64,000 nt of DNA from Perna viridis (taxonomy: Eukaryota), in assembly GCA_037379345.1 (NCBI GenBank), contig CM074515.1:8680001-8744000 (forward strand). Direction: 5' to 3'. Position numbers and translations under genes: made by a program. Of this stretch, positions 1 to 64,000 are shown one piece after another. The stretch's first letter is position 1, and each line of letters begins with the position of its first letter. Under the pieces are notes generated by a model. That model saw only the letters and a program-made list of their open reading frames with translations. It made no database searches and was not told the DNA's origin.

Positions 1-640
1 TGACATTATATTTAAAATACGTTTACAGGAAGGTCTTTATTGTTTTACTTCCCCTCCAGGTAATCCTTTGTTAGTATGTCATGTAACTACAAGAAGAGCT
101 GCTGCAGTACATGGTTATGATATAAACTTAAATCAATATTTGTTGTAGTTATTTTAATCAAGGCAGGGTTAAAACAATTAGTGGTATGTCATGTACATGG
201 ATTATAAACTTACTAGAATATGCTGTACTTTAATATGTTAAAAAGTGCTCTAGTTCAACTAATAACATTTTATTTGCCATTAACAGAACAGATATTAATG
301 CAGACAAAAGAAGCATTACTATAAGCATAGTTTTCAGAAGGATATCCAACTCCTCAATGTCATTTTGGTTCACATTAGAAAAAAGAACTGCTATATTGAA
401 ATGTAACAAAAGCATTGCAGTGATATTGTTGGACTTTTTCAAAACTATCTCATCATTTTTTTTCATTGGGAAAATATGTGTCCTTTTTTTGTTAAATTTG
501 GTGTTTTGAAAAACCCTGAATCTGTAGTCAAAATGAATAATTCTATAGAAGATGTCAAGACAAAGATAATCATCAACAAAACAGAAACACCATTCCTACC
601 ATTCCACTATCAATACGGAAAAGTTAACCTTATGTGGATT

Positions 641-818
641 TACTGTAAATGTATTAATTTTCGCTATTTTCGCAGTGGACAGAAAACCGTGAAAAATAGT
701 ACCCATGAAATTAATTTTTAACACTAAATAACGCCAAACCTTTTTTGAAATCATGAAAACTGATACCCACAAATATGTTCCCTTGACAGAATTCATGGAA
801 ATTAATATGTTTACAGTA
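641..818. mobile_element. Tc1/mariner-type MITE
   Basis: TACTGTAAATGTATTAATTT at 641 and AAATTAATATGTTTACAGTA ending at 818 form a 20-bp inverted repeat with 2 mismatches, with TA at both ends. Confidence 0.65.
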
Positions 819-3800
819 TTTTAGAGCCATTTTTTCAAATTGGGAAATTATTAAAATAAACCAAGTCCTTGGTAAACAGGAAGGACATGTAGCTGAACTT
901 TTCCAAAAACGGATCCCACCATATAGCATACCTACAGGAAGAATGTGTTAAAATTTCAAGACACAGAAAAATCTGTGATGGAAACCTGGACAAAGGTATA
1001 ACAGTATACCCTTCAGAGCAGGGTATAATTAGAATGGCTCAAAAAAGGATATCAACCCTTTGGAATTGAAGACACAAATCGGGTACAGGCTACTCTAATA
1101 GAAACACTCAAATACAAATATTTCATAAAAAAAAAAATTTGGGATTCAGGATTAAATAAGTATGATTGAGGAACAGGCAGATAGACATCCTGATCACTAC
1201 ATACTGCCCTGCTTTGAAGTGAGAAAGTGGAAAACACATAATTGTGTGGTCAAGGTTATTTGTCAAAATAACTAGCTTCATGTACAGTCAATGCTCAAAG
1301 TGTACCCAAATCTATGATACAGGTTATTAAATTGGAGTCAAGTACTACAGTTTTTATAAAAGTTAACTTGAGCCATTTAAAAAAAATCTAGTTTTTCTAA
1401 GTGACAAAAGAATGTCCTCTTGCAAAATATTTTGAAATTGTCATGACTTTCAGTGAACATCAGGTACTATAAATAGCAACACAGGTAAACTTGTTTTCAA
1501 TTACAAATACATGTAAGATATTTATGAGTAAGTCAATAAACTTGCTTCAAATCTTAAATTTTTAAACACATGTTATCAGTATCAACAGTGTACATGTATC
1601 AATGATAAACAATTTAAGTTAATAGAAACTTAAGTTTAGAATTCAAGGGACATAAGGTCTCTGAACTTTCAAGCATACATACATGTATACAAGACTAAAA
1701 ATGTGCCAATAGTCAGCTTCTCAATTACTTAACAAATAAAAAGGGGAGTGTCTAACTGTGCCTTCTGTGTAAAATGTACATACATGTACATGGATACAAT
1801 AAATAATGTCATTCCATTTTACTCACAAGAACATGATAAATAATTGTCATGATCAGTGGTTCCTCAAAACCCATCCTAACATAAAATCAATGATACTGTT
1901 GTAACATGTACATGTACTGTCTTGAAATGCTGCTAAGTCAAAAGTACATTCAGTTAAATTATTACATGTACATGATTTACACAAAAAAATACTGTGAATA
2001 AGCTAACAAATGGGATAACCCCTACCCCTACCCCATATCTAATAGAATTAAATGTTAATTACTAAACCCCATAAAATGGATTTTTCACTTTGGAGTTTAT
2101 AACAATAATTATATTCCTACATGGAAATCTACATGCAGTTGTACAGTATGATACTTAACCTTTTTTCATAAAATATCCTTGAATGCTTTAGGAAAAGTTG
2201 CACTTGTAAGGTTTTAACATGTAAAATCTGAAGTATAATTATCACCCTTTAGAGACCTTGAACAATAATACATGTATATTCCTTCATGCATGTCTACATA
2301 TGATGGCCAACCTTCCTAAAATATTTCTTCAAAATCTCTTGAACAATTTAGGAGAAGTTATGCTTACAGCAAATGTGGACAAACCAATAAAGCAAATCAA
2401 ACAATTTTTTTTTTTCTATAGAAAGTATATATAGATATATCTTTTTCAAATCCTTACATGATGGAGATCCATGACAATGATAGTTTTTTTCTTTTATAAT
2501 TAGTCATAATTCATAGACATCTGTAACATAGATAAAATCAGTTTCCTTTCCAAAATTAACTAAAAAAAAAAAGGTTTAAAACTGCTATATAAAGTAAGCA
2601 GGCAGTGTTCTAAATTAAGAGTCCACTTTTTTGCTTTTTTTGGGCATTGAGGGGTTTCATCATTGTTCATTAAAGACTAATGGATGGCCTTGGGTTGACA
2701 TTTTAATACTGATGGGGTTGTTGTCTCATTGACATATTCACCATAACTATTTTTGTTATACTGTGAAGATAAAGAGGGGTAAAATGTATAAATTATGCAT
2801 TTTAGAGAAAGTCAGCTGGTACAGAGGGGAGAACCCAATCTGGCAAGAACACGAATCTGCAGATAATTTAAAGCATGTATTTTATATATCTTTATCTTCA
2901 TAATATAATGAGAAGAAACTTTTCATGGTCACCATCTAAAAACCGATAGTTCACAATTGGGAATGAAAAAAAAAATTTTTTAAGTTTACCATTACAAGTA
3001 TTGCATCTATCTACTACACATGTACAGATGCAGTACTAACCAATTCCAATATTTTCACTTTTTTTTTGGTGGGTCAATTTTGTGTACTAAACAATGCACC
3101 TCAATTGCATCTGTTCAGCTTACATAAACTGGGTCCTTTGAATGAGTCAGTGTTCAAGGAGTAGGACTCCAGTCACCAAAGGCCGGTGAAATTCTAGTGA
3201 GGGAAAGTCAATAATCATGTTCTATTTCCTTTAAGAAACTTTTGAAAGGAATTGTTGAGTTTGGGAAGCAGAAACTGGTGTAAGAGAATTAACTTTCATT
3301 AAAAGCTTTCTGTGAAAATCTAAAATTGTCTTAAATCCCGTAAATCTGTCCCTCATTCTCTGCTCTTTTATTTTCAATATTGTAAACATCAGAAAAATCA
3401 TTGAACAATTCATGAAGGCACGTAGCTACATGTAATTCCAAAAATCCTAAAACTTGTACAAGCTATCACATAGGAACATAGTGAAATAGAATTCACAAAG
3501 CTTCTGAATAATCAACATATCAGGGGATGGACCCCAAGAAATATATAAATGGAAAAGCCATCATTTGCTCATTTTTGCACAATGCTAAAGAACAAAATTT
3601 TCCTTCCCTGGACTAACCGCTGTATAATGCAGCAAGGATTTGTGTATTATAGTCTTCAAATTTAGGTGGTAGTCCAATGCCCGAGGTGTGTAAAATACAA
3701 CTCTGGCCTGTCAATTGTCCTTTGGTACACGCCCACTGGACATGTGTGACAAATTAGGTGTTGATTTTGCTTTTTTCCTTTAGTTTCTCAGAAAAAGTCC

Positions 3801-4254
3801 AGAAACTATTTTATCCAAGTACAATACATTTCATTTTCATCTTTGTGCCAAGTTTGTGAATTTGTTCACGCTACATGAACTAGTCGTATGTCTGGAAATA
3901 TGTTTTGTAGAAATGAATGTTACAAACCTTGAACCAGACCTAATTAAGTGTGATCATATTAAGGTTTGAAATAATGATGAATTAGTATGTGTATCTATAG
4001 AAAAAAAACCAGACACAACCACATGTGAAAATGAGCTTTCTATGCTTGGTAGAAGGTGCTAAACAGGGTAAAAAAAAACAGATATGTTTGCTTTTATTTC
4101 AGATTGCTTTAAAAGTTACTTGAAAATTCTGGGCCTGTAGATTTACATTCAGGCCTGTAAAATTTTGAAGTACAGGCCCAGACTGTATTATATAAAATAA
4201 AATGCTTCACTGGGTACATTTTAATACTACATAGACTGAACCCTAACATTAATG

Positions 4255-4630
4255 AAAATCCTTATTTCCTGTCCTTTTTTGGCCCCTAATTCCTAAACCA
4301 AACACGATCCCAGGTTTCCATTTGAGATACACTACCTTTGTGGTAAAATTTCATATCCAATTATATTAATTCACTTTAAGTCAAGTTATTGTCTGGATAT
4401 CATGAAAATGCTAGTTTCTGACCCATTTTGGGTCCGGCGTTCTTAACCCCTAATCAATCCCAGCCTTCCCTCTGTGGTATGGTAGCTTGTGATGTCATTT
4501 CATAATAGTCCATAAAATTACATTGTATACTCAAGTTATTGTCTGGAAACCAAATTGTCTATGGACGCACGAAGATGATGACAGCATGATACCATTATAC
4601 CACCACAATTTATGCAGTTGTATAGACAAG
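4255..4630 (-). mobile_element. Helentron/HINE-like non-autonomous element fragment (family shared with 37935-38805 and 47690-47945)
   Basis: Shared internal repeat (GGCCCCTAATTCCTAAA, AAGTTATTGTCTGG) and a GAC/GAT-type microsatellite end, matching the reverse complement of 37935-38805. Confidence 0.5.
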
Positions 4631-5075
4631 AAACTGTAAACCATATAAGTATGTGCAAGATATAAAGTTCAAGGTTGTCTTACATCCCTGGACAAGTAAA
4701 ACTACCATTCGGGCAAGTAAGAGTTACATGTATGTCCTACATTCTAAGACAAGTAAAAGTACCATTTGGGCAAGTAAAAGTTAAATTATACTTGCCTGGA
4801 GAACAATCAAATCTCATTCATTTTTAAACATGTATTTACTTAAGGGCAATCAGGTGCAGATCCAAGGACTGGCATGCCAGGCGACCCCCTCCTTATTGGT
4901 AAGAAAAAAATTTTTCACCACAAGTTTCACCTCATAATATTTTTTGCCTTGCTTTGCATGGCATTTAATTCAATTAACGCCCCCCCCCCCCCCAACACAC
5001 AATCTAGATTTCAATTAAGGCAAATAGGATTTTCATAAACTTGCCCAATAGGACACGATTTTTCAAATGTTAACC

Positions 5076-6484
5076 TCATACCCTGATGCGATCAAACAAC
5101 AGCAACAAGAGTGATCTAAGTGTAGTTGAGTCTTTAAGACTCTTCAGGATACCATTACCAACTGGGTCACTGCTTATACCTGACGTCCCTAGGTCAACAA
5201 CAATAGCTTTATAGGATCTAACTATGCTGGAAACTGCTTGGTCATGGGATAACCATCTGTGGTGTTTGGCTTGTTTAATGCTCAGTGGTGTTTGGTTAAA
5301 GGCAGCTTGAACCAATTTCAGACTGGCTGTATGGACGCAACTATACTTATAATACTTGTAGATTTTTTCTAATGTTTCATCGGTTTTCCTTCATGACTGG
5401 TATGAAGTTGAAGCTATCTCTAAAGGCTAGTGCAAGTTGATGGTCTCTGCAGTGGTTTGTGATTAAGGATGGGTTGCTGTCTTTTATTTTTTTGGCTATG
5501 AAATCCAGATATGAATTTTATAAATTTTAACTATGGAGAAAATTCCATGGAGAAGTAAAATTATTTCCAAATCAGCTTCCGATCTCTGTATGAATACACG
5601 TTATTCGTCATTGTCTATATTGTAATTAATTTTGTTTGCACAACGTTCGAAACTTTCATAAATATTTAATCCAATAAATAATAATTAAATCTTTTAAAAT
5701 CTAACCAGCAGTGAGTTTTTATAAGTTATTTTAAGAATTCTATTTTTAGTCATGTCATAGGTCACGATAAAATCATGTCAGCTGCCGTACTGGTTCAAAC
5801 AAGCAATCGAACTTTTAAAATTATGTATTTTTTAAAACTTTTGTTCGAAAATTTAATGTCATCAGTACATGGTCACATAAATATTTTATTTGAAAAAAAA
5901 ATTATAAAATGACTGGTACCGAGTTGAGTGTTGTGTTGAAGAACGATCTGATAAATACGTTCGTCTTTGCAGCTTTCTGCTTGTCACTGGCAAGTTGAGC
6001 TAAACGTCGTTTCTGCGAAGGCATAGATAGTGGTTTATGAATAACTAAAAACTGACTCAAAACGCACGTTATATACATTTATCAGCTGTGACACAGAGTA
6101 GTCTTGTCGAGATCAATTATGCCACCCAAGCGGCGGGCACGTGCTGAGGTTTTCATAAACTAATTTTGTTAATCAATTACACAAAACAAAAGGTAAATTG
6201 TAACTGATATCTGGTAATTAACACATTTGAAGTTTAATCTACACTAATTGATTTTAATGACATGACTGTATTCTCTAGGTAAACTTCAGGTACGTGTCAT
6301 GACTGTAGTTGTAATATTTATGACAGGAAATCGATCAATCATGCAAAAAAAACCACCTGTTCAGAGCTTACCGTTGCAAAAAAAAAAGGCCCAAGGGCGT
6401 ATCAGAAAAGTCGTAAGGGCAGAAGGGCGCGTGTAAGGGCATCAAGGGCACGGCGCCATTCTATTTCGGGCTACGGAGACCATT
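5076..6484 (-). mobile_element. Decayed hAT transposon (ZNF862-like transposase fragment plus one terminus) in RANBP9/10 intron 2
   Basis: Minus strand about 5490-5410 reads KIKDSNPSLITNHCRDHQLALAFRDSF (hAT CxxH motif). 5315-5076 reads ...HHRWLSHDQAVSSIVRSYKAIV... (conserved RW). A probable terminus CAATGGTCTCCGTAGCCCG lies at about 6484, with clustered AAGGGC subterminal repeats at 6393-6450. The other terminus was not identified. Confidence 0.7.
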
Positions 6485-6824
6485 GCATCAAACATAGCTC
6501 TGAAACTTTGCTTTATATATCATGATGTGTCATTCAACAAAACTGCATGTTCCAAGTTTGAAAAAAATATTTTAAAACTTCAATTTTGCACACAAAGAAA
6601 AAAAAACCAAACAAAACAAAAAAAAATCCAAAGTGTAAACAACATATTTTAAGATAAATCTATAACTTTCAAAATTCAGATTTAAAGATTAAAATTCAGA
6701 TATTTATTATCTAAATGTATTAAGGATGGCAAATGGGCATTGATTTTCTTCCAATTTTGATAAATTGTGGTACATGTAGTTTATGCTGTGGCCCAGCTTA
6801 ATACCAACATCAATAATCATAAAA

Positions 6825-8431
6825 CAGGGTTCTCACTAGGATTTTTACATGGTGAATCCTTGGATTCATCACTTTTAAGAAAGGTGAGTCCCAGATGAAC
6901 TTGGTGGGTCCCACCCTTTTCCTGGTTTAAAACCAGTTTGAATGCTACATTTATTATTTTAGTGCATACAAAGTATTACATATATGTATGTACAATCATA
7001 CAAAACCATATCTCACTGCAATTATGCATGTCATCCATATTAAATTGTGTACAGTAAACTCCGCATCTTTTTTTTAATTTGAAAACTAACTTATTATGTT
7101 TGCTGGTTTCATGACATAATGTGTATTTAGTTCCATGAACCTACATGTTAATACTAACATATCTGCCAACTCTCGAAAATTACACATGGGGGGGTTTATG
7201 CTGAAAAATGTGTGAACCAATATATTCGGGACATATTTTGCAAATTGCATGGGTTTTACCGTAGTAATGTATGAATGAGACAATCTCAATAGCATTACAG
7301 TGCCTTTTTCAGTTGAACAACATATGCATGCACTGTAATTGAATGAAGCTTGTAAGTCCCTTTTTCTGTTGGATTCCTCCAAACCTAATTAAAATTTCTA
7401 AGTTTTATCAAATTAAAAAAAATAAATAAATGAAAAAACTTTCAATTACTTTCGAATTCAATTCTACCATACAGGAATACATTGAACAAATCTTTCCTTC
7501 ATCCCATTGATGAAAGGGGGTTAGTATTCAAGTTTTAAAATTGAAGAATGATTGTAGTCAGTTTATTAAACTTGGGTACTGTTCCAATATGATGCTGCTT
7601 AATTACCAGAGTAAGTGGAAGGAAACTTGGCCAACCATTACTTTTCATTAAATGTATACCATGAGGTGCAGTATATGTGGAAATGTAACAAATATTCAAG
7701 AATGCTTATACTGAATTTAAAAAATCTCACAATTTTAGAGGAATAGTATTTCTTTTAAATATTGCAAATAAAATTTATGGAAAAAATGCTGCACTGTTGA
7801 ATTTACAGGAAATATTAAGACTGCAGGGGAGGTAACTCATTTTGTATTAACAGTGATAATTTTAAAATTTGTTAACACGTGTGGTTCTACCATTTTGAGA
7901 CCTGTTAAAATGACAGTATTGTCTCATTAATTGTGGAGAAGAAATTAATCTTTAGAAAATGATTGGTTCACAAAATAGTGGTATATACAACCAGGATTCA
8001 TTTTTCTAATTGTCAAAACCTAGTCAGCTGATTGTTCCTTGGAGATTATTTGTCTGTCATAAAATGTACCCATAACTGTTTAGACAGCAATTAACACCTT
8101 TTGTCATATTTATGACTCTTCTTATTCAAGAAATCAGATTGAAATTATTTGTCACCATTTTTTATCATATACTTTGTAACTAAATTTTGTTTTGTAAAAA
8201 AATCACATGATGAACATCATGTGTAATTAACTTTGTAAACTTCCGGTTGTCCGTTGTTGTAAAAAACCAGTTTTTCAACGATATTTAGGATAGTTTGAAC
8301 GATTTATAAATAAATTACTGATGTTAGGATGCAGCTGATGTTGTGAAGACGCGTCTTGTGGACGCTCGATGTTTTAACCTGGTGCGTCCAGCAACTTTTT
8401 CTTGCGTGTACGCGCCTTAATAAGAACCCTG
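6825..8431. mobile_element. Non-autonomous hAT-like DNA transposon, about 1.6 kb
   Basis: TIRs CAGGGTTCTCACTAGG and CCTTAATAAGAACCCTG, flanked on both sides by ATAAAA (6819-6824 and 8432-8437), a possible 6-bp TSD. Confidence 0.6.
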
Positions 8432-8536
8432 ATAAAATATTGAAGTTTTCGTTAAAATCTGGTTATTATTCTATAATAAATGCCTGCTTGCCCTGGAATA
8501 GATGTTATAGGTTACAAAATATGTGCACCTCCAAAC

Positions 8537-9210
8537 AACAAGAGGCTCCCAGGAGCCTGAATTGCTCACCTGGTTGAATTTTGTTTTTCAAGTGCAGTAA
8601 ATTTAAGAAGAAACTTTATCACAGTTATCAAGATATTAGCTGAAAACTAAAAAAACACCTGTCATTTTTCCCTTTTCAAGGGCAATAACTCTTACAAGGA
8701 ATCGTCTGACAACATTTTTCCCTGAAGACATTTGTAGTCCTAATAATATGGATCATTTCAGCTACTAAAAGAATTTGGCTAACCCTAACAGTTTTCGGGA
8801 TATTATATGTGAAAAACTACTGTCTGACCCTATGTTTTATTTTTAGTTACAGCGGCCATGTTTTTTTGACAGATCAAAAATCCCTACATCATTTCTATGC
8901 AGGATACCCCAAGGTACATTCATACCAAGTTTGGTTCCAATTGGTAAAGTAGTGTCAGCGAAGATTTTAAAAAGAAATAACAAAAAATAGCAAAAAATGT
9001 TGAAAAAGGGCAATAACTCCAACATGGCTTAACAGATTACAATGAAAATTTGACCATAGATAGATCTCATCATGCTGAAAACTTTAACCCAGTCAGAATT
9101 TAGCTCAACCTAACAATTTTAGAGATATATGCCAAAAACTACTGTCTGACACCTATGTTCTATTTTTAGTACAGCTGCCATGTTTTTCTACAAAACAAAA
9201 ATCCCCAAAT
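8537..9210 (+). mobile_element. Helentron/HINE-like element, 3'-truncated copy of 56523-57350
   Basis: Starts AACAAGAGGCTCCCAGGAGCCTGAATTGCTCACCTG. Internal unit of about 320 bp (AAAAACTACTGTCTGAC at about 8813 and 9133). Closely matches 56523-57350. Confidence 0.7.
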
Positions 9211-9229
9211 CGGTTATATGAAAGAGTGA

Positions 9230-9755
9230 TCAATGGAACCAAGGTTATAGCGGCAATCAAAAGAATGTAATCCAGGGACAAAGACCAGACCTGCAAAACT
9301 GACATACACAACAAAGAACATAAGTAACTAAATCATACATACAAAGTAACAAAAGCAAATGAGCAACTCGGACTCCACTAAAACCTGGGAGCATGGACCA
9401 GGTGCACCGGTAGGGTAAGCGTCCTCTGTTTTTCTAGAAACATCCGCCAAGTTGCTCTTAAAAAAAAGGTCTGGGGTAGACAAACAAGGAAAGGAAAACT
9501 ATGACCCGTTGAATAAATCAGTTTTCATAGTGCAGATGGATACACACCATAACGATCCTAGAGTTCATGATGACGACCAGAAAACTTCTGTAGTGATGAC
9601 TTTAATCTTGTAGCAACATAACCCTGTTCCAGAAGCCTATTTGTTAGAGTTCTAGCATGTTACAAAAAGTCTGTGTAGTTTCGGAAAGCTCAGGCATAAT
9701 GTATGAATTGTGATATGAACACTCCATATGCAGGTGCTGAAGGGATGTTGTCACA
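9230..9755 (-). mobile_element. Penelope-like retroelement 3' fragment (RT C-terminus plus 3' UTR), Naiad/Chlamys-like
   Basis: Minus translation gives CDNIPSAPAYGVFISQFIHYA...LTNRLLEQGYVATRLKSSLQKFSGRHHEL*. No C-terminal GIY-YIG domain is seen. It is followed by a 3' region containing GCTTACCCTACCGGTGCACCTG. Confidence 0.7.
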
Positions 9756-10511
9756 GAGGAAACCACCGCTCGCCAGCTTGACAAATATGAGTAGATGTGT
9801 ATTTCGGCAAGTTCTCATTAGCTTACACTCGTCAATTTAGCAACCATCATTTGATTGGCAAGTTCCAAGGAAAGTTAACCAGCCAACAAGTTATTTAGTA
9901 AAACATCCCTTACCATCATACATTAAAAATATGTTCCCTACATTTTAAGAAGTTTATCTTGAATATGTCAAGTAAATTTTGGCATGATATGCACGATTTA
10001 ATTGACTTGTAAAGCATTGTTTACAATCTGCCATTTTAATTTCCGGTAAACAGGATGTGCCAAAACCTATGCGACGGTCCCGATCTCGTATTAGTATCCA
10101 AACGAAATTTGGTAATTTAAGATTTGTTACCTTGCAAATTAGTTGTTTCTTGTCAAAATAAAAAAGAACAAGAAGCAAATGATAAACATTTTCTTGTTTC
10201 ATAATGATGAATCTGTTGTAATATATGAGATCAGAAATGGAGTCCTTATTTTGTTACTGTAAAGTACATGAAAAACTTCAATGGGAGGGAATATTTGAAA
10301 ATTGAAAAGTTTTTGATACATTAAAAAACAAATGAAAAGATAGGTAAAGAAAGAAAAAGAAAGGCAGAAGATAGTCAAATCCAAGAGAAAACAGATGATA
10401 GTATAGAAAAAAAAATAAAAAAATTTGGCTATTTGAATTTCTACTTGGCTAGCAAGATCAATATTCCACTAGCCAAAATGGTAATTGGGGAAAAAATGGT
10501 TTCCTACACTG
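9752..10511. mobile_element. Probable MITE abutting the Penelope fragment
   Basis: Imperfect inverted termini CACAGAGGAAACCA and TGGTTTCCTACACTG with GCTAG/CTAGCC subterminal motifs. No clear TSD. Confidence 0.35.
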
Positions 10512-10651
10512 CTATGGGTAGATTACTGTGTTAAGATATTTAGCAAAGTGTTCAGGATTTACTATTCACATTAGTGAAATTGTAAATGAAAATAATTTGT
10601 GTAGTTATGTTAACAAACTGACACTAAACTATGTAATTAATGAGTAATTAC

Positions 10652-13274
10652 CCATCTCTGCCTTTACTGATGATCTTGATTTCAAAGTAGTAGATTCCAC
10701 AGGAAGGAGGTATCGGGTGAGTGGCACGTACACTGGCAGCATCTTTAGCAGCTTTACCAATACCTGTGATCAATTATCAAAATGAATAAATTATCTTGTA
10801 CAGTTCATTTCATTGTGTTCTGACTGGTATTCTCTGAATATTCTTTTTCCAACATTGTGCAATTGTTTTTAGGGCAAGTTAAAATTTTGTATCAGTCACA
10901 TTTCACATTAATTACTAGAACAGAAGACTTTCTCTAAATAGAAGGTTATCTGAATTCCTTGAAGCACATTTTTTTTTACTTGAATGTAGGATGATGACCT
11001 TCTAGCACTTACAATTTACACACAGCATACACACGCCAATTTTTCATATCCAGAACATTCAATTGAAGTATTCACTTGAGGTGTTAAGGGTTATTTTCCA
11101 TTTAGTTCTAGGAACCATTTTTTGAATATCCAGAGGTTCTATGACCCTTGATTGTCCTTGAATATCATTTACAAAGAATAAAAATGGCTTTCTGACTTCA
11201 TTTTTAACCATTTACAATTCACGGTACAATAACCCCGCAAAAAGCATACCTTTATGAGCTTATCTTGATCAAAATCACACACAATACCATTTTAAAATGC
11301 AACAAGAAAGCATGATTTACGTCATTAAATTATACCTTTGCCACTGAGGACTGAATCCTAGATCACTCAGTGGCAAGCCAGGGACAAACCAATCCGGCTA
11401 TATATTTAATCCTTTAGACAAAGCATTTAACAGCTATTTTAATCTACTATCTTCTACGTTGCAGGTAGGCCATTCTGCCACATTTGCAATGGAGATATCT
11501 AAAAGTTCAGTTTTAAACCTTAAGTAAAAAGCTCAGAATGATCAGATTAGCATTTTTAAATGTTGATGCTAAAGCAGTAGGGACATGCTCATCTACAGGT
11601 ACATGAAGGAAGAAAAACAATTGAGTTAATTTCTGACACAGTATTATTTTTTTACACTAAAAGCTGAAGACCAAGAAAATCATCAATAGAAATGGCTATA
11701 TTAATACGAAATTTTTCTAAATCATTGCAGAAGAGTCAATGTAGTAATGGGGATGATTTTTGCAATTTAATACATATGGTTTTAGGAGAAAATATCTACA
11801 TAGAAGACAGTGAAAAGCTCCTTAATGATCATTAACATACATTATATACTCATTACACTCAAAGATTCCATGCAGATAAAACATAGTTAAATGGATTTCA
11901 TCTCAATACTGGTTGATACATGTACATGTAATTACATTTACTTGTTCCATTTTACAATGTTCATGCATTATTGGATTTATTACTAAAATTAAACGGTTAT
12001 TTTCCTAAGAAGAAGAGAATCATATGATAACAACTAAGCATTCTACTTCTCCTCGGGTTGATTCACCTACTAAAAGTTGTGTCACTTAGATATGAAATAT
12101 ACATTAAACGGTCTGTGTTAAACATAGAAGATTTCTGTACATTGGGGTAATAATAAATATATAATAAAGGGGAAATAAAACAACAACTGGATTGATAAAG
12201 GTTGGACTGATAGTATTTACATTACAATATGTAAATTGTAATATCAATTTTTTTTCTTGACCATGCATATGCATAAAGAAAATGGTTATTTAACAAAAAT
12301 AAAATATATAAAAAGAAAGGATTTCTGAAAATTAAAATGCCAACTAACAAAGATCCTACATGCAATTAAATTACTTGAATACACAAGCATGGCTTTATTG
12401 TATGTTTAATAAAAATGGTGTTTTCATAAGATTAAGAAAGTTACATAGTTGTTAATTTGTTGTGATCAAAAATTATAATCGAATTAACAATTGTTAAATA
12501 AACTAATTAAATGGTAATTAAACTTCTTGTAAATTAAAAAAAAAAAAACACTACAATAAAATGTAAAAAAAAATTAAGAAAAAAATATGTCAATCCAATT
12601 GTTAATTTATGATGACAACAATAATACATATGAAACCACCCAAGGCAAAGTAGTATGTAGTCAAAACAACTGTGTAGACGAAACAACCCAGATTCATCAT
12701 GTGTAGCATAATAAATGTATGACCAGAAATCAAGTTAACTTTTTTTCAATAAATTCATAAATCCAAGTTCTAATCTTGTGGAAGTTCTCATCAATAAATA
12801 AAAGTTAATACAAAAGAATAAAAGCTGTGATTTGAAAAATACCATGCAATCTTATTAACATTTGGGTGATCAGCTGATCAAACAAAAGGTTTTTCTTTGA
12901 CTTTGTTATGATATAACTTTTCTGTGAAGGACTCCAATTCTATAATCTTGGTGGCAAGAACTCTTTGATTTGATTCAAAAGAAAACATCTTGCTAGTTTC
13001 TTACTATCACCGAGGCGTCTATAACTAAATATAAACTGCGTAAAATGTTTGTTTACGTTGTTGAAATCAACAAAACATCAATACCTTTGTAGTGCACTCT
13101 GAGGTTATTTTGAGAGAGCCCGATGCATGTAAACTTGTCTTTTTGACTCCAGCATCTCGGCAATGGTGTTTCATCTTCATTCACAGCAGGATATAACAAT
13201 TTTATTCGATCTATCGAATCATGAACACTGGAAATCAGCGATTCAGTCGAACTTGACTCACTAATCGCTGCCAT
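10652..13274 (-). CDS. RANBP9: Ran-binding protein 9/10 (SPRY-domain CTLH complex subunit), 5' part only: exon 1 13274-13085, exon 2 10763-10652; the gene continues past the window start
   Basis: Exon 1 encodes MAAISE...[38 protein letters not shown] with donor GTAT. Exon 2 follows atcacag and encodes [38 protein letters not shown] with donor GTAATT. This is the SPRY N-terminus of RANBP9/RANBP10; an invertebrate gene would be co-orthologous to both. No exon 3 (YMGIGLS...) was found in 1-10650. Confidence 0.93.
11298..11482 (-). mobile_element. Solo LTR of the tRNA-containing TRIM family, in RANBP9/10 intron 1
   Basis: Minus strand starts TGTGGCAGAATGGCCTACCTGCA and ends ...CTTGTTGCA. Colinear with the LTRs at 31914-32079 and 30421-30577. 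Confidence 0.7.
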
Positions 13275-13350
13275 TTTCCTTTCTTGTAATAAATTCCCCG
13301 GATGTGTATTAGGTAAATTTTTTAAAGAGTAAATTGTTGTCTGATTGGTG
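13262..13350 (-). promoter_or_regulatory. Putative RANBP9/10 core promoter motifs
   Basis: YY1-like AAAATGGCAG overlaps the ATG (about 13268-13277). ETS-like CCGGATGT at about 13297-13304. CTGATTGG (CCAAT box on minus) at 13341-13348. Motif match only. Confidence 0.4.
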
Positions 13351-13529
13351 ATCTATTTTAAGCCTACAAATCAAATTATCCGTAAGGAATTCCGATCCAA
13401 AATAGTACTATTAGTCAGTATAAGCATGGCAAAACATTTATAGACATGAATATTAAAAACAACAAAACAAACACACTACTTGTGGTAAAAGAAAACAATT
13501 TTAGTTTTAAGTATATACTGATGCCAATT

Positions 13530-13890
13530 ATCGGCCAACAGGAGCAATAAGAGATAACAATTATGGTAGGGAGTGCATATTGGAATAATATAAAGACCCT
13601 TTTTTTCTGGTAAAAAAAAAATAAACGCAAATACAAAAATGAGAACAAAGATAAACAAAGAAAAAAGCAAAACAAAAACAAAAAAACAAAAACAAAAACA
13701 AAAGAAAGAAAAAAGAAAACAAACACAATCCTCAAAATAACCCAAAAAGCGACTATATAACAAAACCAACAATACAGAAAAACTAAAAAAAAAAAAATAA
13801 TAATAAATTCAGCAACTTAAAAACAAAAATGTCAATATAGTAATTAACAAAACAAAACAAAAAACGATAGCAAATTAAAAAAACAAAAAC
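13530..13890. repeat. A-rich low-complexity tract (AAAAC/AAAAAC-like)
   Basis: Directly visible runs such as aaacaaaaacaaaaaaacaaaaacaaaaacaaaagaaag. It produces the spurious Phe-rich ORFs 13415-13735 and 13476-13772. Confidence 0.8.
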
Positions 13891-14325
13891 CTCAGACGCT
13901 TTTTTTTAAATGTATATTTAAACTTTTCCAAATATTATAACCCTAAAAAAAAAATAGTTTCCTCAATGTCCCCACTGTGTCCGACCCTGATCCAAGTGGT
14001 AAAAGTACTGGAACATTTTGGTTTTTAAATGTTATATATCCTCATTTTAATCTTTTCCATGTCACAGTCATCGTTGCTGTAAAAACGTTCTGGACAACGA
14101 TAGTGCCGCGAATTGGTTAGCAGCAGGGACCGACTTCTTCCGCAGGGCATGCGATATCTTGGTTTTTGGGGATGGTGAGAGGTGATTATTGGATATTAAG
14201 TATTATTCAAATCTTCTTGTTCGTTTGATGAAGTGATGAAAACAAACAAAATTATGTGTTTTCATCATATGTAAGACTTTCGTTACCAGCCAACAGAAAT
14301 TGTATCGTTCCTTTTAACCGCCTAA

Positions 14326-15200
14326 CTATGCCAGCAGGGAATTTTTATGCCGATTATACAAAATGGTGAATTCAGTCTTCAAATGAACGTCTGCAACTTC
14401 AAGAATTAATGGGAATGGATTACATTTTATACGAAATAAATCGGCATTTAGGGAACTGCACATGTTCCTGAGCCTGGTATGAATAATACTAACTTTCCTT
14501 TCACCAAAATTGAAATAATCAGGACTTTTCCTGTTGTGCTTTAATAATTCGTTCGAAAGTGCATAAGTTCCTGGCATTTCTTGTCTCTTAGTTCAGTTGA
14601 TTGAAGTCTCTGGCTGATGAATGGAAAAATGACCTTTCAGTACTTGTTATGTAAAAATCCGCTCTGCTTCGTACATCATAGGACGAAATTTAGTTACAAG
14701 ATGTTTTAAGATGGATTAAGTATTATGGACACAGATGATTATGAATATAGTGCAAAATGTTTTAAAAGACGTACGGTTTGAATCGTCTCCTGTCCACCAG
14801 TAGCTCCTAACACGCTTCATAATAAATCGATTCCATGCTGACTAAAATAGGTAATCCTGTTATAATCATATTTGCAATTTTTCTAAATTGTTACTAACAT
14901 AAAGATAAAACCCGTCCCAGACATCAGTACCGTGTTCCATAACTGGACGAATAAAACGAAGTTAAATTCTAGCTATATATTTAGTACTTTATACGTACAT
15001 GTGGAGCATATTTGAGTGTTCTAAAATTGGATACTTTTTTGCTAGCTGATTGCATAACGCACTTATAGCTATACATGCTTTTTAAACAGACCATTCTTAT
15101 CGATATAAATACTCAACATTTGTGTGTTTGAACCATCATTGTGTTGCAATATTTTTGACCGCCTCTAAACAGACATTGATTGGGATTTAATGATTGCTCT
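14326..15200 (-). mobile_element. CR1/L2-clade LINE ORF2 3' fragment, degenerate
   Basis: Minus translation gives FIRPVMEHGTDVWDG (about 14960-14912), matching the CR1 'FIRPxLEY..vW' motif, and ERKVSIIHTRLRNMCSSLNADLF (ORF 14326-14577), typical of the post-RT region. Frameshifted. Confidence 0.7.
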
Positions 15201-15888
15201 TTCTATGATATCAATATACATTCCGGCAAGAGTAATTAAAATAGGAAATAGTTAAGGAATGAAACGAAATACGACATTATTTTAATAAGATAAGCTATAG
15301 ATAGACAAAATTATATGTTATTATTAAAGTACTATATATTGTGCTGAACTTTAACATGTGCAGTCATAGATCTGTGTATTGATAATGAATATTAATATAC
15401 AGGTCTATGGTACAATCTTCCAAAAGTGGCTTGCTAAACAGTTGGTTTATTATCAGTCATTTCCACGGAGAATAAAAAACATGGACAATTTTCCAAAATG
15501 ACCAATTCCCGGAATACCCACATTGATCCGCCTCTGGGACTTTATATTAGTATTATCATAGGCCTGCAATTTAATTATAAGTCTGTGGTATTATAAATCC
15601 CTGTTTTGATCCAAATCAGAGTACTAAAAAAATAATAACCCAAGGACTCAGCTTCTAAATTTGAGATTTTTTTTATGAAACCGAGTCAACAAAATGACGT
15701 TGTCATCTAATGGATGATTAACTGACGAGTATAAGAGAACATGTCGCATAACTAAGAATAAATACATAAAACCAAATAAATAAATTCGCGTATTCAATTA
15801 AAATGTTTTGTATATAATTCAAAGTTTTTCTTGTGTTTTTTTTTAACAACTTACTGATCGCACAGCATCTAAATTTTTGCGACAATAT

Positions 15889-15928
15889 ACCGGAAATCGT
15901 TTTGTTGCCACAGTGACGACGCCATTTT
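15889..15928 (+). promoter_or_regulatory. Putative TSNAXIP1 promoter: ETS, RFX X-box-like and YY1 motifs
   Basis: ACCGGAAAT (15889-15897), GTTGCCACAGTGAC (15904-15917, X-box-like) and CGCCATTTT (15920-15928) cluster 60-100 bp upstream of the ATG. Confidence 0.5.
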
Positions 15929-15990
15929 TAGTTCATATTGATAGAATGTGTAAATAAGACCCCATTTACTCTTACTGCTGATCCCCAACG

Positions 15991-18900
15991 ATGGAAGGTA
16001 GAATGGCAGTTGCTCGCCTCCCTCCTCTCACTGGGTAAACCTTATTGAAAACTCATAAAACCCATAACTTAATCGAGAAGGCTCAGAAGCACTTGACAGT
16101 TCATTGACATTGATGGTTTTTCTCGCCTTAACTGCATACATAAGTATACTGAGGCCAGTTGTTAATTAAAACATTAATGCTCTCTTTGGGGTGTTTTAGG
16201 TTCCCTTTTCATCAAATAATACTTTATGCCATTTATCATTTTGCCAAGTTTGTTTAGGATGTTTTTACATAAGTGATTAGTGTGAGACTGCAAAAAAACA
16301 TTCCAAATATTTGTTAAATTATCGGAAAAACATTTTGGGAGTTAGGGGCAGATTGCAGGGTTTTATCAAAGTCCCTCCAGTCGAAAGTAGCTTCTTTGAA
16401 AATGTCAGAGTAGTTCTGAATAAGTCTTAGACGTTTATTATACATTTTGTCTAGCCTGCATATTTTTACTATTTCTAAAGCTCCAATGGATCATGTTGGA
16501 GTGTTTTTCTTGGAAGAAAGTTTCTTAAGTGTTAGTTTGATAATTATTTTTAGATGAATATCTATACATTTAAGAGCCAGCTTTGCTCACTTACTACTGC
16601 AGTTGGTATTGACTAAAAGTAAGCACAAAATTTCTTTTTTGCCATTTTATGTGAGTAAGGCATTAGCCTTAAGTGCCATCGAAGCATTAAGTGCTACAAA
16701 TGTAGGTTCCCTTCCAAACAAAATAGGCTTCATGTCATTTATCATTTTTGCGAAGTTTGGTAAAGATTTGATCAGTGGGAAAAGGCCAATGATATACCAA
16801 ATTTTTAGAAAATTATCTCAGACGAACAGTTTTAGGTTCTTCATCAAAAATAGGGTTTTGTCACGATCTCTCCAACCAGATATAGCTTTTTTTGAAAATG
16901 CCCATATAGATGTAGTTCTGATCTAATGACATAGAAGTCTGAAAAGTTATGTCTGTGGGTCATTTTGACTATTTCTAAAGCTTTCAATTGATCGTGATGT
17001 AGTGTTTCACTTTGAGGAAAGTTTCTTCCTCAGTATGATGAAATTTTAGATGAGCTTCTATACATTTAAGATCGAGCTTTGCTCATTTTATATCTTTCAC
17101 TATAAATGGCACATGCATAACAGAACATGCATGAGCATTACTTAGTCCGCAGAGATTGTTGAATATTCATATGTATTTGAAATGAAATTAATCATTAAAA
17201 TAAATTTTATACTTATGTATGTTTTGAACTGTAAATGCATTTGATCTTTTTCTTAAAAATGTGGCATTTTCATATTGTTTGTCTTTGGAACTGAGTTTGG
17301 GATGAAATTAAAAGGTGACGACATTGATTACATTGTGATATTTTCATAAATAAACATTGTATGTACATGTACTTCCAATCCTCTTTTGCTATTTAAGTCA
17401 TATTTTTAGACATCAAAGACATACATTGTTAAAAGTTTTAAAGAATTATTGGAGATTCTTATTATTATTTTGCATTCTTTCTGTCATTTCTGGACAATGA
17501 ATTTTTACTTTCATCATTCTTATGCACCCCGTTAACTTACACTTGCATGTTGCCATAGAGTTAAGCTGGTTTTAAGTCATAATGGTAGTTCTGTTTACAG
17601 TACCATGTCAAGTGCACATTTTTGTAAATTTAACATGCAAGAGGATAAAGTCATATGCCAGAAAATGTCACACTGAGAGATAAAAAAGATTGATGTTTCT
17701 TTTTATTTGATATCCAAAATTATTTTGTGATGTTTCCTATCAATAACAAGATAAAGAACTGACCCAAAACAACTTTTGCTTCGATAATTGTACTATTTGT
17801 ACAAGGTGACACATATTGTCTCTGTTCCGTATTTATTCAATGGAATGCATAAAACTCTCTTTAACTTTAACAGTCATGTTGGTCGTCCAAAATTTACTTA
17901 TGCACAGGAGATTGACAATTCATCTCCTGTAAGACTGAAATCTCACTCAAAGTGATTCAAGGGTTGAATTTGTATTCATTTCCATTGAAAAGATTTGGTC
18001 TTTGAATGATATGAGACAAGGGTAACCTAAAAAACTACGAAAAGCTACCAAAGATAAATTTGGAAGGTTGGAGTTGAATTAAGTAAAAGGTTTTTGGTCT
18101 GTTCAGGCCAATGTGTAATATGTTTTTATGATTATGATTGCATTTATATTCGTTCCAGGACAAAAACTATTGGAGCATCACCAACTAAATTTGACGGTCT
18201 AACTGGTCCTACATACAAACTAGGTGACACAACTCATCCTCTACCAAACCCAAGAGCATTAAGAGTAAATGTTTATTTTGTAGTGAAATAAAGCGTGAAT
18301 AGATCAGATAAGTGCATGCTAAATTTATAAATATGCTCAAGTTTTTATTTAAATTCATTAATTTATGAATAGATTTAAATGCACAAAGATATATGTAGGC
18401 ATGTATAAGTAATCATGGAAAAATGCATATTGCTTCCTTTGTTAATTTTAAATTGTAAGCATACTGATTGTGTGGTACATAAATAACAATTTCCATTTGT
18501 TCTTCAGTCTTAATCCATATCATATGTCTTTATTTTCATACACAATATGGTAATAGTTAACTTCTTCTTTTTATAGCCATATGTTGATACTAAGTCAGGT
18601 GAAGTAGACACTTGGCCAGCTCATGCCAGTGGACATGTTGTCGGAAATGTCACAATGGCATTGTCTAAAAACAAAAGCCTTGTTCTATATAATGATGAAG
18701 ACTCAGGGAAACCACAGGTTATCCCAAAACCCAGATTCTTAGATCAACTAGAAACTTATCTTAAGAAAGAGTTACGGGCCCTTGGTGTAACTGAAGTCAT
18801 GCCAAATGAGTTAAGATTACAAGTATGTATTTTTTAGATAAAAATCCTTTCTTTAGATTAAGGGATGTCTTTAGGAAATATGATGACTATTATATTAATG

Positions 18901-21900
18901 AACTTTTATATATCTACATAAAAACATATCTTGTTAACAGATCTATATGAAAATATGTCTTCCAAACTTTTGTAAAATCAAGTTAGAATGAATGGTTCTG
19001 TAAAGAGTCATTATCTCTGATGTAGTTTAAGGATTATTGATTTGTATAGTTTTAGATAGCACCTCCAATGCCTACTGCTGTTGGTCATTACTGTATGAGA
19101 TGTAATCATATTTTGTTTTATCATGTACAAGAAAGCACTTGATCAATAAGTATTTGATTAAGCTAATATGTCTTGAGCTGTACTGACACAACATACTGTT
19201 TATAAACATGGTTGATTGGTAAATATTTTTTAATGTTTTAACCTGCAGGCTCATAGAGAAGTGTTTGAGTACTTAATAGAAGATTTTAAAACCTACAAAC
19301 CTCTGTTATCTGCAATAAAGAATGAATATGAAATGATGTTAGCCTTCCAAAGGCAACAAATCAGAGATTTAGAGCCATTAAAGGTCAGTTACTTTAACAT
19401 TGTTTAGAGACTAGATTGGATCATTATTTTTGGCTTTCTGATCACTTATTTAAACTTAAAGTCCATTATATAAATATAGAATTAAAAAAAAAACCAAATA
19501 GAATTGAATTGCTTAAATATGAATGTAATGGTTTAATTCTGCAGTAAGTCAAGATTAATTAAGGCTTCATTTAAATTGTTTTTGATACATTAATTAAGGC
19601 TTAAAATTTCTTCTCTACAGCAAATGTTGATTACTGTATCTGAACAGTGTGATCAGAAGATCATGGCTATCAGAGATGAAGAGAAACAAGGTATGTAACT
19701 TTTTATTAAACTTGTTTGATGGCATCCAACCCTCCCAATATTCTAGAAAATGCACCCAGACAATAACACACCTATATCATAATCATGTCTGTGTATAATT
19801 AAAAATAACACATTGCTATGCAGGGTAGTTGGATCATTAGGGGACCACAATGCAGAAAACACTAAAAAACCCAAAATATGTACCCATTTTTTAATTACCG
19901 TAATAACTAATTTAACAAATTTCATTTCACATTTATCCTTATACTAATTTTGTGAAGTTTTGTATATTATCTCCCCTTATCATTCCATCCTTTTTTTTTA
20001 CCCTGACAACTGTTTCTTCAATAAACTGTTAAGGTTAGCCCATTTTCATTCCTTCTTACAGAAATGACTGATTTAAAGAATGAGAACAAAGGATTAAAAG
20101 AAAGAATTCAAGCCATGAATAATGAACGAGGTGATCTACAAATGCAGGTCTACAAGCTTCAGGAGGACCTGGCAGCTGAATACAGAAAGTATAGAGATGA
20201 ATGTGATGCTAGAAAAATGTTGATAGAAGATATCAATGAAATGAGAGCTGCTGAAATGGCAGATGAGGGAAAACATCCTACTATGACAGGAGATTTAGTG
20301 GAGGATGATCCTGAAATCATGAAAATTGCTTTGAGGTACTAAGTCATGAATTTATTTTTAGAAGTCCATATTTTTTCAAGATCTTTGTTGAAATTTCTTA
20401 TTAAGAAGCAGTCTTTGTAAGAATCATGCAAATTCTGTACTATGTGATACAACTCAAAAAAGGCTACACATTTTAATATTTGTTACAAAGTTGTTTTGTA
20501 GGTCTATATGGTGAAATGTATAATTATTCATTCCAATCTGTCTTCTCTTAGGAGTTAATTCACATTCAAATTACTGAAAATCCAACAGTTTCTATCATAT
20601 TTTAGTGTCATTTCCAGAGTTATCCCCATAAATTTTGAATTCTCTATAATTTTTTTTCCCTAAGAACAAGGGTTATATGAGAAGCCACATGTTATTTTTT
20701 GTTTACTATAATGTTTTAAACAAAATATCAAAAATAAAAATACGTAGGCTTTCCAACCATTTTACCACATTTGGCATGATTCTTACCTGGAGTGCTACAG
20801 CAATTAGAAAGCTGTCGATGTTCAAGAAGCAACTCATGTTGGGATGGAGAGAGATATAGTTGTTTGATTACCTAAAAATGTTTTTTTAGACAAATATACA
20901 ATTTGTTCCGAAGATTAAGGTCATCTATACACTATCAAATACTCATAATTACTCAATGACAATTCTAAAAGGCAATTTCAGGCTCTTGTTTTAAACACTT
21001 TCATGCATTTCAGGCAAGCCAGAATGGATGAAAAGAATGCTACAAAGAGGTTGAATGATATGATTGCTAATTATGGTGATGTTATTCCCAGAAGGGACTT
21101 TGAAGCTCTGACTGTGAAACATACGGTATGAAACAGCATATAATTTGCAATTCAGAATTCATAAATATCATATAAATATTGCAAATTTCGGATAGGTTTC
21201 AATTACTGTTGCTAGCTATTTAAATCTTAATTATGGTTTGAATGCAATTAAAATGAAATGAAAAAAATAATACAGCAAAAAAGCGAAGTTATTTTGCAGT
21301 AATTTGATCAGATTGATTTTATTAAATTTATTATTTTCTTTATTTTTCAGAAACTTGAAGAGGAATTTGAAACATCTAAAGGTGATTTCCTGAAACTGAA
21401 AGCAGAACATGAGTAAGTTTCTGTTCACCTTTTTGTTTTAATAATTTTTAAAATTGTTTGTATTGATCTACCTAGAATAATTTATCAAAACAATTTTTAC
21501 ACCTATGCCTTTAAAAAGACATCATTAAAAAGCTTTACTGCCTTCTGTATATATATCTGTCCAATAAGATTACCTTGGCTGAAGCATGGAAACAATAATT
21601 AGGAATACTTTACACGTCAACTTCCTGTTCAACAAGAATCCTTGTACATTTTATCATAGAGTAACAAATTCTTGTTGTCACTGTAACTTAACTCCAAAAG
21701 ATACTTGGTAACAAGCTTCAGTATTATATGGTGTCTGATTTAACAAAAACTGTCTGTTTCTTAGATATAATCAACACATTTATGATTTTTACTTCTGTTA
21801 CAGTGCTCTCTTAGAAATGCACACCAAGATAACACAGCAAAGAGATCAGTTCTATGTAGAGTTAGAAACAATGAAGAGAAGCTCAACTCCAAGGTTTGGT

Positions 21901-24900
21901 CTTAGAAAAGTGTTGATTTCAATTGCTATTGGAATTTAAATAAAAATTTTTTTTTGGTCCTCTGATGTTACATGGGAAATACTGGTATCCATCAGGTCAC
22001 ACTAACAGATGCAACTTTTCTGAAACCACTTGATGGATTTTGTTCAAATTTTGTAGGGTTGTTAGTCACCATTTGTAGTTGATCGTGTTGTGCATTGCCA
22101 TTTTGATTTGACAAATTTAAAATGAGTTATGGGACCTCTGCTTTTCAACCTTATTTCAGTGGCAGGGGACATATGTCTATGAGTTACTTGTTTATCTAAC
22201 ATCAAATCCCATTAACCACCAACCCCCCCCCCCCCACCAGGAGCTATGGGATGTTTGTATTAAACAACTACTGATAATTAAAGTTTGGGTTATAATAACT
22301 TCATTCAAAACTGTTAATTATTTAGATATTAATGAATTGTTTCAAAAAGTAATGAAATGCCTTTTCTATCCAAAAAGTTTTCTGGTTTGATGAAATTCCC
22401 TCCCCCCAAAAAAACAAACACATACACACGTTTATCTTGCAATATTTTTGTTAAAATGTCGGTGAAACAAAGTAAAATTTAATCATGATTTTTATTATAA
22501 TTTTAGACCAGACTGGGACAAATGTGCAGATTTTGTACAAGGAGGTATGGCCAGGTGGAAGGATATCTCTGCTAACAAATCTACCAATGAATGTGTTGAT
22601 GTGTTACTGAATGAGATAGCAGCTGGTGGAGGCTCAGATGCTGGTGGTGCTGAATACTTTGATGCTAAGGTGAATTTTCTATACAAAAACGTATTATGTA
22701 AATGCAGATTTGTCATGTAAAAATATCTGTTTGCATTTTTATAGGAAATTTTTGTTTAGCTTTTTTACAGTACGTGTTTAACTCCTCATTTTTTATAATT
22801 AAATATTTAAAAAAAATTGGTTATGTAAAGTAATTCTCTCTCAAAAATATCAGGATTAAATAAAAACACTTTAGTACTAGTTAATATCCTAAAATAACTG
22901 TTTTTCTGCTATGTATAATAGGGCATAACTCATGCCCACATAATTTGAAATAATCACATTATTGTTTTTTACAGAGTTTATTCTAAATTCTTTTTGAATT
23001 AATTTACAGGGAACTGGTCCTGAGATACCTGCCTATCTTAAGTCAGATGGTGCTGTTCGTAACCGTCGTCTAGGAAAACGAGATTGTTCTCTGCTGGTCA
23101 AAGATATTTGGCGAGAGAAACTAACAGAAGACACTAGTGTAAGTTATAGTCTGTATCATAACATATATTATTCTTATATATTTAACTTAATTGTGAGCAA
23201 ACAAGGGTTTTTAAATTTTTTAAACAAATTTCTCTGTAAAATTTTTTTATGATGCAGGAATACAACATTCTATTTTTTTTCCTTTAATGTAGAGGCAAGA
23301 TGGAAAGAGAAGCAAGATGTCTGACTTTTTATATGAATACTTGGAGAGAAGATTTTCTAAGATGGAACAAATGAGGGTAGAGTGGGGATATAACTTGGAA
23401 GATGCTTGCACTAGATATGTTCACGATGAGTTAATTGGTCTCTTCCAAGGGGTCCTATCAAATGAGGTAAGAACTTATAGTTTTTGTAACAAGTTATGAT
23501 ACCATATTAAATAAAGATGTTTTATGTTAGACATTTATAGGTTTTGTAATGAATGAAAATTGAAAATCACAAAATATCAACTCAGGTATCATAACAAAGG
23601 AGCCTCAGTGAGTTTGTTGTGATGTTGAAATTAAATAAAGAGAGTTGATATTTTGCAATATTCAGTTTTTCCAAGAAGTAAATAAAATGACCAAATCATT
23701 GAGAAATGTTTGTATGTGTTCTGCTGTGTGTTTGTCTGACAATCTGATGTTACATTAAAAACAAATTCTGAGGGATTTTTTTAAAGGATACTCCTTTATT
23801 GTTCTGTTTTTTCTTCCTATTTTCATGTTAAGAGTTACAGGACTTTTGCCCCAGAGGGCGGAACATTGAATTGGGTGCAATTGTTTACTTGTTGTACAGT
23901 AGTTTCATAGATTAAAACCAAACTTGGCACAAAAACCAAACATTCAACATTTGATTTTCAAAATGGTCGCCAAAATAATATAAAAAAAATGATTTTTTTA
24001 TACATATACTATTAATGCAAGTCATTGTAATTGTATGAAAACTCCTAAAATGGCAGACCTGGATATGCTAAATAACAGCCCTAAAAAATTAGAAAGGCCA
24101 TAAAAAATGGCTGCTTTAGTCTGCAAATTCAATGACAGCTTCAGATTTTGGACAAAAGTGATCATTTTGCTGGTTTTTGTTTGCATCCAATATGTCATTG
24201 TGCTGTTGGAACTACTACATATTATTATAAGTAGTAGACTGCTTGCCTCAAATGTGATTGGTTCAATGTGTGATCAAGTGTGACTTTTGACTGACAGTTG
24301 CATGCCGGTAAGATTTTATATTGTAAAAATGCGTAAACTTAAAACACTAGTATGCATACTTCAATTCTTGAAAAAAATAGATAACGACATTAACATACTA
24401 GCTGACAAACACAAAAAATTATTATTACGGTATGTTTTTCCTAGGTTTTTGGATTATCATTAGTTGACTTTTTGTTGCTAACAGGTTGATGAAGAAGTTT
24501 ATCACACTACAATGGAGCTGATAGAACAGTTAATGACAGGCTATAATAAAATAGATATGGATAAAGGTAACCCTGGAAAGATAACAAAGGAGGAGTTACG
24601 TCAAGGCCTAAAAGACGTCTTCCCTACAATCGACCCAGAAACCATTGTAGCTGTTATCAATTCTGCTGAAGTAGAGCTTGATGCTAAAGAAACTGATGAA
24701 GTAGCCTATCAGGAAATGTTCCAAGAGGTACATTGTTATTTAATTTGCTAAATTAATTTAATCTATAGTTTCAGGAATTGATACCTAATAAAGTTCACAC
24801 ATAGAACTCCTGAAGTTTTGCATTGGAATTTTATTTACGACTACCAGTAGAAAAACAGCAAAAAGGTGTATTAATTGAAATTAGTTCCATAATACAAAAT

Positions 24901-26163
24901 TGTCTTTATTCTAAAGCATTTCAGTTTGTTTTATGGTTTTTCTTTGCTGTATACCTTTTTGTGATGTAAAGTGAAAATATCTACATGTATAAAAAATGAT
25001 TCTAATTCTATACAGTTTCATGCATTTGATTGTGAAGTAATGTTATACACTTTAACATTTGTGTTTGGCAATTTTTCCTTATATTATTTTAGGAAAGTAA
25101 TATGGAAATTGAAAATAAAAAATGTCAGGAGTAATCTGTTATTTGGCGTGATTTTGAAATTATTTTGCATATTTTCGATGTAACACATATCAAAGTTATT
25201 ATTTTGATACAAGTTTCATTTCAATACTGTTTCATCAACAGGATGATGAAGGTAGAACAGGTCCCTTCTTAGATGAGGTCAGGAAATGGATCAAACAAGA
25301 AAGACTTAATTATGTAAATGATATTAAAGAACAACTAGCTGACCAGAAGTAAGTGCTTAATCATTTGTATGTGCCCATCTTTTAATGGATATATAATGAT
25401 ATATACCATGCACTCTGTCCATCTGTTTGACCACATGTCATTCAACAACTGACAACCTTTTGGGGGTTTGTAATACATTTTAACTGCAATGTTTTACTTC
25501 ATGCAAGGAAGGTCTCTTTTGGTTTTGTTTTTAATCTGATTTGCATTTCAGAATTATGAACTTTCAACAAAAAAAGAAGGGGATTGGCTTACCATGTGCT
25601 TAATGGTATTTAAGATGTATACAAATTACTTTCATTATTTGAAACAGCGACATATTGCACACCACCATCATGATGGTAAAGCAATGTTTATTAGACATCA
25701 AACTCAGAAGTTAAATTATTACAATAGAAATACAGCATGAGACTTATTGTCTTGCTTACAACATGGAGTAGGACTTGCCCTTTATTAGCATCTTACTAAT
25801 CACTAATGCTGACCCTATCTTTTAAGATCAGCCTATCAGCCTTACAAATATTCTCTTTTTGATACTAATATTTAATACTAAGTGTGAAAAATCAAATTTT
25901 ATTACACTCGTATAATCCTTATGGCTATATTACTGATACCCATGTTTTTTTTTTCTTTTTACAGAACTGTGTCTGTAGATGATTTAAAGAGAGCCCTCAG
26001 CTTGGCAGACCCTGAAATAGACAATAAGACAATGGATAAATATGTGTTATGGGTTTTCGATACCACATCAGATAAAGTTGTTGAAGTAGAGTCATTAGAA
26101 CTTTCTAAAGTAATAAGCAGGCTACAAAATGGAAATGTACGGCGGTCAGGCCGTGTGTTTTAA
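15991..26163 (+). CDS. TSNAXIP1: Translin-associated factor X-interacting protein 1, 15 exons, about 717 aa
   Basis: Exons: 15991-16034, 18159-18264, 18577-18822, 19249-19383, 19621-19690, 20062-20335, 21014-21125, 21351-21412, 21804-21893, 22507-22669, 23010-23138, 23293-23466, 24485-24727, 25242-25348, 25965-26163. All introns are GT-AG and phase-consistent (2154 nt including stop). Recognised motifs: KPRFLDQLETYLKKEL, ELRLQAHREVFEYLIEDFKTYKPLLSAIKNEYE, YGDVIPRRDFE, STPRPDW. Exon 1 and the start codon (ATG 15991 or in-frame 16003) are less certain. Confidence 0.9.
16150..17090. repeat. Diverged tandem duplication of about 500 bp in TSNAXIP1 intron 1
   Basis: Colinear anchors recur about 500 bp apart: CATTTATCATTTT (about 16230/16736), ACTATTTCTAAAGCT (about 16468/16968), TCTATACATTTAAGA (16561/about 17057), AGCTTTGCTCA (about 16579/17075). 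Confidence 0.7.
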
Positions 26164-27761
26164 TTAAACAATTCTTGCACACTGTTTATGGAGATGATAT
26201 TTTTATAATTACCAATTGTCTGTGATAAAAGAAATGAATGATATGATTGTGTGTTGGAAGGTGTGTGTGAGTAAATGAATGCTTCTTAAAATTTTATATT
26301 GTTAAAGCCTTTACAATATATTTATATTTATTCAAAAGAGATTGATTTTATGAAAATGTTATAAATTTAAGGTTGATGTGAAGTTTTGATATAACACTTA
26401 TTACTGAGTCATCTGATACTTGAAGCAAACATTCTATTTCAGAAAAAAAAACACTTTCAAACTTTTTAATTTACTAAAAGTTGAATAGAATTTAAATTAA
26501 TGCCTTACATTATATGAGTCTGACAATAAAGTGAAACTCTTACATTGTACAAGATGTTGTAATCTATTCAAGTAACTGAAAGTCTTTATTTTTGGACTAA
26601 TATAACAGTTTCTATTTTACCTCAGAAATCAGTTTTGGAAGAAAAAAATGTCCACTGCCAGGATGGTTGTGTAACTGTAAATATAATGGTCATGAAATGA
26701 AGTAATACATGCCCAAAAAATAAAAATTAAAAACTCAGTCTTCTTTTTTTTTTGGGAGGAGGTAGTGATTTTTGAAAAGGATCCTTCCAATTCATCAGTT
26801 GTATTATGAATACTGCGTATGTCTGTTGATGAATAAAAGTGAAATAGATTGTTTCTGTAGCTCGTTGCTTCTATTTATAAGAACAGTTATTGAGTTACCC
26901 TATGTCAACTAATTTGACTACTGGAAAAGAATGCAAAATTACTTTTAAGTTAGATTCTCTGAGGTTTTTAAATACCTGGTTGTTTGTGAAAGGTGGCTGA
27001 AGAGAAAGTGTTTAGTAAGGCCAAAGTTGAATTATATTTGTTTGCTGATCCCTTACCTACTCATGAAAAGGACCCTAGTCAAAAATTTTATTGGATTTTG
27101 AAAACAAGAATTTATTTTTTCCACTTGATCTAAATATTTAATATAGCAATTTTAGGCATTGTAATGGTTTTGGTTGTCTACCTCTGAGCTCTGACTAGGG
27201 GAACATCTAACAAAAATATTATTATGTCGACCTAAGGATTAGATTATTTTCACATGTTTTATGCAGTCTGTAGTAAGAAACAATAGGAAAATAGAAAACC
27301 CTAAACAAACCCTCTTCAGGATCCCTTTCACTTTTCATTCTATGATTTTTCGTATTTATTCGCCTGTCATTGTTAGGTATATTATAGTATACCACTGTCC
27401 AGCTCTTTATTGGGTTATGGGACTTGACACAAAAAAGGAAAAGGATATATCAGATAATATTTTATGCAATTGTTATCCATATTTGTTGGACACTGTCATG
27501 ATCCTATAATAACACTTCTTACTTGTTATATTTATTTTATAAGCCAAATAATAACATAATAGTCAATTTAACCATTAAGCATGTTTTCAACAACAGCAAA
27601 AACAACAAAAAAAAAACCAAAACATTAAGCATGCATTTTGTTGCAAATTAGAAATTTCTGTTCCTGAGCATACAGTTTTCTAATTACAATTTGTTTACTT
27701 GTTGTTTATAGAATAAGAGAAAATTATATTAAACTTCACATGTACAAGTAATCAGATCTAT

Positions 27762-29325
27762 GGCGAGCCAAAGTGGACAAAAATGAGCTTTTTTTCTAAT
27801 ATTAAAAAATGATTTTTTAATATAACAAATTCATTTTTTAATATTAAAAAAATGATTTCTTATATAACAAACACTTTTTAAATGTGAAAAATTCAATTGA
27901 ATTTCTAATATTAAAAAACTTTTTTTTTTTCAAATATTAGAAATTGATTTTCTAATATTATAAAAATGGATTTGTTGTATTCTATTACAATTTTTTAATA
28001 TTAAAAAATCATTTTATAATGTAAAAAAATGTGACTGATTTTGCAATATTGCAAAATGATTTTTTAATATTAGAAATTCATTTTCTAATATAGCAAATTC
28101 AATTTGTAATATTACAAAATGTGTGATGTTTTATAATATTACTAAATCAGTAATTTGTAATATTAGAAAATGAATTTTAAATATTACAAAATGAATTTAC
28201 AATATTAAAAAAATATTTTCTGATATTAACAGATTATTTTGTTATATTAAAAAAAGTATATTTTCAAATATTACGAAAAAAGTGTTTTCTAAAATCAAAA
28301 TTATGATTTTTAATATTACAAATTCATTTTCTAATATTACAAATTTGATTTCTAATATCACAAAACCCATTTTCAATATTACAAAATGATTTTTTTAATA
28401 TTAAAAATTCAATTGAATTTCTAATATTAAAGAATTGATTTTTTAATATTAGATGTTTGTTTGTTGGGGTTTAACGCCCGAGCAGCAATATTTCAGCTAC
28501 ATTCAGGCAATGAACAAGAAAGTGATGATAACATGAACATGAAATGATGTTGATGAAATGAAAAAAGGGATGGGACACAAGGAGAATAGGGTCGATAAAT
28601 TTTGATTGCCACAAGATAAAAGGGAGGGATGGGTAGGGTCAGGCAATTTAGCATACTGTGGCGGAGCGCAAAGGTTTCTACTCCTATCAAATACCACAGC
28701 AGGGTTCTTTAACATGCGAGGAACGTGGCATCTTTCCCAACACAGTGCACCATTATGGTTTGCGGTCAGAATTTCCGTATTATAGTCTGACAACCCCAGC
28801 ATGTAACATGCCAGAGGTACCCCATTCCACCACCTGGGGCACACATCCCAGTTGCTCTGTGGGCAGAGTGCCTAGCCCCTGGCTAGGTTTCTGAGCACTA
28901 TTTAGTCGCCTTTTACGACAAGTTTAGCGCTGCAGGCCTATTCTTTTGACACCCGGACCTGCACAGGGCTTTTAACATTAGAAATTGATTTTTCTAATAT
29001 TAGAAGATGGTTTTGTTGTATTCAATTACAATTTTTTAATATTTGAAAATCAATTTGTAATATTAAAATATGTGACTGATTTTGCAATATTGCAAAGTGA
29101 TTTTATAATATTACAAATTTATTTTCTTACATTACAAATACATTTTCTAATATTACAAATTCAATTTGTAGTGTTATAAAATGTGTGATATTTTATGATA
29201 ATTTGTAATATTAGAAAATGAATTTCTAATATTAGAAAAATATTTTCTAAAAAGATGTTTCTGTAAAATTGAAAATTTGTTTTCTAATATTACAAAATAT
29301 TCATTTTTGTCCACTTTGGCTTGCC
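27762..29325. mobile_element. Foldback/MITE-like DNA element filled with an AATATT-based satellite and interrupted by a retroposon
   Basis: 25-bp TIRs GGCGAGCCAAAGTGGACAAAAATGA (27762-27786) and TCATTTTTGTCCACTTTGGCTTGCC (29301-29325), 1 mismatch. The interior consists of degenerate monomers of about 20 bp (TTTCTAATATTAG/CAAA). Confidence 0.8.
28454..28969 (-). mobile_element. Apparently full-length SINE-like retroposon (structured non-tRNA head, Nin/Deu-like body motif, (AAAC)n tail)
   Basis: Flanked by TTTTAATATTAGA (28441-28453) and TTTTAACATTAGA (28970-28982). Minus-strand 3' end is GCTGAAATATTGCTGCTCGGGCGTTAAACCCCAACAAACAAAC. Body contains GCATGTTAAAGAACCC. A 5'-truncated sister copy lies at 60191-60249. 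Confidence 0.75.
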
Positions 29326-29828
29326 TTGTACAACTGTTCTTCATTAAAATATATATTCATTTGAAAATAGTGTGTTCACAAGCACAAACAATATAACTAA
29401 ATAAAAAATAGAGCAAAAACAGATGATCAGTACCTAGGAAGCCTAAGCATTATTGTCAGGTAAAAATCATGCATATAGCCTTGCATATATATTATGTTCA
29501 TAACAGGTATGTGAGCATGTATATGTATAATTACACATCAATTTATATACCTGTAAAACAATATGACAAGTACAGAATTAGTAAAGAACCACGACAAGGC
29601 AAGCAGAGAATTTATGCAGTAAGAAAATGCATTTTGTCAAACTTACAGGTGCGATTTTCTAGAATTTAGATTTATTGCCGGCATTAGAGACGACTTAGAC
29701 TTGGGATGAAATGACTAAACCCCACGCTATTACAAAATTTCTAATGTGTTCCACTCCCTGGTATAATACAACCCCAAAAATCGAAATTTCAGTTTTCAGT
29801 TTTTTTCTCTTGGTTGTTAGATAACAGA

Positions 29829-32800
29829 ATGACAACAATCCCCTTTGCGATATGTATAATAGGAGGGATTGTCATTCGTCTTGCCTTATTTAGGACATCC
29901 CTCCCAGAATGGATTTCTCTGCAAACCGAGATTGTTACACCTTTAACTTCCTGGGAACGAGGTTTGTTTTTTTCGAAATTGTGTAGGTCTTCCTGTTTTG
30001 ATGATCATTTTCCAGAAATACTTTAATTCACGTTTTTTTTAAGACAGGGTTAATGAAAAATTGCAAGATGAATACTCTTACAATGTAAGAGGTTGGAATT
30101 CCATTCCTCCATACCCCAATATCTTATTTCTGAGTGTCATATTGCATACCGCTAGTTCCGACATTCTTTGATATTGGCATAATAATAGTCAAATATTTAC
30201 CATTGAACACACTTTATACAGTTTCTTCACCCTAGGCCTAACACGGGAGAAGGTGACTAAGCTGAGGAAAAACAAATGACCTACCTGTTCAGAAAATCCA
30301 GCAATCCTGGAAATCTGTTGTAAAAACAGTTTAAATGAACTTCATATTTGGTTTTTAGCATTTTGAATGGGTACATCTGGTTGATAAAATTACAGATTTT
30401 AATTTGAGAAATAAAGATTTTGTTATGGGAGAGCATGGTTTGACTCACAAAATAATACTACACCACCGAGGGTCGAACCCTAGAGCGCCAGCGACAAACC
30501 GCTAAAGAATTAATCTTTCAGCCAAGTCAATTCACTGGCTAATTACACTACTGCCTGCTACAATGCAGGTAGGCCATTGTCGTATAATATAAGTTCCGAC
30601 CCCTTAGCGGTTCTGGTGGGAACTTGTATTCAATAATAGAGGTCCTGCTTCACTATAATTCGTTTCCCCCCGTATAAGTCAGGTTCCACCCCAAGAAAGG
30701 TTCCGTCACCTCCCCCCCCCATATACGAGAAGTTTGAAAAATGGCAAGGCTTGTTTAAAATTAGTTGTAAAATAATTGATGAATGCATAAAATGAGCAAC
30801 TTTTTAATTTTATTTTTGAATATGAAAATACCAGAGTCTAGCATGTTGGGCCTTATACTTATGCCAAATCATTTTAAAAAATCTATCATTTCAATGCAAA
30901 TTAACAGGTAAAAGGGCCAAAATAAAAAAAATAAGATATTCCTTGAAATTTTCCTAAAATTAGCATACCCTCCCCTTTTCACACAAAAATATAAATAAAC
31001 ACCAACAAATCCGCAGGGGGTGAGGTGGGTAGTAAAACTGTTGTTCTGATTCACATACGTAAAACATGTATAGAAAGGTTAAGTGTTAATGTTTTAGTTG
31101 TGTCTTTTGATGGAAATCGTGTCTTTTGATGGAAATCTGGTTAAAGAAACAAATGTTTCCTTTTTAAAATTAATCACTCATCATAATGATATTATTTATT
31201 TCCATTCATTTTTGTGAGAAAATCTAGAATAGACATGGTAGAGATGCCAAAACTATCAGAAAGAAAAATCAAGGAGGTTAGGTTTGATCTTGATCTTAAA
31301 CAAGGAATACTTTATTTGCAAGAGTTTTACAGACAGTGGCTTGAATTATTGAGTTATATTAGTGATATTGGAACAGGTACTGACTGAATGCAGGTGCTCT
31401 GATATTTTTTTCATGTTGTATATTAATTGATCATATAGTTTTCAAAGATATATCTATATCACTCAATGAATAGGGACACTCTTTAAAATGAATTATATAA
31501 TAAGAATTTTGACACTACTCTCGCTTAACTATTGTAAACATATCTTAAGACTGACCACTTTTTTTCACACAAAAAATTTAAATACATTTGTTATTACATT
31601 TATAACCTTTACTTTTATATCTGCTTTCCAAATAATCCAAGACATTTGGCAAAAATAGTAATTGTAAGGTAAAATGTAAGCATACATAGTTATCGATTAT
31701 TTTGTTTCTACCAGAACCAGAATTATAGGCAGAAGTAGGAATCTGTATTATATAATACAGGTTCCTATTGGTACTGCTATCAGAGCGGAACTTATATTAT
31801 ACGACACCATTCTGCCACATTCCCCCCCACCTTAAGAGTCTTCGTACTAAAGGGACTCTAACACTAGCTCATTAGCTATCCAAAACCCGTGGGCATTTTA
31901 GTTGGGCGCCAAATGTAACGGGAGATCATGATTTGATACCAAGGATTTTACTCTAGACTGCTCAGTGACAAGCCAGGGACAAACCAATTAGTTTAAAGAA
32001 TTAGTCCTTTAGCAAAGTCAATTAACTGGCTATTTAAATCTCACTACCTACAACAATGCAGGTAGGCCATCCTGCCTTAATATTAAATTAACAAACAAAT
32101 TGCCATCACCAACTTTAAGTTGATTTGGTCAAAAATATATTGTGTTCTGTAAAATTAGTGACCTAATTCAAAATGGCTAGTCACTTTGATAACTTTCTTC
32201 ATTACAAATGTTTTCTAGGTATTTAACAAAAATTTAGGATTTTTTCACTTGATATCCAGTGGGTTAAACTTCTTTTATGTAAATAAAAGACTTAAAATAT
32301 TTTAAAACACATGTTTAGCTTATTCACATTTGCTGTGTCTTTCAACAAGTCAGATACTAGAGGTTTGGATGGCACAGAGGCAGAAAATAGCTTGCCAGAC
32401 AACTTGCTGGAGTATAATATGAATCGATATTCATTGTCACTATCATGTCATGTAATCTTTTTCTGCACTTGTTTCATATAAAAAATATCATCCCCTTCCC
32501 TGCCCTTGTAAAGAAAAGGTATGGGATAATATTTTTGATATGAAACAAGTGCATATGATTCAGTTTTCCATAAAACTAAGGTGTAGTGAAGTGAAACTGT
32601 TAATTCCATCAGTTCACTTTGTTAGAACATCAAAAGTAACTTCACAATATTCTTATTTTAAAATCTCCCACCTATACAATATTTAAAAGAGGTTATCATG
32701 GGCATTGTATATGCCAATTTAGATATCTACTTATAATATAATATGTAATATAATATATCTCTTTTATATTAGTTATAATATAGATAAAAGTGCCAGTTCT

Positions 32801-35800
32801 CCATTCACACTTCACACAATAATTAAAAAATGCTTTAATACAAATTTTTAAGTAACATTGGTGAATTGTTTGTATTTTTTGGTAAAAAAATCTTTCAGAT
32901 ACCAAATATAATTTTGCAAAAATGAAATGTATAACTTAAAAATAAAAATCAGTTCTACTGACCGATAGTACTAGAAACACATAATTTTTTCTGTGCCTTA
33001 TTCCAAATGTGCCATTGAAGGATTTTAATTTTAAATAACCATTAATATTTTTTTTACATTTTAGTTAGAGGTAATTTTTTTATGATGCAGGAATATACAT
33101 GGCTAATTTACTCATTATTTCAAACTTTTTTTTCAGTTATACAGATTAAGTATAATGAAAAGAAATAACTTGAAAAACGTGTCAGATGTATGTTATTGTA
33201 CTTAAATAACTCTGTTTTAGCCATGGAAGGACTTGCCTTGAAAGAGAATATGGTGTCACCTTATGCAGGAGATTTGTTTCATGAGGTAATTCGACATAAT
33301 CATTTCAGTTTTTCCAAATTGTCAATATTTTTCTTCACTTGATATTTGATTAAATTGCATTGATCTTATTATGAGAAATAAACAAAGTTTCAAATGTAAA
33401 TTTCATGCATGGTAGATTGTACAATATACATGTATGCTCAGATAACAACCATTGCAACATTTATTTCTATTTTTAACTCTAACTTTCTTGTATACATATC
33501 TGTTAATCAGACTGGTTTGTGTTTCAGACACCCTTGACAATGAGACTTTTAGGTTTCTTGTCAAAGTTTTCGGACAATACAGTGTTACTGATATTTGTGG
33601 TAAGTTTGTATTGTTTCATACAAATAAACTTCACCTGTACCCACCATCTGGTTTAGGTTACTGAAAGATGTACAGGGTATTGGTTGTATATCTTGGTATC
33701 TGTAAAAAGATCTGCATGCCCACTGTTTTTAATAATTTTGTTCCAGAATAAAAAGAAATGATCCAATTGGTCAAGCCATGCCTAGAAATCAAGTGGTTGA
33801 CAGGGGTGGATTCAGGATTTCAGATAAGGGAGGGTGCATAGTTAAAATTTTGCTGAGTGGAGCGAGGTGAAAAATTTTTTGAGGTTAATTTTTTTAAATA
33901 TTCTTCTAGAGTGGGTGCAATGTAGATATCTTTTGTGGTAAAATTAGCGAAAAATTAAAGTTTCAACTTAAAACCGCCTAAATCTACCCCTGAAACCCAT
34001 GCTGTGCAAATTTTAAAGGGGCGCATACCTGCCACGTCTCCGCCTATTCCACCCCTGGTTGAACTCACAACCCAGAGTTCCTCAAAGGTCTTGTTTTATC
34101 TTAGTCATTAGTTGCAATTTTCTTGCTGCCAATTAACATGCTTTAGGTAAAAGGTATAGAAGGACAAGGAGTGGCTGCCAATTAAAATTGTTTTGGTGAA
34201 AGGTATAATAGGATCCTTGAAGAAATGATATAGAAGCATGTAGTAAGTATAAGGGGTTGTGTTTCTGTCTTTTTTAAGGGAGAAAGGTCAATATATTGAA
34301 TATTTTGGCAAAATGATTTTGTTACTTGCTGTATAAATTGGCTTAAAAATCTTTGATCTTGTTGTATAGTTTAATCTCTAAAGAAACTTATTATTTTTTC
34401 ATGAACTAGTAAATTATCCAAGTGATTAAGTAAAGGCATTGAAGATTTTGTTGTTTTTGTTACTGTAGAAAAGAATGAACATGATGGAAACTAAAATGTA
34501 TAATTTCTGTTTCTGTAGGGTCTTGATGCACTGTGTCTAATGTTACTGATGAAGATAGCTCATTTACACGGTGGTTACCTTGTACGTACATAATATAAGG
34601 AAGATGAAGATAATTCATGTACATAGTAGATACCTCATAAATATACAATATATGGAATGTCAGTATAACCAAAAATTTCTGCAGAAAGACATTTTTGTCA
34701 TTTAAGGCAAATGCAGACATTTTTTATTGTCTGTAGACAAGTGACATCCACTAACAGGACATTAGATTGCAGATTTGTTTTTGAATGAATGCAAAATAAT
34801 GCAAAGTAAACAGATTATACTGTATAGAAAAGGAAAGAATATTGGGGCCTAATCTAGAGGGAGAAATCAGCAGAAACTTCTCCTTGTTAGTACTCACTTT
34901 TACCATTTGTCTTTGATAGGGAGAAATTTTTGTGATAGATTACAGACAAAAATGTCAATATAGTCTTTTTCAAACAGAATTTACTAAAACTTTTCTTTGT
35001 TATCGATGTCTAAATTAGGCCCTGAAAATAATTATGCTTGGTATTTTTGTCAACTATCATGAGTAGAGAGCTTTACTATTGTGTATTAAATTAGCAATCT
35101 TTCTAAGAATCAGACAGGAGGTGATTCATGAATGTCAGAAACCAACAAAATTCACTTTTATTTCTAATTCAGATACAGATACAGACCACATAACAAGTCT
35201 TAGTTTGTCATTCATTGTTGCACTTTTGGATATAATGATGTAGATTGTGTATAAAAATTATCATTTTGCAAGAGTTATCATTCTTGACTTGGTTTGATTT
35301 TGTTGAATATAGTTGGAGATGAATGTATGGTTTTCTATAAAATGCAGGTTTGAATACAGAAAGGACTATTGTTGCATGGATATAAAGCATATGTTTATTA
35401 ATGAATCACATCTACAATAGGCAGTGTCTTAATTTTGTATGGTATGGACTGGTACTTAAATACATGTACAATACATGATAATAACTATGTTGTATGTTTG
35501 GTACTTTCTTTAAGAAAAAAAATATTACATGTGTACATACATTATGAAATTGGGAAAATTTGACTTGATATGCATGTGAAAATGAAATATTTTATGATGT
35601 ATTTACAGTTAAAAAAGCAGGCAAATGAAGTAAAGAAATATGCAACTGACAGCTATAAACTTATCATCAAGTCAGAGGAATTAAGATTAATTGAGTTTTA
35701 CATCATTTTAGCGTAAGTATGTGAACTCATGTTATTATAACAGAATATAGACTACATTCAAAATAGCTTTATACCAGTTTTTTGTTTTATTTAAGTGGAA

Positions 35801-38800
35801 CACTTATGCATTTTCATTACTGTACTGATTCTATGATTTTTTAAATTAATGAATGCAAGTGATGCTTTTCTTTCCATTTATTTGAAACTTTCAATGGAGC
35901 AACCTTAAAGCATTAATTATAATATTAAGGGTGTTGCTACCATATATATAATTAATGGTATATGCTTAGGTGTTAACTTTTGGTAACTTAAACATGTGAT
36001 AAAATATTGGGTTCGCTTGATTAAACAAGATGGCCACCAGAGGCTGTTTTATTAGCATTAATGATGACCTTCACATATTACACATATTCATGTTGAGGGA
36101 AATTCCAATTCAGTACCACAAATATTACAAATTTAATAGTTATAGAAACAGAGTATTTCATTGAGGGCTGTTTATTATCTTATTACTAGAGTCTTGAGAG
36201 TAAAAATTGAACTTGTTGATCCCAAAGGATATACAAGCATCAACGGGTTTTCAAGAAATATCTTTCTGTTGTTTAGGGATAAATACAAATTACTGACACT
36301 TAATTTATTCCCAAAACCAAAATTATACACACAAGATTACATAAATTTACCTTCAACAGGTAGAAAAAGAGCAGCTTAGAAAAAGGAAAATATTATTTTA
36401 TATTCTTAGGTTTTCCTTCAATCCATACAGCATTGGAGCTTGCCTTGCCAAATCAACGGGAATCTTTAACAACTTATCATTATTGTTTGTGTTATACTAC
36501 TTGTTAAAGGGTATGTATTAGGATGGTTGTTGTCCACAAGCATTCTGGGACAGTTATTGTCAACAAAGGACAGTTATTGTCCACAAGCATTCTAGGACAG
36601 GTATTAATTTTTTTTACTATTTTACATTTAATTTTGTAATATTTATTTTTTAACCCAATAAACAGCCCTACTATGTATGTGTGACTAGTTTTTGTGTGAT
36701 TATCTTTGATATACACCTACCTTTATTGCACTTGTGCTATTGTCTTGTTTTGATCAATTAAATTGAGCTAAGACCATTTCAGTATAGACATTTTTATGAA
36801 CAATTTTTCTAGATAAACATTTACTAGTAACATTTGATCAAATAAAAGAAAAGGTAATGTTCTTTTGACATAATTTGGCCTTTTTTTATTTTTTTTTTCT
36901 ACAATCAAAGTATGAAGGGTCCCTCTGTCAATCTACATACCTTTGAAATGCAGCTTTCTAATGTGTTCAATTGAAATTGAAAGAACTTTAATGATGGTTT
37001 CAAGATGTCTTAATCAGATGTAGATGTGTTCAAAGGAATCTAATAATTTTCAAATGTTTGCATGGGGAGATATCTGTTTGACATAATATTACCGGTACCT
37101 ACTGGAAATTTTATCATGCGTATAATAGTTAACATTAGATTATTTGACTCTGAAATTCGCTTCTCAAAAGTATATAGACAGGAAGTAGAACACTGATTTG
37201 ACATAAAACTGATTGATGAGGATGAGAGCAGTAGGAAAATGAGAGGTTTTACTGGTTTGTTTATCTAAGTGTTTGTCAAATCAGTGCACTGTTGTTACTG
37301 CAACAAAAATTTGAAAGAGAAAATAAAGTTTAAAGCAAGAAAAACCATGTTTTTTATATTAAATGTGTGACCTTCTAGTAACTTAAAATATATAACATGT
37401 TACATTATAACAGAGAGTTATGTTCATTCAGTGACTGTATGAATGTTCAATGTATATTGACTTATGTGACCCCAAAAAGAAAAGTTGCAGTATCATAGTA
37501 GATAGAGGTATTCCAAATTGTACCCCAAATATTATTTACTATTACCCTATTACTGACTATTAATATTGTTTTACTTAATTGAGTATAAGTTCTTTAGATC
37601 AATATTTTTTTACAGAAAAGGAAGTGATGTGCTGTTTATTTATTGCCATAGCAACATATTTGTCAGTATATCCATTGATACTCTGTGTACCTGCAGCTAT
37701 ATTCTTTATGCAAACATCCAAATTTAGACAGGTAACTATAGAATATTCTGCATATGAACTACCATTCTATCATTTTATTTTTATTGGCTAGGATGGAATT
37801 TGAAATAAAAAAAAAGGATAAAAAAAGAAACAAAAGCCATTAGAAAAACATTGAAAAGGCAGGGTTTTTTATTGTCCTCATATTTTATTGTTAATATTTT
37901 CATACAAGTGCTAAAAATATTACTGTCATATATAAATGGTATGGTGTTGTCATCGTCTATGTCGTCAGTGTCCATAGACACTTGGTCTTCGAGTGATAAC
38001 TTGAATATCTGTTTGTTGATCTTTATGAAATTGTATAACAAGGTTTTTAACTACAAAAGGAATTTTGGTGTTGGTTTTTGGGGTTTTGGCCCCAACCATT
38101 TTGGAATTAGGGGTCAAAAACAAGCATTTCATGGAATTTAATTTTATAGCTCCAGTAAAAACATAGTAATGTCTATAGTATTGTTTCACAATGTTCTACA
38201 TTACAATAGTCAGACTGGTATTGATTTTGGGGGTTAGGACTTTAACATATTAGAAATTACGGGCCAAAAAGTGGGATGAAAAACATGCCTTTTCCTGTTG
38301 TCCAGACAATAACTTTACTATTAGTGAATCGATTTTTTTTAAATTGTATTATTATACAAGGTTTCATACCACCAAAGAAAGCCTTTGATTGATTTTGGGG
38401 GTTAATACTTGAATCTTTATGGAATTAGGGACCAAAAAGGGACCTAAAACAAGCATTTTCCTTATGTCCAGACAATAACTTGACTAAAAGTGAATGGATC
38501 TTATATATTACTGCAATGTGCCATAGCACTAAAGTAAGACTGGAATTAATACTTTTGGTTTCGAGTAGAGCAAAGTAAATAACAAGGGCAAGACACCACT
38601 AAGTGCAATACGTCCAAAGGAAGGTTGAAATTGATTTGAGGTTTTGACTGGAACCATTTTGGAATAAGGGCCAAATATTTATCTTGTGTCAAATATCTAC
38701 TGTAATCATAATTAAAATTCAAAGTTTTAATGGTGTGTACATACTTGCTTCAACTATTCAGGGTTCAATCTCTGCTATCATATCAAGCTGCACCTTGCAA

Positions 38801-41800
38801 AGCATTTTATTTTGAATGACTGACAATGCTTTTCTCCTAAGAAAAAAAAGCAGGACCTATATTTTGTCAAATGAACAAGTCGGATAGAAAATTTTATCCT
38901 AGCTCCCACTCATCCCCACCCCCTGCCCTTAAAAAAACAAAATGGTTGCTCCTATATGTTGTTGTTTTCCATTTTTATGTATGAATTAGTATTATGTGAG
39001 GTGCAGGTTACCAAACTGTACGACAGGCAAAACATAAACTTAAAAAAAAAAATTCCATGATCAAATAACTGTTTATGGATATAAAAAATAGGTAGTACTG
39101 CATTGCCGGATTAAAGTAGTATGTTTTACCAAGTGGTATTCCAATTTTTATTTAGTACAATATAGAGGAATTTTGCATGAGGTTTTTTCTTCAACGTGAA
39201 ACATTTCTTTTTTCATGTAGTAAGTGTTTCTGTACACATATTTGTATATAGCAGTACTCACTTAGAAATTTTACATGGAACACAATTTTCTTACCAGGTT
39301 TTTCCGGAATACTTTTACCTGGAACACAATTTTTCTGCAAGGCTTTTCCTGAATAATTTGAAAGTATACCTTTACTTTACAGAAGAAGTCATCTAACTCA
39401 GAAATTAGTTACAGTGATAGTCCAGCTATGATGAGCTACATCAGAACCTGTGGAACGTGTATTGTTATAACTCTGACATTGATTTGTATCTCTGCATTTC
39501 TAGAAGGGTCATGGGACTTCATTTCATCAACATATGGTTTCATGTAAGTGTAGCAATAATTAAAGTTCTTTAAGTCTATAAATTAACACATTGATTGGAA
39601 GTTAACCACAAAAAATCACAGGACTCAACAGGAAACACCACACAGATTGAATAATAGGACTCAACAAGAAACACCACATTTATTGAATCATATGATACAA
39701 CAGGCCTTCACCCCACATATTGAAATCCTATTGATATCACTTGCATAACTTATAGGGAATATAAGAAGTCATTAATATTTCATTTTGGTATAAATTGATT
39801 TTTCTTATTGTCAATTTAGGGAGTTTTATACATATTTGGAGTATAACACACCTTTTTTTTACCAATCTGTTTACTTCAATTAAGTAGTCTATGGGTCCAT
39901 GTCTGAAAAAAATTAGATTAAATAATTATTTTATATATTTTGTAATAACTTACTTACCATCCATTTTCAGACTGACTGTCCCTGACCTGACCCCAAATAT
40001 GGGAGTATTCTGGTACTTCTTCACTGAAATGTTTGAACATTTCCGTGTATTCTTTCTATGTGTGTTCCAGATTAATGTAGTGATATATACTGTACCTTTA
40101 TCTGTAAGACTGAAGTAAGTACTTCTCACTATCGTAAACTGGGAATTTTTATGGTGTCTTCTTATGGTAGGAAACTCACTCAAATTGTAGCCAACCCTGA
40201 ATACAATTTTTCAATATATTTACTATATGGCTATATAGATTTTTGCTAAAATTAGCCAGCCCTGCCCTGTCTCGGGCTGGTGGGCAGGCTACTGTTTTTA
40301 ACTCTGGTCTTCTTTGCAGCATACAGATTTTTGCTAAAATTAGCCAGCCCTGCCCTGTCTCGGGCTGGTGGGCAGGCTGCTGTTTCTAACTCTGGTCTTC
40401 TTTGCAGCATCTGCAATCTACCTTCACACAATTTTCAATATTTAATCATTTCTCAAGTTGTATTATAATATTCTTCGAGGGAAATATTTCAGACTGTTTA
40501 ATCTTCATGTCACAGCTCTTACCATAAAAATAGAGAAAATAAAACTACTGTAAATCACGGTTAATGGTATTCTTTTGGAATACAATCAACAGTAATGTCT
40601 TCTTTTTATGTGCAAATTAGTTATAAACATCAATTTCTTGTACGTGTTCTTTTAATTTGCATATCTTTTTCAGAGAACATCCAGTGTTTTTCATGTACAT
40701 TCTGGTTGGTATCATCTGTATATTTAAATCCTATCCAAGCTACAGTGATGTAGGTCTGATGTTGTCATTATTACCTTTATGGAGATATGTATTCCAGTGT
40801 AAGTACTACTTTTAAATCTCTAAAGGTGTTATACTAATTTTGCAGTAAGTGCTTACCATTTCAATACAAAGCTACCTGTAGCTAAACTACTGAATAAGTA
40901 GTCTCCATACTTCGATGAAGGAGATTTTAGGCTTGCACTCCTTTCTTCTGTCTGTCTGTCAGTCTGTCAATGCAGTTTTCTGCTTTTTAGTCCTCTACCG
41001 GCTTTAGCCAAACGGGACTTAAGATTTGCACTTGATCCATCCATCTGTCAGACCTGAAATAAAATTTAAGTCTTCAACACTTTCTTTTCTAAATGTTTGC
41101 AAATATTGAGCTAATTTTTGGTATGTGAGTCAAGCTTGATGAGTTACAGATCAAGATTACGTTTCGTTCCACTTATCTGATTTTTTGCCTGAGTTATTGC
41201 CCTTGAACTTGGAAAAATTTATGGAAATCTGAATTTTCCTTACTTTTTTTCTCAATGCTTGCAGATATTGAGCTATTTTTTGGTATGTGAATTTACCATG
41301 ATGAGTTTCTGATCAAATTAGTTTCGTTCCACTCTGCTGATTTTTGACCGAAGAATTGCCTTTAAAGTTTGAAAAATTTACCGAAATTTAATTCCACACT
41401 TTTTTCCTAAACACTTATATTGAGCTGATTTTTTGTATGTGAGTCTACCCTGATGAGTTATAGATCAACTTTATAATTCATTCTGCTTCACTGATTTTTG
41501 TCCAAGGTAGTATTTGGGTCAGTGATATAAACAGCCGGGAGGGGATTATGTATTGTTTTGCAATACTTTCAGAATGCTTGTTTTTGTGATGCTTCCAGAT
41601 ATTGTTTTTATATTTGATAAATTGCTTTACCATGACAAGTTACATATCAAGTTAGAGTTTTTTAAGCAATTCATTCATTTTTAGTGGAATAATGGCACTT
41701 GAACATAAAAAAATTAGTGCAAAAACTCATTTTCTGCACTTTTTTTTGTCATGCTTGCAAATATTCATTTGATATTTGGTGAATAGTTTTACTTGACAAG

Positions 41801-44526
41801 CTACATATCATGTTCAAATTATGAAATTATTTGCTGAGTTATGGCCCTTTTTTTTGGTAAACAATTATGCATGAAGGTTTTTTTATTACTGGCAAATGAA
41901 TATCATACATTTACATGACATTTTTGTTTATAGATATGAGGAACTCTTTTGTGGTTACCTGTATGTATATATGTACCACTGTATTTGGACCTATTCTATA
42001 TCATCTCTGGATATATGCTGGTAGTGCAAATGCTAATTTTTACTTTGCTACATCATTAGCCTTCTCTACAGCTCAGGTATGGTTATTTTAAATTTTGAAA
42101 ATTTCATATTATTTAACCTACTGATTAACTCTACTTATACTGCAACCGTTCTGTTTGAGCAGTTCAGATGTATTGACTATATTTTCAAGTGAAATACAGT
42201 CACTGACTGAACTTTCTGTTATAACATCACAGACATTACGATGTGGAATACAGTCACTGACTGAACTTTGTGTTGTAACATCACAGACATTACAATGTGA
42301 AATGCAGTCACTGACTGAACTTTGTGTTGTAACATCACAGATATTACAATGTTTTGAAGTTGCTAGGATTTCGTCTGCTTCAAATAAAACCTTTTTTTTT
42401 TGGCTTAAAAAAACGTCATTTTTTTGTTTAAAATTTCGTTGCAGTATTAAGACAATAACAGCTATATAATATTGTAAGATGTAATATGTGATATGAATAA
42501 TTTGTACATGGCGTACATAGGTGACTTATAATAGAAGATTTTGTAGTATCTGTTAAGAGTTCAGTCCTCAGGGGCCATGTCAAAGGAGCTCTCTGAAGAA
42601 TAGGACATGTCTTAGGCTGGTCTTAGGACACATCCTTGTCATGCCAACAAAAGTCTCCTAACTTAAGATACATCCTAAAATTTGTCCTAAAGTTAGAATA
42701 CCTCGATAAGTGTCCTAAGATGATCTTAGGTTACTCCTTAAACTTAAGATGAACTTAAGATGTCATATATTGAAAGAATAACAACAAACATGGCCATTGT
42801 ATAGGTTTATCTCATAAGAAAGAAATAACATTTGAAGAAATGTAGAATTTAGGGACAGAGATAAATCAGATTATTACTTTAAGTCAAATATTCTCCTATA
42901 CTATTATTAATAATATAAGGTACCCTGTTAAAATAGTGTTGCCTTATTCTTCTTAAATTAAGTCAATATAATTTGAATTACACTTTCTGTAAAATTTATA
43001 TTCCTTTCCTTTCTACTGTGATTCATGCAATACGTATTTAGCAACTTTTGAAATTAAAGGTAATGATATCGAGTGGAGGTCTGCTCCAATCTTTTGTGTG
43101 TATCAAATTGGCCATAGGTAGGTATTAGTTTTAAATTGTACATGTATTTGTATGTATTACTTTAATGACAACAATTTCATTAGAATTAATAGTGTTAATT
43201 TTTGTACTATTTTCCAATGCTCTGTATATATTATAAATTTGATATATACCCCTTTCCAATATATTCACCATTCAGTTTTTAATAATTATCAGTCATTAAA
43301 TCATAATAAACATTACATCCTCTTAAGATCAACTTACAATGATCATAGTGAGGATCACCCAATTAATCTTCTGTTTACACCGTACGACGTGTCTCAGACA
43401 TGTCCTAAGACCATTCTAATTTTATTCCTAAGACATGACTTAAGACATATCCTAAGACCATTCTAATTTTATTCCTGAGACATGACTTAAGGCATATCTT
43501 AGGATACTTTCTTTGACATTGCTGCAGATTTGGAAGACTTTCAAGAGCATCTATTTTCTAGACTTAAAATATAGCAAATCAATATACATGTAATTATTTT
43601 GCTTTTAGTTGTTTTACTAGTACATAATCTACCGGTATTCTTATTTTACTGACAAATCCATTTGCCTTCTACAATCCTGTTTTCTATTAAAAACAAAAGC
43701 CATATTTAACAATTAAATCTTGCCATCCATTTATAGTTATATCAGAATGTAAATGACTTGTTTAGTGAGTCTAAGGGTAAAAATCTACTGGTGTTGTGTA
43801 ACAACATGTTTAATCTCTTGATCTGGAAGGTTTAACTTCATGTAATTTAGAGGAAAGGTTTCTGTTAGCCTTCATGTACCGTCCATCATTGATATCTGTC
43901 ATGCCTAGGTGTTTACCTCAGAAATGTTTTTCATTAAAAAACTTGGAGACATATAATTGTTAAAGTTAAGGGCATATAAAAAAAAAATGATTGATTTATT
44001 GCAGCTTTATGTTCTGTGGTAGGTATTACATGCATTTCAGGATAAGAACATTTAATCAATCAAATATATATCCTTCTTAGTCTTACACTCCAAGGCAGAT
44101 TTAAATTATGCTATTTCACAGAAGCAACAACCAGCATGTCACTCCACTCTGAACCAACCAGTCTATTTCCTATATACCTAGTGCTTGGTGGAGAAACAGT
44201 TGCTACCAATTTTAAAGTCTTTGGTCTGACTTGATACTGAATTGAATCTAGGAACTCCCCCTACAGGAAAAAAAGCATGAAGGATTTTTTTTTTAATTAA
44301 TTGAAAGAATAAATCTTTCATGTTCCATTTGTATCTTAATTGTATTACTATGTTTTCTTAAAGATAGATATAAATGTCTGCTTTGTTTATCACTGTCTCT
44401 TTATTTCAGATATTTCTCCTAACAGATCTTTTGTATGGATTCCTCAGAAGAGAGTTTGATCTAGAGAAAGGATTCAAACATGTTGAATTGGAGGATGGCT
44501 CCAAAAAACAAGTCCTGCTAGACTAA
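29829..44526 (+). CDS. PIGU: GPI transamidase subunit PIG-U, 12 exons, about 447 aa
   Basis: Exons: 29829-29961, 33221-33285, 33528-33599, 34519-34581, 35609-35712, 36410-36510, 37616-37731, 39383-39543, 39971-40114, 40674-40798, 41934-42076, 44410-44526. All GT-AG, 1344 nt in frame. Motifs: [87 protein letters not shown]. Confidence 0.95.
30421..32079 (-). mobile_element. TRIM (miniature non-autonomous LTR retrotransposon) in PIGU intron 1
   Basis: On minus: 5' LTR 32079-31914 ending ...CCGTTACA; TT; PBS TGGCGCCCAAC (31911-31901); 94-bp interior; PPT AAGGTGGGGGGGAA (31833-31820). The 3' LTR starts TGTGGCAGAATGG (31819-31807), is interrupted, and resumes at 30577-30421 ending ...CCATAACA. 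Confidence 0.8.
30578..31806. mobile_element. Non-autonomous TG...CA DNA transposon (Ginger-like) inserted in the TRIM 3' LTR
   Basis: Termini TGTCGTATAATATAAGTTCCG (30578) and CGGAACTTATATTATACGACA (31806) form a perfect 21-bp inverted repeat that extends imperfectly to about 85 bp. 4-bp TSD CCAT at 30574-30577 and 31807-31810. Confidence 0.75.
32464..32553. repeat. 90-bp near-perfect inverted repeat (hairpin)
   Basis: TGCACTTGTTTCATATAAAAAATATCATCCC...GGGATAATATTTTTGATATGAAACAAGTGCA; stem of about 31 bp with 2 mismatches. Confidence 0.7.
33801..34057. mobile_element. hAT-type MITE with 5-bp TSD in PIGU intron 3
   Basis: TIRs CAGGGGTGGATTCAGG and CCTATTCCACCCCTG. GTTGA is duplicated at 33796-33800 and 34058-34062. 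Confidence 0.75.
37935..38805 (+). mobile_element. Helentron/HINE-like element with internal tandem repeats in PIGU intron 7
   Basis: GTC-type microsatellite near the start. GGAATTAGGG..CAAAAA, CCAGACAATAACTT and TTGATTTTGGGGGTT units recur about 150-200 bp apart. Confidence 0.55.
40236..40410. repeat. 88-bp tandem duplication
   Basis: TTTTGCTAAAATTAGCCAGCCCTGCCCTGTCTCGGGCTGGTGGGCAGGCT...CTCTGGTCTTCTTTGCAGCAT at 40241 and 40329, nearly identical. Confidence 0.85.
40900..41870 (+). mobile_element. Two nested Helentron/HINE-like elements with internal repeats of about 160 bp in PIGU intron 10
   Basis: Two element heads carry TCTG/TCCA microsatellites (about 40900-40970 and 40985-41050). The unit GCA(A/G)ATATTGAGCT...GATGAGTTA.AGATCAA recurs at about 41099, 41261 and 41417, and more diverged at about 41598 and 41757. 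Confidence 0.55.
42189..42352. repeat. 54-bp minisatellite, 3 copies
   Basis: GTGAAATACAGTCACTGACTGAACTTT...ACATCACAGACATTAC at 42189, 42243 and 42297. Confidence 0.85.
42572..43524. mobile_element. PIF/Harbinger-like MITE in PIGU intron 11
   Basis: Termini GGGCCATGTCAAAG and CTTTGACATTGCTG, flanked by CAG on both sides (42569-42571, 43525-43527). CTTAAG/CCTAAG-rich subterminal repeats at both ends and a duplication of about 43 bp near 43405-43500. Confidence 0.6.
44090..44255 (-). mobile_element. Degenerate fragment of a tRNA-derived bivalve SINE
   Basis: CATGTCACTCCACTC...AACCAGTC...GTGCTTGGTGGAGAA...TACCAATTTTAAAGTCTTTGGT resembles the reverse strand of the central domain of common molluscan SINEs. 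Recognised from memory; no alignment was run. Confidence 0.45.
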
Positions 44527-45039
44527 TTGTTTCTTTGTGTGTAAGACACTAGTCTAATCTAGGGTGCAATGTGTGTTAAAACTCTGCTTATACCTCTTAA
44601 ACATCCCAGTAACTGTCAAGGTACTTTTAAATTTTTTTGCTTTCTATTTTTGCAGATGCTGTTCATTTCAGGAGAGAATTGTAATTTTACTCTATATGAA
44701 GATTAAGAATTATTAGTTGTCAAACCATTTAATAAGTAAAAGATAAAAAGTATCTTCACAGTAAAATGTCTTTAGACAAAGATAGTTTGGTCATAAGTGT
44801 GGTCCTAGATGTTCATGTGCACAAGTTTCTCAAGGTTGATAATACCTTTTTCTATGAATGTGACAATTTTAAGATCCTTAGCATGGCACATGCAATCAAT
44901 ATGGCATCAGTGTATGAATTTGTATAAATGTCATAAGAAAATGTATTTATATAGGTAGGACATTGACAGTCCCTATGCCATGAACTGCTATAGCTAGTTT
45001 TTGCCTACTTCAAGTAGTTTAATGTTAATCTGATAATAT

Positions 45040-45862
45040 TTATACCCCTGCAAATGTTTGGGGGATGTAGGTTTCACCCTGTCTGTCTCTCTGTCTGTCC
45101 AAACTATTTTTCAAGCAGCTTGCGGCACTGTTATGAAATTTTGTGGGATGTAATATAATCATGTGGAGATGTGCATACCATCAACATTTTATGTTTGGAC
45201 AAAAATTGTACAAATGATGGCTGTTGCACTTAGGCTTTTTTCAGCAAAACTTGGTCTGATGCATTGTCTGCAACTTTCCTCAACAAATTTCAGTTTATTA
45301 TGAAACTTAATAAGGTGTTAAAGTGCCATATTGAGATGTACATATTGTCAGGAATTCATGTTTGGACAAAAATGTAGACATGATGGCGGTTGAATTTACG
45401 AGTATTTCAGCAAAACTTGGACTGGTGCATTCTTCTCAACTAAAAAATTTTAAAAATGATGGCTGTTTTTTTTTTCTTTTTTGTTTTTTTTGCTGAACCG
45501 ATGTATTGGCCACAACTTCTCCTCAACGACTTTCAGGATTGTAGTGAAACTTATTGAGGTGTTAAATGACCATATTGGGATGTACATATTGTCAGGAATT
45601 TATTTTTGGACATAAATTGTAGAAATGATGACCATTAGAAATTAGGCATTTTCCTGCAAAACTTGGATTCATGCGTTGCCCGAAACTCCTTATCAACTTG
45701 TAGGAAATCCTGGGATTTGGTGTTGTTTAAGACTTTTTTTTTGTGGGGTGGGGGAGGGGGGCTCAAGTGCAAAATTAAGGTAGATGCATAGGGTGCATTA
45801 TAGGAGGTCTCACAGATTCCTGTTAGTGCATTATAGGAGGTCTCACAGATTCCTGTTAGTCG
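45040..45862 (+). mobile_element. Helentron/DINE-like element with internal tandem repeats
   Basis: Starts TTTATACCCCTGCAAA, then a (TGTC)n microsatellite, then repeated ATGAAA.TT...GAGATGT.CAT...TTTGGACA units (about 45130, 45298, 45540). It ends in a 33-bp duplication GTGCATTATAGGAGGTCTCACAGATTCCTGTTA. Confidence 0.6.
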
Positions 45863-47689
45863 AGACATCAGTAATGTAACAATATAGTAGTAAAGTTATC
45901 AACAAAGTCAAATGGTATTTGATTACAAATAGCTCCATCCATCATATACGAGCCTAACTTCATATTATTTCAGCCATAACAGAAAATATTTCATTTGAAA
46001 ATTCTTGTTTAAATATTGAATCATTTTTTTTTAATGGACGAGTCAAAATTTTTTTTTTAGGGTTTGGAACATCTCTTTTTTTCTTAAAAAGAACACAGAT
46101 TCCCTCACTAATAAAATGGTTGGTGCCAAATATTCAGTAATTTTATAGTAAAACTACTGATTATTAATATGCCCTTATTTTCACCATAAACATGATCAAA
46201 ATTCTGTGTTTGTACTGTGGTTAGACATTTCTACCTCTATAATAAATGAATATGGGAAATTCTGTTTATAGTACATGTAAATAAAGGGTTATAACAAAAG
46301 TAGTAAAAGGAATGGTCAAAAGAAGGAAAGATCATGTCAAATGTCAGTATGAATGCAAAAACCAGAAGTTGGAAATGACTGCAATCATCCTGACATGGTG
46401 CATGCATTTCTAATGAAAAATAGAGTGCAAGGGTGTTTCATGGGTTGAAAGACCACATACTAGTATGTTGTTTAGAATGCTTCAGATTATTGAAAATTAC
46501 CATAGCTTTCATATCTTATTCCTATAAGAAATCAATACATGTGTAATGCATTTAATTTTCTTTTAAGGGGAAGTAACTCACAGTTTGCTAATACATTCTA
46601 TTATAACTCACCTGAAAAAATTTTCACAAGTTTCATATATAAAATCACTGTATGCCTGAAGTTTACTTACATTAAACAGAAAACTAGGAGATTTACCTTT
46701 TTGAAAAACCTATTTACAGGAATTCCATGTCTGCATAACTCTAAAAGTGGATAGTTACTATAATGATAAAGCCTCTGGACTTAACAGGATAAATGACATT
46801 CCTAGTCTGTATGTTTATTGCTATGTATATAAGTTTCCTATGGCAGAATATGATACTTTTTCAATGATTAATGTCTTGATGATGGCATAATAAACATAAC
46901 ATAATTTTGTTTTTTTTCTTTTCATTATGAGAGTACTGTTATTGGAAAACTTTAGATTTTTGTCATCATATAATTTTGGCAATTTTTGGTTATGTATCAT
47001 GAACTAAGAAGAATTGTTTTGACACAGTGAAACTGATGTTTCCCCTTCCTATTTCCAGTCTTGTTACATAATTTCAGGGATTAAGAGGTAGTGTACATAA
47101 CTGTGTCTTGCATGTATATGTGCTTCAACCAAGGAACAGTGTCCTGAACATTATCTTATCTTTCATATATATATATTGTGTGCATGTTATTATTTTGTAC
47201 AAACTCCTTGTATGATATTGTCCAAACTTACAATTTTTTACCCCTTAATGGGCTATAATTCCAGAACAGTTCAAGTCAGTGAACTTGTTTTCCTTTTATT
47301 GCAGCCGAATATTGGCTGTTTCCCCTGGAGACTTTTCCCAAAATGTAAAAAAATATTATTCCTTAAACATTATAATATTATGTTCCTCGAGACATGATTT
47401 CTCCGCCTGGTGCTTTGTTCACTTTTGGGGAATGTTTTTCTTGGACAAGTCATAACCTACTGAATACTGGGAGTAAGAATTTGTCTGTTATGTATCGGTT
47501 TTCAGTTCCTGATCGGCATATGATGCATTTCTGTCCCGTGTAAAATATTTTCCGTGTGTTCAAAATATAGCAAAATTTCCCAAAAATAAAGGGTTGAGAC
47601 TGCTTTTAAAACAAGGAACAAAATTACTGTCAGAAATCCCCCCAAAAAAATCAACTATTGGATGGTACCTTGTGAGTACTGTTCGGACA

Positions 47690-47945
47690 TAATGAAAATA
47701 CTTGTTTCTGGCCCTTAACTCCTAAATGGTTCAAGTCACAACCCACCAAATCAAATCCTGGCTTTCTTTTGAGGTATGATACCTTGTGATACAATCATTT
47801 GTAGTAAACTTATGAAAATGCTTGTTTCCTAATTCCTTAACAACCCTCCAAAATCATTCCTAAGCAACCTTTTTCGGTAAGACAGCGACACAGATAACAA
47901 CATCGCCATATCAATATATGACTGCAATTAGTTTGCTGTTGTATC
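47690..47945 (-). mobile_element. Fragment of the 37935-38805 element family
   Basis: ATGAAAAT.CTTGTTTC...GGCCCTTAACTCCTAAA units with the same reverse orientation and end motif as 4255-4630. Confidence 0.45.
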
Positions 47946-47980
47946 ATAAAAACCATCAGAAAATCAAATTTTCAAACCAT

Positions 47981-47986
47981 TTTATT
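47981..47986 (-). terminator. Candidate ARCN1 polyadenylation signal (implies a 3' UTR of about 1.5 kb)
   Basis: TTTATT on plus is AATAAA on minus, followed on minus by GT/T-rich sequence, at the end of a repeat-free stretch after the ARCN1 stop. Confidence 0.4.
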
Positions 47987-49470
47987 GGTGACTTTTTCAG
48001 AGCACTTTCATAATAAATATCTTTTTTTTATCAGTACATATATACATTAACAATTACTTTTGGTCCTCAAGAAAAGAAGAAAAAGATAAGATTTTGAATA
48101 TTTTGAAACAACTGAAAAAAAAAATTTACATTATTATCTCCCCACTTTGTATATTGAATCCCTTATAGATAACACATAAAAACAATTCAAGGTGATTCTA
48201 CATTACAAAAAAAATATACAATATCTGTTCCTTTTCCTTGGAAATATCCTAGAGTTTAAAAATGAAAACAAAACAGTTTTCCTTCTAGAATTAAACAGTA
48301 CATGTAGTTTCACTTTAATTTTCATTTGAATTTTTAGTGATGTTGAAAAAATTCTAAAGTAAACATTGTCATTAAGTCATGCAGTTTTAAATCAAAACCA
48401 AAGGTAAGAACAAAGAAAATTTACACTTCATAAACGAATTGTTTTTCAACCCATAAGTTACAATAAAATCAAGCGTAATTGCACAGATAATAGCTGCTTA
48501 TCTAAGAAGAATGTAAGACATCATAAAAATTAGAAAGATGTCAGACAGAGACCAAGAGGATAACAAAATTGATGTCTTTGTGCTTATTAAAAAAATGTTA
48601 ACTTTACCTATCAAGAAAAAAAAACCCAAACATTTCATGATATATATTAAGCCATATCTGCCTATGTTAAATAATGCAGTAGAAACAACTTTTTCACTCT
48701 TGAACAACACCAATATCGTAAGATGTTTATCTGATATTGCCAAAATTGATGTCAAAGTTTACACAAAAATTATAACAGATGCAATATCAACAAGTACAAT
48801 CATTCACAAAAACCACAAAATATAAACAGTTTTTATTACAGTGTGTAAAGTAGTAAACTTGAAATCTTCATGGGATAAAGCTGGTCTTCTTTTAATGGAG
48901 TGACCTTTTGAACACCCTTAAAAAGTTAACTTGATGATTGAGAAGGCAATTTAAACTATTAATTATTTCATAGGTATTTGAACCTATGTCTGATAGAAAT
49001 TTCAAAATCTTCTCAATTGTCCAGTTAACTTCATTAATTAATGGTCATTCTAACAAGGAAGATCAACTCTACTCCTGTGAAGTGGACTTATTGCTTTATT
49101 TCTCAGAAGAATAACATGAGTTTTTCCCAAGGATATAAAGTAAGGTTCTGAACCAGATACATATCAACATCAAACAAGAAACAATACACATAAAATAAAG
49201 TTTGATGCAGGACTTGAAGACATCCAAACAGAGCCCACATGATTGTTTATCTTTCAAATGACACAGAAATTATAATCCTTATAGATCTGTTACAATGTTC
49301 AAATCATATAAATGATCTTCTCAGCTTCTTTTTGGAAATATGATGTGGTACCAAAAAACACATTCATAGGTATTCCTGCCAGATTCTCAAATTTCAATAT
49401 TTTTAAGCATAAGTGGCTTCTATTTTTCCCTGTCCCAAAGATTGCTTTATCTTTAACATTACTAAAATCT

Positions 49471-52400
49471 TCATACAATTTCATATTTGTCAGTATAAAA
49501 CATAACCTCTGATGAATACTTGGCAGGCTGTTCGCCATCTAATAATCGTACATCAGAAAGCTGAAAAATAAATATACAGATCATAAAAGGCTTATCCTGT
49601 AAGTTCAATGCCAAACAAAAGTAAGTAAATTACATTCCACACACAATGCCAAGAGGTATTGATTGTATTCTAGGTGCTGTTTAATGTTACACACAATGCT
49701 ACGAGGTATTGATTGTATTCTAGATGTCCTTTAATGTTACACACAATGCTACGAGGTATTGATTGTATTCTAGGTGCTGTTTAATGTTACACACAATGCA
49801 ACAATGTATTGATTGTATTCTAGATGCTGATTAATGTTACACACAATGCTGTAAGGTAATGTTAAGTTTTACTTCTGCTGAAGCTAACTAGGTGTCAAAC
49901 ATGTAATATTCAATGTTGTAGCTATTTTCAGACATGTTTATTCAGCTTTAAGACAAAATGTAGTTTTAGTTGTAGTTTGGGAAACTATTGAGTTGTAAAA
50001 TCTTGATCTTTGAGCCCAATTACAATGGGTTTTATGCAGCAATTCGTAAAGTGTTATGAACAGTAAAAAATTGTAGAATCTAAGCAGAAACTGTTGGGGT
50101 AAACAAGCCTGAATTTTAAGTACAGAGATTGGTTAATGAATCTTGGATACTACAAAAGTACTTCAATTTGTGGGCTTCAATTTTTGTAGCAAGTCATAAT
50201 TGCACTAGTTAATACAGTTTTTATATTCACTGTTTTGATTGTGCATCAGAGATTTCAGTATTTCATATTTCTTTGGGAGGTTTGATACATTTACCATGAC
50301 TACTGGCACCCCCAATAAAAAATAAACACAAACAATCCATGAATTTTTAAAATGTTCATTGTAAAGAATTGTTCCTTTGGAAAGCAGGTGAATATCTTGT
50401 CTTAATACATGTAATTGTTTCCTATATTATACCATCAATAATTCCTAGATAGGGAGTTTAGCATTGGACGTAGCTTAGTGGTTAACTTATTCCTACCTGT
50501 AAATCACAATAAGACTTTTTGGACATAAAATTGACATTAACAGGGAAGAAATCATCAGGATGTCCTGCTATACTAAACTCCAGACTACCAGACTTGTTAG
50601 ATGCATCTATAACAGGTAAACTCCAAACCAACACTGACTTTCTACTATCGTAATTATATTCTCCGTCACAATCCCCTACAACTGGTGCTCCCACATTTGA
50701 TCTGTTAATGTAAGATAATACATGTGTATCTTCATTTTTCTCTGTAGTAAAGGAGATATAGTAAATATAGTTCAATAGCAGTCTTTAAAAATGTCAGACA
50801 GAAGGTAATATATGCATGTCATTCACCTACAAAATTCACTTTTACTGATCATTCAGAGATAGAGACCACATGACCAATCCTAGTCATAAAGTTTTATTAT
50901 TTAGATAAAAATTATAGATTGTGTGTGAAATTGTGTACAGGTTATTGTCTTTGATTTGGTTGATTTAAGACAGAGATGAAAATATGGTTTTCTTAAAACA
51001 GATCTGTATACAGGAAGACTATAGTCACATACAGATATGGTGAATGTAGAATGAAAAAAGCAGTTTGTATTTCAGCACCTTACCACTACCATTGACAGTG
51101 TTTGAATTTTATATGGATTGATATTTAATATCTGATTTTCTTTCAGCTATACACAGATTTTTTTCTAGTTAATAGTTTTTACATACACTTTGTTGATTTC
51201 ACATAAAATTTTTAATGCTGTTTAATTTATTGACCTAAATGAAAGCAAAACATATCAGTGATCAGTTTTTGGTTGCATAATTTCACCTTATGGAGGTAAA
51301 CTTTCCACCGAAATTTTTTTGCTGGACTTACGGTAAAGGAATATTGATTATCACATCATTCAATTCTAAGTGTGGTTGTTCTAATCCATATTCAATGTTC
51401 ACATCACAGCCACTACCAGTCTCATTGGGCCAGCAATTTACTGCAATAAGAGTTGTTTTTTTTAATAAAATTCCTTAATAATATGCAAATATCCTTCAAC
51501 TATTCGTCAGAGAATAAAAGTACAAAATCACTAGAGTTATACATGAAAACATTGAAGGAAATACCTTTCCCTTGTTAAAGTACTGTTATCCTGTTAAAGA
51601 GCCAGTAATTAGTATTTCACTGGTATTCACCTTTAACTTTTGATAAAGTGCACTAACAATCAAACTGAATTATAGAAAAAAAACATTGTTAATTATTACA
51701 TGCATTTTGACATACACATGCACAAATACTTTCCATATATATTTTTTCATTTTTTGTTCAATTACACAAAGAAATATGTGACTTTTACTTACATATTTAA
51801 TCAATTTTTTGATAGTCTGTACCAGTGAATAATTTGACTCACTTGATAATGGCATATTAGATTCATCCTGTGTAGTATATCTCCATTTCAAAACACCAAC
51901 ATCCTGGTGGAGTGGGAACGGTTTCTCAGGATTTTTAAGCTGTATGCATGATGATGAATTGAACATTTTTTTATCAACATTTGGATGTGTCTGGAAAAAT
52001 ACAAAGAAAAACCAATCAGTTGCATCAAGCAGACATGCTTTATTTTCTACAATACCAACAGAAGTAAATCAGACTGCAATTCAATGACCAGCTATAAAGA
52101 TCATTACTGTTATTCACCATGTGTTTTTTTTTCAGTATTTTCACATTTATCTTTTAATAGCATTTATAGTAGATTGTCTCATTTTTACAACATTAGTTTA
52201 ATCTACACTATTCAAAAATTCATTAAACGTTCTTTTTTACAAGCAAACCGTAAGAAAAATGCAAATGTGTTTAGTTTAAAGCCAGGAGTTAGCTTTATAA
52301 AGAACATAAGTTACTATTAATAGATAAGGAGAGAAAGGCACAGGCAAGTTTTCATGCAAATACTTTTGAAATGAAATGCTTTCGATACTAATTAAATTTT

Positions 52401-55400
52401 GTTGAGTTTGAGATTACAACCCTACCTGTAACTGAGTTCCTTTTTTATCATTATTGATCATCTGTACTTTAATACGACCATATTGTTCATCATTGACCTT
52501 GACCTTGACCATACCATGTATTTCCATACTCTGTAAGCCACCATCACGACCAGCTGTTAAATTAATCTTTTCTTCCATTACAACATGAACACTGAAGTAG
52601 AAATAACATGTGTAATATTAACATAATCAGTTAACATGATCAATACTAAGTTTAAACAAATACCGCTTACTTAAAAATGAAGTCATTTAACATTATTAAC
52701 ATCAACTAAAGTATTTTTTTGTATAACAACAACTACCAGGAAGTGGTTAATGAAATGTAAATGTCCAGTTCTTAACTGACTATGAAAACATGAAGCCTTT
52801 ATTTCTCTCAAAATAATATAAAAACAACAGAAAAGGAGTTAGATGGCAGAATTTTTTTTGTAGTTGACTTCTTAATTAAGAACTGAGATGAAGGTGAGAT
52901 TATAGGATGAAGACATACATGTTATGCATAAAACTGATCTTCAAGGCATGACATATAATCATTTAAAATCTTGGAGTTAAATGGCTCAGCCAAAACCCCT
53001 AGTAAGTCAATAGGATCATAGACCAGTGATTACTAACCCTTCCTGATCTACAGCTGGTGTTGAAGCTTTAGCTACTGTGGAGGAGACTGAAGTATTTGTA
53101 CTAATGACTTCTGCAATCAAAACATATATACATATACAACTGGCACTTTATCATGTTTCATTTTTTATTTACCTAATTTTTAAGATTTTGAAAGCTAACA
53201 TATTTGAAAAGATTCAAAGGCATACAGTTAATCATTAAGATAGTAAATCATTTCAACGAGAGAATTTAACAATTTTTACAAAATCACTGAATTCAAATAA
53301 AAGCGTATTTAAAACAAAATTGTATTATTTAAAATATATTTTTCAACATAATAAGTGACGTAATGCAAAGTTACAAAATGTGTTTCTTGATGTTTGAAAT
53401 CACCAGGAAAACATAAATGGAGATAATTACATATTAAAAAAATATACAAATGTGTTTCCCTTATCATATAACATACTTTGTCCTTCAGATTCTAACTGTC
53501 CTACGAAGGTATCTACATCTTTCTTCTTACTGCCTAATTTAAGGGCTTTTCCTGATGATGATGGTTTGCTAAAATTGTTAAGATACATTTATAAGCTTGT
53601 AAAGTAAATACATGTGTATTGCTTGCTTTTCAAAACAAAATTGAGCTTGAGATGAAATACACAAGACTAATCATATTATCTTCATGAAAATGGTGCTGTG
53701 CTGAAATTCGCTTGTTTATTTGAATACAGGGTAACAACAAAAAAATGATTTAATTCCTGTACTTGGTTGAAATAAAAGTCAACTATTAGAAAAAAAACAC
53801 TTGAATATGTTATGTCTGTGTGTCAATACCTGGGTACAGATGAGTATGAAGGTTTAGTTTCCATGGACGAAGGCGTTGGTTCAACAATACCATGAGATGA
53901 AGAAGAAGAAGAATATGAAGAACTTCCAAAACCACCACCAAAACCAATACCCTTCCCTGTCCTGCCAGCCTCACGCCTCTCTTGTTGTAATTCTTTGGCT
54001 CTTTTCTTCATTGCTTCTTTAGCCTCTCTTTCTTGTGTCTGTAACAAAAGAAATCTTTTATTTTCATCTCAGTTAAATAAACAATGGCGACGGTATCAAA
54101 AAATGTCCCTAATTAAAACATTGTCATGCTTTCAATGTCACAAAAGATCTTTGAAATATTTTCTGTTCTATCAAATCTTTCAGTATACAATGTAAAAGGT
54201 TTTGACGAGATCAGAGATGCATACTTGACAAACTTTATAGTTTACATTATAGTTTAAGTGTGGTTTTTTGAAGGTGTCTTAAATTTGATTACCTTCACGG
54301 TAGACATCAAGATGAAAAAATAACCAACAACAACAAAAAATATTCAATTTTTATCCACCAAAGTTTATACCTGTATCATCACTATTATAGATTATTTATA
54401 GATTTTTCCTTTATAATTTTCAAAAGACAGTTACCTCTCTAACTGATATTGCTACTTTCTCTTCATGAGAGTCCATTTCTGTAAAAGTTCTTATCTGCGC
54501 CAAATTAACACTCTCTCTGTATCCTAAAGCAACAATTTCATCAAATGCAAATATCAAAGAGAATGCCTGATCCCCGATCTCGGCTTCCTCCATGTTTCTA
54601 CAATATTCAGGTATCTACAACAAAAACATCAAAACATATGCATGATTTTTTTTTCAAACAGCAGCATTTTTAAAGAAGCAAAGTCTTCCATATGACATTT
54701 AAAACTCAATTAATTCTAAGTAGCCTTGAACCCCCTATTTCAGTTGGTTTTAATAATTTATAATTTTTATAATTGTTAATATTTAAAGTTTTATCTAGCC
54801 ATATATATCACTTACCAATATTTGACAATTTTTTATAATCACTACAATCATATTAGTGTAAACTTATTTTCATGAGTGATTTACTTTGCTAATTAAAAAA
54901 AAAAATGAGAAAATTAAATCTACCTATAATAGAATACATCTTGAGAGGTTGTTAGACATGAAAATACATAGCCATGCAATCAGATTGACGTTTCCAAATC
55001 TTGAAAATACATTTCAGAAAAAATATCTTGGTTTACGGTATACTTATCAAATTTAAAAGTATTGACATACATTCTATTTTCCTGAATAGTAATACTAATA
55101 AGTAGCTTTGAAGGTTTATAATTTCTTCTTACCACACGAGCAAAAAGTCGTAGAGTTTCCAGATCTTCCAGTATATTGCTGGCCTTTGTTGTTATTAACA
55201 AAACATAAAGCTTTTCTAAAGGTTGGTAAACATATCTAACACTTTCTGTTTCTACAAATGTGTGTTGTTTTCCTGAACTCATTAACTTAGGGAAGGCTGC
55301 AAGGAGACCTTCTATTCTGGATCTGGTCATTTCAACAAACTGTCGGGATATCAGGGCTACAAAATACAAAAAAATAATTCTCATTTTTTACATACACTTT

Positions 55401-55767
55401 TGTATATTTCTTTTCTTAAAAAAACATTTATTTATAAATGAAAAGATAAGCACTCATATTTTAAAAACCAGATATCCAAAAATATAAATTCCACTCATTA
55501 CATCACAGTTAATCTTTATTAGTAAACAGTCATTTAATATTGCATGATTTTAACATATGAATTTGAAATGAAATAAACATGTAATAAAATGAGAAATGGA
55601 TTTTTCTCTCTACAACCAGTTTTGAGAACACTATGGCTGCTGACAAAGTAGATTTTTTTTGTATGTGAATAATAACATATTCTATTCTTTGGAGTCATCA
55701 AAATTTTATTTAAATAGGCATACAAACCTTTCCCCGACTTGTTGCAGACTGCTGCAGCAAGCAGCAC
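49471..55767 (-). CDS. ARCN1: Coatomer subunit delta (archain 1); 11 coding exons found, ATG-only first exon not located
   Basis: Exons (minus): 55767-55728, 55356-55133, 54614-54435, 54038-53830, 53568-53477, 53110-53038, 52591-52426, 51990-51843, 51440-51332, 50701-50497, 49560-49471. All GT-AG; 1536 nt plus a missing ATG gives about 512 aa. Motifs: [111 protein letters not shown]. Confidence 0.95.
49639..49856. repeat. 50-bp minisatellite, about 4.3 copies, in the last ARCN1 intron
   Basis: ACACACAATGCTACGAGGTATTGATTGTATTCTAGGTGCTGTTTAATGTT at 49639, 49689, 49739, 49789 and partially at 49839. Confidence 0.9.
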
Positions 55768-56522
55768 CTGTGAAAAGATAACCAAATATAAACTGAAAAT
55801 CTTGATTTGTTTTCAATTGTATCATTTGTTACTTCCTGTCTGAAAGCTTTTTGTATGTCACTTCCGATTTTCAAATTGTCAAATGTGTTTTGAATTAAAT
55901 CTAGTAGAAAGATAAAACGATATATTGATTAGCCAGTGCATACATTTTGAGCTTCACAGAGCTAATAACTGGATGGGTAAGGGAGGAAATCATGGAAAGC
56001 GCTGCACTTTACAGCGCTATCAAGATTGGTACTGTGCTATCTTGCTACCAGCGCTGTGCCATAAACTTAAATTTAAGGATTAAAAATCAATTACGACAGA
56101 AAACGTGTGTGCCCCAATGTCATTTACGGCATCCTACAAAGTAATTAGCAGTAAACACACTATGGTCAGTTGATCACCGTGTGACCGCACATGTGTCTGA
56201 CACCAATAAAAGTTGACATTGCCAACAAGATTCTTTAACAGTCACCCCACCTGGCCACAAATTAATTTTAATGAAGGTGTCAATCAGATATTAATATCTG
56301 ATTCATATCCAATATCTGATATGAACCAATCAAAACTGACTATGGTAAAAATTCACTCAACCATGGCTAAAAATACTTGGTTATTTATAAATGCAAAGTT
56401 CAATAATTGCACAATCACATGATGTTTTCAACATTACGAAGCTGATTTACCTTATAAAAGAACATATTAAATTCCCAAACAATATTTATTCCATCAGATA
56501 CTTCCAAAACACTTTGAAAAGA

Positions 56523-57350
56523 AACAAGAGGCTCCCATGAGCCTGAATCGCTCACATTGTTGAATTTTGCCTTTCAAAGGCAATATATTAAACAAGAAGT
56601 TGTCCAACAATTTTGACTCAAGAAGTCTTTGGTAGGACTTATCACAAGATCTTTTCAACAATTGAAAGTTTCTTTTAATCTATCATAGTTTTCAAGATAT
56701 TGACTGAAATCTATTAAAAAAAAAGTCATTTTTCCCCTTTCAAGAGTCTTTTGTAGTCCTAATAATATGGATCATTTCAGCAATTGAAAGAATTTGGATA
56801 AACATAACGGTTTTGGAGATGTATGTGAAAAACTACTGTCTGACCCCTATGTTCTATTTTTAGTAACGGCAGCTATGTTTTTCAATAAATCAAAAATCCC
56901 CACATCAGTTCTATGCAGTATACCCCAAGGAACATTCATACCAAGTTTGGTTCCAATTAGTCAAGTAGTGTCAGAGGAGAAGATTTTTGAAAGAAATAAC
57001 ATTAAAAATAGCAAAAATCATTGAGAAAGGGCAATAACTCCAACATGGCTCAACAGATTAAAACCAAAATTTGACCAGAGATAGATCTCATCGCGCTGAA
57101 CACTTTTACCCTGACAGAATTTAGCTAAACCTAATGGTTTAGGAGATAAATGTGAAAAACCACTGTCTGACCCCTATGTTCTATTTTTAGTAACAGTTTT
57201 TCGACGAATCAAAAATCCCCACATCAGTTCTATGCAGGATACCCAAAGGAACATTCATACCAAGTTTGGTTCTAATTAGTCAAGAATATTCAGAGGACAG
57301 ACGCCAAATGATGGCAATAGCTCACATGGCCTTTGGCCAGGTGAGGTAAA
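56523..57350 (+). mobile_element. Helentron/HINE-like non-autonomous element with both ends
   Basis: 5' end AACAAGAGGCTCCCATGAGCCTGAATCGCTCAC. Internal tandem unit of about 327 bp (about 56829 and 57156). 3' end GCTCACATGGCCTTTGGCCAGGTGAG carries a palindrome and a subterminal inverted repeat, with A-rich flanks. Confidence 0.75.
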
Positions 57351-59008
57351 AAGGAAATGGCCGTCTTTTGTTTACATTGCCATGTTGTTGTTTATCAAGA
57401 GCACATTTTTTGGCGGGAAAATTAGTTAAGAAATAGATTGTAAAATCCCCCCCAGTCTAAAAATAGTACAACAGGTGTGGGAATTTTTTTTTTTGTAAAT
57501 CATGATATGGTTTTTTTTGTCATGAATGAACTACATATAAACATAATATTTAAAAACAAAACAAAACAACTAGTGTGCCAACTTTAAATAACAAGAATAA
57601 GATTTATGTTTTTTTCCTGGTATAACTAGGTCAACTCCACACTACTTCTTGAAAATTTTTGGGAACATTAATATTAAGACCAGGGTAATCTTTTACATGT
57701 ATCTGATTAGATAATATTCTAAATTGATATACTGAAAGTTACTAAGATTAGAAAAAGAGTTTGATAGAGATTGCTCTTAATTATATGAATATCACATTCA
57801 AAAGAGCCATTGAGGCCCCAAAACAAATAAAAAATTGTATGTAATTTCCAAGAGTCTGCCGTCAGCAAAAATCTGAAGAACACTGGGTGTGTATGACTTA
57901 GAGGAAATATTTATGAAGAATTACTTATCATAATTTGATAGAATACATGTATCTTTCATTTTTCTGTTAATTTAAAAAGGAAAAATAAAAAATGGTATTA
58001 AGTTATATTTACTGCAAAAGAGGAAAAAAGATAAAATATTTACCTTCAAATAATTCATGTAAACATAAACAGCAATGCACAAATGTACATTATTCATACA
58101 CTGATCAATCCTTATATAACACATTAAATAAGAAGTGGGAAGTTTCGCCACGAGATATATTAACGTTGTGTCACACGCCCTGAATACAGCGTTATCTGAA
58201 AATCCTGAAGAGAACCCTGAAGTTTTACATTATTAGTGTGGAAGTGCTTTAAACTAATGGCGATCATTGAGTAATTCCTGTAACTCGATTTTTGGAGTCA
58301 TAACGGAAATATCCTGAGAAATTCCAGACTGATAAAAGTTCCTATGTTGATGGAAAAAGGAAACCAATGATAATCAAATGAATGAGCTTCTCCACCTTCT
58401 TTTTAAAAGAACTTTTACAGCAATAGAGTAATGAAGTTCACTTAATTTTGAAGCCTGTGCAGTGCATTATCTAAGAGTAATATGCTCCCAAAAAAGGAGC
58501 TAAATGGTAAAGTAAAAAATAATTAAGGGATTAAATCTCCTAATGGGTCAAAATAATTTCTGCACGATGGAGGAAAGGGGGTATTCTGACCGTGAATTTT
58601 CTCTCACTTCTGCATTTCACTGGTCAAAAACCAATCAGACTAAGACTAAATTGGACTAAGCAGCTGCAAGACTAAATGGGAGTATGAACATATTATAACA
58701 GGCATTTAGAACTTATTTACATTTTATATAAACTTCTAAATATTAAATTATGATACCACAAAAAAAAATATCTATTTTTAAACTTCTGAGTTCATTTGTG
58801 ACAACTGTGGTTTTATTATTAATTAGTTGTGGGGTATTTATTTTCGTAGTTTTCTAGGGCAATGTGGAACTACAATTCAAGAATTCAACAAACAATAACT
58901 TACATCTCAATGGATACAGATAACTCAAATAGAAAGACTTTAAATCTCTGCATCCTACATATCATTAACCAAGGAACCGTACTGAGTATTCAACATTCAG
59001 TCACTATT

Positions 59009-60172
59009 CAGGGGCTGCTCTGGCTTCCAAAATTCTGTCGCCAGAAAAATCGCCAGCTGCCATTTTTTGTCGCCTGTTTTCAGAAATTAGAGCCAAAGGG
59101 TGCCAAAAAAAAATTATACTTTTTTAAAAAAGGCAGTATTAAGTTCACTGGTGAATTATCTTTGTCATTTAAAATAGGCAGTATTAAGTTCACTGGTGAA
59201 TTATCTTTGACAATTCTCCAATCATGACAAGCATGTACCCAAGATTCACTCTTGATGCATGTATAAAGCAGGTTTTTAGCTCTAGTCTGTCACTTTCGTA
59301 TGCATAAAATATTAAGTACTACTCCAGAAACAGGTATTTTAATTCCATCAAAGACTATATTACTATTCTCATACAGTCCCTGATTTTAAAACATGCATGT
59401 TCACCTAAGTTGCCCTTTGTGGTCTAATTTACCTAATACAATATAATTTACCTTTTTTTTTTTTTATTATTACTGTTAACAAACTTGATTCTTTTTTTCA
59501 AGTCATAAAATTCCTATCAAACTACAGTTTGTACCATGGACCATTAATTGTGTCCCTGTTTAATTGTCTTGATATCTCAATAGCATTTCCTTAATTAGAT
59601 TTTGGGAATCCCCATTCTATTTGTTTACCGATTTTCCCGCCAAAAAAGTCACATGGCAAAAGTGTAAACAAATGTCATCCATTCTTTCATTTCAAAGTAC
59701 TTAGACACTTCCTGATGGGATAATCATTGTTAATTGGATTTAATTTATTCTGTTATTAAGTAAGTCTGTTTCTGAATGTATTACATGGTTAAATAGGGCT
59801 GTGAAACTTGTGTGTAGCCACGTGCACATGGCCTTAATTGTGTTTACCTTTGACCAGATGATGAGAGTTTTGATTGGCTCAATGATATATTTACATTTGA
59901 TTGACACCTCCTACGAGGATATTGTCAGTCCAGTCGCCTGGTCTAATTACCTTTAATTGCCTTCAGTCGTAAATTGGTCATAGTCAATTAACTCTGACCA
60001 AGTGTCGACACAATTGTTTAATTGGAGAGAATATCCGTTGCTGATAAACTTCCTGTCAATTTCAATTTACAAAACCTAGGCGACAAGAACATCGCCAACT
60101 GGCTATTTTTGTTGCCAGATAAAATAAAAAAATCGCAAATTGCGACATTAGCGAAGCCCAGCGCGTCCCCTG
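59009..60172. mobile_element. hAT-like non-autonomous DNA transposon
   Basis: Termini CAGGGGCTGCTCTGG and CCAGCGCGTCCCCTG with TCGCC/GGCGA subterminal repeats. Flanks CTATT/CTCTT could be a 5-bp TSD with one mismatch. Internal duplication of about 46 bp at 59128-59209. Confidence 0.6.
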
Positions 60173-60190
60173 CTCTTTATTTGCATAATT

Positions 60191-60249
60191 TTGTTTGTTT
60201 GTTGGGGTTTAACACCCGAGCAGCAATATTTCAGCTATATTCAGGCAAT
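60191..60249 (-). mobile_element. 5'-truncated copy (3' tail only) of the 28454-28969 retroposon
   Basis: TTGTTTGTTTGTTGGGGTTTAACACCCGAGCAGCAATATTTCAGCTATATTCAGGCAA, flanked by TTTGCATAATT on both sides (60180-60190 and 60254-60264). Confidence 0.8.
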
Positions 60250-60689
60250 TTTTTTTGCATAATTAAGTAACAAATCAATTGCTTATTAGCGAATATCAGC
60301 TGTTGGGCTACCTTAGTTAATATGTAATATCAGTGAATCTAGAGTTACTTCAGGTATTTTTGGCTGTTTCCATCTCTCCACTAATGATGTCATAAAAGTG
60401 GCATTTAGTAATTCAGGGTATTACCATCTTCATTCATCTAAGACCTAATTCGGTGCCCAAATTTTTCATTCAAAAGTATTTCGACTTTCCAGAACTTTTA
60501 CTTGTAATCAGGGAAATGAAAACGGGAGTCATAATTTTTCTACCGATGTATCATATATACATGTACTTGATTTCCAACTGTTGTTAAAATTAATTCTGTC
60601 TCAATTGTGAGTGTTGGGATAAACAGATCCACAAAAAAGTAAATGCTTTAAAATATATGTTTTTAGTATCAAGCGACAAAGACTTCACA

Positions 60690-60824
60690 GCAACCTCTGG
60701 CATAACATATGAGTTGTGATATGAAAACTCCATCAAAGGTGCTGAAGGGATGTTGCCACAGATGAAAGGAAAGTTGACAATACAGAATGGTAAGTCATCG
60801 CATTTGTTGTATAGCAGTGTTCTC
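60690..60824 (-). mobile_element. Penelope-like (Naiad-type) RT fragment
   Basis: Minus translation RTLLYNKCDDLPFCIVNFPFICGNIPSAP then frameshifts into GVFISQLICYA. It is homologous to 9690-9755. Confidence 0.7.
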
Positions 60825-63800
60825 ATTCCAGAAAATTGCAAAAGGGGACCAGTGGCCCCCTTGACAGCCAAACAAGGGTCATTTTCAGAACAAAGGGGCC
60901 AATATGACAATATTATAAGGAGTAATTTTTACATAATAGGGAAGATTCAACCAACAAGTAAGTTAACCTCAGGTTTGTACACACTTTATAGTTTCATTTT
61001 AGGTGAGAGGTAACAGAGATACATAAACTCCAAATGAATAAAAAGAAATACTAGTACATATCAGGGTTTTAGCTAGGATTTTGAGGGCTTTAGTCACTTT
61101 TGTGTAGAGCACGAACGACATATTATGGGCAGCAGAATTTTGTAAATAGTCAATAGTATCATAAACGAAAGACATAAACACTCTTAATATATTCATATTA
61201 GGTTTACAGATACAGGCATAACAATTAATACAATAAATGTTACAACAAAATAACTATTATTTTCTATAAGAAAACGTGTGTTACTTAATAAAATAAAATA
61301 GCTACTATTAGAAAAATAGTAAAATAGAATTTTTTTTTCATGACAAAGCTTTGATGCATTCAGTCTAAAAATAGCTACTATTTGACATAAGCTACTATTA
61401 TGGTATGACCTGACACTTAACTAATATGAAAAAATCCTCCTGTCCTTTGCCAAACACCACACCTCAAAAGCCCTCTTCAACCTAAAACTCCTCAACTCAG
61501 AAGGATGGAGACAGATCTTTAGAAGAGAATTGATTGATGAAACCTTGAGCCTGTTCCTAAGATCAGATAGTACCTACTAAATCCCCTCTCAGTCACCAGA
61601 AGATAACGCAGAAACTAGACAGATAGAAAGGAGGTTGACCACATTGGCATAGTCAACTGTAGAATGTTGCACTCTATAAGCGGTTGCTGCATGATATCTT
61701 ACTGCTGGGTGGTAATTTTTTGGTGACCTTTGACCCTAGATCATGAGTAGAAATGAAGACATTCGTAATCATTGTGATTTCGTTTCAAGATGAAAAGAGA
61801 ATCGTAAAATAAATATTTATCGTTGATTAATACTTCCTAACTATCCGCTATTGCATTCAAATTAATTGAAATCCATGAGATGACCAGTCACAAAACGGAG
61901 ACTTTGTTTTTGTGTGTACTTAAATTTCTAAAAATAGATAGCTATATATGTTGTGAGGTTCGTGAAGGGTTTGTTTTTATATGGGATTAAAATCGGTCAG
62001 TATCCATTAAAGATCGAAATCGTTTTACACGACTAATCCTTAAAATAAGGGTATATATAAGTTACATTTTAAACGCACTTAAAAGCAGAAATGTCTCGAG
62101 TCAACTTGAGGCTTTTTTCGACGGTCAAAAACGACCGGCTGAAGTGAAGTGAGAACCCTGGGATTATCTTTTGTGGTCCTAATGATCAAACGATTGATAA
62201 ATTGTTGTTATTTTAAAGGATTAGTAACGATGCACATATCTGGGATGCCAGGTTAACAACAATTGAATGTATTTCACACCTGGTTGACCAGGTAATTATC
62301 AAGCTTGGGGTAATAAACTTGTCAGAGCATAAGGCCAGGTGAAATTATGTAACTTTCGATTGACAGTTTTTAATAACATTTTTATTTAAGGTGGCGAAAA
62401 TTTATCTGAAATACTTTTTGAATGGATTTTTTTTAATACACTTTTCAAATTTTAAGTGACGAATACGATCTAAATCCTTTCGTAAATGACGAAAATGACA
62501 AGCACTAGCTAAATCAATGTATATATATCTTTTATTATTATTATTATGGCATTGTGTTGATTCAAACTGTAATTCAATATAATGTTGCAGCTCCACTTAG
62601 AACCTTTCTGTTCTTATCGGGATTGAAATTTACTAGATCCCGTCAATAGGATCAGGGGAAATGATCATGTCCCCTGCACACCGCCTGCAGTTTCACTAAA
62701 TTATTTTTGACTTGCAAAAAGTTTTAAATGAGGGATACTTGTCATGACATGGAACCAAAAAAAAATCTGGTAATTCAGAGATGGACCTATGGAATTCTAT
62801 GTCCCCGCTGTGCCCACAAGCCACACTTTTTAAGCGCCATGCATGAACTATCTGTGCCAATGGCACAAGGGCACAGTCTGGAATGAACACTGGTATAGTT
62901 TGGTCAATAGTTTTCCTTTACCATCAATCTTTAAGTGTAGGTCAAGATACGAGGCAGGATATTGACTACAACCAGCCAGGGCTATGTTAAAGACCATTTA
63001 TGTTAACAGTAGAGTCAATGAGCATTCTCAGTTAAACCTTCTGCCAATATTCCTTTTGTTCCACTTCAAGCTCTACCCCTAGATGTATGTACATGCTTCT
63101 CAACTACCCCACATTTAACACAACAGGGTATATTGAGATGACAAAAACAAAGGCATAGTTCTTCAGGCCGACCAAAGCCTCAGAGGCCCTACCAATTCCC
63201 AGACTAGAGCCAAAGGTAAACAGCATTTGTAAAAGAGGTAAAGGTCTAATCTGTAATACCAAAAAAAACAGTTGATTTAATCAAGATTTTGTATTTGTTG
63301 AGGTAAAAAGAAATGCTCCATTCAACAGTAAAGGAGGACAGTAGAACTGCCAATGATAGGGACAGAGCACCAGCAACATCTTCTGTAAGATGCTCTGAAA
63401 TACATAGCATGAAGTGATATATTTGAAAAAATGATGTATGCTGTTTGAAAGTCATTGTTTGAACCTTTTAACACAGACATAAATCATATGTTACTGGAAG
63501 TCTCTTATATTCCCATGAATCGAGATATCAGAGTTAAACAACATCGCATTTTGAAAACAAAGTCAAGTATCCTTTTCTTGGTACAAATAGCCCTGTCCCA
63601 AAATGGCCTAATGGACATAGACAAAGCTTATAACTAATCAGTCAACTTGAAATAAGCAATTAGTGAGATATCAGCTATATGAAATAGAATATATAACCTA
63701 AAATTGAAATGCTTTTCATTAATGTCTGGCGTAGAGATCTGTCTCTTACAGTGGTTGGGAAGACAATTTTGAGATTGGGACTTCTAATTATACATCAGAG

Positions 63801-64000
63801 ATGTATTTACAATCTGAAGGGGCCATTTGTAAAAAAGCATAAAGTTTTCTTTTAGATGAAGAGGCCACTTACAGCCAGGAAGGACAAATGACCAGTGACA
63901 CCTTCCCTTCCCAACCCCTGCTCCCAGTAAGTGTGATGTGTACTTGATATACAGTATAGTATGCCACCACAAATGGCAAAATGATGTATATATCTTCGCT

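What the first reader, a model, noticed from the sequence alone, without database searches (positions are those of the whole stretch)
30421..32079. Miniature LTR retrotransposon (TRIM) with tRNA-like LTRs hidden in PIGU intron 1
Seen on the minus strand: LTR (166 bp), TT, TGGCGCCCAAC, a 94-bp non-coding interior with a small hairpin, a polypurine tract, then an LTR starting TGTGGCAG. The structure only becomes visible once a 1.2-kb insertion is removed from the 3' LTR. Established: TGGCGCCCAAC is the start of the tRNA-Lys(CTT) primer-binding site, and LTR-PBS-tiny interior-PPT-LTR defines a TRIM. The LTR middles carry tRNA-like sequence: GTCCCTGGCTTGTCAC (resembling a tRNA-Asp anticodon arm) in the 5' LTR, and a B-box-like GGGTTCGACCCT in the 3' LTR. 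Inference: a Pol III-driven TRIM analogous to plant Cassandra (5S rRNA in the LTR). From memory it may belong to the molluscan tRNA-LTR 'Ajax' group, or it could be an uncatalogued family. The LTRs are diverged and no TSD is visible, so this copy is old.
Basis: partly seen in the sequence, partly recalled or inferred. Interest (0 to 1): 0.75.

Follow-up and report, generated by a model that had tools for sequence, protein, structure and literature searches.

The report
Decayed Helenus mini-retrotransposon in PIGU intron
This is an old, broken copy of a multi-copy, non-coding mini-retrotransposon whose end repeats carry tRNA-type promoter boxes, likely copied by borrowed Gypsy enzymes; it lies in a spliced-out PIGU intron and is an ordinary new family of the Helenus group described in 2024.

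Summary
On the minus strand, 32079-30421 is LTR (166 bp), 94-bp interior with a tRNA-Lys primer site and polypurine tract, and a second LTR split by a 1,229-bp insertion. It is one decayed copy (LTRs 22% apart) of a genome-wide TRIM family: 186-bp LTRs, at least 61 exact LTR-PBS junctions, exact 4-bp target duplications in 29 of 45 other elements, tandem arrays. The LTRs hold box A and box B at tRNA spacing, but the cloverleaf is gone (no Rfam or ARAGORN hit). The name given was wrong: in Kojima 2024 tRNA-LTR TRIMs are Helenus, and Ajax has 5S rRNA. The family closely resembles the published mussel Helenus-1 families (compared by eye). The tRNA part fits Thr better than Asp. A decayed 4-bp duplication (ATAT/ATTT) is in fact recoverable, because the copy sits inside a high-copy MITE-like repeat. 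The insertion is a non-autonomous Ginger1-type DNA transposon. Pol III transcription and the Gypsy helper are inferred, not shown. Verdict: real, new member of a known kind, low interest.

The parts
31914..32079 (-). 5' LTR, 166 bp (family 186 bp); box A decayed (31995-31984), box B decayed (about 31954-31943)
   Evidence: nearest family LTR 12% away, median 15%
31901..31911 (-). Primer-binding site, 11 of 11 bases complementary to the 3' end of host tRNA-Lys (CTT, and one TTT-anticodon variant of the same body); 12th base mismatched as in published mussel Helenus
   Evidence: Fig. S2C of PMC10886601
31820..31913 (-). Non-coding interior, 94 bp, with a 6-bp hairpin stem at 31859-31854 / 31840-31835 (11 bp in the better-kept copy L006)
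31820..31833 (-). Polypurine tract abutting the 3' LTR
31807..31819 (-). First 13 bases of the 3' LTR, ending in the first copy of the insertion's target duplication (ATGG)
30578..31806 (.). Nested non-autonomous DNA transposon of Ginger1 type, 1,229 bp, 21-bp perfect inverted ends (70 of 93 columns over about 90 bp), no ORF of 100 aa
30421..30577 (-). Rest of the 3' LTR; box A broken by a deletion near 30500, box B kept (30479-30470), T-run at about 30452-30449
32080..32083 (+). Target-site duplication, copy beside the 5' LTR (ATAT)
30417..30420 (+). Target-site duplication, copy beside the 3' LTR (ATTT, 3 of 4)
30073..32414 (.). High-copy MITE-like repeat (about 0.68 kb when empty; ends TACTCY...GGAGTA) into which the TRIM inserted; its halves are 30073-30420 and 32080-32414
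29962..33220 (+). First coding intron of PIGU, holding all three nested elements; the TRIM is antisense to the gene
11298..11482 (-). Solo LTR of the same family, more decayed (20% from the nearest of 51 LTRs), box A kept, no target duplication

Best explanation
It is a decayed copy of a non-coding Helenus-type TRIM family whose LTRs carry tRNA-type A and B boxes that likely served as an internal RNA polymerase III promoter, and whose RNA was likely reverse-transcribed from a tRNA-Lys primer and integrated by enzymes borrowed from a Gypsy retrotransposon. Shown: the LTR-PBS-interior-PPT-LTR build, the copy number, the 4-bp duplications, the boxes at tRNA spacing, loss of the cloverleaf, the nesting order (MITE-like repeat, then TRIM, then Ginger1-type transposon) and the splicing-out of the intron. 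Inferred: Pol III would start just before box A in the 5' LTR, would have to read through the four-T run that follows the tRNA-like part there, and would stop at the same run in the 3' LTR, giving an RNA of about 360 nt with an 80-nt terminal repeat for strand transfer; a Gypsy RT/RNase H/integrase would act in trans. This copy is likely dead: neither LTR keeps both boxes, the 5' end has lost TG, and the 3' LTR is interrupted.
For: Family: 75 matches from 40 scored of 647 candidates; 61 exact LTR-PBS junctions, control 0; interiors mostly 93-96 bp; exact 4-bp duplications in 13 of 21 and 16 of 24 elements with both ends, exact 5-bp in none; 100 of 108 LTRs start TG and 99 end CA. Boxes: A in 50, B in 57, both in 26 of 108 LTRs, 43 bases apart in 23 of the 26; 3 and 2 of 900 flank windows. 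Collinear, sense-only likeness to host tRNAs, z 5.75 for Thr-CGT. Four-T run in 89 of 108 LTRs, 5-6 T in 6 more. By-eye match to Helenus-1B_MoPh LTR start (33 of 37 bases, against the L003 5' LTR) and to Helenus-1_MyCo interior (first 26 bases identical, last 29 bases 25 of 29, against family interiors). Lys-primed Gypsy elements with TG..CA ends and 4-bp duplications exist in the genome.
Against: No tRNA hit by ARAGORN on the window or by Rfam on the window copy or two better copies, so the tRNA origin rests on boxes, spacing and weak alignment. Only 26 of 108 LTRs keep both boxes. No sequence is shared with the 12 Lys-primed elements fetched beyond PBS and a few terminal bases. Those Gypsy copies are young (LTRs 94-99.7% alike) whereas the closest TRIM LTR pair among 39 differs by 3.8%. 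No transcript of the family was shown. The comparison with published consensus sequences was by eye, not computed.
Confidence: 0.9

Rival explanations
1. An ordinary Pol II-driven TRIM: the tRNA-like stretch is a relic of an old SINE or tRNA insertion and no longer the promoter; the RNA came from an LTR Pol II promoter or from host read-through.
For: Cloverleaf lost (acceptor 43% paired, anticodon 58%, T arm 75%); no Rfam tRNA hit; a four-T run in the 5' LTR would cut many Pol III transcripts short; Kojima states that Pol III use by Helenus is not experimentally validated.
Against: Both boxes are kept at tRNA spacing while the stems around them have drifted from the mussel relatives, the pattern expected if the boxes are what mattered. 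This rival still leaves the element a Helenus by Kojima's sequence definition.
Confidence: 0.15
2. A member of Ajax.
For: TRIM build with a small-RNA-derived LTR middle; similar size (Ajax 421-434 bp, this family 466 bp).
Against: Ajax has 5S rRNA boxes A-IE-C, 5-bp duplications, a tRNA-Leu primer and is known from two nemerteans; here tRNA-type A/B boxes, 4-bp duplications (29 of 45, 5-bp in 0), Lys primer, no 5S hit in Rfam.
Confidence: 0.01
3. Two neighbouring tRNA-SINE insertions or a chance tandem duplication that mimic an LTR element.
For: The two LTRs of the window copy are 22% apart, no closer to each other than to other family LTRs (12-15%).
Against: The same LTR-94 bp-LTR unit recurs at dozens of places with TG..CA ends, PBS, PPT and 4-bp duplications; the empty site in the surrounding repeat shows a single insertion with a 4-bp duplication.
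Confidence: 0.01

Closest known systems
Helenus, mussel (Mytilidae) Lys-primed families: Helenus-1/1B_MoPh, Helenus-1_LimFor, Helenus-1_MyCo, Helenus-1/3_MyGa (Kojima 2024, PMC10886601; main text parts 1-4 of 6 and supplement parts 1, 6, 10, 11 of 11 read)
   Same: LTR 176-188 bp vs 186; interior 92-125 vs 94; 4-bp duplication; PBS TTTGGCGCCCAACT; box A TRGCY..YGG and box B GGTTC; LTR start, LTR end, interior start, pre-PPT hairpin and PPT all alike by eye.
   Different: Not identical to a listed consensus: three family motifs have no hit in the supplement. The T-arm pairing seen in those consensus sequences is weakened here and a 9-bp stem encloses box B instead (91% paired in 108 LTRs).
Ajax (Kojima 2024)
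   Same: TRIM with a small-RNA-derived promoter-like LTR middle.
   Different: 5S rRNA-derived, 5-bp duplication, tRNA-Leu primer, nemerteans only.
Cassandra (plant TRIM; as described in Kojima 2024, original work not read)
   Same: Pol III promoter sequence inside the LTR of a non-coding LTR element; tandem arrays.
   Different: 5S rRNA instead of tRNA; plants; transcription shown for Cassandra, not for Helenus.
biv-TRIM (Satovic et al. 2019, PMC6934838; passages read)
   Same: Bivalve TRIM with solo repeats, tandem arrays and an interior hairpin.
   Different: No canonical PBS and a conserved interior 14-mer that the window interior lacks; no tRNA-derived terminal repeat reported in the passages seen.
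Ginger1 DNA transposons (Bao et al. 2010, PMC2836005; passages read), for the nested insertion
   Same: TGTNR ends, inverted repeats of 40-270 bp, 4-bp CCGG or CCGT/ACGG duplications.
   Different: Non-coding 1.2-kb derivative; no transposase seen in the eight regions fetched; its own duplication reads ATGG, the CpG-decayed form of ACGG.

Membership tests
TRIM | Two direct terminal repeats with TG...CA ends | tested here: met
   100 of 108 LTRs start TG, 99 end CA; window 5' LTR has lost TG
TRIM | Under 1 kb, non-coding interior | tested here: met
   186+94+186 = 466 bp
TRIM | PBS after the 5' LTR and PPT before the 3' LTR | tested here: met
   11-nt match to host tRNA-Lys 3' end; G-rich tract in the copies printed
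Helenus (animal) | tRNA-like LTR sequence with TRGCY..YGG (box A) and GGTTC (box B) | tested here: met
   A 50, B 57, both 26 of 108 LTRs, tRNA spacing in 23 of 26; control 3 and 2 of 900; z 4-5.75 against four of ten host tRNAs. Decayed in the window copy.
Helenus (animal) | 4-bp target-site duplication | tested here: met
   29 of 45 elements exact, 8 more at 3 of 4, 5-bp in 0; window copy 3 of 4 by empty-site comparison
Helenus (animal) | PBS for a tRNA 3' end shared with Gypsy elements | tested here: met
   13 non-family matches to LTR-end + Lys PBS; 8 of 12 fetched carry RT-motif ORFs; PR-RT-RH-IN order in L206
Helenus (animal) | Sequence likeness to catalogued Helenus consensus sequences | tested here: met
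   By eye only against DataS1 part 6; Repbase and Dfam could not be searched
Helenus / TRIMp3 | Transcription by RNA polymerase III | not testable with these tools
   Not validated for any Helenus according to Kojima 2024
Ajax | 5S rRNA-derived boxes A-IE-C in the LTR | tested here: not met
   No 5S rRNA hit at E<=10; tRNA-type boxes instead
Ajax | 5-bp duplication and tRNA-Leu primer | tested here: not met
   5-bp exact in 0 of 45; Lys primer
Functional tRNA gene | Cloverleaf recognised by covariance model or ARAGORN | tested here: not met
   tRNAscan-SE not available
Ginger1 (nested insertion) | TGTNR ends and 40-270 bp inverted repeats | tested here: met
   TGTCG ends, 21 bp perfect, about 90 bp imperfect
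Ginger1 (nested insertion) | CCGG or CCGT/ACGG 4-bp duplication | tested here: met
   9 of 11 ends read at 9 other places are flanked by CCGG or CCGT, one by CTGG, one by GCAG; the LTR site reads ACGG in 63 of 108 LTRs
Ginger1 (nested insertion) | Gypsy-integrase-like transposase in an autonomous copy | tested here: inconclusive
   None recognised among the longest ORFs of eight fetched regions; no genome-wide protein search made

The most novel reading that the evidence does not exclude
This family is a Helenus lineage in which the tRNA fold has been fully rebuilt: the cloverleaf is gone and a new 9-10 bp hairpin encloses box B while both promoter boxes keep tRNA spacing, and its helper was a Lys-primed Gypsy lineage in the same genome that shares its first eight bases, its last five to six bases and its PPT junction. 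That would be the first animal Helenus-helper pair tied by terminal sequence and a clean natural case of promoter-only retention with a new RNA signal for packaging or strand transfer.
Probability: 0.15. Interest if true: 0.45.

Novelty: new member of a known kind. Interest (0 to 1): 0.2.

Why it matters
Modestly. It adds one family to a 2024 catalogue that already lists 51 bivalve Helenus families, and it is a tidy teaching case of triple nesting in which each layer dates and delimits the next. The open question for the whole group, whether Pol III really drives these LTR elements and reads through its own terminator, is not brought closer by this old family; younger families elsewhere suit it better. 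No effect on PIGU is seen.

Tried and rejected
ARAGORN on the window: 0 genes. Rfam at E<=10 on window 29500-33000, L006 1450-2010 and L003 1570-1670: no tRNA or 5S match. tRNA-Asp origin: GTC register pairs 23% against 58% for TGT, alignment z 3.97 against 5.75 for Thr-CGT; only ten host tRNA types were compared and a Thr-TGT gene was not retrieved, so the isotype is not assigned. A loose A/B-box pattern search mostly returned one tRNA-Lys array. Separate subfamily for the solo LTR: best other match 79%, so none found among 40 scored. Helper by shared interior sequence: none in 12 Lys-primed elements; the eight shared start bases with L210 are weak evidence because four unrelated bivalve Helenus also start so. 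Autonomous Ginger copy: none recognised. Expression: no RNA holder listed on record; in one raw RNA run only 30 reads lay on 29700-33400, depth 0-0.4 over the element, too thin to judge and possibly from other copies; family-wide expression remains untested. Pfam on the PIGU exon-1 ORF alone gave nothing. No earlier notes on this genome. Dropped before counts: the window's own locus and four loci that duplicated an array; elements lacking an end (4 of 25 and 21 of 45) are outside the duplication counts.

Full report
Observation. On the minus strand the 5' LTR runs 32079-31914 (166 bp), followed by TT, the primer site at 31911-31901, an interior of 94 bp in all, a polypurine tract and a second LTR that begins at 31819 and is broken after 13 bases by an insertion at 31806-30578; it resumes at 30577 and ends at 30421. 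The LTRs match at 114 of 147 aligned positions (score 122; 300 shuffles reach at most 31), and the solo LTR at 11482-11298 is of the same family. The element lies antisense in the first coding intron of PIGU, 29962-33220: exon 1 and exon 2 translate to PIGU-like sequence (the likeness of these two exons is my recall of the human protein), the Pfam PIG-U model matches downstream exons, and RNA reads and one RNA-type contig join exon 1 to exon 2.

It is a family. A genome search with the 5' LTR and interior gave 75 matches from 40 scored of 647 candidates; an exact pattern across the LTR end and primer site occurs 61 times, its control never. Better-kept copies have 186-bp LTRs and a 93-96 bp interior, 466 bp in all, and some form tandem arrays of three to six LTRs. 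Among other elements with both ends, 13 of 21 and 16 of 24 have an exact 4-bp target duplication, four more in each set match at 3 of 4, and none has a 5-bp one. Of 108 near-full LTRs 100 start with TG and 99 end with CA. LTR pairs differ by 3.8-16.7% (median 9.2%, n=20) and 4.8-21.7% (median 10.3%, n=19), so the family looks old in this sample, and the window copy (22%) is among the most decayed. The first sample was chosen by likeness to the window copy and the second by an exact junction, so this is not a full census.

The tRNA-like part. Box A (TRGCY....YGG) is in 50 and box B in 57 of the 108 LTRs, both in 26, 43 bases apart in 23 of these, against 3 and 2 of 900 flank windows; CpG columns decay much faster than others (79% against 95% commonest base), which explains much of the loss. 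LTR positions 83-148 align collinearly and in sense only with host tRNAs: Thr-CGT z 5.75, Lys-TTT 4.8, Thr-AGT 4.4, Asp-GTC 4.0, six others 2.1 or less (ten types only). The cloverleaf is not kept: acceptor stem 43% paired, D 72% (mostly G-U), anticodon 58% in the TGT register and 23% in the GTC register, T arm 75%, while a different 9-bp stem around box B is 91% paired. ARAGORN and Rfam find no tRNA. A run of four T follows in 89 of 108 LTRs. In the window copy the 5' LTR has lost both boxes and the 3' LTR keeps only box B. The primer site matches 11 bases of host tRNA-Lys.

Nesting. The flanks on both sides are halves of one high-copy repeat of about 0.68 kb with short inverted ends (825 candidates). 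In 18 of 19 other copies fetched the two halves are contiguous, and the junction reads ATAT in 11 of 19; in the window the junction word stands twice, as ATAT at 32080-32083 and ATTT at 30417-30420. The 1,229-bp insertion has 21-bp perfect inverted ends and no long ORF, has relatives elsewhere, and 9 of 11 ends read at other places are flanked by CCGG or CCGT, the signature of Ginger1 transposons (PMC2836005, passages). The LTR site it entered reads ACGG in 63 of 108 LTRs, a Ginger1 target; the ATGG seen here is its CpG-decayed form (inference). The order is therefore MITE-like repeat, TRIM, Ginger1-type element.

Mechanism. Shown are the anatomy, the duplications and the boxes. Inferred from LTR-retrotransposon and Pol III biology: transcription from the internal boxes of the 5' LTR, read-through of its T-run, a stop at the T-run of the 3' LTR, priming by tRNA-Lys, second-strand priming at the PPT and integration by a Gypsy integrase. 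The genome holds Lys-primed LTR elements: 13 of 17 matches to an LTR-end/primer pattern lie outside the family; of 12 fetched, 8 carry RT-motif ORFs, L206 has protease-RT-RNase H-integrase in Gypsy order, and L210 and L215 have 4-bp duplications. L210 starts with the same eight bases and has a similar PPT junction, but nothing else is shared, such starts are common among bivalve Helenus, and these Gypsy copies are far younger than the TRIM copies, so no helper is established.

Comparison with what is known. Kojima 2024 (PMC10886601; main text parts 1-4 of 6, supplement parts 1, 6, 10, 11 of 11 and a motif search of the whole supplement) names TRIMs with tRNA-derived LTRs Helenus and those with 5S rRNA Ajax. 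Animal Helenus make 4-bp duplications and share primer sites with Gypsy; 51 bivalve families are listed. By eye this family is closest to the mussel families: 33 of the first 37 LTR bases match Helenus-1B_MoPh, and the first 26 and 25 of the last 29 interior bases match Helenus-1_MyCo. It is not one of the listed consensus sequences (three family motifs absent). That the host is a mussel is an inference from this likeness alone. Two literature searches listed no later paper devoted to Helenus, each leaving one hit unlisted; Repbase and Dfam could not be searched, so the family may be catalogued there. biv-TRIM (PMC6934838, passages) is a different element without a canonical primer site.

Verdict. 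Real and well read by the first stage, but misnamed and ordinary: a new family of a described group, represented here by a dead intronic copy with no sign of an effect on PIGU. Interest 0.2.

Noticed in passing
window 30073-30420 and 32080-32414: High-copy (825 candidates) MITE-like repeat of about 0.68 kb with short imperfect inverted ends TACTCC...GGAGTA; class not assigned.
   Followed up: partly
window 30578-31806: Non-autonomous Ginger1-type family with CCGG/CCGT targets; other copies often carry LINE-like insertions (L142, L150); no autonomous copy seen.
   Followed up: partly
L010 (G000:C2:3828730-3830221), L002 (G000:C9:44734798-44735764), L008: Tandem arrays of the TRIM with 6, 4 and 3 LTRs, bounded by a single 4-bp duplication where both ends could be read.
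   Followed up: partly
family LTR positions about 48-89 (window 32030-31990, minus): Two short hairpins just upstream of box A; similar inverted repeats appear by eye in many bivalve Helenus LTRs and could be a conserved signal.
   Followed up: no
L205-L215 (G000 C1, C5, C8, C9, C14): Several young Lys-primed Gypsy elements (LTR pairs 94-99.7% alike) with PNMA-like gag; observed only.
   Followed up: partly
window 32463-32552: Long AT-rich hairpin in the same intron that scores weakly on several miRNA models (below gathering); probably a small inverted-repeat element.
   Followed up: no
window 27771-29300: AT-rich 21-bp tandem repeat in both orientations upstream of PIGU.
   Followed up: no
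window 13053-13352 (-) and 50482-55812 (-): Exons resembling RANBP9/10 (recalled, no Pfam hit; the solo LTR lies downstream of this exon in sense) and coatomer delta (Pfam Adap_comp_sub hit).
   Followed up: no
G000:C6:28992243-29010160, C8:20315829-20356301, C9:4452594-4533374, C10:41641346-41676103: Long, near-identical tandem arrays of tRNA genes (Lys/Met, Thr/Gly, Lys/His, Asp/Arg).
   Followed up: no
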